Source: Aquificota bacterium | GTDB lineage: Bacteria > Aquificota > Aquificia > Aquificales > Hydrogenothermaceae | Length of the DNA stretch: 64,000 nt | Assembly: GCA_013153635.1 (NCBI GenBank) | Contig: JAADDZ010000009.1 | Location: 29,967-93,966, forward strand | Reading direction: 5' to 3' | Shown: one piece after another, positions 1 through 64,000 of the stretch | How the letters are laid out: every line of letters starts with the position of its first letter | Numbering within the stretch: position 1 is the first letter of the stretch | Translations under genes and position numbers: made by a program | The notes under the pieces: generated by a model | Told to the model about the DNA's origin: nothing | Database searches by the model: none | The model's input: the letters and a program-made list of their open reading frames with translations, nothing else

Positions 1-1857
1 AATATCGACGTTATATTAGATGTAATAGATACCCAAAATTTTGAGAAAAATTTCTTTCTCACTACCCAACTATTAGAATTTGAAAAACCAACAGTGATAG
101 TCCTTAATATATATGATGAAGCCGAGAGAAAGGGGATAAATGTTGACATTGAATCTTTAGAAGAAATCCTAAATGTAAAAGTAGTTAAAACAGTAGCAAG
201 AAAAGGAATAGGAATAGAAAAAGTTCTAGATGCAATTATAGAAGCTTATGAGAAAAATTTAACCCCCTCAATAAGATACGAATCTAAAATAGAAGAAGCA
301 TTTTCCAAACTGGAGAAACTTTTAGGTAAAAAATTAACAAAACATCAAGCTATTAAAATCTTATTAACTGGTACAGGGGACAAAGAGCTAGATAAACAGA
401 TAGAAAAAATAAGAAAAGAGCTAGAAAAATTCTATGGAGAAAAAATAGAGGATATTATAAAAGATGAGAGATTTGGTTTTGCCCACGGTGTAGCAAAAAA
501 AATTATAAAAAAAGAAAAAGAACAAAAATACGACATTACAGAGATATTAGATACTTTTTTACTTCACAAGTATATAGGACTTGGACTTTACATATTTATA
601 ATGTTCCTCCTATTTAAAATAGCTTTTGACTTTTCTGCACCTTTGATGGATTGGTTAGATGGATTTTTAATAAACTTTGTATCTCCGTTAATTGTTAATA
701 CCCTCCAGACATTACACGCTTCACAAACCTTGATAAACTTTTTCACAGAGGCAGTGATAGGAGGAGTAGGTTTTGTTCTAACATTTGTTCCTTTGATATT
801 TGTCTTATTTTTTCTGATGACGTTTTTAGAGATGTCAGGGTATCTTCCTAGGATAGCTGTACTTATGGATAGATTCATGGAGAAATTAGGACTACACGGA
901 AGTATGGTAATCCCTCTCATGTTAGGATTTGGCTGTAATGTACCAGCTATAATGGCTACCAAAGCGATAGAGGACAAAAGGGATAAATTTATAGTTATTA
1001 TGATGATACCCTTTATGAGCTGTCCAGCTAGATTGATAGTATTTGCATTTTTTGCCTCTGTTTTTTTCGAAAATCCAGTGTTAATAATAATGGGGCTGTA
1101 CCTATTAGGGATAGTGGTAGGTTTTATAACAGCGTTTTTCCTAAAAAAAACAGTCTTTAAAGGGAATCTTACCCATTTTGCCCTTGAACTTCCACCTTAC
1201 AGGATACCTACACTAAAAGCTCTTATATCAGTTACATGGATACATACAAAAGGGTTTATATACAGAGCAGGAACTATAATATTTGCTATATCTATAGTAG
1301 TATGGGGTCTTTTGAACCTCCCGTTAGGAATAAAAGACCAGTCCCAAAGTTATGCCGCAAAAATAGGACAGACTTTAGTACCAATTTTTGAACCTTTAGG
1401 GATAAACGATTGGAGAGCAACCGCATCACTAATCCCAGCATTCTTAGCTAGAGAGATAGCCCTTAGTTCATTAGGAACTATGTACTATGCAGAGATAAAA
1501 GAAGAAACCCAAACTGTTCCTTTAGATATAAAAGAGCAGTTAATAGACCAAACAAAAAATCTTTTCATATCCTTAAAAAAAGCCTTCCTCTCTATTTTTT
1601 CATTAAAGATAAAAGCTTTTGAGATAGCAAAAGACGAATTTGAAACATTAAGAAAAGTTATAAAAAATCATTTTACACCTCTTTCAGCACTTTCTTATAT
1701 GATACTTTTACTTATATATACTTCTTGTATTGCCACTGTAGCTGTTATGATGCAAGAGTTAGGAAAAAAATATGCACTTTTATTTTTACTATATAGTTTT
1801 GTATTAGCATGGATAATCGCTTTTACTGTATACAATGCAGGAAAAATAATTATGTGA
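1..1857 (+). CDS. feoB: Ferrous iron transporter FeoB (5' end outside window)
   Basis: Frame 1 is open from nt 1 (NIDVILDVIDTQNFEKNFFLT...), which is the tail of the G domain. It is followed by a helical domain and a polytopic membrane region with the GFGCNVPAIMATK gate motif. The listed ORF 94..1857 starts only at an internal Met. Confidence 0.9.
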   Translation, partial: NIDVILDVIDTQNFEKNFFLTTQLLEFEKPTVIVLNIYDEAERKGINVDIESLEEILNVKVVKTVARKGIGIEKVLDAIIEAYEKNLTPSIRYESKIEEAFSKLEKLLGKKLTKHQAIKILLTGTGDKELDKQIEKIRKELEKFYGEKIEDIIKDERFGFAHGVAKKIIKKEKEQKYDITEILDTFLLHKYIGLGLYIFIMFLLFKIAFDFSAPLMDWLDGFLINFVSPLIVNTLQTLHASQTLINFFTEAVIGGVGFVLTFVPLIFVLFFLMTFLEMSGYLPRIAVLMDRFMEKLGLHGSMVIPLMLGFGCNVPAIMATKAIEDKRDKFIVIMMIPFMSCPARLIVFAFFASVFFENPVLIIMGLYLLGIVVGFITAFFLKKTVFKGNLTHFALELPPYRIPTLKALISVTWIHTKGFIYRAGTIIFAISIVVWGLLNLPLGIKDQSQSYAAKIGQTLVPIFEPLGINDWRATASLIPAFLAREIALSSLGTMYYAEIKEETQTVPLDIKEQLIDQTKNLFISLKKAFLSIFSLKIKAFEIAKDEFETLRKVIKNHFTPLSALSYMILLLIYTSCIATVAVMMQELGKKYALLFLLYSFVLAWIIAFTVYNAGKIIM

Positions 1858-1864
1858 GGTTAAG

Positions 1865-2626
1865 ATGGAAAAGAAAAAATGGAGAACCGCGGTAAGTTGG
1901 CACTTTGATAAAGAAGCATACGTTAGAGGCTATAAACTCAAAGATATGATAGATAGATTAAATTTTACCCAAGCGATATATCTTGTCTTAACAGGAGAAT
2001 TACCAAACGAAAGACAACAGAGAATGATGGACGCTATATTAGTAACAATGATAGAACACTCCATCGCACCTCCATCTGTGATAGCCGCAAGAGCTGTTAT
2101 CAGTGGAGGAAATCCACTACACGTAGGAGTAGGAGCAGGAGTACTAGCGTTTGGGAAAGTTCACGGAGGAGCCCTTGAAGATGCTATGAGATTCTTACAA
2201 GAAAATGTAGATAACCCACCAGACCAAGTAGTAAAAACGTATCTTCAGCAAGGAAAGAGAATCCCCGGCTATGGTCACAGATATTACAAAGAAGAAGACC
2301 CAAGAACAGAAAAGCTCCTCTCTATAGCCAAAGAACAGGGCTATTTTGGGAAATACTGTAGATTTGCAGTAGAAATAGAAAAACAGATAGAAAAACAAAA
2401 AAGAAAAAAACTCGTTCTCAATGTAGATGGAGCAGTAGCCGCTGTCGCTTCAGAACTAGGTTTTGATTGGAAAATAGGAGAAGGTTTATGGATAATAGGT
2501 AGAATCCCCGGACTAGTTGCCCATACATACGAAGAATACACAATGGAAAAACCTTTTTCAAAAAGGTTAGACGAAGAAAAAGAAGTAGAGTATATAGGCT
2601 CTCCCCCAAGAGACTTAAACAAATAA
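1865..2626 (+). CDS. Short citrate-synthase-family protein, citryl-CoA lyase-like
   Basis: 253 aa. Carries citrate synthase catalytic blocks (GKVHGGA, IPGYGHRYY, LNVDG) but lacks the large N-terminal part of true citrate synthases. Size and motifs fit the citryl-CoA lyase type known from Aquificae reductive TCA. Confidence 0.7.
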   Translation: MEKKKWRTAVSWHFDKEAYVRGYKLKDMIDRLNFTQAIYLVLTGELPNERQQRMMDAILVTMIEHSIAPPSVIAARAVISGGNPLHVGVGAGVLAFGKVHGGALEDAMRFLQENVDNPPDQVVKTYLQQGKRIPGYGHRYYKEEDPRTEKLLSIAKEQGYFGKYCRFAVEIEKQIEKQKRKKLVLNVDGAVAAVASELGFDWKIGEGLWIIGRIPGLVAHTYEEYTMEKPFSKRLDEEKEVEYIGSPPRDLNK

Positions 2627-2637
2627 GGTAACAACTC

Positions 2638-4647
2638 TTGGAAAATAAAACAGTTAAAAAAAACAAAAAAAAGAGAAACATTCTAATAGCGATAGTAGTT
2701 CTCTTTGTGTTTATCATAGGAAATGTATACATATATGGGAAATTATCAAAAGTAGAAGAAGGTATATACAACCCATACGCTTTTTTAATAATTATCAATA
2801 TAAACGTTGTATTCTTTTTAACTATTCTTGCTCTTACACTTAGGTACTTTATAAAGCTCTTCTTTGAAGAAAGTAAATCAAGAGGGAAACTTAGAAAAAA
2901 ACTCACTGTAATATTACTATCCTTAGTGATTATTCCATCAATGATAATATCTATAGCCTCTATAAGCTTAATTTCAAATGCCACAAATATATGGTTCAGT
3001 GGGAAAGTAGAAGAAGCCCTAAAAACAATAGATGACATCTTAGAAAAAAACATAAAAGAATATGTCCATATGTGTGATGCAGTATCGAAATTAGTACTAT
3101 ATGAAAAAATCCACCCCCAAAAGATAATCAGATACTTTGAACTAAACTCAATAGTTATAATAAAAAACGGAAAAAAATCTACATATGGAAAACCTTTAAG
3201 CTCAATTTCCTACAAAGACCTCATAAACAAAAACTATATAATCTTCTACATACAAGACAAAGCATACCTTAGATACATAAAAAAAGATAACGGAACAATA
3301 GTAATCATAGATAAAAAACTCCCAGACTTCCTATCAAAAAAGAACAAAGAAGTAAAATCTATACTAAAACTATACTCCCAATTTAGATACTATAAAAACC
3401 CAATACGAATAGGTTATATACTCACCATGCTAATCATAACAATGTTCATAATTCTAGCCGCAATATGGTTTAGTCACTACATTGTAAAAAATCTAACCTA
3501 TCCATTAGAACAACTGGCAGAAGCCGCAAAAAGACTAGCAAAAGGTAATCTCAATGTAAGAGTCAACATAACCTCAAAAGACGAAATAGGAATACTCATA
3601 GAAGAATTCAATCACATGGTAGAACAACTTCAAAGCCTATACAAACAACTAGAAGTAAAAAATAAAGAACTCCAATATAGCAACCAGTATCTAGAAACCA
3701 TATTAGAGACAGCAAAAACAGGAGTTATCTTTTCTGACAAAGAAGGTAAAATCCAAAAAATAAACAGTGCCGCACTAAAAATATTAGGAACAGATAAAAA
3801 ACAAGTAGTAGGGAAAGACATTATAGAATTTCTCAAAGAACTAGGCTTAGACCCAAAAGACTTAGAAAAAGGTTCCCGAGTTCAATACAACGGAAAAATA
3901 CTCCTTATGAAACTGACAAAAATCCAAGGTACCAAAAAAGGATATGTACTAGTTATAGATGACATAACAAATGTAGTTCACGCCGAAAAAATATTAGCAT
4001 GGAAAGAGATAGCCCAAAGAATAGCTCATGAGATAAAAAATCCTCTAACACCCATACGCCTATCAGCAGAAAGGATAATCATACAGCACCAACGAAACAA
4101 CCCAAACTTCCCAAAAATACTTGAAAAAGCAACCAATATAATACTAAAAGAGGTAGACTATCTATCGAACCTAGTAAGAGAATTTAATCAATTTGCCTCG
4201 ATACAAGACAAATTAAAAAAAGAAAAATTCAGCCTAAATCAACTCCTACAAGAACTAAAAGATAGCTATGAAACCACAGACTTTAAAGTAGAAATAGAAG
4301 CAGAAAAAGAATTTACCATTTTTGGAGATAAAACCCTTATCAGACAAGCCCTAGCTAACCTTATTCAAAACAGTTACGAAGCAACAGAAGGTCAAAAAGA
4401 AAGGTGGGTAAAGATAAAAGTGTATCAAATTGATGATAAATTAGTAATAGAAGTAATAGATAATGGAGCAGGTATTTCCAAAGAAGATTTGGAAAAAATC
4501 TTCTCCCCTTATTTTTCAAAAAAAGTAAAAGGAAGTGGATTAGGTCTTTCTATAACCAAAGAAATAATAGAACTACACCAAGGAACAATAAAAGCTGTAA
4601 ATTCAGAAAAAGGAGCCCATTTTATAATAGAGCTTCCATTAAAATAA
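2638..4647 (+). CDS. Membrane sensor histidine kinase (NtrY-like: TM-HAMP-PAS-HisKA-HATPase)
   Basis: TTG start. N-terminal TM helices, HAMP-like segment (LAEAAKRLAKGNLNVRV), PAS segment, H-box HEIKNPLTPI, and N/G boxes (NLIQNSYEA, DNGAGI, GSGLGLS). No response regulator gene is adjacent. Confidence 0.85.
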   Translation: MENKTVKKNKKKRNILIAIVVLFVFIIGNVYIYGKLSKVEEGIYNPYAFLIIININVVFFLTILALTLRYFIKLFFEESKSRGKLRKKLTVILLSLVIIPSMIISIASISLISNATNIWFSGKVEEALKTIDDILEKNIKEYVHMCDAVSKLVLYEKIHPQKIIRYFELNSIVIIKNGKKSTYGKPLSSISYKDLINKNYIIFYIQDKAYLRYIKKDNGTIVIIDKKLPDFLSKKNKEVKSILKLYSQFRYYKNPIRIGYILTMLIITMFIILAAIWFSHYIVKNLTYPLEQLAEAAKRLAKGNLNVRVNITSKDEIGILIEEFNHMVEQLQSLYKQLEVKNKELQYSNQYLETILETAKTGVIFSDKEGKIQKINSAALKILGTDKKQVVGKDIIEFLKELGLDPKDLEKGSRVQYNGKILLMKLTKIQGTKKGYVLVIDDITNVVHAEKILAWKEIAQRIAHEIKNPLTPIRLSAERIIIQHQRNNPNFPKILEKATNIILKEVDYLSNLVREFNQFASIQDKLKKEKFSLNQLLQELKDSYETTDFKVEIEAEKEFTIFGDKTLIRQALANLIQNSYEATEGQKERWVKIKVYQIDDKLVIEVIDNGAGISKEDLEKIFSPYFSKKVKGSGLGLSITKEIIELHQGTIKAVNSEKGAHFIIELPLK

Positions 4648-4950
4648 GCATTATTCCTTTTAGACATATTGAAATTTTATTTTCTTTGGTTTTACAATTA
4701 TGGAATGCATTTGAGAATTAGAATATTAAAACCCCCTTATAAGAAGACCCAAAGGAAGTTAAGACTTGTCAACCTAGACAAATTGATATATTATCTATCA
4801 GTTAGGATATATTTATATGCGCATATGGATTTTAAAATGTTTAATTTAAAAAAAAGAAAACTTTTAAATAAGTTGCTTCCCGTCAGAAAAAAACACCCCA
4901 CTTTATACAAAAGCTACAACCTTTTAGAAAATAAAACAGGAGGTATATCC

Positions 4951-5922
4951 ATGAGAAAAATACTATCAACCGCAGTTTTAGGTGTTGCCGCTCTATCATT
5001 AGCAATACCAATGACTGCTGAAGCTAAAAAAGAAAGAAAATCACCACCAGCTCCATTCCTTATCTGGGTAGATGATGCTAAACCTCTCGTAGGAAATGCA
5101 GATATAAGGTTTATATGTAGTGATGGTGAGAAAAAATGTGAAAAACATATCCCAGGTTCAGCTATAACTTCAGCTCACGACTTACATTACCTTAAAGACA
5201 TAAAAGAATGTAACGGACTACCTATGTGTAAAGAAAGAGCAGAAGAGTTCATAGGAAAAGAGTTAGGAGTAAGTAATGATATGACTGCTATAGCTTACGA
5301 TGACGGTAGAGGACCAAACGCATCAGGAGTATGGTACTTCCTATATCTATACGGGTTAGATGCAGACAAAGGGCAAACAAAAATGCTAGATGGTGGACTA
5401 GCAACTTGGGAAGCTAAAGGTTACCCCTTAGAAACTGGACACCCAAAAGTTGAGCCTAAAACATTCAAAGCGAATATAAGATGGGACATCTTAGCTACCA
5501 AAGAAGAAGTACTAAAGGCTATAAAAGACAAGAAAAACTACATAATACTCGACGCAAGAAGATTCCAAGAGTATGTAGGTAAAGCTCTACTAAAAGCTGA
5601 ATACGAGCCGGGAAAAGAGATACAAGTTAAAAGAGGTGGACATATACCCGGAGCTGTGTTCTTCGAATGGAAGAAAGTCGCAGGAAACCCTGCTGGAAAG
5701 CCCGGAAGACCTTTATTCAAACCACTGAAAAAACTCAAAAAATACTTTACAAAAATCGGTGTAACTCCAGAAAAAACTGTTATCACATATTGCCACGTAG
5801 GTACAGGTAGAGGTTCATTCGTATTCGCCGCATTAAAACTAATCGGACATGAAAAAGCTAAAGTGTATGTAGGTTCTTGGGACGAATGGGGTAACGACCC
5901 ATCACTTCCAATCGAAAAATAA
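4951..5922 (+). CDS. Secreted tandem-rhodanese sulfurtransferase (thiosulfate sulfurtransferase-like)
   Basis: ATG at 4951 is preceded by AGGAGG and starts a signal peptide (MRKILSTAVLGVAALSLAIPMTAEA). Two rhodanese domains; the C-terminal one carries the active loop CHVGTGRGS. The listed 4669 start only adds an unprotein-like extension. Confidence 0.8.
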   Translation: MRKILSTAVLGVAALSLAIPMTAEAKKERKSPPAPFLIWVDDAKPLVGNADIRFICSDGEKKCEKHIPGSAITSAHDLHYLKDIKECNGLPMCKERAEEFIGKELGVSNDMTAIAYDDGRGPNASGVWYFLYLYGLDADKGQTKMLDGGLATWEAKGYPLETGHPKVEPKTFKANIRWDILATKEEVLKAIKDKKNYIILDARRFQEYVGKALLKAEYEPGKEIQVKRGGHIPGAVFFEWKKVAGNPAGKPGRPLFKPLKKLKKYFTKIGVTPEKTVITYCHVGTGRGSFVFAALKLIGHEKAKVYVGSWDEWGNDPSLPIEK

Positions 5923-5928
5923 CCTAAG

Positions 5929-5954
5929 AGCCGACCTCAAGGTCGGCTTTTTTT
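5929..5954 (+). terminator. Rho-independent terminator
   Basis: AGCCGACC-tcaa-GGTCGGCT followed by TTTTTTT, directly after the stop at 5922. Confidence 0.75.
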
Positions 5955-5969
5955 ATGGAGGGTTAAAAA

Positions 5970-7097
5970 ATGGAACACACACATGCGTTAATAATGGGAA
6001 TAATCACAGGAGCTCTTTTTGGAATAGTCCTACATAAAGTAGGAGCTATAAGATACTCAAGAGTCGAAGGAATGCTCTTACTAAGAGACCTAAAAATCAT
6101 GAAATTCGCCTTTATGGGAATAGCTACCGCATCAATAATCTACGGTTTGACCCATATACTTGGTTTAGCAGAAGCCCTAAATATCCACCCAAGAGTACTT
6201 CCATACATGGGAATAGCCCACCTAATTGGAGGTTTCTTGTTTGGTATAGCAATGGCTTCAGCTGGTTTTTGTCCCGGTACATGTGTAGCAAGGGTAGGTG
6301 CAGGAAAATGGTTTGCGGCGGCTGGAGTGATAGGATTGGTACTAGGAATAATAATCTACAGTATGATACAGCCATCACTAGTAGAAGCTGGAATATTAGG
6401 GCAGAAAGAGAAAATAACCTTGTACGGTCTACTAGGGATACCTTATGGTGTTTTAGCAGTAGTATGGGGAATAGCATTTATAATATTCACCATAATCGCA
6501 GACTGGTTTGACCCAGCTAAAAAATATGAACAAAAAGAAAATAAAAGCTTATTTCAAGCTATAAGAGGAGAGTGGCACTGGTTACCATCAGGTATCTTTG
6601 CAGGATTAATAATTACATGGGCAACTATGCAAGGAGAGTACTTAGGATTTTCTGGAGCTACCTTAGCTTTAGTTGGTTGGATAGCTCACTCAATAGGTCA
6701 CCCTTTACAGATTGTTCCAAACATAAACGAAACTATTATGTGGCATACAGGTTTGATAATAGGAGTATTACCCGGAGCATTTTTAAGTGCAATTCTTTCA
6801 AAAACATTCAAATTTGACGCAGTTCCTCCTCCTTTTGCAGTAGCAGTTACTCCAATACCTTGGGTTAGATTAGTACTTGTATTCTTTGCAGGCATATTTT
6901 TAGCCCTTGGGGCAATGATTGGAGGTGGTTGTACAACAGGAGCATTCCTTTCAGCATATCCAACTCTATCAGTAGGACCAATGGCTATGTCTGCAACGTA
7001 TTTTGCCATTGGAGTACTAACTGCAAATCTCATATATTTCGGTAGATGGAGCAGATTTGTACAAGCCAAAAAAGCGGCAGACGAGGTTTATGATTAA
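5970..7097 (+). CDS. YeeE/YedE family sulfur-compound (thiosulfate) transport membrane protein
   Basis: 375 aa, polytopic. Two conserved Cys-containing loops typical of YeeE/YedE (SAGFCPGTC and GGGCTTGAF). GGAGGG RBS upstream. Confidence 0.8.
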   Translation: MEHTHALIMGIITGALFGIVLHKVGAIRYSRVEGMLLLRDLKIMKFAFMGIATASIIYGLTHILGLAEALNIHPRVLPYMGIAHLIGGFLFGIAMASAGFCPGTCVARVGAGKWFAAAGVIGLVLGIIIYSMIQPSLVEAGILGQKEKITLYGLLGIPYGVLAVVWGIAFIIFTIIADWFDPAKKYEQKENKSLFQAIRGEWHWLPSGIFAGLIITWATMQGEYLGFSGATLALVGWIAHSIGHPLQIVPNINETIMWHTGLIIGVLPGAFLSAILSKTFKFDAVPPPFAVAVTPIPWVRLVLVFFAGIFLALGAMIGGGCTTGAFLSAYPTLSVGPMAMSATYFAIGVLTANLIYFGRWSRFVQAKKAADEVYD

Positions 7098-7119
7098 ATA
7101 ATTAAAAGAGGTGGAAAGA

Positions 7120-7257
7120 ATGAGTATGATAGAGAGGGTTCTATATTGGTTAGCAATAGTTATACTTATTATTGGACTTATCGGACTAAAAACCCAAATC
7201 TCTGAATTAGAGAAAAAAACCAAGCAAGTTCAAACAGAACTCCAAGAAGGAGGTTGA
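7120..7257 (+). CDS. Unlisted 45-aa single-pass membrane mini-protein
   Basis: ATG 7120 follows AGAGGTGGAAAG. The product MSMIERVLYWLAIVILIIGLIGLKTQISELEKKTKQVQTELQEGG has one TM helix and a charged tail. Its last codons contain the GGAGG RBS of the next gene. It is below the length cut-off of the ORF track. Confidence 0.4.
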   Translation: MSMIERVLYWLAIVILIIGLIGLKTQISELEKKTKQVQTELQEGG

Positions 7258-7262
7258 TTATC

Positions 7263-7757
7263 ATGAATCCAAAAATAGAAAGAGCCATATACATAGGGCT
7301 TATTGTAGTTCTAGCTGGTTTACTTGTAAGTTTTGGGAAAAAAGAGATAGAACTCCAAAAACAGATACCAGTTACAGCAGAAGAGCTTTACAAAAAATTA
7401 GCCAATCCTAACATAAACATTCAGATAATAGATGTGAGACCCTATGAACCAGAAGACGAAGATTACGAAGATGAGTATCTCTACTATACAGATATTCACC
7501 TACCGGGAGCTATTCCTCTTCCAGACTGCGATGAATCTAAAGCTCCAGAAGAAGCTCTAGACCAGATAAACCCATACGCACCAACTATCATAGTATCAAA
7601 AGATGGGGACCCAGAAATATTCAAGAAATGTGCGAAAAAATTTAAAATAGCTCAAAACTTAGAAGGTGGAATAGAAGCATGGGACGATGCTGGTCTTCCT
7701 ACAGAAGACGGAGAGTATGAACCACCAAAAGCAGGTGGCGGAGGTGGTTGTTTATAA
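7263..7757 (+). CDS. Membrane-anchored rhodanese-like protein without catalytic-loop Cys, with a C-terminal GGGGGCL tail
   Basis: ATG 7263 lies 9 nt after GGAGG (the listed TTG 7254 is less likely). N-terminal TM anchor (AIYIGLIVVLAGLLVSF). Rhodanese blocks IIDVRP... and NLEGGIEAWDDAGLP. The loop position reads IIVSKDGDPE with no Cys. The protein ends ...PPKAGGGGGCL. Confidence 0.7.
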   Translation: MNPKIERAIYIGLIVVLAGLLVSFGKKEIELQKQIPVTAEELYKKLANPNINIQIIDVRPYEPEDEDYEDEYLYYTDIHLPGAIPLPDCDESKAPEEALDQINPYAPTIIVSKDGDPEIFKKCAKKFKIAQNLEGGIEAWDDAGLPTEDGEYEPPKAGGGGGCL

Positions 7758-7762
7758 CAAGT

Positions 7763-7792
7763 AGGGTGGTCAGCCACCCTATAATTTTCTTT
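7763..7792 (+). terminator. Hairpin, weak terminator or attenuator before the molybdoenzyme genes
   Basis: AGGGTGG-tcag-CCACCCT followed by ATAATTTTCTTT, an imperfect U-tract. Confidence 0.45.
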
Positions 7793-7825
7793 ACTTAACG
7801 AAATTAAATTCAGGAGGTAAGTTTA

Positions 7826-10753
7826 ATGGCTCTTTCAAGAAGGGACTTTTTGAAAGCCCTTAGCGCGGCGGGAGCAGGGATAACCTTAGGAGGAAATGCT
7901 TCATTTGCCAAAGAAGCAGTATGGGTAGAAGACCCAAGAAGCTCTTATCCTAACACTTCATATACAGAAAACTTATATAGAAAAGAGTTTGCCTACACTT
8001 ATGGAAAAAAAGAAGAACACGGAACAGCTTATCACTGTGTAAATTGTCAAGGGAACTGTGCTTGGGATGTATGGGTAGACAGTGGTATAGTAACAAGGGA
8101 GAATCAAGTAGCAAACTATACACCAATAAACCCAAAAATTCCAGATTTTAACCCTAGAGGGTGTAACAAAGGAGTACAGCACTCCCAAATTATGTATGAA
8201 AAAGATAGAGTTTTATACCCTTTAAAAAGAGTAGGAGAAAGAGGGTCTGGTCAATGGAAAAGAATAACATGGGACGAAGCAGTAACAGAAATAGCCCAAA
8301 ATATATATAAAACGATGTTAGAGAAGGGACCAGAAGGTTTATATATCCATGTAGGTTCAGGAATGCTTACTGAAGCAAGAGCCGCTTCAGGTAAAAGGTT
8401 AGGTACACTTCTTGGAGCGGTAAGACCTTACATAGCCTCATATGTAGGAGATATGTTCCAAGGAGTATCAGTAGTTTATGGAGAAGGAAATATAGGTTGT
8501 TCTTGGGACTTTCAGTATGTTACAGATGTTCAAGTGTACTGGGGAATGGACCCAAACAAAACAAGAATCCCAGATGCCCACTTTGTATGGGAAGGAAAAT
8601 ACAACGGTTCAAAAGTTATAGTTATAGCACCAGAATTCAATGCTACTGCTACTCATGCAGACCTGTGGATACCTGTAAAAGCAGGATACGATACATTTTT
8701 AGCAATGGCAGTTATAAACGAAATAATACAGAAAAAAATGTATAAAGAAGGATTTGTAAAGGTATTTACAGACCTTCCTTTCTTGGTAAGATTAGACGAT
8801 AAGAAACTCCTTAGAATGTCAGATATAGATATAGAAAATCCTTCAGCAGAGTTTGATGAAGAAATTTATAAAGTTTTTGAAGAAAAATCAGAAGGAAAAG
8901 AATTTGAACCAGAAGCATGTTTCTTCTGCTGGAATACAAAAACAAATAAACTAACATTGATGCCGGGTACAGAAGGTTGCCCGATACCAACTCTTAGATT
9001 AAAAGATGTAGGTTGGGATATAGACCCTGCATTAGAAGGGACTTGGGAAGTTACACTAAAAGATGGAACAAAAGTAAAAGTTACTACAGTGTTTGAACTT
9101 CTAAAAAAAGAAGCTGAAAAATTTTCAGCAGAAAAAACATGGAAACTCACAGGAGTCCACCCTACAGTAGTAGAACAGTTAGCAAAAGACATGGCATTAA
9201 ACAAAGTAGTTGAGTTAAATGTTGGATTTACCCTTGGTAAATACTTTAATGGACTTTTAGCACATAGAGCGGTTGCATCAATACCCGGTCTAATTGGGAA
9301 ATTAGGACCTTACGGTGGACTGAACACAGAAAACGAATGGGCAATATCAGGCATGGGCAAACTGTCTGGGTTTGCTGGAAAATACATGTTTAGATTTGCA
9401 TCAGGTTTTGTAAGTGAGTTTGTCTTAGGTAATGTATTCAAAGATGCAGAAAAACTATACGATGAAGAAGATGTTAAAAGAGCAACTGGATTATCAAAAG
9501 ACGAATATTTCAAAAGAGTAAAGGAAACCTTAGATAACTTTGGAACAGACGAAAAATGGAAAGAAAATCTGCACAAAAAAGATGGAAAACCTTACTGGAA
9601 TACAGTAGAAACATTTTTAATCTTTGCAGATTCTAGATTCAGAAGAAACAAAGGTACAACTTATAAAGAAGCTTTCCTAAAAAAAGCTAAATTCTTTGCC
9701 TATGTAGACTTTAGAATGAACTCCACCGCCCAATATGCTGACATCGTTCTACCAGCGAAATCTCACTATGAAGTTTGGGACTTGAGAACAAATCCCGGTT
9801 ATCATAGATATGCTAATCTAGCTCAACCACCGTCAAATCTAAAGCCTGTAGGAGAAGCAAAATCAGAATGGGAAATCTGTACACTTATAGTAGAAAAACT
9901 ACAGGAAATTGCACTAAAGAACTTTGAAGAAGCAAAGAAAAAAGGAGATAGCAATCCCGAAAGATTTATAAAAATACCAGACCCAACTCACAGTAAAACA
10001 GGATACAGAGAACTAGATAAATTAGTAGAAGAGTACACGTTAGGTGGAAAATTAAGAACCGATAAAGATGCAGTTGAGCTAGCACTTGAAAGTGTAGACC
10101 AGTTTAAACCAAACACCATAGAATCTATGAGAAAAAGAGGCGGATTCTTGATGTTAAATGATAAAGCTGGAAAAACCTCACCTCTTTATCCTGACAAACC
10201 TTACAGCTCCTTTGAAAATAACCTATTTTTATTTGAAAGATTTGAAACCCTATCTGGAAGGCTAACTTACTATGTAGACCACGAATTATGGATAGAATTT
10301 GGAGCGGCTCTCCCAACAGCAAAAGAGCCGATAAGACCTAAAAGGTATCCATTTATCCTAATGTCTCCTCACGCTAGATGGTCAATACACTCAACATACA
10401 AAACATCAAAAATACTCCTTAGACTACAAAGAGGAAAGCCATACATAATGATAAATCCAGAAATTGCTAAGAAAAAAGGAATAAAAGATGGAGATGAAGT
10501 AAAAATATTTAATGCCCTTGGTGAATTTTATGCCATGGCAAAACTCTATCCATCTGCTCCAAAAGATGCAATTATTATAGAGCATGGTTGGGAACCTTTC
10601 TTCTTCAAGAACAATAAGTGTCACAATGAAGTGGTAGGAGACATGCTAAATCTTCTAGAAATGTCAGACGGTTGGGGACACTTAAAATTTGGTGGAAATT
10701 GGGACGGAAACCAACATGCATTTGAAACATCAGTAGATATAGAAAAAGCATAA
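7826..10753 (+). CDS. Tat-exported type II DMSO-reductase-family molybdopterin oxidoreductase, alpha subunit (substrate unknown)
   Basis: Twin-arginine signal (MALSRRDFLKALSAAGAG). FS0 motif of the H-x3-C-x3-C type (YHCVNCQGNCAWDVW ... NPRGCNKG) as in the NarG/SerA/EbdA/DdhA group. 975 aa. Confidence 0.85.
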   Translation: MALSRRDFLKALSAAGAGITLGGNASFAKEAVWVEDPRSSYPNTSYTENLYRKEFAYTYGKKEEHGTAYHCVNCQGNCAWDVWVDSGIVTRENQVANYTPINPKIPDFNPRGCNKGVQHSQIMYEKDRVLYPLKRVGERGSGQWKRITWDEAVTEIAQNIYKTMLEKGPEGLYIHVGSGMLTEARAASGKRLGTLLGAVRPYIASYVGDMFQGVSVVYGEGNIGCSWDFQYVTDVQVYWGMDPNKTRIPDAHFVWEGKYNGSKVIVIAPEFNATATHADLWIPVKAGYDTFLAMAVINEIIQKKMYKEGFVKVFTDLPFLVRLDDKKLLRMSDIDIENPSAEFDEEIYKVFEEKSEGKEFEPEACFFCWNTKTNKLTLMPGTEGCPIPTLRLKDVGWDIDPALEGTWEVTLKDGTKVKVTTVFELLKKEAEKFSAEKTWKLTGVHPTVVEQLAKDMALNKVVELNVGFTLGKYFNGLLAHRAVASIPGLIGKLGPYGGLNTENEWAISGMGKLSGFAGKYMFRFASGFVSEFVLGNVFKDAEKLYDEEDVKRATGLSKDEYFKRVKETLDNFGTDEKWKENLHKKDGKPYWNTVETFLIFADSRFRRNKGTTYKEAFLKKAKFFAYVDFRMNSTAQYADIVLPAKSHYEVWDLRTNPGYHRYANLAQPPSNLKPVGEAKSEWEICTLIVEKLQEIALKNFEEAKKKGDSNPERFIKIPDPTHSKTGYRELDKLVEEYTLGGKLRTDKDAVELALESVDQFKPNTIESMRKRGGFLMLNDKAGKTSPLYPDKPYSSFENNLFLFERFETLSGRLTYYVDHELWIEFGAALPTAKEPIRPKRYPFILMSPHARWSIHSTYKTSKILLRLQRGKPYIMINPEIAKKKGIKDGDEVKIFNALGEFYAMAKLYPSAPKDAIIIEHGWEPFFFKNNKCHNEVVGDMLNLLEMSDGWGHLKFGGNWDGNQHAFETSVDIEKA

Positions 10754-10767
10754 AAAGGAGGTAAACA

Positions 10768-11880
10768 ATGTCAAAAAGACAATTAGCAATGGTAATGGAT
10801 TTAAATAAATGTATAGGTTGCCAGACCTGTACAGTTGCCTGCAAAACCCAATGGACTAACAGAAATGGTAGAGAATATATGTATTGGAACAATGTAGAAA
10901 CAATGCCCGGAGAAGGTTACCCTAGAGGTTGGATGGAAGCAGGTGGAGGATTCGATGAACAAGGAAATCTGCAAGATGGAGTGATTCCAGACTTAGTACA
11001 TGATTACGGAGTGCCATGGGATTACAACCATGATGAACTATTTGAAATGGACTATCTAAAACCAGATGGAGACCCAGTTTGGGGTCCTAACTGGGACGAA
11101 GATGTAGGAGCAGGAGATTGGCCTAATTCTTACTATTTCTATCTTCCAAGGATATGTAACCACTGTTCAAACCCCGGTTGTTTAGCCGCATGTCCAAGAG
11201 AAGCCATATTCAAAAGAGAACAAGATGGAATAGTTCTTGTAGACCTTGATAGATGTCAAGGGTATAGATACTGTATAGCAGGTTGTCCTTACAAAAAGAT
11301 TTACTTCAACCCAAAGCTTTCAAAGTCAGAAAAATGTATATTCTGTTTCCCAAGAATAGAAAGAGGTCTTCCTCCAGCTTGCGCACATCAATGTGTAGGA
11401 AGAATAAGATGGGTAGGCTTTTTAGATGATGAAGAAGGACAGATATACAAACTAGTTCACAAATATAAAGTAGCTCTACCATTAAGACCAGATTTTGGTA
11501 CTCAACCAAATGTATACTATGTTCCTCCAGTACTTAGCCCACCAAAATTTGATGATGAAGGAAAACTAATAGAAGGAGAAATTACAGGAAGAGTTCCAAT
11601 CGAATTTTTAGAAAAACTCTTTGGACCAGAAGTTCATAACGCTATAAAAACTCTAAAAGAAGAGATGGAAAAAAGAAAAAACGGAGAAGAATCAGAGCTA
11701 ATGGACATACTTATCGCATACAGTCATGCAGATATGTTTAGACTAGATGAAAAATACTATCAGGATTTAGCATCAGAAAAAGGATTAAAAGGTACAGAGT
11801 TCTTCAAAATCATTGACCACAGATACATTGCAGGAGCTAATACAAATAAGGAAGAAGTAAAGATATACTTCGAAAAATAA
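10768..11880 (+). CDS. Iron-sulfur beta subunit (NarH/SerB/EbdB-like, four clusters)
   Basis: Four Cys groups: CIGCQTCTVAC, CNHCSNPGCLAACP, CQGYRYCIAGCP, CIFCFPR...C..CVGR. 370 aa. Immediately follows alpha with its own RBS. Confidence 0.85.
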   Translation: MSKRQLAMVMDLNKCIGCQTCTVACKTQWTNRNGREYMYWNNVETMPGEGYPRGWMEAGGGFDEQGNLQDGVIPDLVHDYGVPWDYNHDELFEMDYLKPDGDPVWGPNWDEDVGAGDWPNSYYFYLPRICNHCSNPGCLAACPREAIFKREQDGIVLVDLDRCQGYRYCIAGCPYKKIYFNPKLSKSEKCIFCFPRIERGLPPACAHQCVGRIRWVGFLDDEEGQIYKLVHKYKVALPLRPDFGTQPNVYYVPPVLSPPKFDDEGKLIEGEITGRVPIEFLEKLFGPEVHNAIKTLKEEMEKRKNGEESELMDILIAYSHADMFRLDEKYYQDLASEKGLKGTEFFKIIDHRYIAGANTNKEEVKIYFEK

Positions 11881-11933
11881 AATTGAGGGGAGAAACTCCC
11901 CTTGTTAACAATATAGCGAAGGAGGAAAAAAGA

Positions 11934-13124
11934 ATGAAAAACTTGGTAAAAACAGCTCTTCTTGGAGTTGTTTCTACATCACTGATTATTAATGCATCAA
12001 AAGCAGATATTAAAACCTTTTTCAAATACGAAGTTCTACCCTCTAAACAGATAAGTCAATCTGTACCGTCAGACCCAAGAGATGAGTTATGGAGTATGGT
12101 TCCGGGGAAATACGTCTTCTTTTATCCTCAAATATCTGTAAGATTAAATGATGCTGATGCTAACAGAGTAATTCCTAAAAAGCGCCTTCAAAAAGCTCTA
12201 GTTAAAGTCGTTTATAACAGTGAAAACATAGCTGTTTATATAAGATGGAAAGATAGAACCCCTTCTATCCAACCAGTTTATACAACAAAAGCCTTTGGAG
12301 ATGGCATAAGTGTAGAATTTCCAAATGATTTTGGAGCAGGAAAAACACTTCCGTATGTAGGTATGGGAGACTTAAAACACCCAGTAACAGTTTATTTACA
12401 AAAAACGGTAGCTGGGAAAGATTATGAAAAAACATTTATATCAGAAGGATTTGGTACCTTAACAGAGATTACAGAAAACGGAGTATCCATGGAAATGGAT
12501 TACGATAAAGCTAAAAGAGAGTGGATAGCAGTTATAAAAAGACCTTTAAAAACCAAAAATAGTGACTTAAGAGCAGGATTAGTACCTATAGCGTTTGCTA
12601 TATGGAACGGCTCTCAACAGGAAAGAGATGGAAATAAATCTCTATCTAGATGGAAATTTATAAGATTAAAAAGCTACAAAATAGATAAAGAATATCTAGC
12701 CTATATCTCATGGGGAGATATGATTCATAAAGAAGCTGACCCAAACAGAGGGAAAAAACTAACAATCCAAAATGGGTGTAATGCATGTCATATATATGAC
12801 GACCAGAGAACAGCACCTTTAGATATGGCTCCAGACCTTTCTAACATTGGAGGTATCGCCCATGCTCCATATCTTAAAGAGTCATTAGTAGACCCAAACG
12901 ATGTGATAATAAGAAATCTTAATCCAAATAGACATTACAATAAATTTGCCCAACCAGACAAAAACGGTGCATATCCAAATAATGACATGTACACATGGTA
13001 TATAAAAACTCCTGATGGAAAAATACAGTCTAAGATGCCTTCTTTTAGTCATCTATCAGAACAAGATATAAAAGACATAATTGCATATTTAAAAACGTTA
13101 AGAAACTGGAGAAACTTTAAGTAA
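11934..13124 (+). CDS. Gamma subunit: EbdC/SerC/DdhC-like haem-b domain fused to a C-terminal mono-haem cytochrome c
   Basis: ATG 11934 follows GGAGGA and starts a signal peptide (MKNLVKTALLGVVSTSLIINASKA). Central region matches the pattern of type II enzyme gamma subunits (GDGISVEF, YVGMGD, AFAIWNGSQQERDGNKSLSRW). The C-terminal about 130 aa carries CNACH plus a distal Met region. Confidence 0.7.
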   Translation: MKNLVKTALLGVVSTSLIINASKADIKTFFKYEVLPSKQISQSVPSDPRDELWSMVPGKYVFFYPQISVRLNDADANRVIPKKRLQKALVKVVYNSENIAVYIRWKDRTPSIQPVYTTKAFGDGISVEFPNDFGAGKTLPYVGMGDLKHPVTVYLQKTVAGKDYEKTFISEGFGTLTEITENGVSMEMDYDKAKREWIAVIKRPLKTKNSDLRAGLVPIAFAIWNGSQQERDGNKSLSRWKFIRLKSYKIDKEYLAYISWGDMIHKEADPNRGKKLTIQNGCNACHIYDDQRTAPLDMAPDLSNIGGIAHAPYLKESLVDPNDVIIRNLNPNRHYNKFAQPDKNGAYPNNDMYTWYIKTPDGKIQSKMPSFSHLSEQDIKDIIAYLKTLRNWRNFK

Positions 13125-13138
13125 AAAGGAGGCAAAAG

Positions 13139-13588
13139 ATGAAAATAATGAAAAAACTTTTGATTTCACTATTATGGTTAGCTTTTTTAACTAATGTCCC
13201 TTTAAATCAAGCTATTGCCCAAGAAGAAACCCAAGAAGCAACTTCAGATGAAGAATTAGAAGAAGTAGAGATTTACAGCGGAGTGATTACTGCAAAATCC
13301 TGTGCAGAAAAAGCTCAAGAGACAGGAGAGTTTGAAATCCTAGCTAACTGCCCTCCTATAGAAGCGGCAAAATCTGGTTATGTTATATATGATGTTACCG
13401 AAAACAAATTTTATGTGCCAAAGCTAGGTAAAATATATCTCTTTGAACTAGATGAAGGGTTTGGCGGTAGTATAGATATTACCGGAGTTATTGTAGGAGA
13501 AACTGAAGACGGAATTCCTATAATAGACCCTGAAGAATATGAAATAACTCCAAAACCAAAACCGGGATTCTTCAAAGGTTGTTTATAA
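13139..13588 (+). CDS. Secreted acidic protein of unknown function ending in KGCL
   Basis: AGGAGG RBS. Sec signal peptide (LAFLTNVPLNQAIA|QEE). Acidic linker, internal Cys pair (SCAEKA, ANCPP). C-terminus PGFFKGCL. No family recognised. Confidence 0.6.
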   Translation: MKIMKKLLISLLWLAFLTNVPLNQAIAQEETQEATSDEELEEVEIYSGVITAKSCAEKAQETGEFEILANCPPIEAAKSGYVIYDVTENKFYVPKLGKIYLFELDEGFGGSIDITGVIVGETEDGIPIIDPEEYEITPKPKPGFFKGCL

Positions 13589-13592
13589 CATA

Positions 13593-13616
13593 TGGGGCGC
13601 TAATGCCCCATTTTTA
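13593..13616 (+). terminator. Rho-independent terminator
   Basis: TGGGGC-gctaat-GCCCCA followed by TTTTTAT. Confidence 0.7.
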
Positions 13617-13781
13617 TGTTTTAAATCTTTACATTCTCCTATCAACGTTCTTCTTTATTCTATTTAATCTCTTTATAAATTTATTTATAATTTCTATACT
13701 TAAGTACAAAAATGTAGATATTGTAAATTCTATAAATATGTAGTAAAAATTTAAGTAGCAAATATAAAAAGGAGGGTTCTT

Positions 13782-14417
13782 ATGAGATTAGGTTTTTTGG
13801 TAGATTTGAGTAGGTGTATGGGGTGCATGGCTTGTGCAGTGTCTTGTAAAGCAGAGAATAATGTTCCTCTAGAGAGCTGGAGACTAAGAGTTAAATATAT
13901 AGACCAAGGAGAGTTTCCAGAAACAAAAAGACATTATGTTCCCCTTAGATGTAACCATTGTGAAAATGCACCTTGCGAAAGGATATGTCCTGTATCAGCA
14001 CTTCACTATCTCCCAAATGGAATTGTAAATGTAGACCATACAAGATGTATAGGCTGTGCATCGTGTATGATGGCTTGTCCATACAATGCCATATATATAG
14101 ACCCTCTTACAAATTCAGCTGATAAATGTACCTACTGCGCTCATAGGATAGAAGTTGGGTTAATGCCTGCATGTGTTGTAGCATGCCCTACACATGCCAA
14201 TATTTTTGGAGACCTTGATGACCCAGAGAGCGAAATATCCAAATATCTTCAAGAACATAGAGATGTGATGGTTAGGAAACCAGAATTAAATACAAAACCG
14301 AAACATTTTTATGTGAGAGGTTCTACTGTTGCACTTGACCCTCTTGCTTCAGAAAGACCAGAAGGGTTTACCCTGTTTACAGAAGTAAAATTCTTAGAAC
14401 ATATAGGAGGGCATTAA
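13782..14417 (+). CDS. 4Fe-4S ferredoxin-type subunit (TtrB/PsrB/NrfC-like)
   Basis: 211 aa with four CxxCxxC(xxxC)P-type groups: CMGCMACAVSC, CNHCENAPCERICP, CIGCASCMMACP, CTYCAHR...C..CP. Confidence 0.85.
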   Translation: MRLGFLVDLSRCMGCMACAVSCKAENNVPLESWRLRVKYIDQGEFPETKRHYVPLRCNHCENAPCERICPVSALHYLPNGIVNVDHTRCIGCASCMMACPYNAIYIDPLTNSADKCTYCAHRIEVGLMPACVVACPTHANIFGDLDDPESEISKYLQEHRDVMVRKPELNTKPKHFYVRGSTVALDPLASERPEGFTLFTEVKFLEHIGGH

Positions 14418-14418
14418 A

Positions 14419-15300
14419 ATGTTGGGAGCAGAAGTAACCTTTGATGTGGCACTGCCAAAAGTAGTGTGGGGGTGGCTCGTTTCTACTAATATGTGGGCAA
14501 AGAGTATATCTACAGGAGCGTTCTTTGTTGGACTTTATTTTATAAAAAAATATCCAGACCAAGATGCATTTTTTAGAAAGTGGTTGCCAATATTAGGACT
14601 TATTTTTATTGGAATTACATTACTAGTTACTATATTAGACCTTCACCATATGTTTAGATTTTGGAAAATATTTTTATTTGCTCATTTTACTTCAGCAGTT
14701 ACATTAGGAGCTTGGGTAGTATCTGCTTATGTATTGATACTTCTCATAGCTTTTTGGTCTTGGGTCACAGGTAACAGAAAACTCTTTGATAGAGTAGTTA
14801 TTCCCGGATTTATATTCGCATTTTTCTCTACTATTTATACAGCTGGAATATTAGGTCAATCTACAGGAAGAGAAGTATGGATATTTTCAGCAGAGATGAT
14901 TTCTATGCTCCTTAGTGCTACTTTAGCAGGTTCAGCGGCTTATCTATTAATAGGTTCTATCTATGGAAGTTTAAATGAAAAGATGAAAAAAGAGCTTGGA
15001 TATATACTTTTTGGAAGTGCAGGTTTACTTGCGGCGATGTTTATCGGAGAACTTGTATTTGCAAAAATGCACAGTGAATATGCAGAAAAAGTTGTAGAAA
15101 TATTGGCATTTGGCGAAGTAGCCCCTTGGTTCTGGGGAGGAATGTTCTTAGCATTTATCGTACCTATGGTTTTAGTTGGAATAGCTACAGAAAAGAGAAA
15201 ATATGAGTATGCACTATTAGGCTCTATTAGTGCGCTTGTCGGACTTTGGCTTATAAAACATGCATGGCTAATAGCTCCTCAATCATTACCATTAAGTTAA
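14419..15300 (+). CDS. NrfD/PsrC/TtrC-type integral membrane quinol-interacting subunit
   Basis: 293 aa with about 8 predicted TM helices. Starts 1 nt after the stop of the FeS subunit and lies between the B and A subunits. Confidence 0.75.
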   Translation: MLGAEVTFDVALPKVVWGWLVSTNMWAKSISTGAFFVGLYFIKKYPDQDAFFRKWLPILGLIFIGITLLVTILDLHHMFRFWKIFLFAHFTSAVTLGAWVVSAYVLILLIAFWSWVTGNRKLFDRVVIPGFIFAFFSTIYTAGILGQSTGREVWIFSAEMISMLLSATLAGSAAYLLIGSIYGSLNEKMKKELGYILFGSAGLLAAMFIGELVFAKMHSEYAEKVVEILAFGEVAPWFWGGMFLAFIVPMVLVGIATEKRKYEYALLGSISALVGLWLIKHAWLIAPQSLPLS

Positions 15301-15319
15301 TCAAGGAGGGAGATAAAAT

Positions 15320-18300
15320 ATGAGATTATCAAGAAGAACTTTTTTAAAAGGTAGTGCGGCTACGATAGGAGGAATAGCTTTAGCTAAAGGGGTTTTCTCA
15401 AAAACTCAACCTTCTGCTGTAGCACAAACTAATGAAGAAATAACATTTACTCCAGAAAGGCTTGACTATTATCCACCATTTGATAAATGGAACAACTGGA
15501 GAGAACCTGATGGAGACTATTGGAAGCTCAAAGGTGGTGCCTTAAGAGATGGGGTAAAAATGATAAATTACATGCTGGTTCCAACGGTATGTAACAACTG
15601 TGAGGCGGCTTGTGGTCTTACAGCATGGGTAGACAAGGATAACCTTGTAGTAAAAAAATATATGGGAAATCCTTTCCATTCTGGTTCTAGAGGAAGAAAC
15701 TGTGCAAAAGGCTATGCTACTCAATCCCAGATGTACGACCCAGATAGAATTCCTTTCCCTTTAAAAAGAGCGCCTGGTTCAAAAAGAGGAGAAGGAAAAT
15801 GGGTTAGAACTACTTGGGACGAAGCCTTAAAAGATATAGCAAAAAAACTAAGAGAAGCTATTTCTAGTGGAAGTGAGCTAGAGAGAAAGATGATAATGTA
15901 CCACGTAGGTAGACCTAACGAATCTGGAGGATTTACTGCTAGAGTTGTTTGGACTTGGGGTGGAGACCATCACAACTCTCATACAAATATATGTTCTTCT
16001 GGAGGTAGATTAGGAGGAATAGCTTGGTCTGGAGACGATAGACCTTCTCCGGATTTTGCAAGCTCAAGATTGATATTTTTGTCAGCCTCTCATGCGGCAG
16101 ATGCAGGTCACTATTACCAACAGCACGCAGGATATATAGCTGATGCGAGAGCCAAGGGTGCAAAACTTGTAATAATGGACCCAAGACTTTCAAACTCTGC
16201 TGGATTAGCAGACTTATGGATACCTGTATGGCCCGGTACAGAAGCCGCAGTATATCTATCAATGATAAGTAGACTTCTACAGGAAGACAAATACAACAGA
16301 AAATTTATGGAAAGATGGGTAAACTGGAAAACATTCCTTAGAGATAAGGACTATCTCAACTATCTAAAAGATAACGGTTTTATATCAAAATTTCCTGAAG
16401 GAGAGACTTTTGATGATTTTATCGCTGTTTTAAAAGAAATCTACGCTCCATATACTTTTGAATGGGCTTCTAAAGAAACAAAAGTACCTATATACAAGCT
16501 TGAAAGACTATATGAAATGATTTTATGGGCTGAAGATAGGATTACATCTTATTTTTGGAGAGCTCAAGCCGCAGGGAATAGAGGTGGTTGGCTAAACGCT
16601 GGAAGAACAGGATACTTTTTATTAATCGTAACAGGAGCTATTGGAGGAATAGGTGGAAATGGTTGGCACAAATGGCATGTATTAGGAGTAGGAGCAAAAG
16701 GTGGAAAAGCTACTTTAAAAGAAAAACCGGGTCCTGTAGATGATTGGAACGAACTCTTGTGGCCACCAGAATGGCCGTTATCTACTTACGAACTGTCCTT
16801 CCTTTTACCTCATCTATTGTCTGACGATGAATGGAGACAAAAATGGGAAAAAAGAGGTCTTAAAATTCCCGGAAAATTAAAATTATGGATTTCTAAGATA
16901 TACAATCCAGTATGGATTAATCCAGATGGCTTTAGATGGATAGAGGTTTTGAGAAACGAAAATAAGATGGAGTTAACAGTAAATCTATCTCCTACTTGGT
17001 CAGAGACCAACTGGTTCTGTGATTATATACTCCCTGTAGGATTAGCTGGAGAAAGACATGACAACCAATCAGCAGAAACAAAACCAGAGAGATGGACTGC
17101 TTTTAGACAGCCAGTACTAAGAGTGGCTCTTCAAAAGATGGGGTGGAAGCCAAAAGTCCCTTGGAGAGCAACATTGGAAGCACACAAAAAAGCTGGTCTT
17201 GGAGAAGTATGGGAAGAAAACGAGTTTTGGATTAATCTTATGTGGGAAGTAGACCCAGATGGTTCTCTAGGAGTGAGACAGTACTACGAATCAAAGAAAA
17301 ATCCGGGTAAACCTGTAACTATAGAAGAGTGGTATGATGCGGCGTTTGGTACTCTACCAAACTTGAGCAAGGTATGTCAAAAATTAGGAGTAACTCCTTA
17401 TGAGTACATGAGAGATAGAGGTGCATGGACAGAAGAAACAGATGTGTACAACGTTCATGAAAGAGAACTCCCTTATGACCCTACAAAGAATGCAATAAAG
17501 TACAAAGGAAAATGGATACCTCTATCTGAATGTGAAATAGATGAAGATACAGGCGCAGTTTACCTAAAACATCACGGTGCAAGAGAATGGCATAGTGAAA
17601 GACATACTATAGCTGTTAAGAAAGATGGCAGATACCTTCAAGGTTTCCACACACCTACAGGGGTGCTTGAGTTTTATTCAAAGACCTTTGTTGAGTGGAA
17701 ATGGCCTGAATATGCGATACCTGTCTATCCTAGAGATAAAGAAGAGAGAAAGAAAATGGTTCATATAGTAACTCATGTACATCACGACTACATGACAGAA
17801 GAGAACGCTTTTGCTTTGAATCCAATATTCAGGCTTCCTTACAATATTCACACAAGGTCTGTAAATGCTAAATGGCTGATGGAAATCTCTCAAAACCATA
17901 ACCCTATATGGATATATGAAGGTGATGCTAAAAGATTGGGTATAAAAAGAGGAGATGCTATCAAACTTAGAGTAGTAGATACTGTTTCTGGTATAGAGGT
18001 TGGATACTTTGTGGGAATGGCTATTCCAACTCAAGCTACAAGACCGGGAGTTGTTGCGTGTTCACATCATTCTGGAAGATGGAGATTAAAAACTACCGTA
18101 AAAGTAGATAAATATGAGCTAGGAATATTAAGGTATGGTTCAGCTCTTGCAGATATGAAAGAAGAAGGGTCTGTTAAAAAGATAAGATGGATAAAAGGTG
18201 TAGAAAGATTTAAGGTGGAAAAACAAGGTGATGAATTTAAATGGCCTTATCCAGAATTTAATAAAGATATGGAGTTTGTTTGGTGGAGAGGAGATACAGG

Positions 18301-18586
18301 AGTATGGCAGAATTCTGTATTCCCTGCTAACCCAGACCCGTTATCTGGAATGCACTGCTGGCATAAAAAAGTTCTTATAGAAAAGGCTGGTCCAGAAGAT
18401 AAGATAGGTGACGTAGTAGTAGATATAGAAAAGACATTCAAAGTATATCAAGCTTGGAGAGATGTATTAACTAGACCAGCACCTGGTCCTAACTACCTAA
18501 GAAGACCAAAATGGTTCAAGAGACCTTGGTATCCACACACAGATAAGTCTTATAGAATGCCAACTGGTGAATCTCACGGAGAGTAA
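15320..18586 (+). CDS. Tat-exported molybdopterin oxidoreductase catalytic subunit, Ttr/Sre/Psr-like (large, 1088 aa)
   Basis: Twin-arginine signal (MRLSRRTFLKGSAATIGG). FS0 motif C-x2-C-x3-C (CNNCEAACGL ... GRNCAKG). The B-C-A gene order and about 1000+ aa size resemble tetrathionate reductase TtrBCA. Confidence 0.8.
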   Translation: MRLSRRTFLKGSAATIGGIALAKGVFSKTQPSAVAQTNEEITFTPERLDYYPPFDKWNNWREPDGDYWKLKGGALRDGVKMINYMLVPTVCNNCEAACGLTAWVDKDNLVVKKYMGNPFHSGSRGRNCAKGYATQSQMYDPDRIPFPLKRAPGSKRGEGKWVRTTWDEALKDIAKKLREAISSGSELERKMIMYHVGRPNESGGFTARVVWTWGGDHHNSHTNICSSGGRLGGIAWSGDDRPSPDFASSRLIFLSASHAADAGHYYQQHAGYIADARAKGAKLVIMDPRLSNSAGLADLWIPVWPGTEAAVYLSMISRLLQEDKYNRKFMERWVNWKTFLRDKDYLNYLKDNGFISKFPEGETFDDFIAVLKEIYAPYTFEWASKETKVPIYKLERLYEMILWAEDRITSYFWRAQAAGNRGGWLNAGRTGYFLLIVTGAIGGIGGNGWHKWHVLGVGAKGGKATLKEKPGPVDDWNELLWPPEWPLSTYELSFLLPHLLSDDEWRQKWEKRGLKIPGKLKLWISKIYNPVWINPDGFRWIEVLRNENKMELTVNLSPTWSETNWFCDYILPVGLAGERHDNQSAETKPERWTAFRQPVLRVALQKMGWKPKVPWRATLEAHKKAGLGEVWEENEFWINLMWEVDPDGSLGVRQYYESKKNPGKPVTIEEWYDAAFGTLPNLSKVCQKLGVTPYEYMRDRGAWTEETDVYNVHERELPYDPTKNAIKYKGKWIPLSECEIDEDTGAVYLKHHGAREWHSERHTIAVKKDGRYLQGFHTPTGVLEFYSKTFVEWKWPEYAIPVYPRDKEERKKMVHIVTHVHHDYMTEENAFALNPIFRLPYNIHTRSVNAKWLMEISQNHNPIWIYEGDAKRLGIKRGDAIKLRVVDTVSGIEVGYFVGMAIPTQATRPGVVACSHHSGRWRLKTTVKVDKYELGILRYGSALADMKEEGSVKKIRWIKGVERFKVEKQGDEFKWPYPEFNKDMEFVWWRGDTGVWQNSVFPANPDPLSGMHCWHKKVLIEKAGPEDKIGDVVVDIEKTFKVYQAWRDVLTRPAPGPNYLRRPKWFKRPWYPHTDKSYRMPTGESHGE

Positions 18587-18598
18587 TATAATTCTTGA

Positions 18599-18623
18599 GG
18601 GGGCTAAAAGCCCCTTTTTATTT
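18599..18623 (+). terminator. Terminator-like hairpin
   Basis: GGGGC-taaaa-GCCCC followed by TTTTTATTT. A chaperone gene still follows 37 nt later. Confidence 0.6.
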
Positions 18624-18660
18624 AAAATTTCTATTGTAGTTTTAGATTAAAGGAGAAAAG

Positions 18661-19296
18661 ATGGGAACAGTAGAGGAAACACAAGCACGGGTTAATATGT
18701 ATGGACTTTTGTCAAGACTTTTGATAGAAGAAGTTGATTTTTATACGCTAGAAAAAATCAAAGAAAATAAAGATTTACTTGATTTATTCCCTAAGACAAA
18801 AGAATGGGATTTATTTTGGGAAAAGGATACTCAAAAGCTTATAGAAGAAGACCTAAATGTAGATTTTACAACTATTTTTATTTTAAATGCTTACCCTTAT
18901 GAATCAGTATTTGTTAATGATGAAGGTTACATAAACCCAACGATAACAAACCCTACCCTTATGTTCTATAAAGACCATGGATACTCTATAGACCTTAATG
19001 AAACAAGAGCTTTATCTCCTGACCATATTGCAGTAGAACTTGAATTTATGATGAATCTTATACAAGAGGAACTAAACGCAATAGCGAAAGAAGATGAGGA
19101 AGAATTAAAAAGGATAAGAAATATACAAAAAGATTTTCTTAAAGAACATCTTGCTAACTGGGGAACTATTTATCTACTATCAGCTAGGGAACTAGCTCAA
19201 ACACCTTTTTACCAAGATGTTAGCACTCTTGCTATGGAATTTTTATTAAACGATTACGAATATATAAATGAGCTTTTAGGTACTCAAAAAAATTAA
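18661..19296 (+). CDS. TorD/DmsD/NarJ-superfamily redox enzyme maturation chaperone
   Basis: 211 aa. N-terminal pattern RVNMYGLLSRLLIEE..., later PYESVF and DHIAVELEFM blocks typical of the family. Confidence 0.7.
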   Translation: MGTVEETQARVNMYGLLSRLLIEEVDFYTLEKIKENKDLLDLFPKTKEWDLFWEKDTQKLIEEDLNVDFTTIFILNAYPYESVFVNDEGYINPTITNPTLMFYKDHGYSIDLNETRALSPDHIAVELEFMMNLIQEELNAIAKEDEEELKRIRNIQKDFLKEHLANWGTIYLLSARELAQTPFYQDVSTLAMEFLLNDYEYINELLGTQKN

Positions 19297-19754
19297 TCTT
19301 TTATTTTCTTTGCTACAGCTAGTAATGTAGCTTCTACGGCTATTTCTGTATCTACTTTTGCTATTCCGTGGATTTTACCAATAGTTTTCTTAAAGTGGAG
19401 TCCTTTTATTTCAAATACTATTTGGTCTCCGGGGAAAACAGGTCTTCTGAATTTAGCGTCATTTATACCTGCAAAGAAAACAGTATATTTTGTGGTATCT
19501 AAATGGACTTTTTGAGTAAGTAAATATGCTCCGATTTGAGCCATCGCCTCTATTATTAGAACTCCGGGCATTACAGGATATTCAGGAAAATGTCCTACGA
19601 AATAAGGTTCGTTAATAGTAACATTCTTTATAGCTTTTATAAAGAGGTTGTCTAAATCAAACTCTACTATTCTATCTACCAATAAAAAAGGATACCTATG
19701 AGGTAGAACTTTCATAATTTCTAAAATATCAATATGTTTTTTCTCTGGAGACAT
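19293..19754 (-). CDS. fabZ: 3-hydroxyacyl-ACP dehydratase FabZ
   Basis: LPHRYPFLLVDRI, HFP..PVMPGVLIIEAMAQ and PGD hot-dog blocks. 153 aa. Confidence 0.9.
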   Translation of the reverse strand: MSPEKKHIDILEIMKVLPHRYPFLLVDRIVEFDLDNLFIKAIKNVTINEPYFVGHFPEYPVMPGVLIIEAMAQIGAYLLTQKVHLDTTKYTVFFAGINDAKFRRPVFPGDQIVFEIKGLHFKKTIGKIHGIAKVDTEIAVEATLLAVAKKIKD

Positions 19755-19764
19755 CTGTATCCTC

Positions 19765-20628
19765 CTAATTAAAAAAATAAATATCGCTAAAAACGATGAT
19801 AAAAAATATTATACTTATGAAACCGTTCACTGTAAAAAAAGCTTTATTAATTTTCGAAAGATTTTCATGAGTTATTAGTGAATGTTCGTATATTAAAAAG
19901 ATACCTAACATAACCAGTCCAGTAAAATATACAACTCCGAGATTTGCACTTATACCAGTTAAAATTAAAAATATCAGTGTCAAAAGGTGAAATACTCGGG
20001 CAGTAATCAAAGCTTTCTTTATCCCAAATTTTGCAGGTATTGAGTGTAGGCCTATTTTTTTGTCAAAATTTATATCCTGAATAGCATATAGTATGTCAAA
20101 CCCAGACACCCAAAAAGCCATAGCCAAACCTAGATAAATCATAGATAACTCTATCTTTCCTTTTAAAGCTATAGAAACTGCAATAGGAATAAGAAAATAT
20201 ATAATCCCTAATATAAAATGTACGAAAGTAGTAAACCTTTTTCCTAGAGGATACAGTATAAGAAACAAAATCACTATTGGAGATAGATAAAAGGCAAGCT
20301 TGTTTAACATGTATGCACTAAAGATAAATACCACAGAAGATACAATAGCTAACATTAAGATTTCTATAGGTTTTACTAAACCTTTTACAGAAGCCCAGTC
20401 TTTTGTTCGTGGATTTAATTTATCAAAAGGAAGGTCAAAAAATCGATTAAAAGCCATTCCCGCAGTTCTTGCTGATATTAAGGCGACAAGAATCCATAAG
20501 ATTTTTTCTAAAGGAGGAAAACCTTTCTCTAATATAACTACAGCAGATAGAGCAAAGGGAAGAGCAAATATGGAATGCTCGAATTTAGTTAATTCTAGGT
20601 AGATTTTTAGTTTAGATAGAAGTTTCAT
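19765..20628 (-). CDS. UbiA-family aromatic prenyltransferase (quinone biosynthesis)
   Basis: 287 aa, about 8 TM helices. NRFFDLPFD and YAIQDINFDKKIG Asp-rich motifs. Confidence 0.8.
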   Translation of the reverse strand: MKLLSKLKIYLELTKFEHSIFALPFALSAVVILEKGFPPLEKILWILVALISARTAGMAFNRFFDLPFDKLNPRTKDWASVKGLVKPIEILMLAIVSSVVFIFSAYMLNKLAFYLSPIVILFLILYPLGKRFTTFVHFILGIIYFLIPIAVSIALKGKIELSMIYLGLAMAFWVSGFDILYAIQDINFDKKIGLHSIPAKFGIKKALITARVFHLLTLIFLILTGISANLGVVYFTGLVMLGIFLIYEHSLITHENLSKINKAFFTVNGFISIIFFIIVFSDIYFFN

Positions 20629-21416
20629 TTTATTTCTAGATAGGTTAGTAATTCAGATAAACTGTCAAATATAAAGTCTGGCTCAAAATTTTCTTTTATA
20701 TCTGATATTTGATATTTACCAGTAGTTAGAAAAACGGTTTTTAATCCTAGCTTTTTGTACCCAGCAAGGTCTATGTATAGGTCATCGCTGATAATCGCTA
20801 GTTTCTCTGGGGGAAAATTAAAAGATTGAAAAATGTATCTGTTGTATATATCGCTCATTTTACCAAAATGGGTATAATCTTCGTTACATGTACATGCATA
20901 CACAAACATTTTGCTTATAGCTCCTACTCCGGGAAAAAGTAAACCATCTCCATCTTGAGAAAGGAGGTTGTTGTTCATAGCGTACAATTTGGCGGTATGT
21001 CTTTTTAGAGCAGTGGTAGCTATTTTTAGTTTTTCAAAGTCCAGATTCCTATCCTGTGCAATCAGTACTGCATCTACTTTTGGGTCATCTTGTATTTTAA
21101 AACCATGTTTTTTTAAATAATTTACAAGAGTATTTTCCCCAATAACGAATATAGATTTTATATATTCTTCATTTAGCACCTTTGGTGCAAGTGAAAGAGG
21201 AGAGAAAATATCTTCTTTATTTATCGGTAGTCCTTTATTTTTTAATATTTTTGCTATATCTTCTGGAGGTATCCGTGAGTTATTGGTAGCTATTTTAAAA
21301 GGTATGTAATTACTACGGAGTTTCTTTATAAATTCTGGTGCATCTTCAAACACACTAAAGTCTTTATCTTTTACCAAAACTCCATCTAAATCTATTAGAA
21401 ATCCTTTTATATCCAT
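20625..21416 (-). CDS. HAD-superfamily (IIA-like) phosphatase
   Basis: DLDGVL motif I at the N-terminus, TNNS motif II, distal SDD motif. 263 aa. Confidence 0.7.
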   Translation of the reverse strand: MDIKGFLIDLDGVLVKDKDFSVFEDAPEFIKKLRSNYIPFKIATNNSRIPPEDIAKILKNKGLPINKEDIFSPLSLAPKVLNEEYIKSIFVIGENTLVNYLKKHGFKIQDDPKVDAVLIAQDRNLDFEKLKIATTALKRHTAKLYAMNNNLLSQDGDGLLFPGVGAISKMFVYACTCNEDYTHFGKMSDIYNRYIFQSFNFPPEKLAIISDDLYIDLAGYKKLGLKTVFLTTGKYQISDIKENFEPDFIFDSLSELLTYLEIK

Positions 21417-21418
21417 AG

Positions 21419-22006
21419 TTATCTTTTTAATATTCCATAGAAGAGTTGAGATATTAAAAGGTCTGGGTCTTCTACTATAGAGCCATTCTTTTGTGCCATA
21501 ACAAAAGCAAATACCTTTGCCTGTATAATACCTAAAAAGAGCATAGCAGTATCTTCAGAGTTTATATCTTCTCTAACAAAACCTTCTTTTTGTCCTTGTT
21601 CTATGATTTCTGCTAATCGACATTTGTAGTTTTCTAGAAACTCCTTGAGGATATTAAAAAACTTTGCATTTTGACTTCTTGAGAACTCAAAACATAGTAC
21701 AGGAACAGCTCCTTTAGTCTCTTCTAGAACCTCAAAATGAGCTTTTAGTACTAGTTCTAGTTTTTCTTTTGTGTTTTTTCCTTCTTTTAATGCGATGTCT
21801 ACCGCATTTAAACATCTTGTTATGTACCTGTTTATAATTTCAAGTATTATCTCGTCCATAGATTTAAAATGTTTAAAAAGAGCCGCATCTGTTATTCCTA
21901 ACCTGTTTGCTATGTTCTTTGCTGTAAATTTTCTAAGACCTTCTTTTACAATTATTTCTGCTCCTACTTCTATGATTTTTTCCTTCGTTGAAAGTTCTTC
22001 TTTCAA
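21419..22006 (-). CDS. TetR-family transcriptional regulator
   Basis: N-terminal HTH (FTAKNIANRLGITDAALFKHF). 195 aa. Confidence 0.8.
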   Translation of the reverse strand: MKEELSTKEKIIEVGAEIIVKEGLRKFTAKNIANRLGITDAALFKHFKSMDEIILEIINRYITRCLNAVDIALKEGKNTKEKLELVLKAHFEVLEETKGAVPVLCFEFSRSQNAKFFNILKEFLENYKCRLAEIIEQGQKEGFVREDINSEDTAMLFLGIIQAKVFAFVMAQKNGSIVEDPDLLISQLFYGILKR

Positions 22007-22019
22007 TTCATATCCTCCT

Positions 22020-22886
22020 CTAATTAAAAAGTATCATATCGCAAAAATCTTTAAGTGGAACTACTGCTCCTGCCGCATTTTTATGTCCACCACCCCCGAG
22101 GATTTTTGCAAGTTCTAAAGCAGAAGGACTCACAAAATCACAGCTCCTAAAACTAAATTTTACTATATCTCCGCTTATATTAAAAAGGGCTATAGGCTCT
22201 TTGTATTTTTGGCACATTAAGTTGCCAATTTCTGATTGAAATAGTCCTGTATTGAATGCTTTTACTTTATAATTACCTATCTTAAGGTAAGTTTCTTTGG
22301 CTTTTTCTATAAAGTAGTTTACGATGTAGTCTGTATATTCAGACAAAATTTTTCCTTTTTCTAGGATTTTTTCTATAGGTTGGTCGAGGAGTTCTACTAC
22401 TTTTTCTGGTTTATTTGTGAACAAAAAAAGATATGCGTTTGCATATTTTGTTTTTTCTCCGTATTTCCATGTCCATATATCTTTATCTTCTACGAACTTT
22501 ATAAGAGGAGGTATCTCCTCTCCTTTGAATAAATATATCCATGCAAGAGAAGCTCCTGACCTATTATTGTCAAATATATATTCAAAGTTTTTATACTTTT
22601 TCGCTAAACTTTCTAATAGACTTTTAACTCCTATATGATGGTCTATTAATACCACTTTTCTTGCCTTTTTTAGTAGATTTTCTAAATCTTCTTTTTTTAA
22701 AGAAAAATCTACTATATAAACAGTAGTATTTTTGTCTACGTTAGATAAGATAGCTTCTATATCCTCTTGAGAATAATTATGTTCTAACGGAACAAGCATA
22801 CAGTCAGGGAACTTTTTCAGTAAAACAGCCGCCGCTGTTGTCCCATCTGTACAGTTTTTATGATAAATACAAATAATTTTTTCCAT
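22020..22886 (-). CDS. DHH-family phosphoesterase
   Basis: NCTDG, IDHH and GGGGHKNAAG motifs. 288 aa. Confidence 0.75.
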   Translation of the reverse strand: MEKIICIYHKNCTDGTTAAAVLLKKFPDCMLVPLEHNYSQEDIEAILSNVDKNTTVYIVDFSLKKEDLENLLKKARKVVLIDHHIGVKSLLESLAKKYKNFEYIFDNNRSGASLAWIYLFKGEEIPPLIKFVEDKDIWTWKYGEKTKYANAYLFLFTNKPEKVVELLDQPIEKILEKGKILSEYTDYIVNYFIEKAKETYLKIGNYKVKAFNTGLFQSEIGNLMCQKYKEPIALFNISGDIVKFSFRSCDFVSPSALELAKILGGGGHKNAAGAVVPLKDFCDMILFN

Positions 22887-23019
22887 TTAAAAACCTTACA
22901 ATATAGTTTTATAATACTATATCATGTATCTAATACCTTTCAACTGTATATGTTATCTATTTGTAATTTTATGAATAACTTATCTTTAAGTTCTTCATGT
23001 AGATTGAAAAATTTTCAAG

Positions 23020-23048
23020 TTGACACATACTAAATATAGTGTTATGTT
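23020..23048 (+). promoter_or_regulatory. Candidate sigma-70 promoter of nrdBA
   Basis: TTGACA (23020..23025), 17 nt spacer, TATGTT (23043..23048). Confidence 0.4.
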
Positions 23049-23073
23049 TATTCGAAAACACTATATATAGTAT
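23027..23073 (+). promoter_or_regulatory. Two tandem NrdR boxes
   Basis: ATACTAAATATAGTGT (23027..23042, 14/16) and ACACTATATATAGTAT (23058..23073, 15/16) match the acaCwAtATaTwGtgt consensus. Starts are 31 bp apart and the boxes overlap the candidate promoter. Confidence 0.6.
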
Positions 23074-23094
23074 AGATAGTTGGAGGTGTCTCTT

Positions 23095-24084
23095 ATGTCA
23101 AGTCTAAATTTTATCGGTAAAACTTCTGTAAGAGATAATATCAGATTAACAGATAATCCTAAGTATCCGGTTTTTAAGAATTTATATGTTAAGCAAAAAA
23201 AAGCTGTATGGTTTCCAGAGGAACTAAACATACAGCAAGATGTTTTAGACTATAAATCTTTAAATCCTACAGAAAAAGACCTGTTTGACAGTGCCGTAGG
23301 ATACTTTGCTTCATCAGAACTCCTTGTTCAAAATGTCTTAGGTAATGGATTTTTCCCTGTTTTAACAGACCCTTACGTAAAGATGTCTTTCACTGCCCAG
23401 ATGTTCATGGAAAATATCCACAGTGATTTTTTTGAAATCATTCTAAATACTTTTGATATGGATAGGAAAAGAGTTTACAATATCACCCTTGAAGATAAGC
23501 TTCTCATGGAAAAACAAGAATTAATAATAAGAGCTGTTGATAGGATAACTTATGGAAAAGCTGACCCAGATAGCTTAGAGGGGAAAAAACAGATATTAAC
23601 ATCAATACTGTTAAATAACATTATTCAAGAGGGTCTTTTCTTTTACTCTGCGTTTGCTCACTTTTTTGCGATGAAAGATGTAGGAAAGATGAAAAATGTA
23701 GTTTCTGGAGTAGAGCTAGTATTGATTGATGAATCCTTACATCTTCAAAACGGTATAGAGGCTATACTTACAATAATCGAAGAAAATCCAGAAATCGTTG
23801 ACGATATTAAATTTGTGGAAAACATAAGAGATACGATTATAGATGCAGTAGAGCTAGAGTTAAATTACTTAAAAACGAAGTTTGGAGGGACAACCATCTT
23901 TGGTGTATCTTACAAAGAACTTGAACAATATATGAAATATATAGCCGATAGAAGACTTGAAGAACTTGGGTTTGACCCCCAGTTCAAAATATCTCAAAAT
24001 CCCCTTAAATTTCTCCAAAAAGAAGACGTTAAAAAGCTTACAAACTTTTTCGAAGTTTCTTCTACAGAATACACAAACTTCTAA
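23095..24084 (+). CDS. nrdB: Ribonucleotide reductase small subunit (class I; class Ic-like metal and radical site)
   Basis: ATG 23095 follows GGAGGTG. Ferritin-like ligand blocks SSE, MENIHSDFF, QEGLFFYSAFA and DESLH. C-terminal STEYTNF tail. Confidence 0.9.
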   Translation: MSSLNFIGKTSVRDNIRLTDNPKYPVFKNLYVKQKKAVWFPEELNIQQDVLDYKSLNPTEKDLFDSAVGYFASSELLVQNVLGNGFFPVLTDPYVKMSFTAQMFMENIHSDFFEIILNTFDMDRKRVYNITLEDKLLMEKQELIIRAVDRITYGKADPDSLEGKKQILTSILLNNIIQEGLFFYSAFAHFFAMKDVGKMKNVVSGVELVLIDESLHLQNGIEAILTIIEENPEIVDDIKFVENIRDTIIDAVELELNYLKTKFGGTTIFGVSYKELEQYMKYIADRRLEELGFDPQFKISQNPLKFLQKEDVKKLTNFFEVSSTEYTNF

Positions 24085-24096
24085 AGGATTTAGGAG

Positions 24097-26511
24097 GTGG
24101 GAAAATTGCAAAGAATAGTTGTCAAGAGAGACGGAACAGAAGAAAAATTTCAGATGAAAAAGCTTATAAATGCAATATTCGCCCTTTTAGATGGGCTTGA
24201 TATACCAGATGATTACGAAATTGTTTTTAAGGTAGCAAAGGAACTTGATTTAAAAATACCCCAGAGAGTTACTACAGAAGAGTTAGATTATCTAGTTCTA
24301 AAAGCTATAGAACAGCTAATACCGAAACACCTCATATATGACACTCTTGCCTCAAGGCAACTTCTCAAAATTATAAATAGGAGAATCGATAGGAGATTTG
24401 GCTCCTTTAAAGACTATATAGAGTATGGAGTAAGACAAAATCTCCTAAAAGAAGAACTTCTTAATTTTGATATAGATTATCTAGAACAAAATATAGATTA
24501 CTCTAGAGATTCTCTCATTGACTATTTTGGACTTACCACCCTGAAAGATAGGTATCTAACTAAAGATAGAGAATTTGAAATAATAGAGAAACCACAATGG
24601 TTCTTTATGAGAGTTGCAATGGGTATAGGAAATAATGAAGAGGAAATACTAAAAATCTACAATAAAATATCTAACCTTGAGTACCTCCATTCTACTCCTA
24701 CTCTTTATAACTCGGGTACTACCACAAATCAGTATTCTAGTTGCTATGTAAACGTTATTGATGACTCTCTAGAGAGTATAATGGATAAGGCTAAAGAAAC
24801 TGCCTTCCTTGCAAAGTATGCAGGGGGAGTTGGAACTGATGTTACAAGAATAAGAGCCACAGGCTCAAAAATACATTCTCTAAATGCAAAATCTTCTGGA
24901 ATAATTCCATTCATAAAGATTTTTGACACAATAGTAAACGCTATTCAGCAAGGAGGAAGAAGAAGAAGCTCCCAAGTTATGTATCTCCAGCCTTGGCATT
25001 TAGACATAGATGCGTTTTTAGACCTAAGAGAAACTACTGGAAACCCTTATTTCAGGACACCTTCACTAAACACTGCTGTATGGATGCCAGATGAGATAAT
25101 GAGAAGAATAAAAGAAGGAGAGCCTTTGTACCTATTTGACCCAGCAGAATGTCCAGAGCTTGTAACTAGTCATGGAGAAGAGTTTACAAAACATTACTTT
25201 GAATGTATAGAAAAAGCTGAAACTGGTCAACTTAAAATGTGGAAAAAGATAGATAGCCAAGAATTCTTCAATAGATACCTATTCAAACTTGCAAAAACAG
25301 GCCACCCTTGGCTTACCTTCAAAGATAGACATAACGAGCATAACCCTTGCCCAGAGTATAGTGTTATAAATTCTAGTAACTTATGTACAGAAATCTCAAT
25401 CCCAAACTCACCAGAAAGCACAGCTGTTTGTACTCTTGCTTCGGTGAACCTTGCAAGACATATAAATGAAGACAAAACAGATATAGACTGGGATAAGCTA
25501 AAAGATACAATAGAAACAATGGTCTTAGCCCTTGATAACATATTAGACAAAAACTTCTACCCTTCAGAAGAAAGCCGAAAAAATACTATGGATTTAAGAC
25601 CCCTTGGAATAGGTCTCATGGGATTTGCTGAAGCCTTAGTAGACCTAGGTATTCCTTATGATTCTGATGCGGCTGTAGATATGGCGGAGAAGATAGCTAA
25701 GTTTATGAGAGATACTGCATACAAAAAATCCCAAAAACTTGCTGAAGAAAGAGGAGCTTTCCTACATTATGAAGAGATGAAAAAAGCAGGTAAACCCTAC
25801 CCATATCCGCCAAGAAGAAATGCAGTCTTACTAGCTATAGCACCTACCGCATCTATTTCAATAATTGCAGGGACAACTTCTTCTATAGACAGTTACTTTT
25901 CAAATATATATTCAAGAGATACTCTTTCCGGGAAATTTATTGTAATAAATAAAAAACTGATGGAAGAACTAGATAAAAAAGGTTTATGGAATGAGGAGAT
26001 AGCCGAAAAGATAAAATCTCAAGGAGGTTCAATCCAATATATACAAGAATTAGAAGGGAATATAAACAAATCTCTTTATAAAACAGCTTACGAGATTCAC
26101 CCATACAGACAGATAAAAATAGCCGCCGCATTTCAAAAATACATAGATCAAGCAGTATCCAAGTCTCTATATATAGAGGAAGACCTAAGGAATAAAATGT
26201 TTGATATATATATGTATGCTTGGGAGGAAGGCTTAAAATCTACTTACTACTGTTTTATTGATAAAACGGTAAAAGGAGAGAAATATATGCAAAAGGTGAA
26301 CAAGAGAGGTTCAAGAAGAGGATTCGGTTTACTGAAAGAAAGAGTGAAAGCTTCTCAATCAGAGAATAATCAAGAATACGAATTAAAGGAGATAGAAGAA
26401 AAAGCTAGAGAAAAATACGGAGATGAGATAGTAGAAAAAGTAAAATCTGGAAATATAGAGGCATGTCCTACAGACCCACTACTTTCAAAAATATGTCCAA
26501 GTTGTGAGTAG
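24097..26511 (+). CDS. nrdA: Ribonucleotide reductase large subunit with N-terminal ATP-cone
   Basis: ATP-cone (VVKRDGTEEKF), catalytic blocks NLCTEI and C-terminal CPSCE Cys pair. The start could be GTG 24097 or TTG 24106; the latter is 8 nt after GGAGG. Confidence 0.9.
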   Translation: MGKLQRIVVKRDGTEEKFQMKKLINAIFALLDGLDIPDDYEIVFKVAKELDLKIPQRVTTEELDYLVLKAIEQLIPKHLIYDTLASRQLLKIINRRIDRRFGSFKDYIEYGVRQNLLKEELLNFDIDYLEQNIDYSRDSLIDYFGLTTLKDRYLTKDREFEIIEKPQWFFMRVAMGIGNNEEEILKIYNKISNLEYLHSTPTLYNSGTTTNQYSSCYVNVIDDSLESIMDKAKETAFLAKYAGGVGTDVTRIRATGSKIHSLNAKSSGIIPFIKIFDTIVNAIQQGGRRRSSQVMYLQPWHLDIDAFLDLRETTGNPYFRTPSLNTAVWMPDEIMRRIKEGEPLYLFDPAECPELVTSHGEEFTKHYFECIEKAETGQLKMWKKIDSQEFFNRYLFKLAKTGHPWLTFKDRHNEHNPCPEYSVINSSNLCTEISIPNSPESTAVCTLASVNLARHINEDKTDIDWDKLKDTIETMVLALDNILDKNFYPSEESRKNTMDLRPLGIGLMGFAEALVDLGIPYDSDAAVDMAEKIAKFMRDTAYKKSQKLAEERGAFLHYEEMKKAGKPYPYPPRRNAVLLAIAPTASISIIAGTTSSIDSYFSNIYSRDTLSGKFIVINKKLMEELDKKGLWNEEIAEKIKSQGGSIQYIQELEGNINKSLYKTAYEIHPYRQIKIAAAFQKYIDQAVSKSLYIEEDLRNKMFDIYMYAWEEGLKSTYYCFIDKTVKGEKYMQKVNKRGSRRGFGLLKERVKASQSENNQEYELKEIEEKAREKYGDEIVEKVKSGNIEACPTDPLLSKICPSCE

Positions 26512-26519
26512 GAGAGAAA

Positions 26520-26666
26520 ATGGGGCAGATATATAATCCAAATGACTTTCTATGTCAGGTATGTGCATATAAAACATGTCTCCTTGAGAATAAAGGAAGA
26601 GAGCTTATAAGAAAGAAAATAAGAGATATTGAAAAGCATAAAAAGGATAAAAGGAAGAGAACTTAG
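26520..26666 (+). CDS. Possible 48-aa Cys-containing basic mini-protein
   Basis: ATG lies 5 nt after GGAG and 8 nt after the nrdA stop. Product is MGQIYNPNDFLCQVCAYKTCLLENKGRELIRKKIRDIEKHKKDKRKRT. No homology evidence. Confidence 0.25.
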   Translation: MGQIYNPNDFLCQVCAYKTCLLENKGRELIRKKIRDIEKHKKDKRKRT

Positions 26667-26803
26667 AGTTTTCTTTAGTTGATATTTATGAAAAAGAATA
26701 TTAGTATATTTTATATATTGACAAATAAAGCCAAATAAATTAGCATTATAAAAAATTTATAAACTCTGAAAGTAAATAATAACTATATTTAGGAGGTAGG
26801 AGT

Positions 26804-27754
26804 ATGAAGAAAGTTGTAGGTTTAGCAGCAGCAGGGCTACTAGCTGTATCAGCGGCAAATGCTGGGAATTTTGGAACTGCTTTTGAGGATATAACTCTCT
26901 TTGGTGGAATAGGTGCTGGGTGGTATAACGACAGAGCAGATTTTAGTATTACTACTTTGGCGGTAGGGCTTACTCACCCTGTTTCTAGTAAAAGTCCAGT
27001 AGGATTTACTGTTGCTATTGCAGATTTTGGAATTCCTGTCGTTCATTTAGACAACGAAGTTCTAAGAAATCCTTTTGGCGGTGGAGATGTTCACGATTTT
27101 GACCTTTATTTAGGATACTTCTCTCTTATGCTTGTTGAAGGAGTTACTCTTGATGCAGGTCTACTATGGCAGAACTTTGGTAACGCTCCTGTTACTATCT
27201 TAAACCCTCATATTACAAGACCTGTTGCTTTTGTAGCTCAACCTGTTTTATTTGCTGGAGCTAGAGTTAATTTTGATTTAGGTGGCTTTAAAGCTTATCT
27301 TGGTATAAACGATGGTAGTGCGCTAGGTGGAGCTCATGGAGGTGGTGTTACTGATAATGGATATGAGGCAGGAATTAAAGGAGATTTAGGTACTGTTAAA
27401 GTATCTTTAGACTATTTTAAAAACGATGACAGCTCGTCAACTATTAATGCTACTGCCGCTGGAGATGTTGGTGGAATATTACTTGCTTTAGAAATAAACA
27501 GAATTACTGATATTCCGGGAACAACTGATGATTTGACAACGGTAGCTTTAAAAGCTAATTTTGACCTTGGAAGTATCAAATTACCAGTGAGAATAGAAAA
27601 AGCTTCTGACTATGTAGATGTTACAACTTTAACTGTTACACCTACTTGGCACCCTACAAAAAATTCTTTTGTAAGAGCAGACCTCATTCTTAGAAGTGGT
27701 GATGATAAAGAAGACAGCCATAATTTAATAGCTGAATTTGGTTATCTCTTTTAA
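26804..27754 (+). CDS. Outer-membrane beta-barrel (porin-like) protein
   Basis: Signal peptide (MKKVVGLAAAGLLAVSAANA). Alternating amphipathic strands, Gly/aromatic-rich, C-terminal ...FGYLF signature. Confidence 0.6.
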   Translation: MKKVVGLAAAGLLAVSAANAGNFGTAFEDITLFGGIGAGWYNDRADFSITTLAVGLTHPVSSKSPVGFTVAIADFGIPVVHLDNEVLRNPFGGGDVHDFDLYLGYFSLMLVEGVTLDAGLLWQNFGNAPVTILNPHITRPVAFVAQPVLFAGARVNFDLGGFKAYLGINDGSALGGAHGGGVTDNGYEAGIKGDLGTVKVSLDYFKNDDSSSTINATAAGDVGGILLALEINRITDIPGTTDDLTTVALKANFDLGSIKLPVRIEKASDYVDVTTLTVTPTWHPTKNSFVRADLILRSGDDKEDSHNLIAEFGYLF

Positions 27755-27781
27755 AAGCTAAAGTATAAAATTTACTGTAAG

Positions 27782-27811
27782 CCTGTCGGGTAAAACCCGA
27801 TGGGTTTTTTA
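27782..27811 (+). terminator. Rho-independent terminator
   Basis: CCTGTCGGG-taaaa-CCCGATGGG followed by TTTTTTATTTTT. Confidence 0.7.
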
Positions 27812-27825
27812 TTTTTGAAACATTA

Positions 27826-27854
27826 TTGACACGATTGTAGTTAGGGAATATAAT
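27826..27854 (+). promoter_or_regulatory. Consensus sigma-70 promoter of tRNA-Gly
   Basis: TTGACA (27826..27831), 17 nt spacer, TATAAT (27849..27854), 13 nt before the tRNA 5' end. Confidence 0.6.
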
Positions 27855-27867
27855 ATATACCGCTTTT

Positions 27868-27942
27868 GCGAGAGTAGCTCAGCGGTAGAGCACTTCCTTG
27901 CCAAGGAAGGGGTCGCGGGTTCGAATCCCGTCTCTCGCTCCA
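27868..27942 (+). tRNA. tRNA-Gly (anticodon GCC), CCA encoded
   Basis: Acceptor stem GCGAGAG/CTCTCGC, D-arm TAGCTCAGCGGTAGAGCA, anticodon arm CTTCC-TTGCCAA-GGAAG, T-arm GCGGGTTCGAATCCCGT, then T-CCA. Stands out as a GC-rich island. Confidence 0.95.
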
Positions 27943-27943
27943 T

Positions 27944-28387
27944 TTATCCTATTTTATCTAAAACATATTCTCCGATAGGATTCTCAAATCTTTTATCTCC
28001 TAAGTGATAGGCTGTCCATAGATGTAAACATTTTATTTTAAGTGGTTTAGTTTTGAAATCTCTAATTCCTCCAATGCCTGTATTTAGTAAAACATTTTTG
28101 ATTATTTTGGCTTGCTGTGAGCTAGAATTGAAAATGTCTGGATATTTTTCTTTTAGGATTTGCTTTCTTATTTTGATTTCTAATTTGTGTAGGTTTATAA
28201 AGGTTATAAAAAGATTTTTGTCTTTGGTAAATTTTTTGGATAGGTAGATTATAGTACCTTTTTCTTCTAGTTGCGAAATTTTCTTTCTAAGGTTTTTTTC
28301 TAGTATCCAAAATCTTGTTGGGTTTGGGGTGAGTGTTTTGCTTTTTTCTATTATGTTGCTTTGAACTACTGGTTTAGTTGTTTTCAT
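27944..28387 (-). CDS. DUF501-like protein
   Basis: 147 aa. Blocks RFWILEKNLRKKISQLEEKG and GIGG...IKCLHLWTAYHL resemble the DUF501 pattern as I remember it. Confidence 0.5.
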   Translation of the reverse strand: MKTTKPVVQSNIIEKSKTLTPNPTRFWILEKNLRKKISQLEEKGTIIYLSKKFTKDKNLFITFINLHKLEIKIRKQILKEKYPDIFNSSSQQAKIIKNVLLNTGIGGIRDFKTKPLKIKCLHLWTAYHLGDKRFENPIGEYVLDKIG

Positions 28388-28967
28388 CTAAGGTGGTAAA
28401 TATGTATGATACTAGTTCTTTTATGCCTGTACCTTCTTTTGCTGATGTTAGAAATATAGGAGTGTTGTCTGGAAGGTCGAGAGTATCTTTTATCTGTTTT
28501 TTTAGTCGTGCTTTTTCACTTTGGTTTAGTTTGTCTACTTTTGTTGCTACAATCACATATGGTATTTCTAAGCTTTCAAGCCATTCTTTCATCAATATAT
28601 CTAAGTTCGTAGGTTTGTATCTGCTGTCTACAAGGAGAAGGACTAGTTTTAAATTGTCTCTATTGTAGAAATAGTTTTCTATCATTTCTTTCCATTTTTC
28701 TCTTTCTTTTTTGGAAACTGCGGCATATCCGTATCCGGGAAGGTCTACGAAGTATATCTTGTCATTTAGAGAAAAAAAGTTTACAAGTTTTGTTTTTCCG
28801 GGGTTTGCACTGACTTTTGCTATGCTCCTTTTAAAGATTGCGTTAATTAAGGAAGATTTTCCTACATTAGAACGACCTACTACCGCTACTTCTGGTTTTA
28901 CTGGTGGTGGATAATCTTTTGGTTTAACTGCACTTTTTATAAATTCTACTTTTTTTATTGTAGCCAT
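28374..28967 (-). CDS. engB: Ribosome-biogenesis GTPase EngB/YsxC/YihA
   Basis: G1 GRSNVGKSS, G3 DLPGYG, G4 TKVDK. 197 aa. Confidence 0.9.
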   Translation of the reverse strand: MATIKKVEFIKSAVKPKDYPPPVKPEVAVVGRSNVGKSSLINAIFKRSIAKVSANPGKTKLVNFFSLNDKIYFVDLPGYGYAAVSKKEREKWKEMIENYFYNRDNLKLVLLLVDSRYKPTNLDILMKEWLESLEIPYVIVATKVDKLNQSEKARLKKQIKDTLDLPDNTPIFLTSAKEGTGIKELVSYIFTTLDENN

Positions 28968-28971
28968 TTAT

Positions 28972-30201
28972 TTAGCTAGCCTTTTCATACACGAAAATTG
29001 GTTTTTTTCGTTCTTTTACAACTTCTTTATCTATTACTACTTTTTTTATTCCGGGCATGTTTGGTATTTCGTACATGATATCTAACATTATTTCTTCTAT
29101 TATAGCTCTTAGACCTCTTGCTCCTGTTCTTCTTTGAATCGCTTCTTTTGCTATTTCTCTTACTGCGTCTTCTGTGAATTCTAGTTCTACTCCTTCTAAG
29201 GCGAGGAGTTTTTTATACTGTTTTATAAGGGCATTTTTTGGTTCTGTAAGAACTTTTACTAAAGCGTCTTCATCAAGTTCTTCTAAGGTTGCTATAACTG
29301 GAATTCTTCCTACAAATTCTGGTATAAGTCCATATTGGATTAGGTCTTCTACACGTACTTTTGATAGTATATTTTTTTCTTCTTCTTTTGTTTTTATTTC
29401 TGCTCCAAATCCGATAGTTTTTTTTCCGATTCTTTTTTTGATTATTTCTTCTAAGCCTACAAAGGCTCCTCCTAATATGAACAATATGTTTGTTGTATCT
29501 ATCTGGATAAATTCTTGGTGTGGGTGTTTTCTTCCTCCTTGGGGTGGTATGTTTGCTATAGTGCCTTCTAGTATTTTTAGGAGTGCTTGCTGGACTCCTT
29601 CTCCTGAAACGTCTCTTGTTATTGATGGATTTTCACCAGATTTTTTTGCTATTTTGTCTATCTCGTCTATATAAACTATTCCTCTTTGGGCTTTTTCTAT
29701 GTCGTAGTCTGCTGACTGTACCAACCTTACTAGGATACTTTCTACATCTTCTCCTACGTATCCTGCTTCTGTTATGTTTGTTGCATCTGCTATTGCAAAG
29801 GGTACATCGAGTATTTTTGCTAATGTTCTTGCAAGCAGTGTTTTTCCTGAACCGGTAGGTCCTATTAAAAGGATGTTACTTTTTTCTAATTCTACATCTT
29901 GATCTAGTTTCCCTATCTGTTCTTGGGAGTGTATTCTTTTGTAATGGTTGTATACTGCTACTGATAGGATTTTTTTTGCTTTTTCTTGTCCTATTACGTA
30001 TTCATCAAGTTTTTCTTTTATCTGATTTGGTTTTGGGAGTGTTTTTATCTTTTTGTGGGTTTCTTCTTTTAGTTCTTCTTTTACTAGCAGGTTGCATTGG
30101 GATATACAGTCATCACATATGTATACTTCGTTGGGACCTGCTATTAAAACTTTTGCTTCTTCTTGTGTTTTTCCGCAAAAAGAGCATTTATTTTCTGTCA
30201 T
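28972..30201 (-). CDS. clpX: ATP-dependent Clp protease ATPase subunit ClpX
   Basis: N-terminal zinc finger (CSFCGK...CDDC), Walker [18 protein letters not shown], sensor blocks. Confidence 0.95.
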
Positions 30202-30806
30202 TATTTTCTTCCTTCTATTACTTTGTCTATTAATCCGTATTCTTTTGCTTCGTATGCAGACATAAAGTAGTCTCTTTCTGTGTCTTGCTCAATTTTTTCT
30301 AATGGTTGTCCAGTATTTTTTGCTAGGTGTTCGTTTAGGAGCTTTTTTAGTCTAAGTATTTCTCTGGCGTGGATTTCTATGTCTGTTGCTTGTCCCTGAA
30401 ATCCTCCCAATGGTTGATGTATCATTATTCTAGCGTTAGGTAGGGCATATCTTTTTCCTTTCGCTCCTGCCGCTAATAGAAAAGCTCCCATTGAAGCGGC
30501 TTGTCCCATACATATTGTAGATACATCTGGTTTTATATAGTTCATTGTATCGTATATGGCTAGTCCTGCGGTAACAACTCCTCCGGGTGAGTTTATGTAC
30601 ATGTATATATCTTTTTCTGGGTCTTCAGCCTCTAAGAAGAGGAGTTGTGCCACTATAAGGTTTGCTATGTGGTCATCTATAGGAAATCCAAGTAGTATAA
30701 TCCTATCTTTAAGGAGCCTTGAGTAGATGTCGTAGGCTCTCTCTCCACGAGGAGTTTGCTCTATAACTATTGGTACTAACTGATTAATAATCTTATCTAT
30801 GTCCAT
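30201..30806 (-). CDS. clpP: ATP-dependent Clp protease proteolytic subunit ClpP
   Basis: Catalytic blocks GQAASMGA and IMIHQP. Stop overlaps the clpX start by 1 nt. Confidence 0.95.
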
Positions 30807-30820
30807 ATGTTCCTCCTAGT

Positions 30821-32173
30821 TTATTCTTTTTTTTCGGTGGTTTGGTTTTCTTCTTTTTGCTGGGCTTGTGTTTTTTCTTGTTGCTGTTGTTCTTTCATTC
30901 TTTTTTCAAATTCTTCTCTAGAAATTTCTTTTATATTAGCTTTTTCTGCTATTTTTTCAAGTACTTTTTTTCTAAGTATTCCAAATGTTATATTTGGCAG
31001 TAGTCCTTGTTCTTCAAGGGTTCTTCTGATTTCTTCTGGTGTTGTGTTGTAGGCTTTTGCTAATTTTGATATTTCTTCATTTATCTCTTCTTCTGTAACT
31101 TCTATGTTTTCTTTTTCAGCTATTTTGTTTATTATGAACATCAGTCTTACGTTTTTTTGTGCTGTTGGTATTAAGTTTTCTTTTGCGGTTAGAAGCATGT
31201 CTTGATTTGGTTGTATTCCAAAAGATTGGAGTTGTCTTGCATAGTCTTGTAGTAGTGCCTCTAGCTCTGCTTCTACTAAGGTTTGAGGTACAGGGAAGTC
31301 GTATTCTTTTATTAGTTCGTCTATTATTTTTTGTTCAATTTCTCTTTTTTCGTCTTCTTTAAATCTTTTTTCTAGGTCTTCTTTTATTTTTTGTTTTGCT
31401 TCTTCTGCTGTTTCTCCTAGTCCTATTTTTTTGACAAATTCGTCATTGAATTGGGGAAGGACTTTTTTGTAAACTTCTAAGATGGTTATTGTTACATCTG
31501 CTTTTCCTTTTTCGTTTCCTTGTTCATCTAGGAGGGATATGTCTTTTATCTCTATTGTGTCTCCTTTTTTCTTACCTATTAGCTTTTCTTCTATTTCTTG
31601 TCTTAATGCTCCACTTCCTAATACTACTTCAAATTCGTCTTCTTCTTCTTCTCCTTCTTTTGATATTATGTGGTATCTAATTTTTATTTTATCTCCTTGT
31701 TCTATCTCTTTGTCTGCTGGTTCATAAGTTACATTTTGATTTAGTAGGTTTTCTATTACTTTGTTTATGTCTTCTTCTTTTACTTCTTTTTTTACTACTT
31801 CTACGTTTAATCCTTCGTATTCTTTGAGTTCAAATTCTGGTGCTATTTCGAAACTTACTTTTAGTTTTAATTCGTCTTCTCCTTTTAGCTCTACATCTCC
31901 AAAGAAAATTTGGGTAACAGGAGTTAATCCTTCTTTTTCTAAGATTTTAGGTAGATTTTCTTCTATAAATTTTCTTGCTACTTCGTCTTGTATGTGTTCT
32001 TTATATCTTGCCATGATTATAGATTTTGGCACATGACCTTTTCTAAATCCTTTTAGACTTACCTCTTTGGAAACTTCTTTTAGAACTTCTTCTACTGTTT
32101 GTTTTATTTTTTGACCTTTTTCTTGTATTGTTAGAGTTCTTACTAGCTGATTTTCTTCTACAACGACGCTCAT
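30821..32173 (-). CDS. tig: Trigger factor
   Basis: N-terminal ribosome-binding block GFRKGHVP, central FKBP-like region. 450 aa with an acidic/Q-rich tail. Confidence 0.9.
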   Translation of the reverse strand: MSVVVEENQLVRTLTIQEKGQKIKQTVEEVLKEVSKEVSLKGFRKGHVPKSIIMARYKEHIQDEVARKFIEENLPKILEKEGLTPVTQIFFGDVELKGEDELKLKVSFEIAPEFELKEYEGLNVEVVKKEVKEEDINKVIENLLNQNVTYEPADKEIEQGDKIKIRYHIISKEGEEEEDEFEVVLGSGALRQEIEEKLIGKKKGDTIEIKDISLLDEQGNEKGKADVTITILEVYKKVLPQFNDEFVKKIGLGETAEEAKQKIKEDLEKRFKEDEKREIEQKIIDELIKEYDFPVPQTLVEAELEALLQDYARQLQSFGIQPNQDMLLTAKENLIPTAQKNVRLMFIINKIAEKENIEVTEEEINEEISKLAKAYNTTPEEIRRTLEEQGLLPNITFGILRKKVLEKIAEKANIKEISREEFEKRMKEQQQQEKTQAQQKEENQTTEKKE

Positions 32174-32212
32174 TTAATTTCTCCTTTTGGTTTGGTTAAA
32201 ATCAAACAATTA

Positions 32213-32956
32213 TTATAACATTATATCTTTTACTTTTATTATTCCGTGTAATGCGTTGGTTGTGAATATGTAGTGGGCATTTTTTAGGTCTTTTATAAAG
32301 AATCTTCCTTCTACTACTGTAAACCCTTCTTTTCTTGCTTCTTGTAATATTATTTTTCTGGTTATTCCATCTAATAATCCACAGTCTATAGATGGAGTGT
32401 ATAGATATTTTCCTTTTACCCAAAAGATATTTGCTGTGGTTGTTTCTGTTATTTCGTTGTTTTCATTTAGGAATATAGCATCGTCAAAACCTTTTTCTTG
32501 AGCATATCTTTTGGCTAGTATGTTTGATTCGTAGTTTATGGATTTTACTTTTACTAGGGGGTTTGAACTGTGTCTTTTAAATGGGGCTATTGTTAAGGTT
32601 ATTTCTTTTTTTTCTGGGGGTATGTAGTCTTTTGCTATTATGAGGAGGTGGCTTTTTTGTGGTTTTGATGCGAGGTATGTATCTCCACTACCGATAAGAA
32701 TGGTTTTTATGTATAGGTCTTTGTTTTTGTGTTTTAGTACTGTGTTGTTTATCTGGTTTATATAATCTTCTATAGGAATAGGTGGTATGTTTAGGATTTT
32801 TGCTCCATTTATGAGTCTTTTGTGATGATGTTGGATATAATTTGGGAGTTTGTTTTTGTATCTAAAGGTCTCAAACACTCCTTCGCCATACATCAGTCCT
32901 CTTAGTATTTTCTTATTTAGAAATTGTTTTCCGTCAAGGGTGATAACTTCCTCCAT
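32213..32956 (-). CDS. Class IV aminotransferase-fold protein (aminodeoxychorismate lyase-like)
   Basis: YGEGVFETFR block. Short 247 aa length fits PabC-type rather than a branched-chain aminotransferase. Confidence 0.65.
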   Translation of the reverse strand: MEEVITLDGKQFLNKKILRGLMYGEGVFETFRYKNKLPNYIQHHHKRLINGAKILNIPPIPIEDYINQINNTVLKHKNKDLYIKTILIGSGDTYLASKPQKSHLLIIAKDYIPPEKKEITLTIAPFKRHSSNPLVKVKSINYESNILAKRYAQEKGFDDAIFLNENNEITETTTANIFWVKGKYLYTPSIDCGLLDGITRKIILQEARKEGFTVVEGRFFIKDLKNAHYIFTTNALHGIIKVKDIML

Positions 32957-34541
32957 TTTTTTCTCCTTTCTTATATATTACACACATTTTATCGAAACCA
33001 GACATATCTCCTTGTTGGGCTTTTATAACATATTTTAATAATGTTAATATACGCGAATCTCCTCTGTTTTTGTATATATATCCACACCATATTTTTTCTG
33101 TTTTTGGAAATTTTTTTATGTTATGTTCATAAATTATTGCTATATAGGGGATTTTGTGTTTTTTTATCTGACTTATACTCATCTTTCCGTATAGTTTCCT
33201 TTGGGCATAAAATATGAGATTGTTTAGAGATTTGTCTTCTACAAAGATGGGTATTGTTTTATCTGGAACATGCTGTAGAATCAGATTTCCAATTTCTTTG
33301 TATGGTCTATATTTTTCTACGATTGGAGAGACAAATATTACTAAAAGAAGATAAAAGCTAGTTATAAGGGCTACAGGGATATAGATTATCTTTTTGATGG
33401 CTAGTAGCAATATTACTAATAATAGAGTAAATAATAGGTATAGTGGAGATATGTTTAGGTGAATAACTCCGTATACTATGTAGGTAGCTATGTATATAGA
33501 TGGGATTAATATTGCTGTGTAGAATAGGATTCTCCAGATTTTTTGATGGTTTTTATAGTTTGTTATCATGTATCCAGCAAATATGGACAAGACTGGAAAA
33601 GCCTGTAAAAAGTAGTTTGGTATCTTTCCTGCTGAAAGGGTGAAAATAATGTACATTCCTCCTATCCATGAAAGGAAAAAAGAAAAATGTTTTGTATTTG
33701 TTTTTATAGCTGTGATGATGCCTAAAAAGGCTATCCATACAAATGGTAAGAAAGCCCACGGGAGTACTTTTATGTAATAAAGGGGTTTTAATTCTCGGAG
33801 AAACTCGTCATATCCGGTGGCTCTATGTATAGTTTCTCTGAATACTTCTTTTATAAGCCATACTCCTTGGTCTAAAAAAGCATACAGATACCACCACCCG
33901 CCTATAGTTAAGGTTAGTATTATACCTTTTGGTAGATTTAGCTTCTTTATCTCTATGGATAGATTTTCTAAAGAGCCTTTTGTTTGAAATATTAAGTACA
34001 GAAATACAATAAATCCTATGATGATGTAGTATGGGAATCCTTTTGTTAAGACGGTAAGACCTAAAAATGTATAGAACAAAGTAAGATAAGATTTTTGATT
34101 GGTTTTATAACCTTTTAAAAAAAAGTATAAGCTTGCTGTGAAGAAAAACAGTAGAGGTATTTCTGGAGCTGTATATCTTATGTTTCCTATGAACATCGGT
34201 GAAAAGGCTAATGCTAAAACACTATAAAAAGCGATACTAGGTGAGAAATATACTCTTGCTAATTTGTATGTAAACAGTATAGAAAGTATACCAAATATAA
34301 ACATTGGGAATCTTATAGCAAATTCATTTAGACCAAAGATTTTTGTGCTGACGATTATAGACCAATATGTTAAAGGAGGTTTGTGAAGTCGTGGCTCGTA
34401 GTTGTAGTATGGGATTACATAAGATTTTAGTTCTATCATTTCTCTAACACTTTCAGCGTAGAGGGCTTCATTTTTCATCCATATATCGTTTAATCCTATA
34501 TTCCATAAGGATATAAAACTAAAAACGATTCCAAATATCAC
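32934..34541 (-). CDS. GT-C fold glycosyltransferase (ArnT/PMT, family 39/83-like)
   Basis: 535 aa, more than 10 TM helices. N-terminal loop with EALYAESVREM and HKPPLTYW blocks typical of ArnT-like enzymes. Confidence 0.75.
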   Translation of the reverse strand: MIFGIVFSFISLWNIGLNDIWMKNEALYAESVREMIELKSYVIPYYNYEPRLHKPPLTYWSIIVSTKIFGLNEFAIRFPMFIFGILSILFTYKLARVYFSPSIAFYSVLALAFSPMFIGNIRYTAPEIPLLFFFTASLYFFLKGYKTNQKSYLTLFYTFLGLTVLTKGFPYYIIIGFIVFLYLIFQTKGSLENLSIEIKKLNLPKGIILTLTIGGWWYLYAFLDQGVWLIKEVFRETIHRATGYDEFLRELKPLYYIKVLPWAFLPFVWIAFLGIITAIKTNTKHFSFFLSWIGGMYIIFTLSAGKIPNYFLQAFPVLSIFAGYMITNYKNHQKIWRILFYTAILIPSIYIATYIVYGVIHLNISPLYLLFTLLLVILLLAIKKIIYIPVALITSFYLLLVIFVSPIVEKYRPYKEIGNLILQHVPDKTIPIFVEDKSLNNLIFYAQRKLYGKMSISQIKKHKIPYIAIIYEHNIKKFPKTEKIWCGYIYKNRGDSRILTLLKYVIKAQQGDMSGFDKMCVIYKKGEKNGGSYHP

Positions 34542-34614
34542 CCATTTTCTTTTCAGAATTTTTATCTCCTGTTAATTTTTTTGTTTTTAAATTACTATTT
34601 ATATAGAAATTAAA

Positions 34615-35415
34615 ATGATTACTCAATATGTTAAACGAAAAATGAAAAATATATCTCTTACTATAGCTGGAAGTGACCCAAGTGGAGGTGCTGGGTTACA
34701 GGTTGATTTGAAGGTTTTTAAAGAATTAGGAGTTTACGGTATGGGGGTGGTATCTTCTCTCACTGTTCAAAACTCTAAAGGAGTCCTTTGTACATATCCG
34801 TTAACAAGAGGTGCGGTATTTCAGCAGATAGACGCTTTGTTTAGAGATTTTAAGATAGATGCTGTAAAAACAGGAATGTTACTAAAAACAGAAGTAGTAG
34901 AAGAAGTGTACAAAGCTTTAGAAAATAAGAATGTAAAAATAGTGGTAGACCCTGTTTTAGTATCGTCTTCTGGAAAACCTCTTTTAGAAGAAAAGGCTAT
35001 ATCTGTGTTAAAAGAAAAACTTTTCTCTATATGTTCTATACTCACTCCTAATCTTCCAGAATTAGAAGTTTTGACAGGTATTGAGATAAAAGGGGAAGAC
35101 GATATAGAAAAAGCTGGTAAGTACTTGATAGATTTTGGCGTGGATACTGTAGTGGTTAAAGGAGGGCATCTAAAAAAAGGTAAAACAGTGATTGATTATA
35201 TCTTTTACGAAGGTAAGTTAGAAAAGCTAGAGTACCCAATGGTGAATGTAGATGATGTACATGGTACTGGGTGTGTACTTTCATCAGCAATCACTGCTTA
35301 TCTGTCTTTTGGTTATGAACATTATAAGGCGATAAGGCTGGCTAGAGCTTTTCTACAGTACAAATTAGAATCTGTTAAAAAGTTAGGTACAGGTTCTTTT
35401 TATTTTATTTTGTAA
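34615..35415 (+). CDS. thiD: Hydroxymethylpyrimidine/phosphomethylpyrimidine kinase ThiD
   Basis: IAGSDPSGGAG, KTGML, DPV and GTGC blocks. The start may be ATG 34642. Confidence 0.9.
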   Translation: MITQYVKRKMKNISLTIAGSDPSGGAGLQVDLKVFKELGVYGMGVVSSLTVQNSKGVLCTYPLTRGAVFQQIDALFRDFKIDAVKTGMLLKTEVVEEVYKALENKNVKIVVDPVLVSSSGKPLLEEKAISVLKEKLFSICSILTPNLPELEVLTGIEIKGEDDIEKAGKYLIDFGVDTVVVKGGHLKKGKTVIDYIFYEGKLEKLEYPMVNVDDVHGTGCVLSSAITAYLSFGYEHYKAIRLARAFLQYKLESVKKLGTGSFYFIL

Positions 35416-36026
35416 GATACAAGTACTCCATCTCTAACAGGGAGTATAACAGAGAAAAAATTCTCCAAAGAGAACATATACTCGTTAAACTCTTTTATAG
35501 CTTTGGTTTGTTTGTCTAAGTTTTTTTCTATTACTTTTCCTTTCCACAAGGTATTATCTGCTATAATGATTCCTCCTATTGAGAGATTTTCTTTTAGTGT
35601 TTCTACAGCTTTTTTATATTTTGTTTTTTGAATATCAATAAATAGAATATCTATATTTTTATACATAGATGCTATTTCTACAGCCTCTCCTACTTTAAAC
35701 TCTGCTTTTTCTAATAGATTTCCTGCGGTAAAAAATTTTTTTGCCAAGTTTAGATTTTCAGGACTTAAATCAGTGAGAACTATTTTTCCTTTATCTAAAG
35801 CTTTCGCAAACCAGTAACCAGAGTAACCAAATCCAGAGCCTAGCTCTACAATGAGTTTTGGGTCTTTTATCTTTGAGAGTATGTACAAAAGTCTTCCTAC
35901 TATCCTATCTACAATAGGAAAACCTGTTTCATGTCCAATCTCTTCCATCTCTAACAGTATTGGGTCTCTTGGAACTGATAGATTGTATATATAACTTTCT
36001 ATATCTGGATTAGTTATGAAGTTCAT
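35400..36026 (-). CDS. Class I SAM-dependent O-methyltransferase (family 3-like)
   Basis: VELGSGFGYS SAM motif and DIDILFIDIQK block. 208 aa. Confidence 0.75.
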   Translation of the reverse strand: MNFITNPDIESYIYNLSVPRDPILLEMEEIGHETGFPIVDRIVGRLLYILSKIKDPKLIVELGSGFGYSGYWFAKALDKGKIVLTDLSPENLNLAKKFFTAGNLLEKAEFKVGEAVEIASMYKNIDILFIDIQKTKYKKAVETLKENLSIGGIIIADNTLWKGKVIEKNLDKQTKAIKEFNEYMFSLENFFSVILPVRDGVLVSYKIK

Positions 36027-36793
36027 TCTTCTTTGAGGGTCTGTTTTATAAAGGGGATTATAATCTGATTGAACTCTTTTGGATTTTCAAAGGGAGGAAG
36101 ATGTGCAGAGTTTGGAACTACATGAAATCTAGCTCCATCTATCCCTTTTGCTATTTTTTCAACGACTTTGGGAGGCGTTACTTTCTCATCATCTTTACCT
36201 GCAATTACCAAAGTAGGTACATATATCGTCTTCAATATTTCTGTGTTGTCTTCTCTTTCAGCAAGAGCCTTCAGAGCTTTAATTATACCCTTCTTGGTAG
36301 CTTTTTCCATTATGCATCTTAATGTTCTCATTTTATACTCATCTTGTTTTGTCGTTGGCGATGTTTGGAGGTCTAGCATTACGTCTATTAAGAATTCTTT
36401 ACCATTTTGTTCTATTCTTTTTATGAGGGCGTATCTCGCTTTTCTTGCCTCATTATCGTCTGCTTCTGCTCTTGTAGCTGTAAAAATGAGTCCTTTTACA
36501 TACTCTTTATACTTTTTCCAGATTTGGAACATTATATACCCACCCATACTATCTCCAATTAGTACAAGGTCTTTTATACCTAGTTGATGAACCTGCCAGA
36601 ATATACTGTCTGCAAGGGTTTCTATTGTATAATCAACATCTGGGGGTGGATTATCACCAAAGCCCGGATAGTCTACAGCTACAAATGGTATATTTTCTTT
36701 TTGGAAGGCTTCCATCTGAAAACGGTACATATCTTTATTGAGAGGAAATGCATGAAGTAATAAAACAGCCTTTTGGAATCCTATTTTCATCAT
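36023..36793 (-). CDS. Alpha/beta-fold hydrolase
   Basis: Nucleophile elbow GDSMGG and C-terminal H in NSAHLP. 256 aa. Confidence 0.75.
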   Translation of the reverse strand: MMKIGFQKAVLLLHAFPLNKDMYRFQMEAFQKENIPFVAVDYPGFGDNPPPDVDYTIETLADSIFWQVHQLGIKDLVLIGDSMGGYIMFQIWKKYKEYVKGLIFTATRAEADDNEARKARYALIKRIEQNGKEFLIDVMLDLQTSPTTKQDEYKMRTLRCIMEKATKKGIIKALKALAEREDNTEILKTIYVPTLVIAGKDDEKVTPPKVVEKIAKGIDGARFHVVPNSAHLPPFENPKEFNQIIIPFIKQTLKEE

Positions 36794-36993
36794 TTAACCG
36801 TTTAGTTTTATTTGTATAGTTAGATTTTAGAATAAAACTTTGACTAAAATCAATTTTTAAAGCTTAAAAACTTTTATAAGCGGTGTATCTTTTGTATATA
36901 ATTATTTGGGACATATATGTATTAAAATTTTGAAAAAATTTTGTAAAAAGATATTTTTTTATATTCAAAACTCTATTTACAAAGAGGCAAGAT

Positions 36994-38592
36994 ATGGCAA
37001 AGCAGATACTTGTATATGATACAACCTTGAGAGATGGTACACAGGCAGAAGGAGTTAGCGTGTCTGTAGAAGATAAATTGCGAATAGCAGAGAAACTTGC
37101 AGATTTTGGAGTTCATTACATAGAAGGAGGTTGGCCCGGCTCTAATCCAAAAGATAAACAGTTTTTTAAGGAAGTTAAAAAGCTAAACCTAAAAGATACC
37201 AAAATTACAGCTTTTGGTTCGACAAGGAGAGCCTATTTAAAAGTAGAACAAGACCCCCAAATACAAGATTTGATAAAAGTAGAAACGCCGGCAATAACTA
37301 TTTTTGGTAAAAGCTGGGATTTGCATGTAACCCAAGCATTAAAAACGACTTTAGAAAAAAATTTAGAGATGATTTTTGATAGTATTCAGTATCTAAAAAG
37401 ATATACAGATGAAGTAATCTTTGATGCAGAACATTTTTTTGATGGGTTTAAAAGTAATAAAGAATATGCTTTATCTATTTTGAAAGTTGCCCAAGAAGCG
37501 GGTGTGGATTTTCTTGTCCTTTGTGATACTAATGGAGGGACTCTTCCCCATGAGATAGAACAGATATTTACTGCTGTTAACGATGCTGGTATAACTGCAA
37601 AGTTAGGTATCCATGCTCATAATGATTCTGATACTGCCGTATGGAACTCAATAGTTGCTGTTACAAAAGGAGGAGCTGTTCAGATACACGGGACTATAAA
37701 CGGTTTTGGAGAAAGATGTGGAAATGCTAATCTCTGTACTATAATACCAAATCTCTCCCTAAAGTTAGGATATGAAACGATACCTAAGCAGAACCTAAGA
37801 AAACTAAAAGAAATATCAAACTTCGTTGCAGATATAGTAAATCTTCCAGTTCCCAAAAATATGCCATATGTAGGAGATAGTGCTTTTGCTCACAAAGGTG
37901 GTGTTCACGCATCAGCAGTGTTAAAAAATCCAAAGCTCTACGAACATATAAATCCAGAAGAGGTAGGAAACCGAAGAAAGATTCTTGTTTCTGATTTGGC
38001 AGGGAAAAGCAATATTATATACAAAGCTAAAGAGATAGGGATAGAGTTAGATGAGAAAGACCCAAGGGTAAATGACATCATAAAGGAGATAAAAGAGTTA
38101 GAAAACTATGGGTATCATTTTGAAGCCGCAGAAGCATCTTTGGAGCTTTTGATTAGAAAACATCTAGGCTTACTACCGAAGTTTTTTGATTTAGACGCTT
38201 ATAGGGTTTTAATAGCAAGGAGATATACAGACAAAACACCTATATCTGAAGCTACAGTGAGAATAAAGATGGAAAGTTCTTATGAGCATACTGCATCTTT
38301 GGGACACGGTCCTGTTAATGCTTTAGACAAAGCATTAAGGAAGGCTTTAATATCGAAATACCCTTCTTTAAAAGAAGTGGAACTTATAGATTATAAAGTG
38401 AGGATAGTTAATGAAAGCGGAGGTACTGCCGCAAAGATAAGAGTGCTAATAGAAAGTAAAGACAAGGAAAAAAAATGGGGGACAGTTGGGGTATCAGACA
38501 ACGTTATAGAGGCATCTTGGCAAGCTGTAGTAGATAGTTTTATATATAAACTTGTTAAAGATAATGTAAAGCCTTTAGAAAAGGAAGTTTAA
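36994..38592 (+). CDS. cimA: Citramalate synthase (2-isopropylmalate synthase family, CimA-type)
   Basis: [15 protein letters not shown] and HKGGVH blocks plus a LeuA-dimer-type C-terminal regulatory domain. 532 aa. Confidence 0.8.
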
Positions 38593-38598
38593 TTTTAA

Positions 38599-39474
38599 AT
38601 GGTAGTACAAAGCAAGAGAATGTTAAAAAGAAAAGTAAAACAAAGATTTAGAAAAACATTTATGAAGTTTCTAAGAAAAGAGAGGCTACTAGATAGGATT
38701 CAGGACGAAAGCAAAAATTGGACTGTAAAAGGTTTTATTGATAGAGATAAAAATATCTATGAGATAACAAGTGATACTAAATTAATCTCCAAAATTTTAG
38801 AAATTCAGATACTACCGTTTATATTGAAATTTGGAAAAGAATATAAATATGAAGTAAAACTACCTAAGCATCAAAATACCTACCCAGATTTTACGCTTAT
38901 AGATTTGGAACTAAATCAAAAGATAGCATTAGATTTAAAAACTAGTTACAAAGAGAAAGGTAAGTTGAAAGGTTTTACTTTAGGTTCTCATGGCACATAT
39001 TTTAGAGATAGAAATAGTACAAAAAATATAATGTATCCATATAAAGAATACGCAGGACATTTTATCTTAGGTCTAATTTATGAAAGAGTAGAAAAAAGTG
39101 ATATTGATGTTAAAGTTTATTCAATTGACGATTTGGAAAAAATAGTTTCCTCTATAAAGAATATAGAAATATTTTTATGTGAAAAGTGGCAAGTGGCTAG
39201 TGATAAACAAGGTAGTTCCAATACTGCAAATATTGGGAGTATAAAAGATTTAGAAAAGTTAAAAAATTGTGAAGGAATTTTTACTATATTTGGGGAAGAA
39301 GGAGAAGAAATTTTTGATGATTACTGGATTAACTATGGAATCATAAACCCAAAAACAAAAGAAAAAATAAAAAATGTTAAAGAATTTCTTGAATATAAAA
39401 ATAGAAATGACCTAATAGATATTTTAAAAAAGTCATCTGGAGAAAATGATGAAGATACTAACTCCACCAATTAA
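38599..39474 (+). CDS. Type II restriction endonuclease, EcoRV family
   Basis: Blocks I recognise from R.EcoRV: NIYEITSDTK, HQNTYPDFTL + IALDLKTSY (the PD...D-x-K core), NSTKNIMYP, GSSNTANIGSI (EcoRV GSGNTTNIGSI recognition loop) and DDYWINY. By alignment the true start may be ATG 38662. Confidence 0.8.
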   Translation: MVVQSKRMLKRKVKQRFRKTFMKFLRKERLLDRIQDESKNWTVKGFIDRDKNIYEITSDTKLISKILEIQILPFILKFGKEYKYEVKLPKHQNTYPDFTLIDLELNQKIALDLKTSYKEKGKLKGFTLGSHGTYFRDRNSTKNIMYPYKEYAGHFILGLIYERVEKSDIDVKVYSIDDLEKIVSSIKNIEIFLCEKWQVASDKQGSSNTANIGSIKDLEKLKNCEGIFTIFGEEGEEIFDDYWINYGIINPKTKEKIKNVKEFLEYKNRNDLIDILKKSSGENDEDTNSTN

Positions 39475-40282
39475 AATACAAGGGAAAAAAAGTAAATTAG
39501 CAGAATGGATATTGAGCTTTATACCCTCTGATTTTGTAAATAATAAAATCTATATAGAACCATTTGTTGGTTCTGGAGTTGTAGGTTTTAATTTAAATCC
39601 AAAGAAAGCTATATTTGCAGATATAAATCCACATATAATTAGGTTCTATAAAGATTTACAAAAAGATATAATTACTCCAAATATTGTTAAAAATTTTCTT
39701 ATTTCAGAGGGAGAAAAACTAAAAATAAAAGGTGCAGATTACTATTATGAGGTTAGAGAAAGATTTAACAAAGAACCTAGCTCTTTAGATTTTATATTCC
39801 TAAATAGAGCCTCTTTTAACGGAGTCATTAGATTTAACAAAAGGGGAAACTTTAATGTCCCTTTTTGTAAAAATAAAGATAGATTCTCTAAAGCATATAT
39901 TACAAAGATATATAATCAAATTAATTGGCTTTATTTTAGAATAAAAAATAACGATTGGATATTTTTAAATGAAGATTTTAGAGAAGTTTTAAAAAAGGCT
40001 GACAAGAATAATCTTGTTTATCTTGACCCTCCATACATAGCAAGGCATTGCGACTATTTTAATAAGTGGAATGATAAAGATGAGCAGGATTTATTTAATC
40101 TAATACTAACTAAAAAATTCTATTTTATATTATCTTCATGGCAGAAAAACTCATATAGAGAAAACCCTTATCTGTTTAAATATTTTGAAAAAAATTTTAA
40201 AATTCATACAAGAAAACATTTTTACATTGTAAAAGGAAAAAAAGAAAAATCCATCTATGAAGCTGTGATTATGAATAGATGA
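39446..40282 (+). CDS. N6-adenine DNA methyltransferase, M.EcoRV/Dam family
   Basis: PPIKIQGKKSKL, FxGxG EPFVGSGVV, YYYEVRERFN, FNVPFCK and catalytic VYLDPPYIA. Overlaps the endonuclease gene by 29 nt. Confidence 0.85.
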   Translation: MMKILTPPIKIQGKKSKLAEWILSFIPSDFVNNKIYIEPFVGSGVVGFNLNPKKAIFADINPHIIRFYKDLQKDIITPNIVKNFLISEGEKLKIKGADYYYEVRERFNKEPSSLDFIFLNRASFNGVIRFNKRGNFNVPFCKNKDRFSKAYITKIYNQINWLYFRIKNNDWIFLNEDFREVLKKADKNNLVYLDPPYIARHCDYFNKWNDKDEQDLFNLILTKKFYFILSSWQKNSYRENPYLFKYFEKNFKIHTRKHFYIVKGKKEKSIYEAVIMNR

Positions 40283-40305
40283 AATATTCAATACAAGGAG
40301 GTAGA

Positions 40306-40875
40306 ATGAAAAATAGTCATTGCTTTGTTACTGTTCTCCATTATCCCGCCTTAAATAAAGATGGAAAATGGATAGTGACCTCATTTACTACTTTAGACTT
40401 TCACGACATTGCAAGACCTGCTAGGACTTATGAGCTTGGAGCTTATTATATAGTCCAACCTTTAGAAGCACAGCAATTTGTGATAAAAGAGCAGAAAAAA
40501 TACTGGACAGAAGGTTTTGGTAAAGAGTTCAACCCAAGGAGATATGAAGCCGCAAAGATTGTTGAACTTAAAACATCTCTATCTGAAGTGATTGACGACA
40601 TTAAAAATAAAACAGGAAAAGAACCAAAGCTCGTTGCAACTTCAGCAAAGGAGTATCCTCAAACGGTTTCCTATCAAGAACTTAGAAAAAAGATACAAGC
40701 AGTGGAGGATATTTATCTTTTAATGTTTGGAACTGGTTGGGGTATGCCTTCAGAGCTTGTAGAAGCTTGTGACTATGTGTTAGAACCTATTCTCGGTGCT
40801 GGAGATTACAATCATCTCTCTGTAAGAAATGCCGCATCTATCATAATGGATAGACTCTTTTCACCAAACAGGTAA
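40306..40875 (+). CDS. Predicted SPOUT-like RNA methyltransferase (Methyltrn_RNA_4-like)
   Basis: ATG 40306 follows AAGGAGG. Blocks VTSFTTLDFHDIARP, LMFGTGWGMP and HLSVRNAASIIMDRL match my memory of this family. Moderate certainty only. Confidence 0.45.
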   Translation: MKNSHCFVTVLHYPALNKDGKWIVTSFTTLDFHDIARPARTYELGAYYIVQPLEAQQFVIKEQKKYWTEGFGKEFNPRRYEAAKIVELKTSLSEVIDDIKNKTGKEPKLVATSAKEYPQTVSYQELRKKIQAVEDIYLLMFGTGWGMPSELVEACDYVLEPILGAGDYNHLSVRNAASIIMDRLFSPNR

Positions 40876-40886
40876 AGGAAGGTTAA

Positions 40887-41948
40887 ATGTTATATCACTT
40901 ACTTTATCAATATTTTGATGTAAATCTATTTAAATATATAACCTTTAGAGGATTCCTTGCATTATTAACCGCTTTTTTTCTTTCACTTATTATTTATCCA
41001 TACATAATAAAAAAATTGAGAGCTATACAGAGATTAAAAGGAGGTTACAAAAGAGATTTTCTAGATAACCATGTTTCTAAAAGATATACTCCTTCTATGG
41101 GAGGAGTTCTTATCGGTATAACTGTTGTGGTTTCTTCTCTTTTGTGGTGTAGGTTTGACAATTTTTTTATCTGGGTTTTACTTTTTGTACTTGTTTCTTT
41201 TGGAACTTTAGGTTTTATAGACGATTGGAAAAAGTTAAACAAAAAAGCTGGGATTTCAGCAAGGGTGAAGTTTCTGTTCCAGATTATCTTTGCTTCTGTT
41301 GCTTCTTTGGCGTTGTATGTTTATCCAAAGTTTAATTCTATTTTGTACTTTCCCTTTTTTAAAAATCTGTACTTTGATTTAGGTATTTTTTATTTTTTCT
41401 TTATGATTTTTATTATTGTAGCTTCTTCTAATGCTGTAAATCTTACAGATGGTCTTGATGGTTTGGCTATAGGTCCTGCTCTTATTTCGATTTCCGCTTT
41501 TTCTATATTTGCCTATATTGCTGGAAATGCTGTCCTATCTAGTTATCTTTTCTTACCTTTCATAGAAGGAAGTGGAGAGGTAGCTGTGTTTTTAATGGCT
41601 TTACTTGGTGCTGGGCTTGGATTTTTATGGTTTAACTCTTTCCCTGCTGACATTTTTATGGGAGATTCAGGCTCTCTTTCTATAGGGGCGGTACTAGGGA
41701 CTGTAGCAATAATAACTAAACAAGAGATAGTATTGGCTATCGTTGGTGGGATTTTTGTGGTAGAGACCCTTTCTGTAATTATACAGGTTTTTTACTATAA
41801 ACTTACAGGAAAACGGATATTTCTTATGGCACCTATTCATCATCATTTTGAAAAGCTAGGAATCCCAGAAAACAAAATAGTTGTACGTATATGGATAATA
41901 TCTATTATCTTAGCAATCATAGCCCTTTCTACCTTAAAAATCAGATAG
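40887..41948 (+). CDS. mraY: Phospho-N-acetylmuramoyl-pentapeptide transferase MraY
   Basis: PSMGG, NAVNLTDGLDGLA, FMGDSGSL and PIHHHFE blocks. 353 aa. Confidence 0.95.
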   Translation: MLYHLLYQYFDVNLFKYITFRGFLALLTAFFLSLIIYPYIIKKLRAIQRLKGGYKRDFLDNHVSKRYTPSMGGVLIGITVVVSSLLWCRFDNFFIWVLLFVLVSFGTLGFIDDWKKLNKKAGISARVKFLFQIIFASVASLALYVYPKFNSILYFPFFKNLYFDLGIFYFFFMIFIIVASSNAVNLTDGLDGLAIGPALISISAFSIFAYIAGNAVLSSYLFLPFIEGSGEVAVFLMALLGAGLGFLWFNSFPADIFMGDSGSLSIGAVLGTVAIITKQEIVLAIVGGIFVVETLSVIIQVFYYKLTGKRIFLMAPIHHHFEKLGIPENKIVVRIWIISIILAIIALSTLKIR

Positions 41949-42012
41949 ATTTAAGTTTGTCTCTCTTCTAGACGAAATCTGGTATAGTACAGAATAAAAG
42001 GAGTGTTTTGCT

Positions 42013-43386
42013 GTGAGAACAAACATTCTACGAAAAGAGGTAGAATCTCCTTTTGAGAATGATGAGATATTTTTTTCTACCACTGATTTAAAAGGTATCA
42101 TAAACTCTGGAAATGATGTTTTTGCACGGGTAAGTAAATATCCTATAGAAGAGATGATAGGTAAGCCTCACAATATTGTAAGACACCCAGACATGCCAAA
42201 AGTAGTATTTAAGTTACTTTGGGACTATATCCAAAGAGGAAAACCGATAGTAGCATACGTGAAAAATATGGCAAAAGATGGCAGTTATTACTGGGTTCTT
42301 GCGGTAGTCTCTCCTTTGTTCAATGAAGAAGGAGAAGTCTACAGATATATATCTATAAGAATAAAACCTACTTCTGATTTTTTCAAAACTATACAAAAGC
42401 TATACAAAGAACTTATAAAAGCAGAGTATTTAGGTGGTATAGAGGAGAGTAAAACTCTTTTGGAGCAAAAATTAAAGGAGTTAGGTTTTGATAGTTATGA
42501 TGATTTTATGAAAAAAGCTCTTGAGCTTGAACTAAAACAAAAAGGGTCTGTTTTGGAAAAACAGATAGACATATCAGAAATAGACAAGGATTTTATAGAC
42601 CTATTTAATATGTACAAAATTTTTAAGAATATAGAGGTTACCTATCAGAATATATACGAGTTTTTATATTCATTTTCCAAAGTAGGGGCAACTATAAAAG
42701 AGAAAGCTCAAGACATATTGACTATCTCTGAAGATGTGAGACTTATCTCTCTAAATTCTTCTGTTGAGTCTTATAAGCTTGGTTCCCAAGGTAACTCCTT
42801 TTTTGTATTATCTACAGAGATGAGAAAAACAGCAGAAAAAAGTGGAAAGCTGACTCAAAAAATGGAAAATATCCTAAACGATACATTAAAAGATATAGAT
42901 GATATGGTTTTTTACATGAATCTATCAAAGTTAGGTATATACATGATGAGTAATTTCCTTGCTGAAGTTTTAACGAGAGATGTACTTAATAGATTGACTA
43001 CTATAATGACTGATATTTTGGACAATTTTAGATTTGTATCTTATTATCTAAACAAATTGGACAGGATTTCTTCAGGGCTAAACAGTAGTTTAAGTGAAAT
43101 ATTAACGATAATCAATAGTGTAAATATCCTTATAAAGAGACTTCACTTTTTGTATTTAACAGGAATGGTAGAGTCAGCTCATCAAGTTAAAACAAGTTTT
43201 TCTCTTATCTTTACTCAAGTGAGTAATCTTGTAGAAAAAACAAAAGGTACTATAACAGAGTTAAGTATAGAGTTAAAAAATGTTCTAGAAGTGAACAAAA
43301 ACTTAAATTCAGAACTAAAATCTATAATAAGCTTAACAAGAGATGTTAAAACCAAATTCGAGGAAGAGCAGTTTGTAGAAACTTAA
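42013..43386 (+). CDS. Soluble Aer-like PAS protein with a degenerate MCP-signalling-like C-terminal coiled coil
   Basis: GTG start. PAS block (TDLKGIINSGNDVFARVSKY...GKPHNIVRHPDMP...DGSYYWVLA). C-terminal LNSSVESYKLGSQGNSFFVLSTEMRKTAEKS resembles the MCP hairpin tip [28 protein letters not shown].S. Confidence 0.6.
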   Translation: MRTNILRKEVESPFENDEIFFSTTDLKGIINSGNDVFARVSKYPIEEMIGKPHNIVRHPDMPKVVFKLLWDYIQRGKPIVAYVKNMAKDGSYYWVLAVVSPLFNEEGEVYRYISIRIKPTSDFFKTIQKLYKELIKAEYLGGIEESKTLLEQKLKELGFDSYDDFMKKALELELKQKGSVLEKQIDISEIDKDFIDLFNMYKIFKNIEVTYQNIYEFLYSFSKVGATIKEKAQDILTISEDVRLISLNSSVESYKLGSQGNSFFVLSTEMRKTAEKSGKLTQKMENILNDTLKDIDDMVFYMNLSKLGIYMMSNFLAEVLTRDVLNRLTTIMTDILDNFRFVSYYLNKLDRISSGLNSSLSEILTIINSVNILIKRLHFLYLTGMVESAHQVKTSFSLIFTQVSNLVEKTKGTITELSIELKNVLEVNKNLNSELKSIISLTRDVKTKFEEEQFVET

Positions 43387-45221
43387 TCAGTTTCTATTAT
43401 TTGGTACTTTTTTATAAAGTTTTCATCTATCTTTATAATACCTTTTTTAGCTAATCTTGATATAACTTGTTTATCACAAAATACATCACTTGGCCATTTT
43501 CTCTTGTATCCATCAATACTTGTTTTTACTGTAGCATCTATACCTATTATATCTTCTACCCATACATCATAAAGAGCATCTATGTTGTTAGTTATCCTCC
43601 ATACAAGCATGTAAGGATTATCAAGGTCATTTTGATAATCATCAATAAATATAACTATTTTTAGATGGTCTTTTAATTTTTTTATTTTTTTAAAAAGTTC
43701 TCTCATTGGTTTTGATTTCTTGACTTTTACTACGGTTATAGGGTTAGGGGTATCTTTAAAAAACTGTTTTAGTTCTACTACAGAGCTGTCTAAAGATTTG
43801 AATTTTTCCTCTAGTTCCTTGTCTTCTAAAACAGATAAGTTACTGTCGGTTATAGTACCGCTTTGAGTTACATCTATACCAAGTTTACCACCGACTAACT
43901 CCTCATAACTAGCATGGTCTAACTGGTCTACGACACCTTGAGTTATGAGTATATTTTCAGGGGTTAACCTATTTAAAACATAGTAAGCTAAACCTTTATA
44001 ATCTGTTAAATCAGGAGCATCTTTTTTTACAAAGATAGCGTGTTTTACAAAACTCATCTGTCCCACACCCCAAAAAGCATGCATTATTTGCTTGGCATGT
44101 CCTTTATAAAGAGGATTTATCTTTGTCAGGATAAGATTGTGAAACACAGCATTTTCCGGCATATGGTAGTCCACTATATCTGGATTGGTAGTTTTTAGTA
44201 AAGGCAAAAATATCCGTTCTGTTGCCCACCCCATATATTTGTCCTCACAAGGAGGTTTTCCAACTACTGTTGCATAGTAGATAGCCTCTTTTTTTATTGT
44301 TATAGCTTTTACATCGATGAGAGGAAACATCTCGATAGGAGTATAGTAACCTGTATGGTCTCCAAAGGGTCCCTCTGGGACTAAGATGTCTGGGTTTACT
44401 TCCCCCTCTATTATAATGTCAGCATCTTCAGGTACATACAAATCGTTGGTTATACACTTTACAAGTTTTGCTGGTTTTTTTCTTATAAATCCATAAAGGA
44501 GCAACTCAAAAATTCCATATGGCATAGGAGCTTGTCCACACCAAGTATACAAAGGGTCTCCACCTATAGCTATAGCTACAGGCATCTTTTTTCCGTATCT
44601 TTTATATTCATGAAAAAAATGATTTGCATCTTTATGAACTTGCCAATGAGCTATAAGCTGATTATGAGATAGTTTTTGTAACCTATACATTCCTACATTT
44701 GATATACTTGCATCTAAACTTTGGGTATAAATCTGTCCTGCAGTTATGAATTTTCCTGCATCTTTAGACCAAGTTTTCAGTATAGGAATCTTATCTAGAT
44801 TTACCTCATTTCCAAGATAGTGAACCTGCCTAAAGGTACTCTTTTTATTTTTTCTTTTTGGGAAAACACTCTTTAATTGAAAAAGTTTTTTAAAAGAGGA
44901 GATTTTTTCTTGTATATTAGTAGGAGGCTTTATTTTCAAAATCTGCTCTATCTCTTTAGCAATATCATCTGGGTGTTTTCCAAAAATAACCTCTGTCATA
45001 TCAAAACCAGCAAACAGATTCATCACCACAGGTATGTTGTACTTTCTATCTTCCAAACTATCTATAGGATTTGTAAACAGAAGGACGTTAGGTTTTTCTT
45101 TTTTGATTTCTATATATGCGATATGTGGAATCTCAAGGTTCACATCTAAAGGTTCATCAAAAACTTTCAATCTACCTTTTTGTTTTGCAATTTCTAAAAA
45201 CATTTTTAAATCCATGCTCAT
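43383..45221 (-). CDS. UbiD-family (prenyl-FMN dependent) decarboxylase, quinone biosynthesis type
   Basis: 612 aa. Blocks NVGMYRLQ, GGDP and FGDHTGYY typical of UbiD. Confidence 0.85.
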   Translation of the reverse strand: MSMDLKMFLEIAKQKGRLKVFDEPLDVNLEIPHIAYIEIKKEKPNVLLFTNPIDSLEDRKYNIPVVMNLFAGFDMTEVIFGKHPDDIAKEIEQILKIKPPTNIQEKISSFKKLFQLKSVFPKRKNKKSTFRQVHYLGNEVNLDKIPILKTWSKDAGKFITAGQIYTQSLDASISNVGMYRLQKLSHNQLIAHWQVHKDANHFFHEYKRYGKKMPVAIAIGGDPLYTWCGQAPMPYGIFELLLYGFIRKKPAKLVKCITNDLYVPEDADIIIEGEVNPDILVPEGPFGDHTGYYTPIEMFPLIDVKAITIKKEAIYYATVVGKPPCEDKYMGWATERIFLPLLKTTNPDIVDYHMPENAVFHNLILTKINPLYKGHAKQIMHAFWGVGQMSFVKHAIFVKKDAPDLTDYKGLAYYVLNRLTPENILITQGVVDQLDHASYEELVGGKLGIDVTQSGTITDSNLSVLEDKELEEKFKSLDSSVVELKQFFKDTPNPITVVKVKKSKPMRELFKKIKKLKDHLKIVIFIDDYQNDLDNPYMLVWRITNNIDALYDVWVEDIIGIDATVKTSIDGYKRKWPSDVFCDKQVISRLAKKGIIKIDENFIKKYQIIETD

Positions 45222-45364
45222 AATTTTACACGATTAGATATGTTATCTTACGAAAAAAGTTTATATAAGCGGATTTTACTAAGATTTTCTTATTACTTTT
45301 ATATAAAAAAACTTGACAATGAATATTTAAGATTTATACTATAATACAGAGCTAAGCGAAACAG

Positions 45365-46078
45365 ATGATAATGGAGGGGTACACAGTGGATTTATACCAG
45401 TTGAGAGAGTTACAGGCTATACACACTCTCGTATTTGAGACACTGGGACAACCAGAAAAAGAAAGAGAATTCAAACTAAAATCTCTAAAAAGATGGGGCT
45501 TTGACTTACTTTTTGGTAAAAAAGCTGGGAAAGCTACATTTTTCACTTGTGAATCTGGAAAACGAGAGAAAGGGGAAAAATACAAAGAAAATGATGTACA
45601 TTACGAAGTTGAAGAAATCATAAATGAACTTCCTAAAAACAAAAAGATATATGCCCACATAGAGATGATAAATGGACGAGCTTATCTAGTTGCTGACCTA
45701 AGAGAAAGAGAAGAAAATATAGAGATTCTTCGTGTTCCTGCTGGGTCTATACTTCTTGCATACTTCAAAAAACACAGACTACATCACCTTATACAGTCCC
45801 TAAAAAATGTAGGTACTGCTTCAGAACTTGTAAAACAGAGAGGTCAAGAAGGTAAACCAGTACCTTACGAAAATCTTCCTAATGTAGCTAGAAGATTCCT
45901 AAGAGGAGCAAAAGATGTAGAAGAAAATGCAGGATTTGGGAGGGTTGCTCTTTCTTACTGGGGAGAAAACAAAGACAAAGATGCTAGATTTAGAGTATCA
46001 TGGTTATTACCTACTATTGCGCTTTTTGATATAAACATAGCAGAAAAAGCTGACAAGCTTCTTTCTGCTTTTAAATAG
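45365..46078 (+). CDS. Hypothetical protein (no family recognised)
   Basis: 237-aa ORF behind TTGACA-16-TATACT (45313..45340). The start may instead be GTG 45386, 4 nt after GGAGGGG. Coding-like composition. Confidence 0.55.
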
Positions 46079-46116
46079 AGCTGGGGAGGTTTATTAGGGG
46101 ATGCTTCTTCTCAGCT
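46079..46116 (+). terminator. Hairpin with G-U pairs, probable terminator of the preceding gene
   Basis: AGCTGGGGAGG (46079..46089) pairs with TCTTCTCAGCT (46106..46116), 11 bp including 3 G-U, followed by GTTCGCCTTTTATCTTT. Confidence 0.4.
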
Positions 46117-46135
46117 GTTCGCCTTTTATCTTTAG

Positions 46136-46183
46136 CCGGGGAGGATTTCCAACATACCAAAAAGGAAATCCGTTCCTCCCCGG
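46136..46183 (+). other. Very stable GC-rich hairpin in the prefoldin leader (function unknown)
   Basis: CCGGGGAGGATTTCC - 13 nt loop - GGAAATCC-gt-TCCTCCCCGG. No U-tract on either strand. A third small hairpin, CGAAG-n8-CTTCG + TTTTAT, sits at 46206..46228. Confidence 0.5.
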
Positions 46184-46318
46184 AATAAAAACAGACAAAG
46201 ACAATCGAAGTTTTGCATCTTCGTTTTATCAGCCTTTATTTAGTAATATAAAAATTTACAAAAATCTGTATTTTCTTTTAGAGAAAAAATTTATCTAAAT
46301 AAAAAGGAGGGTACAAAA

Positions 46319-46759
46319 ATGGCAAAAAGAAAAACAAAGGACACACCAAAAGTATCTTTAGAGGAGCTAAACAGAGAGCTAAGAGGATACATAGCTCAAA
46401 TAGAAGCTCTTAGAACAGAGATAGCCGCAATAGATACAGCGATTGCAGACCTACGAGCGGTAATAAAGACAATCAATAACATCAAAGACCTTGGAAAAGG
46501 TAAAAACATCTTGATTCCTATAGGAGCTATAGCCCAGATAGAAGCCAAGATAGAAGAACCAGATAAAGTAGTTGTCAGTATAGGAAACGGTATATCCGCA
46601 GAATTGAGTGTAGAAGAAGCTCTAGCTCAAATCGCCAAAGAAATAGCTACACTACAGGCTCTTAGAAGAGCTTTAGAAGAAGCGATAGTAGAAGCTTATG
46701 CGAAAACAGAGGAGCTACTGGAGAAAACAAAGGCTTTAGGGGCAGAAGAAGGCAAATAA
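46319..46759 (+). CDS. Prefoldin alpha-subunit-like protein (archaeal PfdA/GimC-alpha type)
   Basis: 146 aa. N- and C-terminal heptad coiled coils flank a double beta-hairpin block ILIPIGAIAQIEAKIEEPDKVVVSIGNGISAELSVEEA, which matches the archaeal PfdA pattern (ILVPLG...V.A.I...DKVLV.IG.G..VE....EA). Confidence 0.7.
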   Translation: MAKRKTKDTPKVSLEELNRELRGYIAQIEALRTEIAAIDTAIADLRAVIKTINNIKDLGKGKNILIPIGAIAQIEAKIEEPDKVVVSIGNGISAELSVEEALAQIAKEIATLQALRRALEEAIVEAYAKTEELLEKTKALGAEEGK

Positions 46760-46772
46760 GGAGGAAAATCTT

Positions 46773-46988
46773 ATGGAAGATAAAACCAAGGAGATAGAAG
46801 CTCTACAGACCTTAAAAAAAGAACTCGAAGATACCTTAAGTGTAGTTCAGGAGCTAGAAGGAGCAAGGAGGTTTTTTTACAATACAGGTACTATATGTAT
46901 AGAGATGAACAAAGAGGAAATAATAGAGTTAGTTAAAACAGAAATAGAAGAAATAGAAAATATGATAAAAGAACTAGAAACCAAATAA
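46773..46988 (+). CDS. Short prefoldin beta-like protein (71 aa)
   Basis: Helix, single hairpin (FFYNTGTICIEMNKEE), helix. Resembles PfdB (VYK.VG.LLVK.DKEE) but with a shortened N-terminal coil. GGAGGA RBS, 13 nt after the alpha gene. Confidence 0.45.
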   Translation: MEDKTKEIEALQTLKKELEDTLSVVQELEGARRFFYNTGTICIEMNKEEIIELVKTEIEEIENMIKELETK

Positions 46989-47015
46989 AAATAAAATAAA
47001 AGGAGGTCAGGCAGT

Positions 47016-47906
47016 ATGAAAAAAATACTTAGTATCTTAGTAGCAACCGTTTTATCTATATCAATATCATTTTCACAAAGCTCTGATAAAAGTCAAACTA
47101 CAGAGCAATTGATGGAAACAGCAGGGAAAAGAAGTGTAGAGAAAGTAAAGGCAGGAGAGATAGAGAAGGTAATCCAAGAAGCTTTAGCAGTTTTCCAAAA
47201 GTCCCAACAGCTCCTATTTCAGTTAACTCACAATCAGATAGACCAAGCTAAAAAAACTGTAAAAGAGATACAACAGAGATTGGAAAAACTAGACAAACAG
47301 TACAAAGGAAAAATCGATAAACTCCCTATACAAGTAGTTATAATAGAAGTAGATGGTATAGATGACATAGAGTTAGCTGAAAAACTCAAGAAAGAAGCAA
47401 AAAAACTGTTAGAAGAAAATGATGTACCTTCTGCTAGAGATATACTAAATGCTCTTAGAAATGAGATAGTAATTGAAACTCACTATCTACCTTTAGAAAT
47501 ATACAAAGACACAATAGACCTTGTAGCTAAATTTTTAGAAAAAAATAATATTCCAAAAGCTGTAGAAGCATTGAATATAGCTTTAGGTACTATCGAAATA
47601 GAGCAAACAATCATACCAAAACCTATCGCAGAAGCCGTATTGCTAGTACAAGATGCAAAAGCAATCTTCAAAGAAGATAAAAAATCAGCTCTACAACTGT
47701 TAGAAGAGGCAAAAAGAAAACTAAAACTCGCAAAAGCTCTTGGTTATATAAGAACTGAAAAAGAGATAGAGCCTCTAATAAAAGAGATAGAAAAACTTGA
47801 AAAACAGATTAGAAAAGAAACTGCTGAAAAAGTTCTATTCGAAAGTCTAGAAAAGAAAATAAAACAGACTCAAGAAAAAGCTACAGAAACAAAACAAAGA
47901 AAATAA
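47016..47906 (+). CDS. Secreted YfdX-family-like helical protein
   Basis: Signal peptide (MKKILSILVATVLSISISFS). Block ETHYLPLEIYKDTIDLVAKFLEKNNIPKAVEALNIALGTIEIE resembles E. coli YfdX [44 protein letters not shown]. Confidence 0.5.
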   Translation: MKKILSILVATVLSISISFSQSSDKSQTTEQLMETAGKRSVEKVKAGEIEKVIQEALAVFQKSQQLLFQLTHNQIDQAKKTVKEIQQRLEKLDKQYKGKIDKLPIQVVIIEVDGIDDIELAEKLKKEAKKLLEENDVPSARDILNALRNEIVIETHYLPLEIYKDTIDLVAKFLEKNNIPKAVEALNIALGTIEIEQTIIPKPIAEAVLLVQDAKAIFKEDKKSALQLLEEAKRKLKLAKALGYIRTEKEIEPLIKEIEKLEKQIRKETAEKVLFESLEKKIKQTQEKATETKQRK

Positions 47907-47922
47907 TCTGTAGCTTATCACT

Positions 47923-47946
47923 GGGGGGGTTATCCCCCTTTTTTAT
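47923..47946 (+). terminator. Rho-independent terminator
   Basis: GGGGGG-gttat-CCCCC followed by TTTTTTAT. Overlaps the 3' end of the convergent metF. Confidence 0.6.
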
Positions 47947-48818
47947 AAAAGATGTTTTATATTTTCGTAGATTTGGATAGTTGCGTCAGACTTATTTAGT
48001 GTATAAAAATGAAGACCTTTTACCCCATGCTCCAACAGGTCAATACACTGTTTTGTAGCATACTCAATACCTACCTTTTTAACTTCTTCTGGTTTATTCT
48101 CTACCGCTTCTAATCTCTTTACTAGTTCTTCTGGTATTGTAGCTCCACACATAAGTGCAAACTTTCTTATCTGTTTGAAGTTGGTTATCGGCATGATTCC
48201 CGGAATGATAGGAATGTCTATTCCTTCTTTTGATACTTTTTCTAAAAAGTCATAGAAAAATCTATTATCAAAAAACATTTGAGTAATTGCAAATTCTGCT
48301 CCAGCTTCGACTTTTTTCTTAAAGAAGAATATATCTCTTTCTAGGTTAGGACTCTCTGGGTGTCCTTCTGGATAGGCGGCGGTAGCGATACAAAAGTGAT
48401 TTCCAAAGTTTTCTTTTATGAGTTGTATCAGCTCAACTGCGAATTTACAGCTATCTTTTGGTATCTCAAAATCTTTTATATCAGCAGGAATATCTCCTCT
48501 TAGGGCTAATATATTTTCTATTCCTATCTTTTTGTAGTCTGTTAGTATTTCTAATATTTCTTCTTTTGTATGTCCTATACATGTAAGGTGAGCCATCACA
48601 GTGAGGTTTGTTTTTTCATGTATCTTTTTCACAATGTTTCTAGTTCTATCTCTTGTACTTCCACCTGCTCCGTATGTAACTGATACAAAAGTAGGATTTA
48701 GTGATTCTAACTCTCTTATGGTATTGAACAACTGGTTTTCTGCTTGTGAATTTTTGGGAGGGAAGAACTCAAAAGAGATGCTCTTATTTACCTGTTTAAG
48801 GATATTCGAGATTTTCAT
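47943..48818 (-). CDS. metF: 5,10-methylenetetrahydrofolate reductase
   Basis: SFEFFPPK and [10 protein letters not shown] blocks, TIM-barrel length of 291 aa. Confidence 0.9.
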
Positions 48819-48865
48819 GCTATATAGTATAACTTATAAAGATTAGGGGCTAAAGCCCCAAAATC

Positions 48866-49210
48866 TTACATACCACCCGGCATACCCGGCATACCCGGAG
48901 GTTTACCTTTTGATGTGACAAGCCTTTCTACAGGCTCTCCTCCAATAATGTGTTTTTCTATGATTTCTGGTACATCTTCCGGTTTTACATTACCATACCA
49001 AACAGCGTCAGGATATACCACTACAGTAGGTCCTAACATACAAGGACCTAGACAGCCAGTAGGGGTAACAGCCATTTTTTCAAAAAGATTTTTATTCATC
49101 ATCTCTTCTTGGAATTTCATAAAAATTTGGTCTGAACCTTGAGCGCCACAAGACGGCATGCCCGGGGGCTTCTTTTGCAAACATACAAAAACATGACGAA
49201 ACTCTGCCAT
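48866..49210 (-). CDS. Thioredoxin-like [2Fe-2S] ferredoxin
   Basis: Cys pattern VCLQ...SCG ... GCLGPCMLGPTVVVYPD as in NuoE/Aquifex Fdx4-type proteins. Unusual PGMPGMPGGM tail. Followed on the minus strand by the GGGGC-ttta-GCCCC hairpin at 48846..48859. Confidence 0.75.
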   Translation of the reverse strand: MAEFRHVFVCLQKKPPGMPSCGAQGSDQIFMKFQEEMMNKNLFEKMAVTPTGCLGPCMLGPTVVVYPDAVWYGNVKPEDVPEIIEKHIIGGEPVERLVTSKGKPPGMPGMPGGM

Positions 49211-49289
49211 ATAACTTTACCTCCGTTTCTTTTTATATTTCACTATTTTAAAAGGTTCGTGTAAAAACTAAAAATGATTTTTATTATAG

Positions 49290-50483
49290 TTATCTTAGGA
49301 TTTCTTCTATTTTGGTTATGTATGCATCAGAAAATCCTAGCTTCTTTATTTTTTGGAGCATTTCTTGAGCTTCTTGTTTTGTTTTGTACAATCCACAGTA
49401 AATTATGAATTTTGTTTTATCTATATCTTTTATAAAACACTCATCTAGGTTTATCTGTTTTAGTACTCTTTTAGCTTTTTCTTCAGAGAATAGAGTGATT
49501 GTTCTTACAGTATAAAATTTTTCTTTTGAGATAATTCCAGCTTTTTTGAATGCTATTATCCTTTCTTTAGCTAATTTTCCGTATTTTGTATTGAACTTTG
49601 ATGCTTTTTTGTAATACTCCACAGCTTTTTTATAGCTTTTGTACTGCTCTTGAATAACTCCTAGCATATAATAAGCGTAATCTTTGTAATCTTTTTCTAA
49701 TGTTAGAAGTTTATAATACCTTTCAGCTCTTATAAAATCTTTTTTCTTAAAGTAGTAATTAGCTAAAAATTCTATAATTTTTGGCGTTTTGAACGTTATC
49801 TGTTCAAAGGTTTTTACAGCCATCTCTTCTTTTCCAAGTTTTATAAAAGCCAATCCTCTATAATAAAGAGCGTCATCTTTTTGTTCTGGTAGAAAGTTCT
49901 CTGGTCTTGCTGTAAGTCTTAGTACATCATAATAGTTGCCGAGTTTATAAGCCGCAAGAACTTTGAGCATGTTTATACTCTTTAGGTCTGGTAGAGCTAT
50001 AAGCTTGTCCCACATCTTGTATTTGTAGTAGAGTTTTCCTAAGCTTTCGATGATTTTTTCTCTCTCTTTACCAGTGGTGAGAGGTAGCAATTTTTCTAAA
50101 ACTTGTATAAGTTCTTGCTCTTTACCTTTTTCTTTTAGGAGTTTTGCTCCAAGTACGAGTATTTCCTTTTTTTCTTTTAGAGATATGTTTTCGTTGTCTA
50201 ATGTTCTTATCAGCTGTAATAGTTTTTCATCATTCTTTGTAAAATAGTAAGAGCCTGCTAATATCTTTATAACTTTTTCTCTTTTTGGGTCGTCTTTTGG
50301 AGCCTTTTTTAGATATTCTTCAGCCTTTTGAGCGGCTATAGAGTAGACTTTGTCATTGTACGCGCCTTGTATCAAGAGTAACAACCTGTTTAGGTCTTCT
50401 TTTGCAAAAGCAAAGCTGAAAAAAAGCATCAGTATAAATAAAATCCTCATCATGTTTTTAATTATAACAGAACTTATAGACAC
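49290..50483 (-). CDS. TPR-repeat protein with C-terminal SPOR (peptidoglycan-binding) domain
   Basis: Signal/anchor peptide, several TPR-like A/Y-rich repeats. The C-terminal about 75 aa (FYTVRTITLFSEEKAKRVL...YCGLYKTKQEAQEML) fits the SPOR pattern. Confidence 0.6.
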   Translation of the reverse strand: MSISSVIIKNMMRILFILMLFFSFAFAKEDLNRLLLLIQGAYNDKVYSIAAQKAEEYLKKAPKDDPKREKVIKILAGSYYFTKNDEKLLQLIRTLDNENISLKEKKEILVLGAKLLKEKGKEQELIQVLEKLLPLTTGKEREKIIESLGKLYYKYKMWDKLIALPDLKSINMLKVLAAYKLGNYYDVLRLTARPENFLPEQKDDALYYRGLAFIKLGKEEMAVKTFEQITFKTPKIIEFLANYYFKKKDFIRAERYYKLLTLEKDYKDYAYYMLGVIQEQYKSYKKAVEYYKKASKFNTKYGKLAKERIIAFKKAGIISKEKFYTVRTITLFSEEKAKRVLKQINLDECFIKDIDKTKFIIYCGLYKTKQEAQEMLQKIKKLGFSDAYITKIEEILR

Positions 50484-50543
50484 AAAAAAAATGTAGAAAT
50501 TTTAATCCTTTCTCTAAAAGGAGGTTTTTCCGAAAAAATTATT

Positions 50544-51563
50544 ATGATAAATATTAAGCCTTTAATAAACCCTTACGAATACATACAAATCACAAAACCA
50601 AAAGGGTACTCTATATCCTTAAAAGTGGGAGAGATAGTAAAAGCAGAAGTGGTAGATATACTTCCCTCTGGTGGTGTAGTTATAAGAATGAAAGGAGCTT
50701 ACATAACAGTAAGGACAGAGATTCCACTCCAAAAAGATAGTTCTTTGCTTTTACAGATTTTACAACTTCCCGAAGATAACAGGCTAAAAATATCACTCTT
50801 ATCAGTGCTTAATCAAAAAGGACAGATAAACATAAACAAAGCTGAATTTTCAAGATTGGATATAAAGTCTCTAGCTTCTCTTATAGATATTGAGAATGTA
50901 ACCGAGTTTGAAAAAATTATGCTTTTTCAGATAATAAAAGAGAAAATATCCCCTTATAGAAATGTTATCTATCCCTTATCGATAAACAGTATATATCCTG
51001 ACAATCTAAGATATGCAGTATACAACAGCGGTATATTTCTAGAGTCAAAACTAAAAAATATCTTAAAAGGCAAAAAAGAAGACCTAAAGAATGATATAAA
51101 AGCGAATCTTTTACAGCAAATAGAAGATAACAACCTGTTTCATAATCTACTACAGACCAATACAAAAAAGAAAGCTCTCCTAAATGATATATATCTATAC
51201 CAGTTACTATCTAAACTCACAGAATCAGTGTATACATACATACCGATAAGTCTTAAACAGATAAAAAACTTCGACTTTTCTTACAAAAGAGAACAAAATG
51301 GAGGAAATTTTGTCAAACTAGACCTATCTTTTGAAGAAAAAGGTAGAGTTCTTGTCATAGTAACTTATTACCAAAACTATCTTAATATTTTTTTCAAATT
51401 TGAAGACAGTGATTTTAAAAAACAGGCAGAGAATCATATAGACAAACTAAAACAAAAACTCTCACCTATAAAAATAAATATCTTCTTTATAGAAGATAAA
51501 GTACCCTTTGATAGATTAGAAACATTCGAAATATCAAAACATCTCTTGGATATAAAAACATGA
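50544..51563 (+). CDS. Hypothetical protein, possible FliK-like hook-length-control domain protein
   Basis: C-terminal block FVKLDLSFEEKGRVLVIVTYYQNYLNIFFKFEDSDFKKQAENHIDKLKQKL resembles the Flg_hook pattern. Translationally coupled to an FlhB-CTD-like gene. Confidence 0.4.
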   Translation: MINIKPLINPYEYIQITKPKGYSISLKVGEIVKAEVVDILPSGGVVIRMKGAYITVRTEIPLQKDSSLLLQILQLPEDNRLKISLLSVLNQKGQININKAEFSRLDIKSLASLIDIENVTEFEKIMLFQIIKEKISPYRNVIYPLSINSIYPDNLRYAVYNSGIFLESKLKNILKGKKEDLKNDIKANLLQQIEDNNLFHNLLQTNTKKKALLNDIYLYQLLSKLTESVYTYIPISLKQIKNFDFSYKREQNGGNFVKLDLSFEEKGRVLVIVTYYQNYLNIFFKFEDSDFKKQAENHIDKLKQKLSPIKINIFFIEDKVPFDRLETFEISKHLLDIKT

Positions 51564-51820
51564 AAAAAAAGGCTGTAGCTCTAAACTACGAAAAAAATAA
51601 AGATTTAGCCCCAAAAGTAAAGGCAAAAGGGGAAGGTCTGATAGCCGAAAAAATAATACAGATAGCCCATCAAAACAACATTCCTATAAAAGAGGATAAA
51701 GAACTTATACAGATACTATCCTCTATCCCTTTAGACCAAGAAATCCCTCCAGAACTTTACAAAGCAGTGGCAGAGATTTTTGCCTATATTTACTCTATAA
51801 GTAAGAAAAAAATTGACTAA
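51560..51820 (+). CDS. FlhB C-terminal-domain-like small protein (YlqH/EscU-CTD family)
   Basis: 86 aa. AVALNYEKNKDLAPKVKAKGEGLIAEKIIQIAHQNNIPI.EDKELIQIL... matches the type III export switch C-terminal domain. Confidence 0.75.
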   Translation: MKKKAVALNYEKNKDLAPKVKAKGEGLIAEKIIQIAHQNNIPIKEDKELIQILSSIPLDQEIPPELYKAVAEIFAYIYSISKKKID

Positions 51821-51876
51821 CAGATAAAAATTTTTTATGATAATGATAATAATTATTAATAAATGGAGGGTAAGCT

Positions 51877-52929
51877 ATGAAAAATCTAAAAAAAGCTGTT
51901 TTTGGCATAGTCGCTACAACGCTAGCGGTAACCTGCTCCTATGCTGGTGATGATAGTAAACTTTTGGAGCAGGCAAAAGCGTATTTCAAACCTCTGCCAA
52001 AGGTAACTCCAGCACCAGCTTATAACCCAACCACTCCACAAAAGGTAAAGCTTGGGAAAATGCTTTACTACGATCCTAGACTCTCTTTAAGTGGTGTTAT
52101 CAGTTGTAATACCTGCCATAACTTGTCTTTCTTTGGCTCTGATGACCTTGAGACATCTTTAGGGCATAAATTTCAAACAGGTGGTAGAAATGCTCCTACA
52201 GTGTTAAATGCTGGTTTCCAGATAGCTCAATTCTGGGACGGTAGGGCAAAAGACCTAGAAGAACAAGCAAAAGGTCCTATCCTCAACCCTGTAGAGATGG
52301 CTGTACCTAATCCAGAGTTAGTTATAAGCAGACTAAAAACGATAAAAGAGTACGTACAACTGTTCAAAGAGGCTTTCCCACAGGATAAAAACCCAGTAAA
52401 TTATGATAATGTAGCAAAAGCTATCGCTTCTTTTGAGAGAACATTGGTAACCCCTTCTAGATTCGACGAATTCCTAAAAGGAAATACAAAAGCCCTAACT
52501 AAAAAAGAAAAAGAAGGTCTCCGTCTATTTATAACCAAAGGTTGTGCCAGTTGTCATCAAGGAGTAGCTGTTGGTGGAACGATGTTTCAAAAAATGGGTG
52601 TAGTAAAACCTTATCCTACTGGACTATTAGGAGAAGACCTTGGAAGGTATAACGTAACCAAGAAAGAAGAGGATAAACATGTTTTCAAAGTACCTATCCT
52701 AAGAAATATTACAAGAACTTATCCATACTTTAGTACTGGAAAGATATGGGATATAAAAGAAGCAGTTCAAATAATGGCAGAATATCAGTTAGGGATAAAA
52801 CTAACACAAGACGAAATAGACAAGATAGTAGCATTTTTAGACTCTCTAACTGGAGAAATTCCTAAAGATGCTCTAACACTTCCAGTTTTACCTCCATCAA
52901 CCCCACAGACACCAAAACCTCAATTATAG
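51877..52929 (+). CDS. Di-haem cytochrome c peroxidase
   Basis: Signal peptide, two CxxCH sites (CNTCH, CASCH), NAPTVLN and FWDGRA blocks. Confidence 0.9.
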   Translation: MKNLKKAVFGIVATTLAVTCSYAGDDSKLLEQAKAYFKPLPKVTPAPAYNPTTPQKVKLGKMLYYDPRLSLSGVISCNTCHNLSFFGSDDLETSLGHKFQTGGRNAPTVLNAGFQIAQFWDGRAKDLEEQAKGPILNPVEMAVPNPELVISRLKTIKEYVQLFKEAFPQDKNPVNYDNVAKAIASFERTLVTPSRFDEFLKGNTKALTKKEKEGLRLFITKGCASCHQGVAVGGTMFQKMGVVKPYPTGLLGEDLGRYNVTKKEEDKHVFKVPILRNITRTYPYFSTGKIWDIKEAVQIMAEYQLGIKLTQDEIDKIVAFLDSLTGEIPKDALTLPVLPPSTPQTPKPQL

Positions 52930-52936
52930 ATTAAAC

Positions 52937-52956
52937 GGGGCATTAAGCCCCTTTTT
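52937..52956 (+). terminator. Rho-independent terminator
   Basis: GGGGC-attaa-GCCCC followed by TTTTTAAAT. Confidence 0.7.
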
Positions 52957-52999
52957 AAATCATTGTGAATTTTTGCTAAAATGAAGCCTACCAACTAAA

Positions 53000-54262
53000 G
53001 TGAGTGAGGAAAATATGGACAAAATGTTAGTTCATATATGCTGTGGAGTAGATGCGGTTTGGGCTATTAGAAAATTAAAAGAACAGTTTCCAGATACGAA
53101 AATCAAAGGTTTTTTCTATGACCCTAACATACACCCCGAAGAAGAATATGAGCTAAGGTGGATAGAAACCAAAAGAGTTTGTGACTCCTTAGATATAGAT
53201 TGTATAAAAGGGGAATACGACCTAGAAAACTGGTTAAATCAAGTAAAAGGATACGAAAATGAGCCAGAAAGGGGAGAAAGATGTTCTATATGCCATGACA
53301 TTCGACTAGAAAAAACAGCAAAAGTGGCAAAAGAGTTAGGATTTAACAAAATAACGACTGTTCTTTTGATGAGTCCTAAGAAAGATTTTCAGGTTCTAAA
53401 GCAGATAGGAGAACATATAGCCCAAAAATATGGAATCCAGTTTCAATCTGTAGAGTTTAGAAAAGGTGGTGGAATAGAGATGATGAACAAGCTCTCAAAA
53501 CAGCAACAACTCTACCACCAAAATTACTGTGGCTGTATATATGGTCTTTTTAAACAAAGACAAGGTTTGGATATAATAACAGAGCTTGTATCCTTTGGTA
53601 AAGGAAGACTTGCAGGAAGTAGAGAAGAATTACTGTTTATAAAACAGATAAGGTCTTTTTGTGAAAATTTAGGAGTTTCATGCAAAGAACAGACCTTTAG
53701 TTTTATAAATTGGAAGCTAATATCTTCTATAATGAAGATACAAAAACAACCGGTATACCATACACTACTTCCTTACTCTTCTCCTATAAAAGGGATTTTA
53801 AGAGCAAAGATTGAGAGTATTATAGAAAAAGCTGATAAATATATATACAAACTAAACAAAACAGATACACAGATATGGAAACTAAAAAAAGAGTTAAAAG
53901 AAATTCCTCTAAAAGAGCCAAGAATTTTAACTAATCCAGTATTCATAGTAGGAAAAGATACAAACTTAGAGATAGGTCAAAAGATAGAGCTTCAGTTAAA
54001 AACCGAGTTTGATGCTTCAGCAAAGTCTCAAAACCTTATAATTGGTGATATAAAATCTCCAAATAAAATATTTTTTCATAGTGATACCCTACCTGATGGA
54101 ACTATGGGAGCAGATTTAAAAGAGATAATTTCTTGTATAAAACAAAACGAAGAACCACTAAAAAGAGGCTCTATCTGTATTGTAGTACTTGGAGCAAGTA
54201 CTGTAGGTAATTTGGGAAAAAGAGCCTTTTTAGAATATACAGAGCTTGAGTCTAACCTTTGA
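53000..54262 (+). CDS. queH: Epoxyqueuosine reductase QueH (DUF208) with a C-terminal extension of about 220 aa
   Basis: N-terminal about 190 aa carries DUF208 blocks (LVHICCG, FFYDPNIHP, ERCSICHDIRL, NYCGCIYG). The remainder has no motif I recognise. The start may be ATG 53015. Confidence 0.7.
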   Translation: MSEENMDKMLVHICCGVDAVWAIRKLKEQFPDTKIKGFFYDPNIHPEEEYELRWIETKRVCDSLDIDCIKGEYDLENWLNQVKGYENEPERGERCSICHDIRLEKTAKVAKELGFNKITTVLLMSPKKDFQVLKQIGEHIAQKYGIQFQSVEFRKGGGIEMMNKLSKQQQLYHQNYCGCIYGLFKQRQGLDIITELVSFGKGRLAGSREELLFIKQIRSFCENLGVSCKEQTFSFINWKLISSIMKIQKQPVYHTLLPYSSPIKGILRAKIESIIEKADKYIYKLNKTDTQIWKLKKELKEIPLKEPRILTNPVFIVGKDTNLEIGQKIELQLKTEFDASAKSQNLIIGDIKSPNKIFFHSDTLPDGTMGADLKEIISCIKQNEEPLKRGSICIVVLGASTVGNLGKRAFLEYTELESNL

Positions 54263-55970
54263 ACTTTTCTCCAGAGATGGTTATGAATCTATAAAAGACC
54301 CCTTTTTTCTTTATTAGTTCGTCCTTAGTTCCTTCTTCTACTATCTTTCCTTTATCTATCACTACTATTCTTTGGGTTTTTTCCAAAATCTTTAGCCTAT
54401 GGGTAATCATCAGGATAGTATTCTTTTCAAACTCTGAAAATATATTGTTTATCACCTCTTCCTCTGTTTTTACATCAAGGGCAGAAGTCCCTTCATCTAT
54501 GATAAGAATGTTCGGTCTTTTCAAAAAGATTCTTGCTATAGAGAGCCTCTGCCTTTCTCCTCCGGATAATCTAGAACCCTTTTCTCCAAGTACAGTATCC
54601 AGACCTTTTTCTAGCTTGAATACAAAGTCGGCTTTTGCTTTTTTTAGAGCTTGTATTATCTCTTCATCAGTAGCATCAGGTTTTGCGATAAGCAGGTTGT
54701 TTCTAACTGTGTCATTGAATATAAAAACATCTTGAGAGACCATGCCAATTCTCTTTCTCAAAGAAGAGACCCTATACTCCCTTAGCTCATGCTCATCTAG
54801 AAAAACCTCTCCTTGATAATTCTTTATAAGAGCTGGAAGAATCTTTACCATAGTAGACTTACCAGAGCCGGTAAGTCCTACGATACCTAATTTTTCTCCA
54901 GCTTTTATACGGAGGTTTATACCATTTAGGATTTGATTTTCCTTTATTTTTAGGTACACATCTTTATACAGTATTTTTTCCTTTAGACCTTTAAACTCTA
55001 TACCTTTATCTTCCTCTTGGGGTATCATCAAAAGGAATCTCAATCTATCGATAATCGGGTTTAGAGCTTTTATCTGTACCGCTCCCCTTTGTAAAACTTG
55101 GAGAGAATTTATTAAAATAACTACACCTCCTAAAAAAGAGAAAAATTCTCCAGTAGAAAGGTTACCGCTGATAATTCTATAACCACCATAAAACACAATC
55201 GCCGCAGTAGCAGAGTATCCAATAAACTCAACTACCGCTAGATATATACTCTCATAAAAAATATCTTTTTTCTGTCGGTGGTAGAGTTTATTATTAATCT
55301 TTTGGAAAAGGGCGATAAAAGGCTTTTTATCAAAAAGTTTAACAACTTCTATTCCTGTAAGTATCTGATTTATAATCTGGGTAAATTCTGCAAAACTCTC
55401 TCTAAGCCTTTGAGAATACTTTTTCCTTTTATTCCCAAAGTAATTTAACGCCAAAGCCAAGAAAGGAACAGATACCAAGAATATCAAAAATAACTGCCAA
55501 TCTCTATATATGAGAACTATTATCATAGCAACCACAGTAAATATCTGGGTAATAAGATTCACACTCAAAAGTTTTACAGTTTTGGTAAAAGCCTCTAAAT
55601 CGTTTGTAATCCTACTTAGAATATCTCCAAGATTATTGTCAACAAAAAAAGAAGGCTCTGCGTTTAGTATTTTGTTATAAATGTCAGCCCTAATATTCCT
55701 AACAACTTTGAATATAGCAAGAGGATACAGATAATCTCTCATAAAAAAACCTAGCTGTTTAAAAAATGCTATAACTACGATAGCGGTAACAACAAACTTT
55801 AGAGAGGTTAAATCCTTTGCGATAAAAACATCATCAATGATGTTTTTTATTATAAAAACGATTCCCGCCATCGCCAAAGATTCTATGATTCCCCCGAAAA
55901 TAGCAAAAAGCATAAGATAGCTATAAGGCTTAAATAGTTTCCATAAGAAAGAGAAGTTATTTTCTTTCAT
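54252..55970 (-). CDS. ABC exporter, fused permease-ATPase (MsbA-like)
   Basis: Six TM helices, then Walker A GLTGSGKST, signature LSGGERQR and Walker B ILIIDEGTS. 572 aa. Confidence 0.85.
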   Translation of the reverse strand: MKENNFSFLWKLFKPYSYLMLFAIFGGIIESLAMAGIVFIIKNIIDDVFIAKDLTSLKFVVTAIVVIAFFKQLGFFMRDYLYPLAIFKVVRNIRADIYNKILNAEPSFFVDNNLGDILSRITNDLEAFTKTVKLLSVNLITQIFTVVAMIIVLIYRDWQLFLIFLVSVPFLALALNYFGNKRKKYSQRLRESFAEFTQIINQILTGIEVVKLFDKKPFIALFQKINNKLYHRQKKDIFYESIYLAVVEFIGYSATAAIVFYGGYRIISGNLSTGEFFSFLGGVVILINSLQVLQRGAVQIKALNPIIDRLRFLLMIPQEEDKGIEFKGLKEKILYKDVYLKIKENQILNGINLRIKAGEKLGIVGLTGSGKSTMVKILPALIKNYQGEVFLDEHELREYRVSSLRKRIGMVSQDVFIFNDTVRNNLLIAKPDATDEEIIQALKKAKADFVFKLEKGLDTVLGEKGSRLSGGERQRLSIARIFLKRPNILIIDEGTSALDVKTEEEVINNIFSEFEKNTILMITHRLKILEKTQRIVVIDKGKIVEEGTKDELIKKKGVFYRFITISGEKFKG

Positions 55971-57333
55971 AAAGCTCTATAAGTCCACCTTTGTATTCGT
56001 ATGACTTAATAAGTTTACCATCTTTATAGTCACTACAGGTTATCAGATATTTCCAGTCCGGGTATACAAATGGAAAGCCTACTATCTTTTTTAGGTCTCT
56101 TTCTACAAAGAAACATACAGCCTTAAATTCATTACAAGAACAAGCTATCTTTTGATTTTTGTCTATTATAGAAACTATATCAGCTGATATTTTCTCTATA
56201 GAACCGTATTTTTTCGATTTTTCAGGTATTACGACTAAACCGTACACAAATCTTAACAGTATAGAGATTATACTTAGGACAAAGAAAGTTCTTATTATCC
56301 AATCTTTTTGAGGTTTGTTTAGAATGTATCCAAAAACCACAGCAACAAAAGGGAGCAAAGGGAGAATATATCTCGCATCAACGGTATACATACCTTTACC
56401 CCCAGCAAAAAGTAGGTAAGGAACATAATTTATCAAAATAATAAGTAAAAATGCCTTTATAGGGTGTTTTAGAATCTGAACCTTGTATCTAACCAGTACA
56501 AAAAGTACAAGCAAACTAGTCAAAAGAGTTTGTTTTATATTCTGTATAGGAAAAGATATAAGATGTGTAAAAAATTTGTGAAAATCTTTAGAGCCTTCTG
56601 CTCTCATAGCAACTTCAAAAAACATCATTTTCAGATAATCTACAGGGCTAACTGTCTGTATAAGCCAAGCGGCAGGAATCAAAACAGCCAAAATATAAGA
56701 AACGATAAAAGGTTTGGAAAAAAGTTTAAAATACTCTCTGTAATATATAGAAAGTCCAAGAAATGTTAGACCAAAAAATCCATAAGCATTAAAACCCTTT
56801 AGTAAAAATGCTAGTCCAGCAACAACCCCAGACATAACTATAAAACTACCATTTTCTTTCGTAAATCCAAGATACTGTAAAAACATCATAACAGCGATAA
56901 AAAAAGTAAAAGTAGCGTCAATCTCCCCAAGATAACCATAGAAAAAAAGAATATCCCCAAAAGTGATAAAAGATAGACCACATATAAAAGCTAAAAGGCT
57001 ATTCTTAAAGACTTTATAACTAAAGAAAATCACTGCCAAAGAACTAAAAAAAGTAAAAAATACAGACAAGATTCTAACAGTTAAAACATTCCACCCGACT
57101 ATCTTAGAAGATAAGATAGTTAACCACATAAACATTGGTGGTTTATTAAAATAATAAGCCCCTAACCTTGTAGGTTGAAAAAAGTCTCCTCTAAGGTACA
57201 TCTCATAAGCTAAGGTAAGGCGGAGAGGTTCATCTCCAACAGGTTCTAAAACACCTAAATTTACAAACATAGATAAAAACGCCAAAAGTATCAAAATAAG
57301 AGCAAAAAGCTCTCTTCTATTGATTTTCCCCAT
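55957..57333 (-). CDS. GT-C fold glycosyltransferase (ArnT-like), paralogue A
   Basis: 458 aa, polytopic. NKPPMFMW loop and GEIDATFTFF block. Paralogous to 58227..59585. Confidence 0.7.
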   Translation of the reverse strand: MGKINRRELFALILILLAFLSMFVNLGVLEPVGDEPLRLTLAYEMYLRGDFFQPTRLGAYYFNKPPMFMWLTILSSKIVGWNVLTVRILSVFFTFFSSLAVIFFSYKVFKNSLLAFICGLSFITFGDILFFYGYLGEIDATFTFFIAVMMFLQYLGFTKENGSFIVMSGVVAGLAFLLKGFNAYGFFGLTFLGLSIYYREYFKLFSKPFIVSYILAVLIPAAWLIQTVSPVDYLKMMFFEVAMRAEGSKDFHKFFTHLISFPIQNIKQTLLTSLLVLFVLVRYKVQILKHPIKAFLLIILINYVPYLLFAGGKGMYTVDARYILPLLPFVAVVFGYILNKPQKDWIIRTFFVLSIISILLRFVYGLVVIPEKSKKYGSIEKISADIVSIIDKNQKIACSCNEFKAVCFFVERDLKKIVGFPFVYPDWKYLITCSDYKDGKLIKSYEYKGGLIELYERK

Positions 57334-58237
57334 AAATCTCTTCTAAAACCTTTTTTGCTCCTTGTTCCAACAGTCTTTCTGCTAGAGATACCCCTAACAT
57401 TTTGGCTTCTTTTAAAGAACCACTAATCTTATCCTTAAATACTCTATTTCCTTCCAAGTCAGAAACAAAGCCAATTAGCTCAATCTCTCCATCTTTTATC
57501 TCACTATAGGCGGCTATAGGAACTTGACACCCGCCTTCTAAAGTAGCAAGAAAACTTCTTTCAGCTGTAGCTCTAATCTGACTGTCTTTACTGTTTAAAA
57601 TAGAGACTGCATCTATAATCCTTTTGTCATCTAGCCTACCTTCTATACCTAAGAACCCTTGACATACAGCTGGTATCATCTCTTGAGGAGAAAACACTTT
57701 TTTCACCCTCTTTTCAAAACCTAACCTCTTTAAACCAGCATAAGCCAGTAAAATCCCATCATACTCACCTTGTTCTAACTTTTTGATTCTCGTATCCACA
57801 TTTCCTCTAAGGTCTTTAGTTTGTACTTTTGGAGCTAATATCTTTAGTTGAGCTTTCCTCCGTAGACTACTAGTACCGATGACAGAATTTTCGTCCATAC
57901 TATAAACATCTTCATATTTAACAGACAAAAAAGCGTCTCTAGGGTCTTCTCTATCTGAAACTGCAATAATACCTAAACCTTCAGGAAAATAAGTAGGAAC
58001 ATCTTTTAAAGAATGAACAGCTATATCGATTTCACCCCTTAAAAGAGCTTCTTCAATCTCTTTTACAAAGAGACCCTTGCCTCCTACCTTTGCCAAAGGA
58101 ACATCAAGGATTTTGTCTCCTTTTGTAGTTATCTTTATAAGCTCCACTTGATAACCGTGCTTTCTCAAAATATCAGCTACATAATTAGCCTGCCAAAGAG
58201 CAAGCTTGCTTTTTCTAGTACCTATTCTAATTTTCAT
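57317..58237 (-). CDS. hemC: Hydroxymethylbilane synthase (porphobilinogen deaminase)
   Basis: IRIGTRKSKLALWQA, GGKGLFVKE, NVDTR and the C-terminal Cys block GGCQVPIAAY. Confidence 0.9.
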   Translation of the reverse strand: MKIRIGTRKSKLALWQANYVADILRKHGYQVELIKITTKGDKILDVPLAKVGGKGLFVKEIEEALLRGEIDIAVHSLKDVPTYFPEGLGIIAVSDREDPRDAFLSVKYEDVYSMDENSVIGTSSLRRKAQLKILAPKVQTKDLRGNVDTRIKKLEQGEYDGILLAYAGLKRLGFEKRVKKVFSPQEMIPAVCQGFLGIEGRLDDKRIIDAVSILNSKDSQIRATAERSFLATLEGGCQVPIAAYSEIKDGEIELIGFVSDLEGNRVFKDKISGSLKEAKMLGVSLAERLLEQGAKKVLEEIYGENQ

Positions 58238-59585
58238 CTTTACTCCTTTTGTACAGCTTTATAATTCCTTTTCTGTATTTGTAAGATTTAATCAGTTTAC
58301 CACTATCTAGATTATTGCAGTCAATCAAATAATCCCAATCTCTTTCAAGATGAGGGAGTTTTAAAATCTTGTCCTCGTACACCTCTACAAAGAAACACAC
58401 AGATTTGTGAGACCCTTCACAGTTGCAAACTATATTCCCATTATCAATAATCTTAGCCATATCAAGAGCTATAGATTTGATATTTCCATCTTTTTTCATT
58501 ATATATGGTACCAAAAAAACACCTGCAAAAAGTCTAAGAACGATAAAAAATGCAACCGCTACAAAGAAAGCTTTTTGTAAAGTTTTAGAATTTCTCGATA
58601 AAGCATAACCAAAAACAACAGCAAAGATAGGAAAAAGAGGTAACACATACCGTCCATGACTCCCAACAGAAAACAGATAAGGTAGATAATTTATACCAAT
58701 AATAAAAAACAAAAGTTTTACATCTTTATTTAGAGGGATTTTTTTTCTAATAGCCATATAAATAAAAAAAACACTAGCAGGTAAGGTCTGTTTTATGTTA
58801 GTCAGAGGATAACCTAAGATATGTTTAATCAAGGCATGAGAGTCCTTTTTAACTCTTTGAGTTCCTTCATACAAAAGAGTCTTCAACAAAGTTATAGGCT
58901 GTGAAGTCGAAAAAATCCACACAGCAGGAACTAACAGAGCAAAAACATAAGACAGAAGGAAGATTGGTCTAAATAAAACAAAAAACTTTTTATAAAATAC
59001 AGCCATAACCAAAAAATTAGTCCCAAAAAAAAGATAAGAAGGTATACCTTTGAGAAGAAATGATAGACCAGCTACCACACCAGACAGTACGATAAAAATC
59101 CCTTTATTCTCTCTAAAACCTATAAACTGGAGAACAAACATAAAAAAAACAAAAAAAGTAAAAGTAGCATCAATCTCGCCTATCCACCCATACCAAAAAA
59201 GCACATCAAAAAAAGACAGATAAGCAACAGCTCCAAAAAACCCAGCCTTCTCATCTTTGAATAGATATTTTGAAAAAAAATAGATTAACAAAGCGGTCAA
59301 AACGACAAAAAAGATAGACAAAGCTCTAATCGTTACCGCGTCCCAGCCAAAAATTTTTGAAGAAACAACAGTAAACCAATAGAACAAAGGAGGTTTGTTC
59401 AGATAGACCTCTCCAAGATAGGTAAGATTTATAAAATCTCCACTTTTGACCATCTCAAAAGCAGGAATAAGCCTTTTAGCTTCTTCTCCTCTAAGGTTAT
59501 AACTGTTTAGATTTATACTCATAGAGACAATGTAGACAACCAAAAAAAAGAAAAAATATAAACGCAGATTCCCCCTAACTTTCAC
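58227..59585 (-). CDS. GT-C fold glycosyltransferase (ArnT-like), paralogue B
   Basis: 452 aa. NKPPLFYW, GEIDATFTFF and VLSGVVAGLSFLLKG blocks shared with paralogue A. Confidence 0.7.
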   Translation of the reverse strand: MKVRGNLRLYFFFFLVVYIVSMSINLNSYNLRGEEAKRLIPAFEMVKSGDFINLTYLGEVYLNKPPLFYWFTVVSSKIFGWDAVTIRALSIFFVVLTALLIYFFSKYLFKDEKAGFFGAVAYLSFFDVLFWYGWIGEIDATFTFFVFFMFVLQFIGFRENKGIFIVLSGVVAGLSFLLKGIPSYLFFGTNFLVMAVFYKKFFVLFRPIFLLSYVFALLVPAVWIFSTSQPITLLKTLLYEGTQRVKKDSHALIKHILGYPLTNIKQTLPASVFFIYMAIRKKIPLNKDVKLLFFIIGINYLPYLFSVGSHGRYVLPLFPIFAVVFGYALSRNSKTLQKAFFVAVAFFIVLRLFAGVFLVPYIMKKDGNIKSIALDMAKIIDNGNIVCNCEGSHKSVCFFVEVYEDKILKLPHLERDWDYLIDCNNLDSGKLIKSYKYRKGIIKLYKRSKDEN

Positions 59586-59707
59586 CTAAGCACCTATATA
59601 AAAAAATTTATCCAAAATTATACCAAATTAGAATAAGTTATAACTTTTTCAATTTGAAATTAGAACTACGCTGATATATCATTGTTCAAAAACAAAAAGA
59701 GAAAAAA

Positions 59708-60658
59708 ATGAAAAAAACAGCGGTCATTCTCCTCAATATGGGAGGTCCTGACAGTTTAGAAGCGATAGAGCCTTTTTTATACAATCTCTTTTCTGACCAC
59801 GATATTATCCAAATTCCAAAGCCGATTCAAAAGCCACTAGCTAAGCTCATAGCCAAGATAAGAGCAAAAAAAACAAGAGAATACTACCAATACATGGGAG
59901 GAAAATCCCCCCAAAAAGAGCAAACATTAGACCAAGCCAGAGAACTCCAAAACATTCTAGGTGATAGATATATAGTGACAGTCGCTATGAGATACTGGTA
60001 TCCATTTACAGAAGAAGCTTTAGAAAAACTAAAAGATGAAAATATCGATAAAATCGTCCTACTACCTTTGTATCCCCAATACAGCAGAACAACTACAGGT
60101 TCTTCTTTTAACGAATTCTATAGAAATCTAAAAAAGTTTCAAAAAGAAGGTTACTTTAAAAACACAAAGATAATTCAGATAGAAGATTATCACGACCACC
60201 CCCTTTTTATAAAAGCTTGGGTAGAGCTTATAAAAGAATATGTCAAAGACAAAGATTATTACTTTTTGTTTTCAGCCCACAGCTTGCCAGAGAAAATTAT
60301 AAAAAAAGGAGACCCTTACAAAGCTCAAGTTGAAAAAACAGTAGAGCTTATCATGGAGAATTTCCCAGACACAAAATACTCAATAGCATATCAAAGCAAA
60401 GTAGGACCTGTTAAATGGCTAGAACCTATGACAGATAGAGAGATAATAGACCTTGCAAAGAGAGGAATTAAAAAGTTAGCAGTTATACCAGTAACCTTTG
60501 TATCAGAGCATTCAGAGACATTGTACGAATTGGACAAACAATATGGGTCTCTTGCACAGGAACACGGGATAGAGTCCTATCTAAGGATTCCTACATTACA
60601 AACCCAAGAACTGTTTATCCAAGCCTTAAAAGATATTGTTACTAAACAAAACACTTAG
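59708..60658 (+). CDS. hemH: Ferrochelatase
   Basis: LLNMGGPD, LPLYPQYS, SAHSLP and VSEHSETL blocks. 316 aa. Confidence 0.9.
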   Translation: MKKTAVILLNMGGPDSLEAIEPFLYNLFSDHDIIQIPKPIQKPLAKLIAKIRAKKTREYYQYMGGKSPQKEQTLDQARELQNILGDRYIVTVAMRYWYPFTEEALEKLKDENIDKIVLLPLYPQYSRTTTGSSFNEFYRNLKKFQKEGYFKNTKIIQIEDYHDHPLFIKAWVELIKEYVKDKDYYFLFSAHSLPEKIIKKGDPYKAQVEKTVELIMENFPDTKYSIAYQSKVGPVKWLEPMTDREIIDLAKRGIKKLAVIPVTFVSEHSETLYELDKQYGSLAQEHGIESYLRIPTLQTQELFIQALKDIVTKQNT

Positions 60659-60661
60659 ACT

Positions 60662-62026
60662 TTAGTCTTTTTTAGATTCAGAGGTGAGATATTTATCTAA
60701 CCTATATCTAAACTCTCTCAAGTTAAGACCCAAAAGCTGTGCGGCTTTTGTCTTGTTTCCTTTTGCCAAATCTAACGCATTTAAAACATACGATTTTTCA
60801 ATCTCATCTATAATTTCTTTTAGATTTATGCCTTCTGGAGGGATATTAACTTTTACTGGTAATGTTTTCTTTTCTAGCTTTTGGTGAGATTTTAACACTC
60901 CATCTTCAGATAAGATAATCTCTTTTTCTACAATATTTCTTAGCTCTCTGATGTTACCCTTAAAGTTATAGTTCATAACAAGGTCTATAAAAGAGCTATC
61001 AATTTTTTCTATATTTTTTCCATACTTTTGAGCAAATTCATTAATAAACTGCTCAACAATCTGTAAAATGTCCTCTTTTCTCTCATTTAGAGAAGGCATA
61101 TAGATAACAATACCAGCTAGCCTATAGTACAAATCCTCTCTAAAGTTACCTTTCTTTATTTCCTCTTCGAGATTTTTATTGGTAGCCGCTATAACTCTAA
61201 CATCTACATTAATCTCTTGAATACCACCTACCCTTCTAAACTTCTTTTCTTCTAAAAAATGAAGTAATTTAGCTTGAAGGGATAAAGGCATCTCCCCAAT
61301 CTCATCTAAGAACACCGTTCCCCCATCTGCAATCTCAAAAAGCCCTTTCTTTTCAGAAACAGCACCGGTAAAAGCTCCTTTTTCGTGACCGAACAATTCT
61401 GACTCAAGTAATTCTTCTGGGAGACTTGCACAGTTAATAGAGACAAAAGGTTTGTCTTTTCTAGGGCTTAGTTTGTGTATAAGTTTTGCGGCTACATTCT
61501 TTCCAGTACCACTTTCTCCAGTAATCAAAACATTTATGTCATAAGGAGCGATTTTGTATATAATCTCTTTTACTTTAGTGATAGCTGGAGAATTACCTGT
61601 TAGCTCTATATCTTCAGGTAATCTACTTTCTTTTAGCTTTTTTTCAAGCTCTATCTTCTGCTTTACATTTCTTATAAGAATCTTTAAGTCTGGTAGGGAA
61701 AAAGGTTTAGGTACATAATCATAAGCACCAAGTTTCATAGTTTCTACAGCAGTATCAGAAGAGGCAAAGGCTGTTATCATGATTACTTCTGTATCTGGGC
61801 TTTTTTGTTTTATAGCTTTTAGGACTTCTATTCCATTTCCATCAGGAAGCCGTATATCAACAAGAGCCAAATCAAAGTACTCTTTTTTTATTATCTCTTT
61901 TGCTTCTTTTTCAGAGTACGCACTTTTAACCTCAAAACCAAACTCACTAAATATTATCCCTAAAATTTCTACTATATTTTTTTCATCATCAACAATTAAT
62001 ACTTTTAATTTATTTTCCATGTTCAT
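60662..62026 (-). CDS. Sigma-54-dependent response regulator (NtrC/PilR family)
   Basis: Receiver domain (DDEKNI...D...KP), AAA+ with GESGTGKN, GAFTGA loop and C-terminal Fis-type HTH. 454 aa. Confidence 0.9.
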   Translation of the reverse strand: MNMENKLKVLIVDDEKNIVEILGIIFSEFGFEVKSAYSEKEAKEIIKKEYFDLALVDIRLPDGNGIEVLKAIKQKSPDTEVIMITAFASSDTAVETMKLGAYDYVPKPFSLPDLKILIRNVKQKIELEKKLKESRLPEDIELTGNSPAITKVKEIIYKIAPYDINVLITGESGTGKNVAAKLIHKLSPRKDKPFVSINCASLPEELLESELFGHEKGAFTGAVSEKKGLFEIADGGTVFLDEIGEMPLSLQAKLLHFLEEKKFRRVGGIQEINVDVRVIAATNKNLEEEIKKGNFREDLYYRLAGIVIYMPSLNERKEDILQIVEQFINEFAQKYGKNIEKIDSSFIDLVMNYNFKGNIRELRNIVEKEIILSEDGVLKSHQKLEKKTLPVKVNIPPEGINLKEIIDEIEKSYVLNALDLAKGNKTKAAQLLGLNLREFRYRLDKYLTSESKKD

Positions 62027-63179
62027 GCCCTACCGGTATTATGATAGCAAACTTCGCACCTCCAAGCTTGCTCCTTCCTACCTTAATGTCCCCTCCTAAC
62101 TCAATGATATATTTTTTTGCTATAGCTAGTCCTAGACCAGTACCTTTATCTCTCTTCGTAAAAAAAGGTTCAAAAATCTTTTCGTAGTCCTCTATGGATA
62201 TACCTCTACCGTCATCTTCTACATTTAAGACAATAAAATTGTCTTTTCTTTCAGCCGAAATTACGACTTCCTTTCTAGCCCATTGGACTGCATTTTCTAT
62301 GATATTCTTCAAAACTAGCTTTAGAGCCTCCTTCGATATATAACTGTACAGGTGTCTATCAATACTCATCGATATATTCACATTTTTATCTTTATTTTCC
62401 TCTTTTAATTCATGTATTATCTCGTCACATAAGGCTCTGATGTTAACCTCTGAAAAATTTTTATCCACAGGTCTAGAAAAGGTTAAAAATGTGTTTAATA
62501 AATCCTCTATTCTCTTACCCTCGCTTTTGATAATATCTATCATCTTTTCTCTGTGAGGAGAGCTGTCTATCAGTTCTACAGCTGCAAGTAATGAAGTCAT
62601 AGGATTTCTAAGCTCATGAGCAAAATCTGCACTTATCCTATATATTCTTTTGAATATCTCATTTTGTTTTTTTTCTTCTTCTAATAGAGAGATATATTTA
62701 TTCTGTTCTTGGAATCTGCTGTGTAAACTTAATCCTGCATAATTTATCGCAACCAAAGAAAGAAGTATAAAAAATATATTCATTATAGTTTCTGTGTCTA
62801 GTCCATGATATTTATAGACGATAAAGCTGTAGAAAAAAACGATAAAAATAGGTAAAACATAAGACACTTTTTTTCCTGTTAAAAATGCGTACAAAAAAGT
62901 AGGGAACAAGAACAGTATAGATAGATAACTTAAATATAAATACCCTATGTACAAAAGAGCCAAAATAAATACAATATCAAGGATAAAATCAAAAACAGAA
63001 ACTTTCTTTAGAAGAAAAAACAGAGAAAGTATCGCAGTTAGGTTATATACAATCAGTATCAATATTACATTTTTGTAGTCTTCATAATTTTCTGGAAAGA
63101 ATACAAAGAAAGACAAAAGCAGGAAAGCAAAAACTAACCTGCTTATCTTATAAGCAATATATATATTTTTGGTGTCCAA
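62010..63179 (-). CDS. Polytopic sensor histidine kinase (PilS-like architecture)
   Basis: About 6 N-terminal TM helices and no periplasmic domain. H-box FAHELRNPM and G-box GTGLGLAIAKK. Overlaps the regulator gene by 17 nt. Confidence 0.85.
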   Translation of the reverse strand: MDTKNIYIAYKISRLVFAFLLLSFFVFFPENYEDYKNVILILIVYNLTAILSLFFLLKKVSVFDFILDIVFILALLYIGYLYLSYLSILFLFPTFLYAFLTGKKVSYVLPIFIVFFYSFIVYKYHGLDTETIMNIFFILLSLVAINYAGLSLHSRFQEQNKYISLLEEEKKQNEIFKRIYRISADFAHELRNPMTSLLAAVELIDSSPHREKMIDIIKSEGKRIEDLLNTFLTFSRPVDKNFSEVNIRALCDEIIHELKEENKDKNVNISMSIDRHLYSYISKEALKLVLKNIIENAVQWARKEVVISAERKDNFIVLNVEDDGRGISIEDYEKIFEPFFTKRDKGTGLGLAIAKKYIIELGGDIKVGRSKLGGAKFAIIIPVGHEHGK

Positions 63180-63193
63180 TATCTATCCTTAAT

Positions 63194-63412
63194 CTATTCT
63201 TCTATATTTTCTTTTCTGACTATAATCGCCCTTCCTTTAGCTATCTCATCAATAGCTATAACAGTTTTCTTTAATGGGATACCTTCTTCATTTACATAGC
63301 TCTCTATTCCTGTTTCGTATAGTTCTTTGGCTAACTTTGCCGCCGCATGAACTAGCTCATACCTGTTGTTTACCTTTTTTAGAGCTTCCTCTATCAGTGG
63401 ACGTCTACCCAT
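63194..63412 (-). CDS. rpoZ: RNA polymerase omega subunit
   Basis: 72 aa. NRYELVHAAAKLAKEL block typical of RpoZ. Confidence 0.8.
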   Translation of the reverse strand: MGRRPLIEEALKKVNNRYELVHAAAKLAKELYETGIESYVNEEGIPLKKTVIAIDEIAKGRAIIVRKENIEE

Positions 63413-63523
63413 AAAAATACCTCCTCTATAAATTAGACTATTATTATAATTTATTTAAATAATTATAGGAAATATAAAAAGTATATTCTTAAGTTATTCA
63501 AAAATAATAACTTTTTACAAAAA

Positions 63524-63552
63524 TTGTCACCTGAACTGACAAAAATTGTCAA
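63524..63552 (+). promoter_or_regulatory. Candidate enhancer (UAS): TTGTCA-N7-TGACAA plus a third TTGTCAA half-site
   Basis: TTGTCA (63524..63529), TGACAA (63537..63542) and TTGTCAA (63546..63552), about 55-80 bp upstream of the sigma-54 promoter. Confidence 0.45.
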
Positions 63553-63602
63553 CTTTTTGTTTCCTTATTCTGTTTTAGCTAATAATACCACACAAAATTT
63601 TT

Positions 63603-63618
63603 TGGCACACTTATTGCA
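63603..63618 (+). promoter_or_regulatory. Sigma-54 (-24/-12) promoter
   Basis: TGGCAC-actta-TTGCA is an exact match to TGGCAC-N5-TTGCW. It lies 38 nt upstream of the pilin ATG. Confidence 0.7.
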
Positions 63619-63656
63619 TATTAAAATATCAAACAAAACAAACCAAGGAGGTATTG

Positions 63657-64000
63657 ATGATGGAAAACATCACTCTACAACAGGAGCAACAGCTCCAACA
63701 AAAGAAAAAAGCCCAAAAAGGGTTTACTCTAATCGAGCTACTTATCGTTGTAGCTATCATAGCTATCCTAGCCGCTATAGCTCTTCCACAGTTCTCTAAG
63801 TACAAACAAAGCGCTTATAGAGATGCTGTAAGAAGTGACATCAAGAATGCTGTTACTGCAATAGAAGCGTTCGCCGCTGATTTTGGAAATTATCCAAACG
63901 CTACAAGTTGTGGACCAGGACCTGCCCAATGTGACCTTACAGACGGAACGAATACTATAAATAATGCTCTTAATGTTTCCAGAAATGTTACAATTACAAT
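63657..64000 (+). CDS. Type IV pilin / pseudopilin precursor (3' end outside window)
   Basis: ATG is 6 nt after AAGGAGG. Product begins MMENITLQQEQQLQQKKKAQKG|FTLIELLIVVAIIAILAAIALPQF, i.e. a prepilin peptidase site G|F and E+5. This ORF is not in the track because it has no stop in the window. Confidence 0.85.
   Translation, partial: MMENITLQQEQQLQQKKKAQKGFTLIELLIVVAIIAILAAIALPQFSKYKQSAYRDAVRSDIKNAVTAIEAFAADFGNYPNATSCGPGPAQCDLTDGTNTINNALNVSRNVTIT

Follow-up and report, generated by a model that had tools for sequence, protein, structure and literature searches.

Background

Gamma-prefoldin (gamma-PFD) is in wide use as a nanomaterial scaffold. In Methanocaldococcus jannaschii this homo-oligomeric protein forms filaments in vitro and likewise within the living cell, does not bind canonical alpha or beta subunits and shows 26-fold induction when the heat shock is lethal; in a paper of 2024 it is termed "unique" to M. 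jannaschii, its cellular role and form being described as unclear (PMC11117396). The length of the filaments can be set by TERM, an engineered full-length gamma-PFD variant with long coiled coil and mutated second interface (Whitehead 2008; Glover 2016, PMC4895442). With one beta-sheet interface dead and the other working, TERM binds filament ends, caps them and limits elongation. Further described relatives are the canonical alpha2-beta4 prefoldins (1FXK of M. thermautotrophicus, 2ZDI of Pyrococcus horikoshii) and, for one gene of the cluster discussed below, Csm5, a RAMP subunit of type III-A CRISPR systems.

The window, i.e. the whole 64,000-nucleotide stretch of DNA analysed here (contig JAADDZ010000009.1), comes from a bacterium of the family Hydrogenothermaceae (Aquificota). 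The original prediction placed in it an archaeal-type prefoldin pair and treated its very presence in a bacterium as novel. This does not hold, since NCBI and UniProt already carry annotations of prefoldin alpha for Aquificota, Aquifex aeolicus included. What appears to be new is the gamma-type assignment of the protein, a mini-beta partner common to both domains, and the gene cluster around them, for none of which we found a record in annotations or in searchable literature. Searches of this literature for bacterial gamma-PFD, UPF0128, MJ0648 and the small downstream ORF likewise returned nothing relevant.

Results

Four genes in one operon

ORF calling finds four intact ORFs on the plus strand, at 45365-46078, 46319-46759, 46773-46988 and 47016-47906, and Shine-Dalgarno sites are present at these ORFs, which remain after the deletions described below. 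The four are real genes and constitute one operon, bounded by a promoter-like site at 45313 and a terminator at 47923; the same-strand cluster that had been proposed is borne out by the ORF positions. A sigma-70-type promoter-like site (TTGACA-16-TATACT, 45313..45340, plus strand) agrees with the consensus in 11 of 12 positions, the match to the consensus being all that identifies it. It lies about 45 nt 5´ of the start of the first gene, so its position fits an operon promoter. The end of the operon is marked by a strong intrinsic terminator, GGGGGGGTTATCCCCCT with a run of T after it (47923..47947, plus strand).

The first gene (U) had been taken to encode a 237-aa protein of no recognisable family. 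It is in fact UPF0128/TIGR00703 (E 1e-96), as profile searches establish for both PF03673 (E 8.5e-96, about 320 bits, cutoff 21) and TIGR00703 (320.6 bits, cutoff 155.4). The 237 aa correspond to the longest ORF, from ATG 45365; most homologues, which are 55-89% identical across phyla, have 230 aa, and the real start is probably GTG 45386 (45386..46078, plus strand, 230 aa). A structure search with the AF2 model (pLDDT 93.4) gave no significant PDB match, only faint fragments of PUR-repeat proteins. Sequence matches of U to cytochrome c were judged spurious.

The last gene (Y; 47016..47906, plus strand, 296 aa) is recorded as 'YfdX family protein' (NPA51655.1). Its match to PF10938 (E 5.1e-21, 75.7 bits, cutoff 26.6), together with a hydrophobic, signal-like N-terminal segment at residues 1-19 predicted by hydropathy alone, agrees with the secreted YfdX-like protein expected at this place.

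The genes U, Y and the prefoldin gene A described below all have dN far below dS, with ratios of about 0.03-0.05 (U about 0.03 against relative L015, A 0.04 against the closest relative L001, Y about 0.04-0.05); these estimates of selection are rough because dS is saturated. Searches for carriage of A on plasmids or phages found none, and comparison with known defence systems gave no PADLOC match except a coiled-coil artefact to LmuB.

A gamma-type prefoldin

The second gene (A; 46319..46759, plus strand) encodes a protein of 146 aa which, by its sequence, groups in the gamma-prefoldin clade as one of the bacterial representatives and is not a canonical alpha subunit. That it is an alpha-class prefoldin, as first suggested, is confirmed by profile searches, in which both Prefoldin PF02996 (E 1.4e-24, 86.8 bits, cutoff 23.2) and TIGR00293 (96.7 bits, cutoff 53.9) score above threshold. 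Its further reading as part of a canonical archaeal alpha2-beta4 co-chaperone, however, disagrees with what follows. The best PDB match is 6VY1, the gamma-PFD filament of M. jannaschii (E 7e-33, 116.8 bits), and residues 16-144 align to 6VY1_A without gaps, with 50% identity over 129 aa. The canonical alphas, in contrast, reach only 41.7 bits (1FXK_C) and 39.1 bits (2ZDI_C), at 1e-9 and about 30% identity. Alignments to 6VY1_A, 1FXK_C and 2ZDI_C span both hairpins and assign to A the order coiled coil, two beta-hairpins, coiled coil; in this alpha-class layout and in length it equals the archaeal protein (Prefoldin subunit alpha 2, Q58064).

Among 1.84 billion representatives, only about five clusters match A below 1e-22, the cluster of M. 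jannaschii gamma-PFD included. In a neighbor-joining tree, bacterial A proteins and gamma-PFD form one clade with 88% bootstrap, and the canonical alphas fall outside. This tree of 145 columns gives no direction of transfer between domains, as Methanocaldococcus and Thermaceae group in it with only 52%.

A one-hairpin partner

Exactly 13 nt separate A from the third gene (b; 46773..46988, plus strand, 71 aa), just as noted originally, and b has its own GGAGG ribosome-binding site. Its product, annotated 'hypothetical protein' in the sources, can be described from profile alignments as a beta-class prefoldin-like protein that retains one hairpin and a pair of short helices. The match to Prefoldin_2 PF01920 is marginal (29.5 bits, cutoff 27.6) and covers positions 19-84 of the 106 in the profile, while the score for the beta equivalog TIGR02338 is below threshold (14.5 bits, cutoff 73). 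Searched against the PDB, a profile of the b family finds 2ZDI_A (1.5e-6), 3AEI (6e-6), PFDN2 and 2ZQM, with matches limited to the hairpin core: the alignment spans residues 33-86 of 2ZDI_A and 21-81 of 3AEI, i.e. a single hairpin and adjoining helix ends. The conserved core reads LPxGRxxFYxxGxLxVEVxKEEA. The two long coiled-coil arms of the beta class, whose members have about 105-120 aa, are for the most part missing. Of the original description, "beta-like" stands on the match to PF01920 and the beta profiles, but a normal beta subunit it is not, as the arms are too short to serve as tentacles.

In genomes of bacteria and Methanocaldococcus alike, we consider b obligatorily paired with the gamma-type prefoldin. 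Each of the 47 bacterial loci that continue downstream of A has b after it. The same holds in Methanocaldococcus, where b overlaps the 3´ end of the gamma-PFD gene, on contigs of the genus and in M. jannaschii as well. The sequence of b changes quickly, with 62% identity to L001 versus 90% for A, and its length ranges from 49 to 114 aa overall, with 49-79 aa in most lineages; its role may hence differ among lineages.

Deleted genes and the supposed leader RNA

Relative to L001, two deletions are found in the window. One of them affects a gene (R) that encodes 240 aa where it is intact in relatives. The first 28 codons are left as a stump (46101..46184, plus strand), recognised by tblastn with the R protein of relative L003 (54% over 28 aa, E 1.4e-5). 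The window is colinear with L001 up to 46195; from there an 84-nt filler (46196..46279, plus strand), without homology to L001, replaces about 616 nt of R, and a weak terminator-like hairpin (46206-46223) lies within it. Only in the window is R a stump rather than intact or cut by a contig end (1 of 39 cases).

The region 46079-46318 had been interpreted as a structured leader RNA. It is instead the 5´ remnant of deleted R, as indicated by tblastn, by colinearity with L001 and by lack of conservation of the hairpin on which the idea was based. This hairpin, at about 46137-46190, falls in the stump region; across 21 intact R genes it yields 0 consensus pairs and shows no conservation. The region has no match to an Rfam family, and its fold z-score of -2.4 is modest.

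The second deletion removed the genes of two membrane proteins (m and M), which are missing from the cluster in several other Hydrogenothermaceae too. An m-like gene was also sought in the rest of the window; the one match, at 51683-51778, falls in an unrelated 86-aa ORF.

The identity of R required a structure search, as sequence alone gave Csm5 signals below threshold (TIGR01899, 17.8 bits, cutoff 38.3) and a weak match in an N-terminal motif. The AF2 model of intact R from L001 has a pLDDT of 95.9, and its top 22 Foldseek matches are all Csm5 (E 3e-7 to 2e-3, TM 0.50-0.62). We are confident that the intact R of relatives is predicted to adopt a Csm5-like RAMP fold. Unlike Csm5 (300-400 aa), R is shorter and lies outside CRISPR loci: no cas genes were seen among the identified genes of the cluster loci, nor any PADLOC match.

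The cluster in relatives

That the genes might be absent or degraded in close relatives was checked, and relatives have kept them. The conserved cluster consists of U, R, A, b, m and M, to which some lineages add YfdX or DUF505. The order U-R-A-b(-m-M) occurs at 31 loci of Hydrogenothermaceae, Desulfurobacteriaceae and metagenome-assembled genomes labelled WOR-3. In Aquifex aeolicus the order is A-m-M-U-R-b-DUF505, seven genes touching or overlapping each other. The operon of the window, with its order UPF0128, gamma-type prefoldin, mini-beta and YfdX, is a reduced form of this cluster of vent thermophiles.

Parts of the cluster also occur separately. Thermaceae and Methanocaldococcus have A-b without other cluster genes and Nitratiruptor has U-R alone; further, in Nitratiruptor and Methylomarinovum, U-R and U-YfdX pairs adjoin genes for BON, DegP and DUF308. 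The locus of the window shares with that of M. jannaschii the mini-beta gene downstream of the prefoldin gene and a host of hot hydrothermal vents, but its host is bacterial and its operon contains UPF0128 and YfdX (in relatives R, m and M as well). None of UPF0128, YfdX, R, m and M is found near the archaeal gamma-PFD gene.

Discussion

From what is observed here, namely the families of the proteins, the clade in which A falls, the pairing of genes, the signals of the operon and the deletions, we propose that the reduced operon encodes a filament-forming gamma-type prefoldin and a mini-beta that caps it, an explanation we consider rather likely overall. There are two aspects of the presumed mechanism. 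Firstly, A would most likely, by homology, assemble via its two beta-hairpins into homo-oligomeric filaments. The coiled coils of these filaments could then act as an ATP-independent holdase for proteins unfolding at high temperature, a process that would need no group II chaperonin. Filaments and heat induction are reported for the protein of M. jannaschii, and at 50% identity filament formation by bacterial A could differ. Secondly, the one hairpin of b would attach to the gamma-type subunit at a beta-sheet interface that is free. In this position b may form a cap or edge of the polymer, which would set the length of filaments or turn them into small oligomers. Since M. jannaschii encodes b and yet has filaments in vivo, polymerisation is not abolished by it.

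With this presumed function, b would be nature's equivalent of the engineered TERM cap, the likeness being that b has exactly one hairpin and TERM one working interface. The two differ in construction, TERM being a mutated full-length gamma-PFD and b a natural beta-class protein that has short helices and a gene of its own. As the pair is tightly linked to UPF0128, RAMP-like and membrane proteins, it may serve a process more specific than general proteostasis.

Pursued further, this linkage leads to another explanation, in which gamma-type filament and mini-beta would be structural parts of a larger thermophile machine with UPF0128, R and m/M, a stress assembly at the envelope or on RNA being one example. 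General chaperoning would then be secondary, and the machine would be crippled in the window by loss of R, m and M. We regard this as possible but doubtful. It would account for the recurrence of the U-R-A-b(-m-M) order at so many loci of several lineages, for the packing of genes in Aquifex aeolicus, for the high conservation of U across phyla, for a confidently predicted RAMP fold outside any CRISPR locus and for the U-R and U-YfdX pairs beside BON, DegP and DUF308 genes. The modules are, however, separable, as A-b and U-R each occur on their own, and in the lineage of the window A, b, U and Y are still under purifying selection after R, m and M were lost. Nor does any known defence family give a match.

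An improbable alternative is that A and b build a canonical, alpha2-beta4-like hexamer, which hands nascent or unfolded chains to GroEL. Both protein classes and the principle of assembly by hairpins are indeed common to the two systems: in the established architecture (1FXK) an alpha dimer offers four docking sites to single-hairpin subunits, and A and b, whose genes are adjacent here, are probably co-translated. No group II chaperonin that could be the partner of such a hexamer is known in Aquificota. Moreover, A is much nearer to the filament-forming gamma-PFD than to hexamer-forming alphas, and gamma-PFD, as published, does not bind canonical beta (PMC11117396). The coiled coil of b is about half as long as the canonical one or less, and with most of both arms gone and a score below threshold for TIGR02338, four of the six 'tentacles' would be stubs.

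That the remaining genes are functionless and heading for loss, which the two deletions and the stump of R seen in this window alone might suggest, is highly improbable given four intact ORFs with Shine-Dalgarno sites, promoter-like site and terminator, low dN/dS of U, A and Y, and several other Hydrogenothermaceae whose cluster also lacks m-M.

Returning to the filament with its mini-beta cap, we may speculate on its place in a wider frame. Rather than an oddity of one methanogen, gamma-prefoldin might be the outlying archaeal branch of a two-component system of this kind, found chiefly in bacteria. In Aquificota and their neighbours this system might be wired into a hitherto undescribed machine specific to thermophiles, together with UPF0128 (whose fold has no solved relative), a CRISPR-independent Csm5-like RAMP and a membrane pair, i.e. 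a new cytoskeleton-like or ribonucleoprotein stress assembly of vent thermophiles. We put this forward with considerable reserve.

If our assumptions are true, then the gamma-prefoldin family is mostly bacterial and widespread among vent thermophiles, and each member has a conserved, unannotated one-hairpin partner, a candidate natural regulator of filament length or nucleation. The bacterial linkage to UPF0128, a stand-alone RAMP protein, membrane proteins and YfdX would point toward function, and the system would provide a model for a prefoldin-type chaperone working in cells without group II chaperonin. The role of gamma-PFD in vivo and its control would become open to simple experiments, for which the mini-beta gene beside both the bacterial and the archaeal gene gives a testable lead on filament control.

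A gamma-type prefoldin in bacteria

The 146-aa protein (46319-46759, + strand) originally proposed as an alpha-class prefoldin in a bacterium does belong to this family, clearing the cutoffs of Pfam Prefoldin with 86.8 bits and of NCBIfam's equivalog model for prefoldin alpha with 96.7 bits (53.9 required). Among all PDB sequences, 6VY1 ("Prefoldin subunit alpha 2") matches it by far the best (E 7e-33, 116.8 bits), aligned without gaps over residues 16-144, compared with 41.7 bits for 1FXK_C and 39.1 bits for 2ZDI_C, both canonical alphas. That entry is a filament of gamma-prefoldin from M. jannaschii, solved by cryo-EM (PMC12005783). This alpha-prefoldin paralogue binds neither canonical alpha nor canonical beta, self-assembles into filaments via beta-sheet interfaces in vitro as well as in vivo, is induced 26-fold on lethal heat shock and has been called unique to M. 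jannaschii (PMC11117396).

Among 1.84 billion representatives searched exhaustively, about five 50%-identity clusters scored below 1e-22, including that of the M. jannaschii protein (Q58064), in which every named member is from Methanocaldococcus or Methanococci. Beyond them the scores drop sharply, to a few crenarchaeal intermediates and then to the bulk of canonical alphas near 1e-10. Neighbor joining (145 columns, 100 bootstraps) unites the bacterial proteins with gamma-prefoldin in a clade apart from canonical alphas (88% support), within which Methanocaldococcus (100%), Thermaceae (100%) and Aquificota-type proteins (74%) form distinct groups. A second bacterial prefoldin-alpha lineage, represented by protein P0547 of bacterium 3DAC (Dictyoglomota; 31% identity to the window's protein), lies separately outside this clade.

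The 92 close clusters found in a set of 5.8 billion proteins carry bacterial names only (Persephonella, Aquifex aeolicus, A. pyrophilus and Oceanithermus), and each of these already bears the annotation "prefoldin subunit alpha". That Aquificota have a prefoldin alpha at all is thus already on record in databases; for its gamma-type nature and the breadth of the bacterial clade, no report was found in the searchable literature. A genome scan recovered 48 loci, hosted by Hydrogenothermaceae, Aquificaceae, Desulfurobacteriaceae, Thermaceae and MAGs labelled WOR-3 and Thermodesulfobacteriota, and the plasmid and phage collections searched did not contain the gene. The named hosts of the gamma-type clade, like those of the R gene described below, are all hydrothermal-vent thermophiles. 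None of the terrestrial hot-spring Aquificales (Sulfurihydrogenibium, Hydrogenobacter, Thermocrinis) turned up in these scans, which rest on sequence patterns and so may have missed them.

A truncated beta-class partner

Thirteen nucleotides downstream, as originally noted, begins the 71-aa beta-like protein (46773-46988, +). It passes Pfam Prefoldin_2 marginally (29.5 bits, cutoff 27.6) and falls below the threshold of the beta equivalog model. A profile built from 25 family members matches solved beta prefoldins (2ZDI_A, 1.5e-6; 3AEI, 6e-6; human PFDN2; 2ZQM; 1FXK A/B), the alignment being confined to the hairpin and adjoining helix ends. The family core is centred on this hairpin (LPxGRxxFYxxGxLxVEVxKEEAxxLL), and its helices vary in length and are mostly very short; the whole protein has 49-56 residues in Desulfurobacteriaceae, 55-79 in Hydrogenothermaceae, 93-99 in Aquificaceae and 112-114 in Thermaceae. 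In the last group, including Oceanithermus, about 50 additional helical residues extend the protein at its C terminus.

A similar ORF follows the alpha gene in all 47 bacterial loci that reach downstream of it. In Methanocaldococcus metagenome contigs whose gamma-prefoldin shares 93-96% identity with the 6VY1 sequence, an ORF of this kind (56 aa) overlaps its 3´ end, and a 54-aa ORF (…FLKSLPEGRRVYIEMSGIWIEVTKEEAINYL…) does likewise on a contig with the exact M. jannaschii protein. The pairing, established here together with the family and clade assignments, is invariant across two domains. Given this linkage and the hairpin-only profile matches, sequence comparison identifies the mini-beta as a real, strongly truncated beta-class prefoldin; the beta-class assignment stands for the hairpin core, but not in the sense of a normal beta subunit, since the arms are truncated and the equivalog model fails. 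In the genome, the mini-beta accompanies gamma-type prefoldins universally; where sources name it at all, it is a "hypothetical protein".

A reduced but maintained operon

The four same-strand ORFs lie where predicted, between 45.3 and 47.95 kb. They are preceded by a near-consensus promoter-like site (TTGACA-16-TATACT, 45313-45340), followed by a strong intrinsic terminator (47923-47939 plus T run), and each has a GGAGG-type ribosome-binding site. The window's proteins are 100% identical to NCBI NPA51654/NPA51655 (Aquificota MAG, Hydrogenothermaceae), and the nearest relative found by the genome scan is a Hydrogenothermaceae MAG.

The first ORF, thought to encode a 237-aa protein of no recognisable family, is a full-length UPF0128/TIGR00703 member (E 1e-96). 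It probably starts at GTG 45386 (230 aa, 45386-46078, +), because most homologues have 230 aa and a GGAGGGG Shine-Dalgarno site lies 7 nt upstream; the ORF from 45365 would be seven codons too long. Identity across phyla is 55-89%. The AF2 model (mf50c5fe75ffd, pLDDT 93.4) has no significant match in PDB (best E 0.025, TM 0.13), only faint PUR-alpha repeat fragments, and may represent a fold without solved relative. The last ORF (47016-47906, +) encodes, as anticipated, a clear YfdX-family member of 296 aa that begins with a hydrophobic, signal-like segment.

In relatives, a 240-aa gene, R, sits between UPF0128 and the alpha gene. The window's ORF 46101-46298 resembles it over the first 28 codons only: DNA is colinear with L001, the locus of the closest relative in the genome scan, up to 46195 and again from 46280, and between them 84 unrelated nt (46196-46279, with a weak terminator-like hairpin at 46206-46223) replace about 616 nt of R. 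The structured leader RNA predicted in this spacer is therefore rejected in favour of a gene stump. The proposed hairpin lies in retained R codons (SRGGFP…GNPFLPG) and folds well, with a modest regional z-score (-2.4); it lacks conservation across 21 intact R genes and matches nothing in Rfam, whose sole gathering-level match across the whole window is a tRNA gene (27868-27939). R is intact in 37 of 37 relatives with full coverage, and the window holds the only stump among 39 R-family matches examined.

A second deletion relative to L001 removed about 1 kb between the mini-beta and YfdX (junction 46989-47015), comprising two membrane-protein genes, m and M, which are also missing from the cluster in several other Hydrogenothermaceae. 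An 86-aa ORF at 51560-51820 with a spurious weak match to m (E 0.01) has no relation to the cluster. The surviving genes are intact, with dN/dS of about 0.03-0.05 (dS saturated) for UPF0128, alpha and YfdX against loci L001 and L015. As dN is far below dS, the window's copy is a reduced yet maintained operon, not a wreck.

The wider cluster

In relatives the cluster modules are UPF0128, R, alpha, mini-beta, m (about 160 aa, one N-terminal membrane anchor) and M (about 185 aa, about four transmembrane helices). R has only 142 relatives and no Pfam domain. Its AF2 model (pLDDT 95.9) finds Csm5, the type III-A CRISPR RAMP subunit, as all of its top 22 structural matches (E 3e-7 to 2e-3, TM 0.50-0.62); no cas genes are among the identified genes of the cluster loci, and the components match no known defence families.

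The modules recombine among lineages. Within the cluster, YfdX occurs in Hydrogenothermaceae only and DUF505 in Aquificaceae, as in Aquifex aeolicus VF5 (AE000657.1, 7001-12149), where alpha, m, M, UPF0128, R, mini-beta and DUF505 form seven touching or overlapping genes. That genome was sequenced in 1998; only the Aquificaceae version of the cluster includes the DUF505 protein (656 aa). Some MAGs have alpha, mini-beta, m and M, and in Thermaceae and Methanocaldococcus the prefoldin pair stands without the other modules, adjoined in one Thermaceae locus (L045) by a transposase-like ORF. BON-UPF0128-R occurs in a campylobacterote, on a contig with the Nitratiruptor sp. YY09-18 UPF0128 (6461-8397), where genes for a DegP-like protease and a two-component system lie nearby, and DUF308-UPF0128-YfdX in the gammaproteobacterium Methylomarinovum tepidoasis (6418-8646). 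Such occurrence of UPF0128 apart from prefoldin, in other thermophilic phyla, hints at a theme of envelope or stress.

Possible mechanism

By homology to gamma-prefoldin, we suggest that the alpha protein would use its two hairpins to polymerise into filaments, the coiled coils of which would hold proteins as they unfold, independently of a group II chaperonin. The mini-beta, with a single hairpin and almost no tentacle, could occupy a free beta-sheet interface of alpha and there cap or edge the polymer, tuning filament length or yielding small oligomers. TERM, an artificial one-interface gamma-prefoldin variant, is a precedent for such capping (PMC4895442). Possibly, the two proteins are instead parts of a larger machine with UPF0128, R, m and M. 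A canonical alpha2-beta4 prefoldin is less likely because of the gamma-type clade of alpha and the truncated arms of mini-beta.

Taken together, the original prediction was largely right as observation, and as interpretation partly right. The bacterial prefoldin encoded here is gamma-type and has a mini-beta partner that spans two domains and had gone unrecognised; in the window the locus is a reduced form of a conserved, uncharacterised gene cluster of thermophiles.
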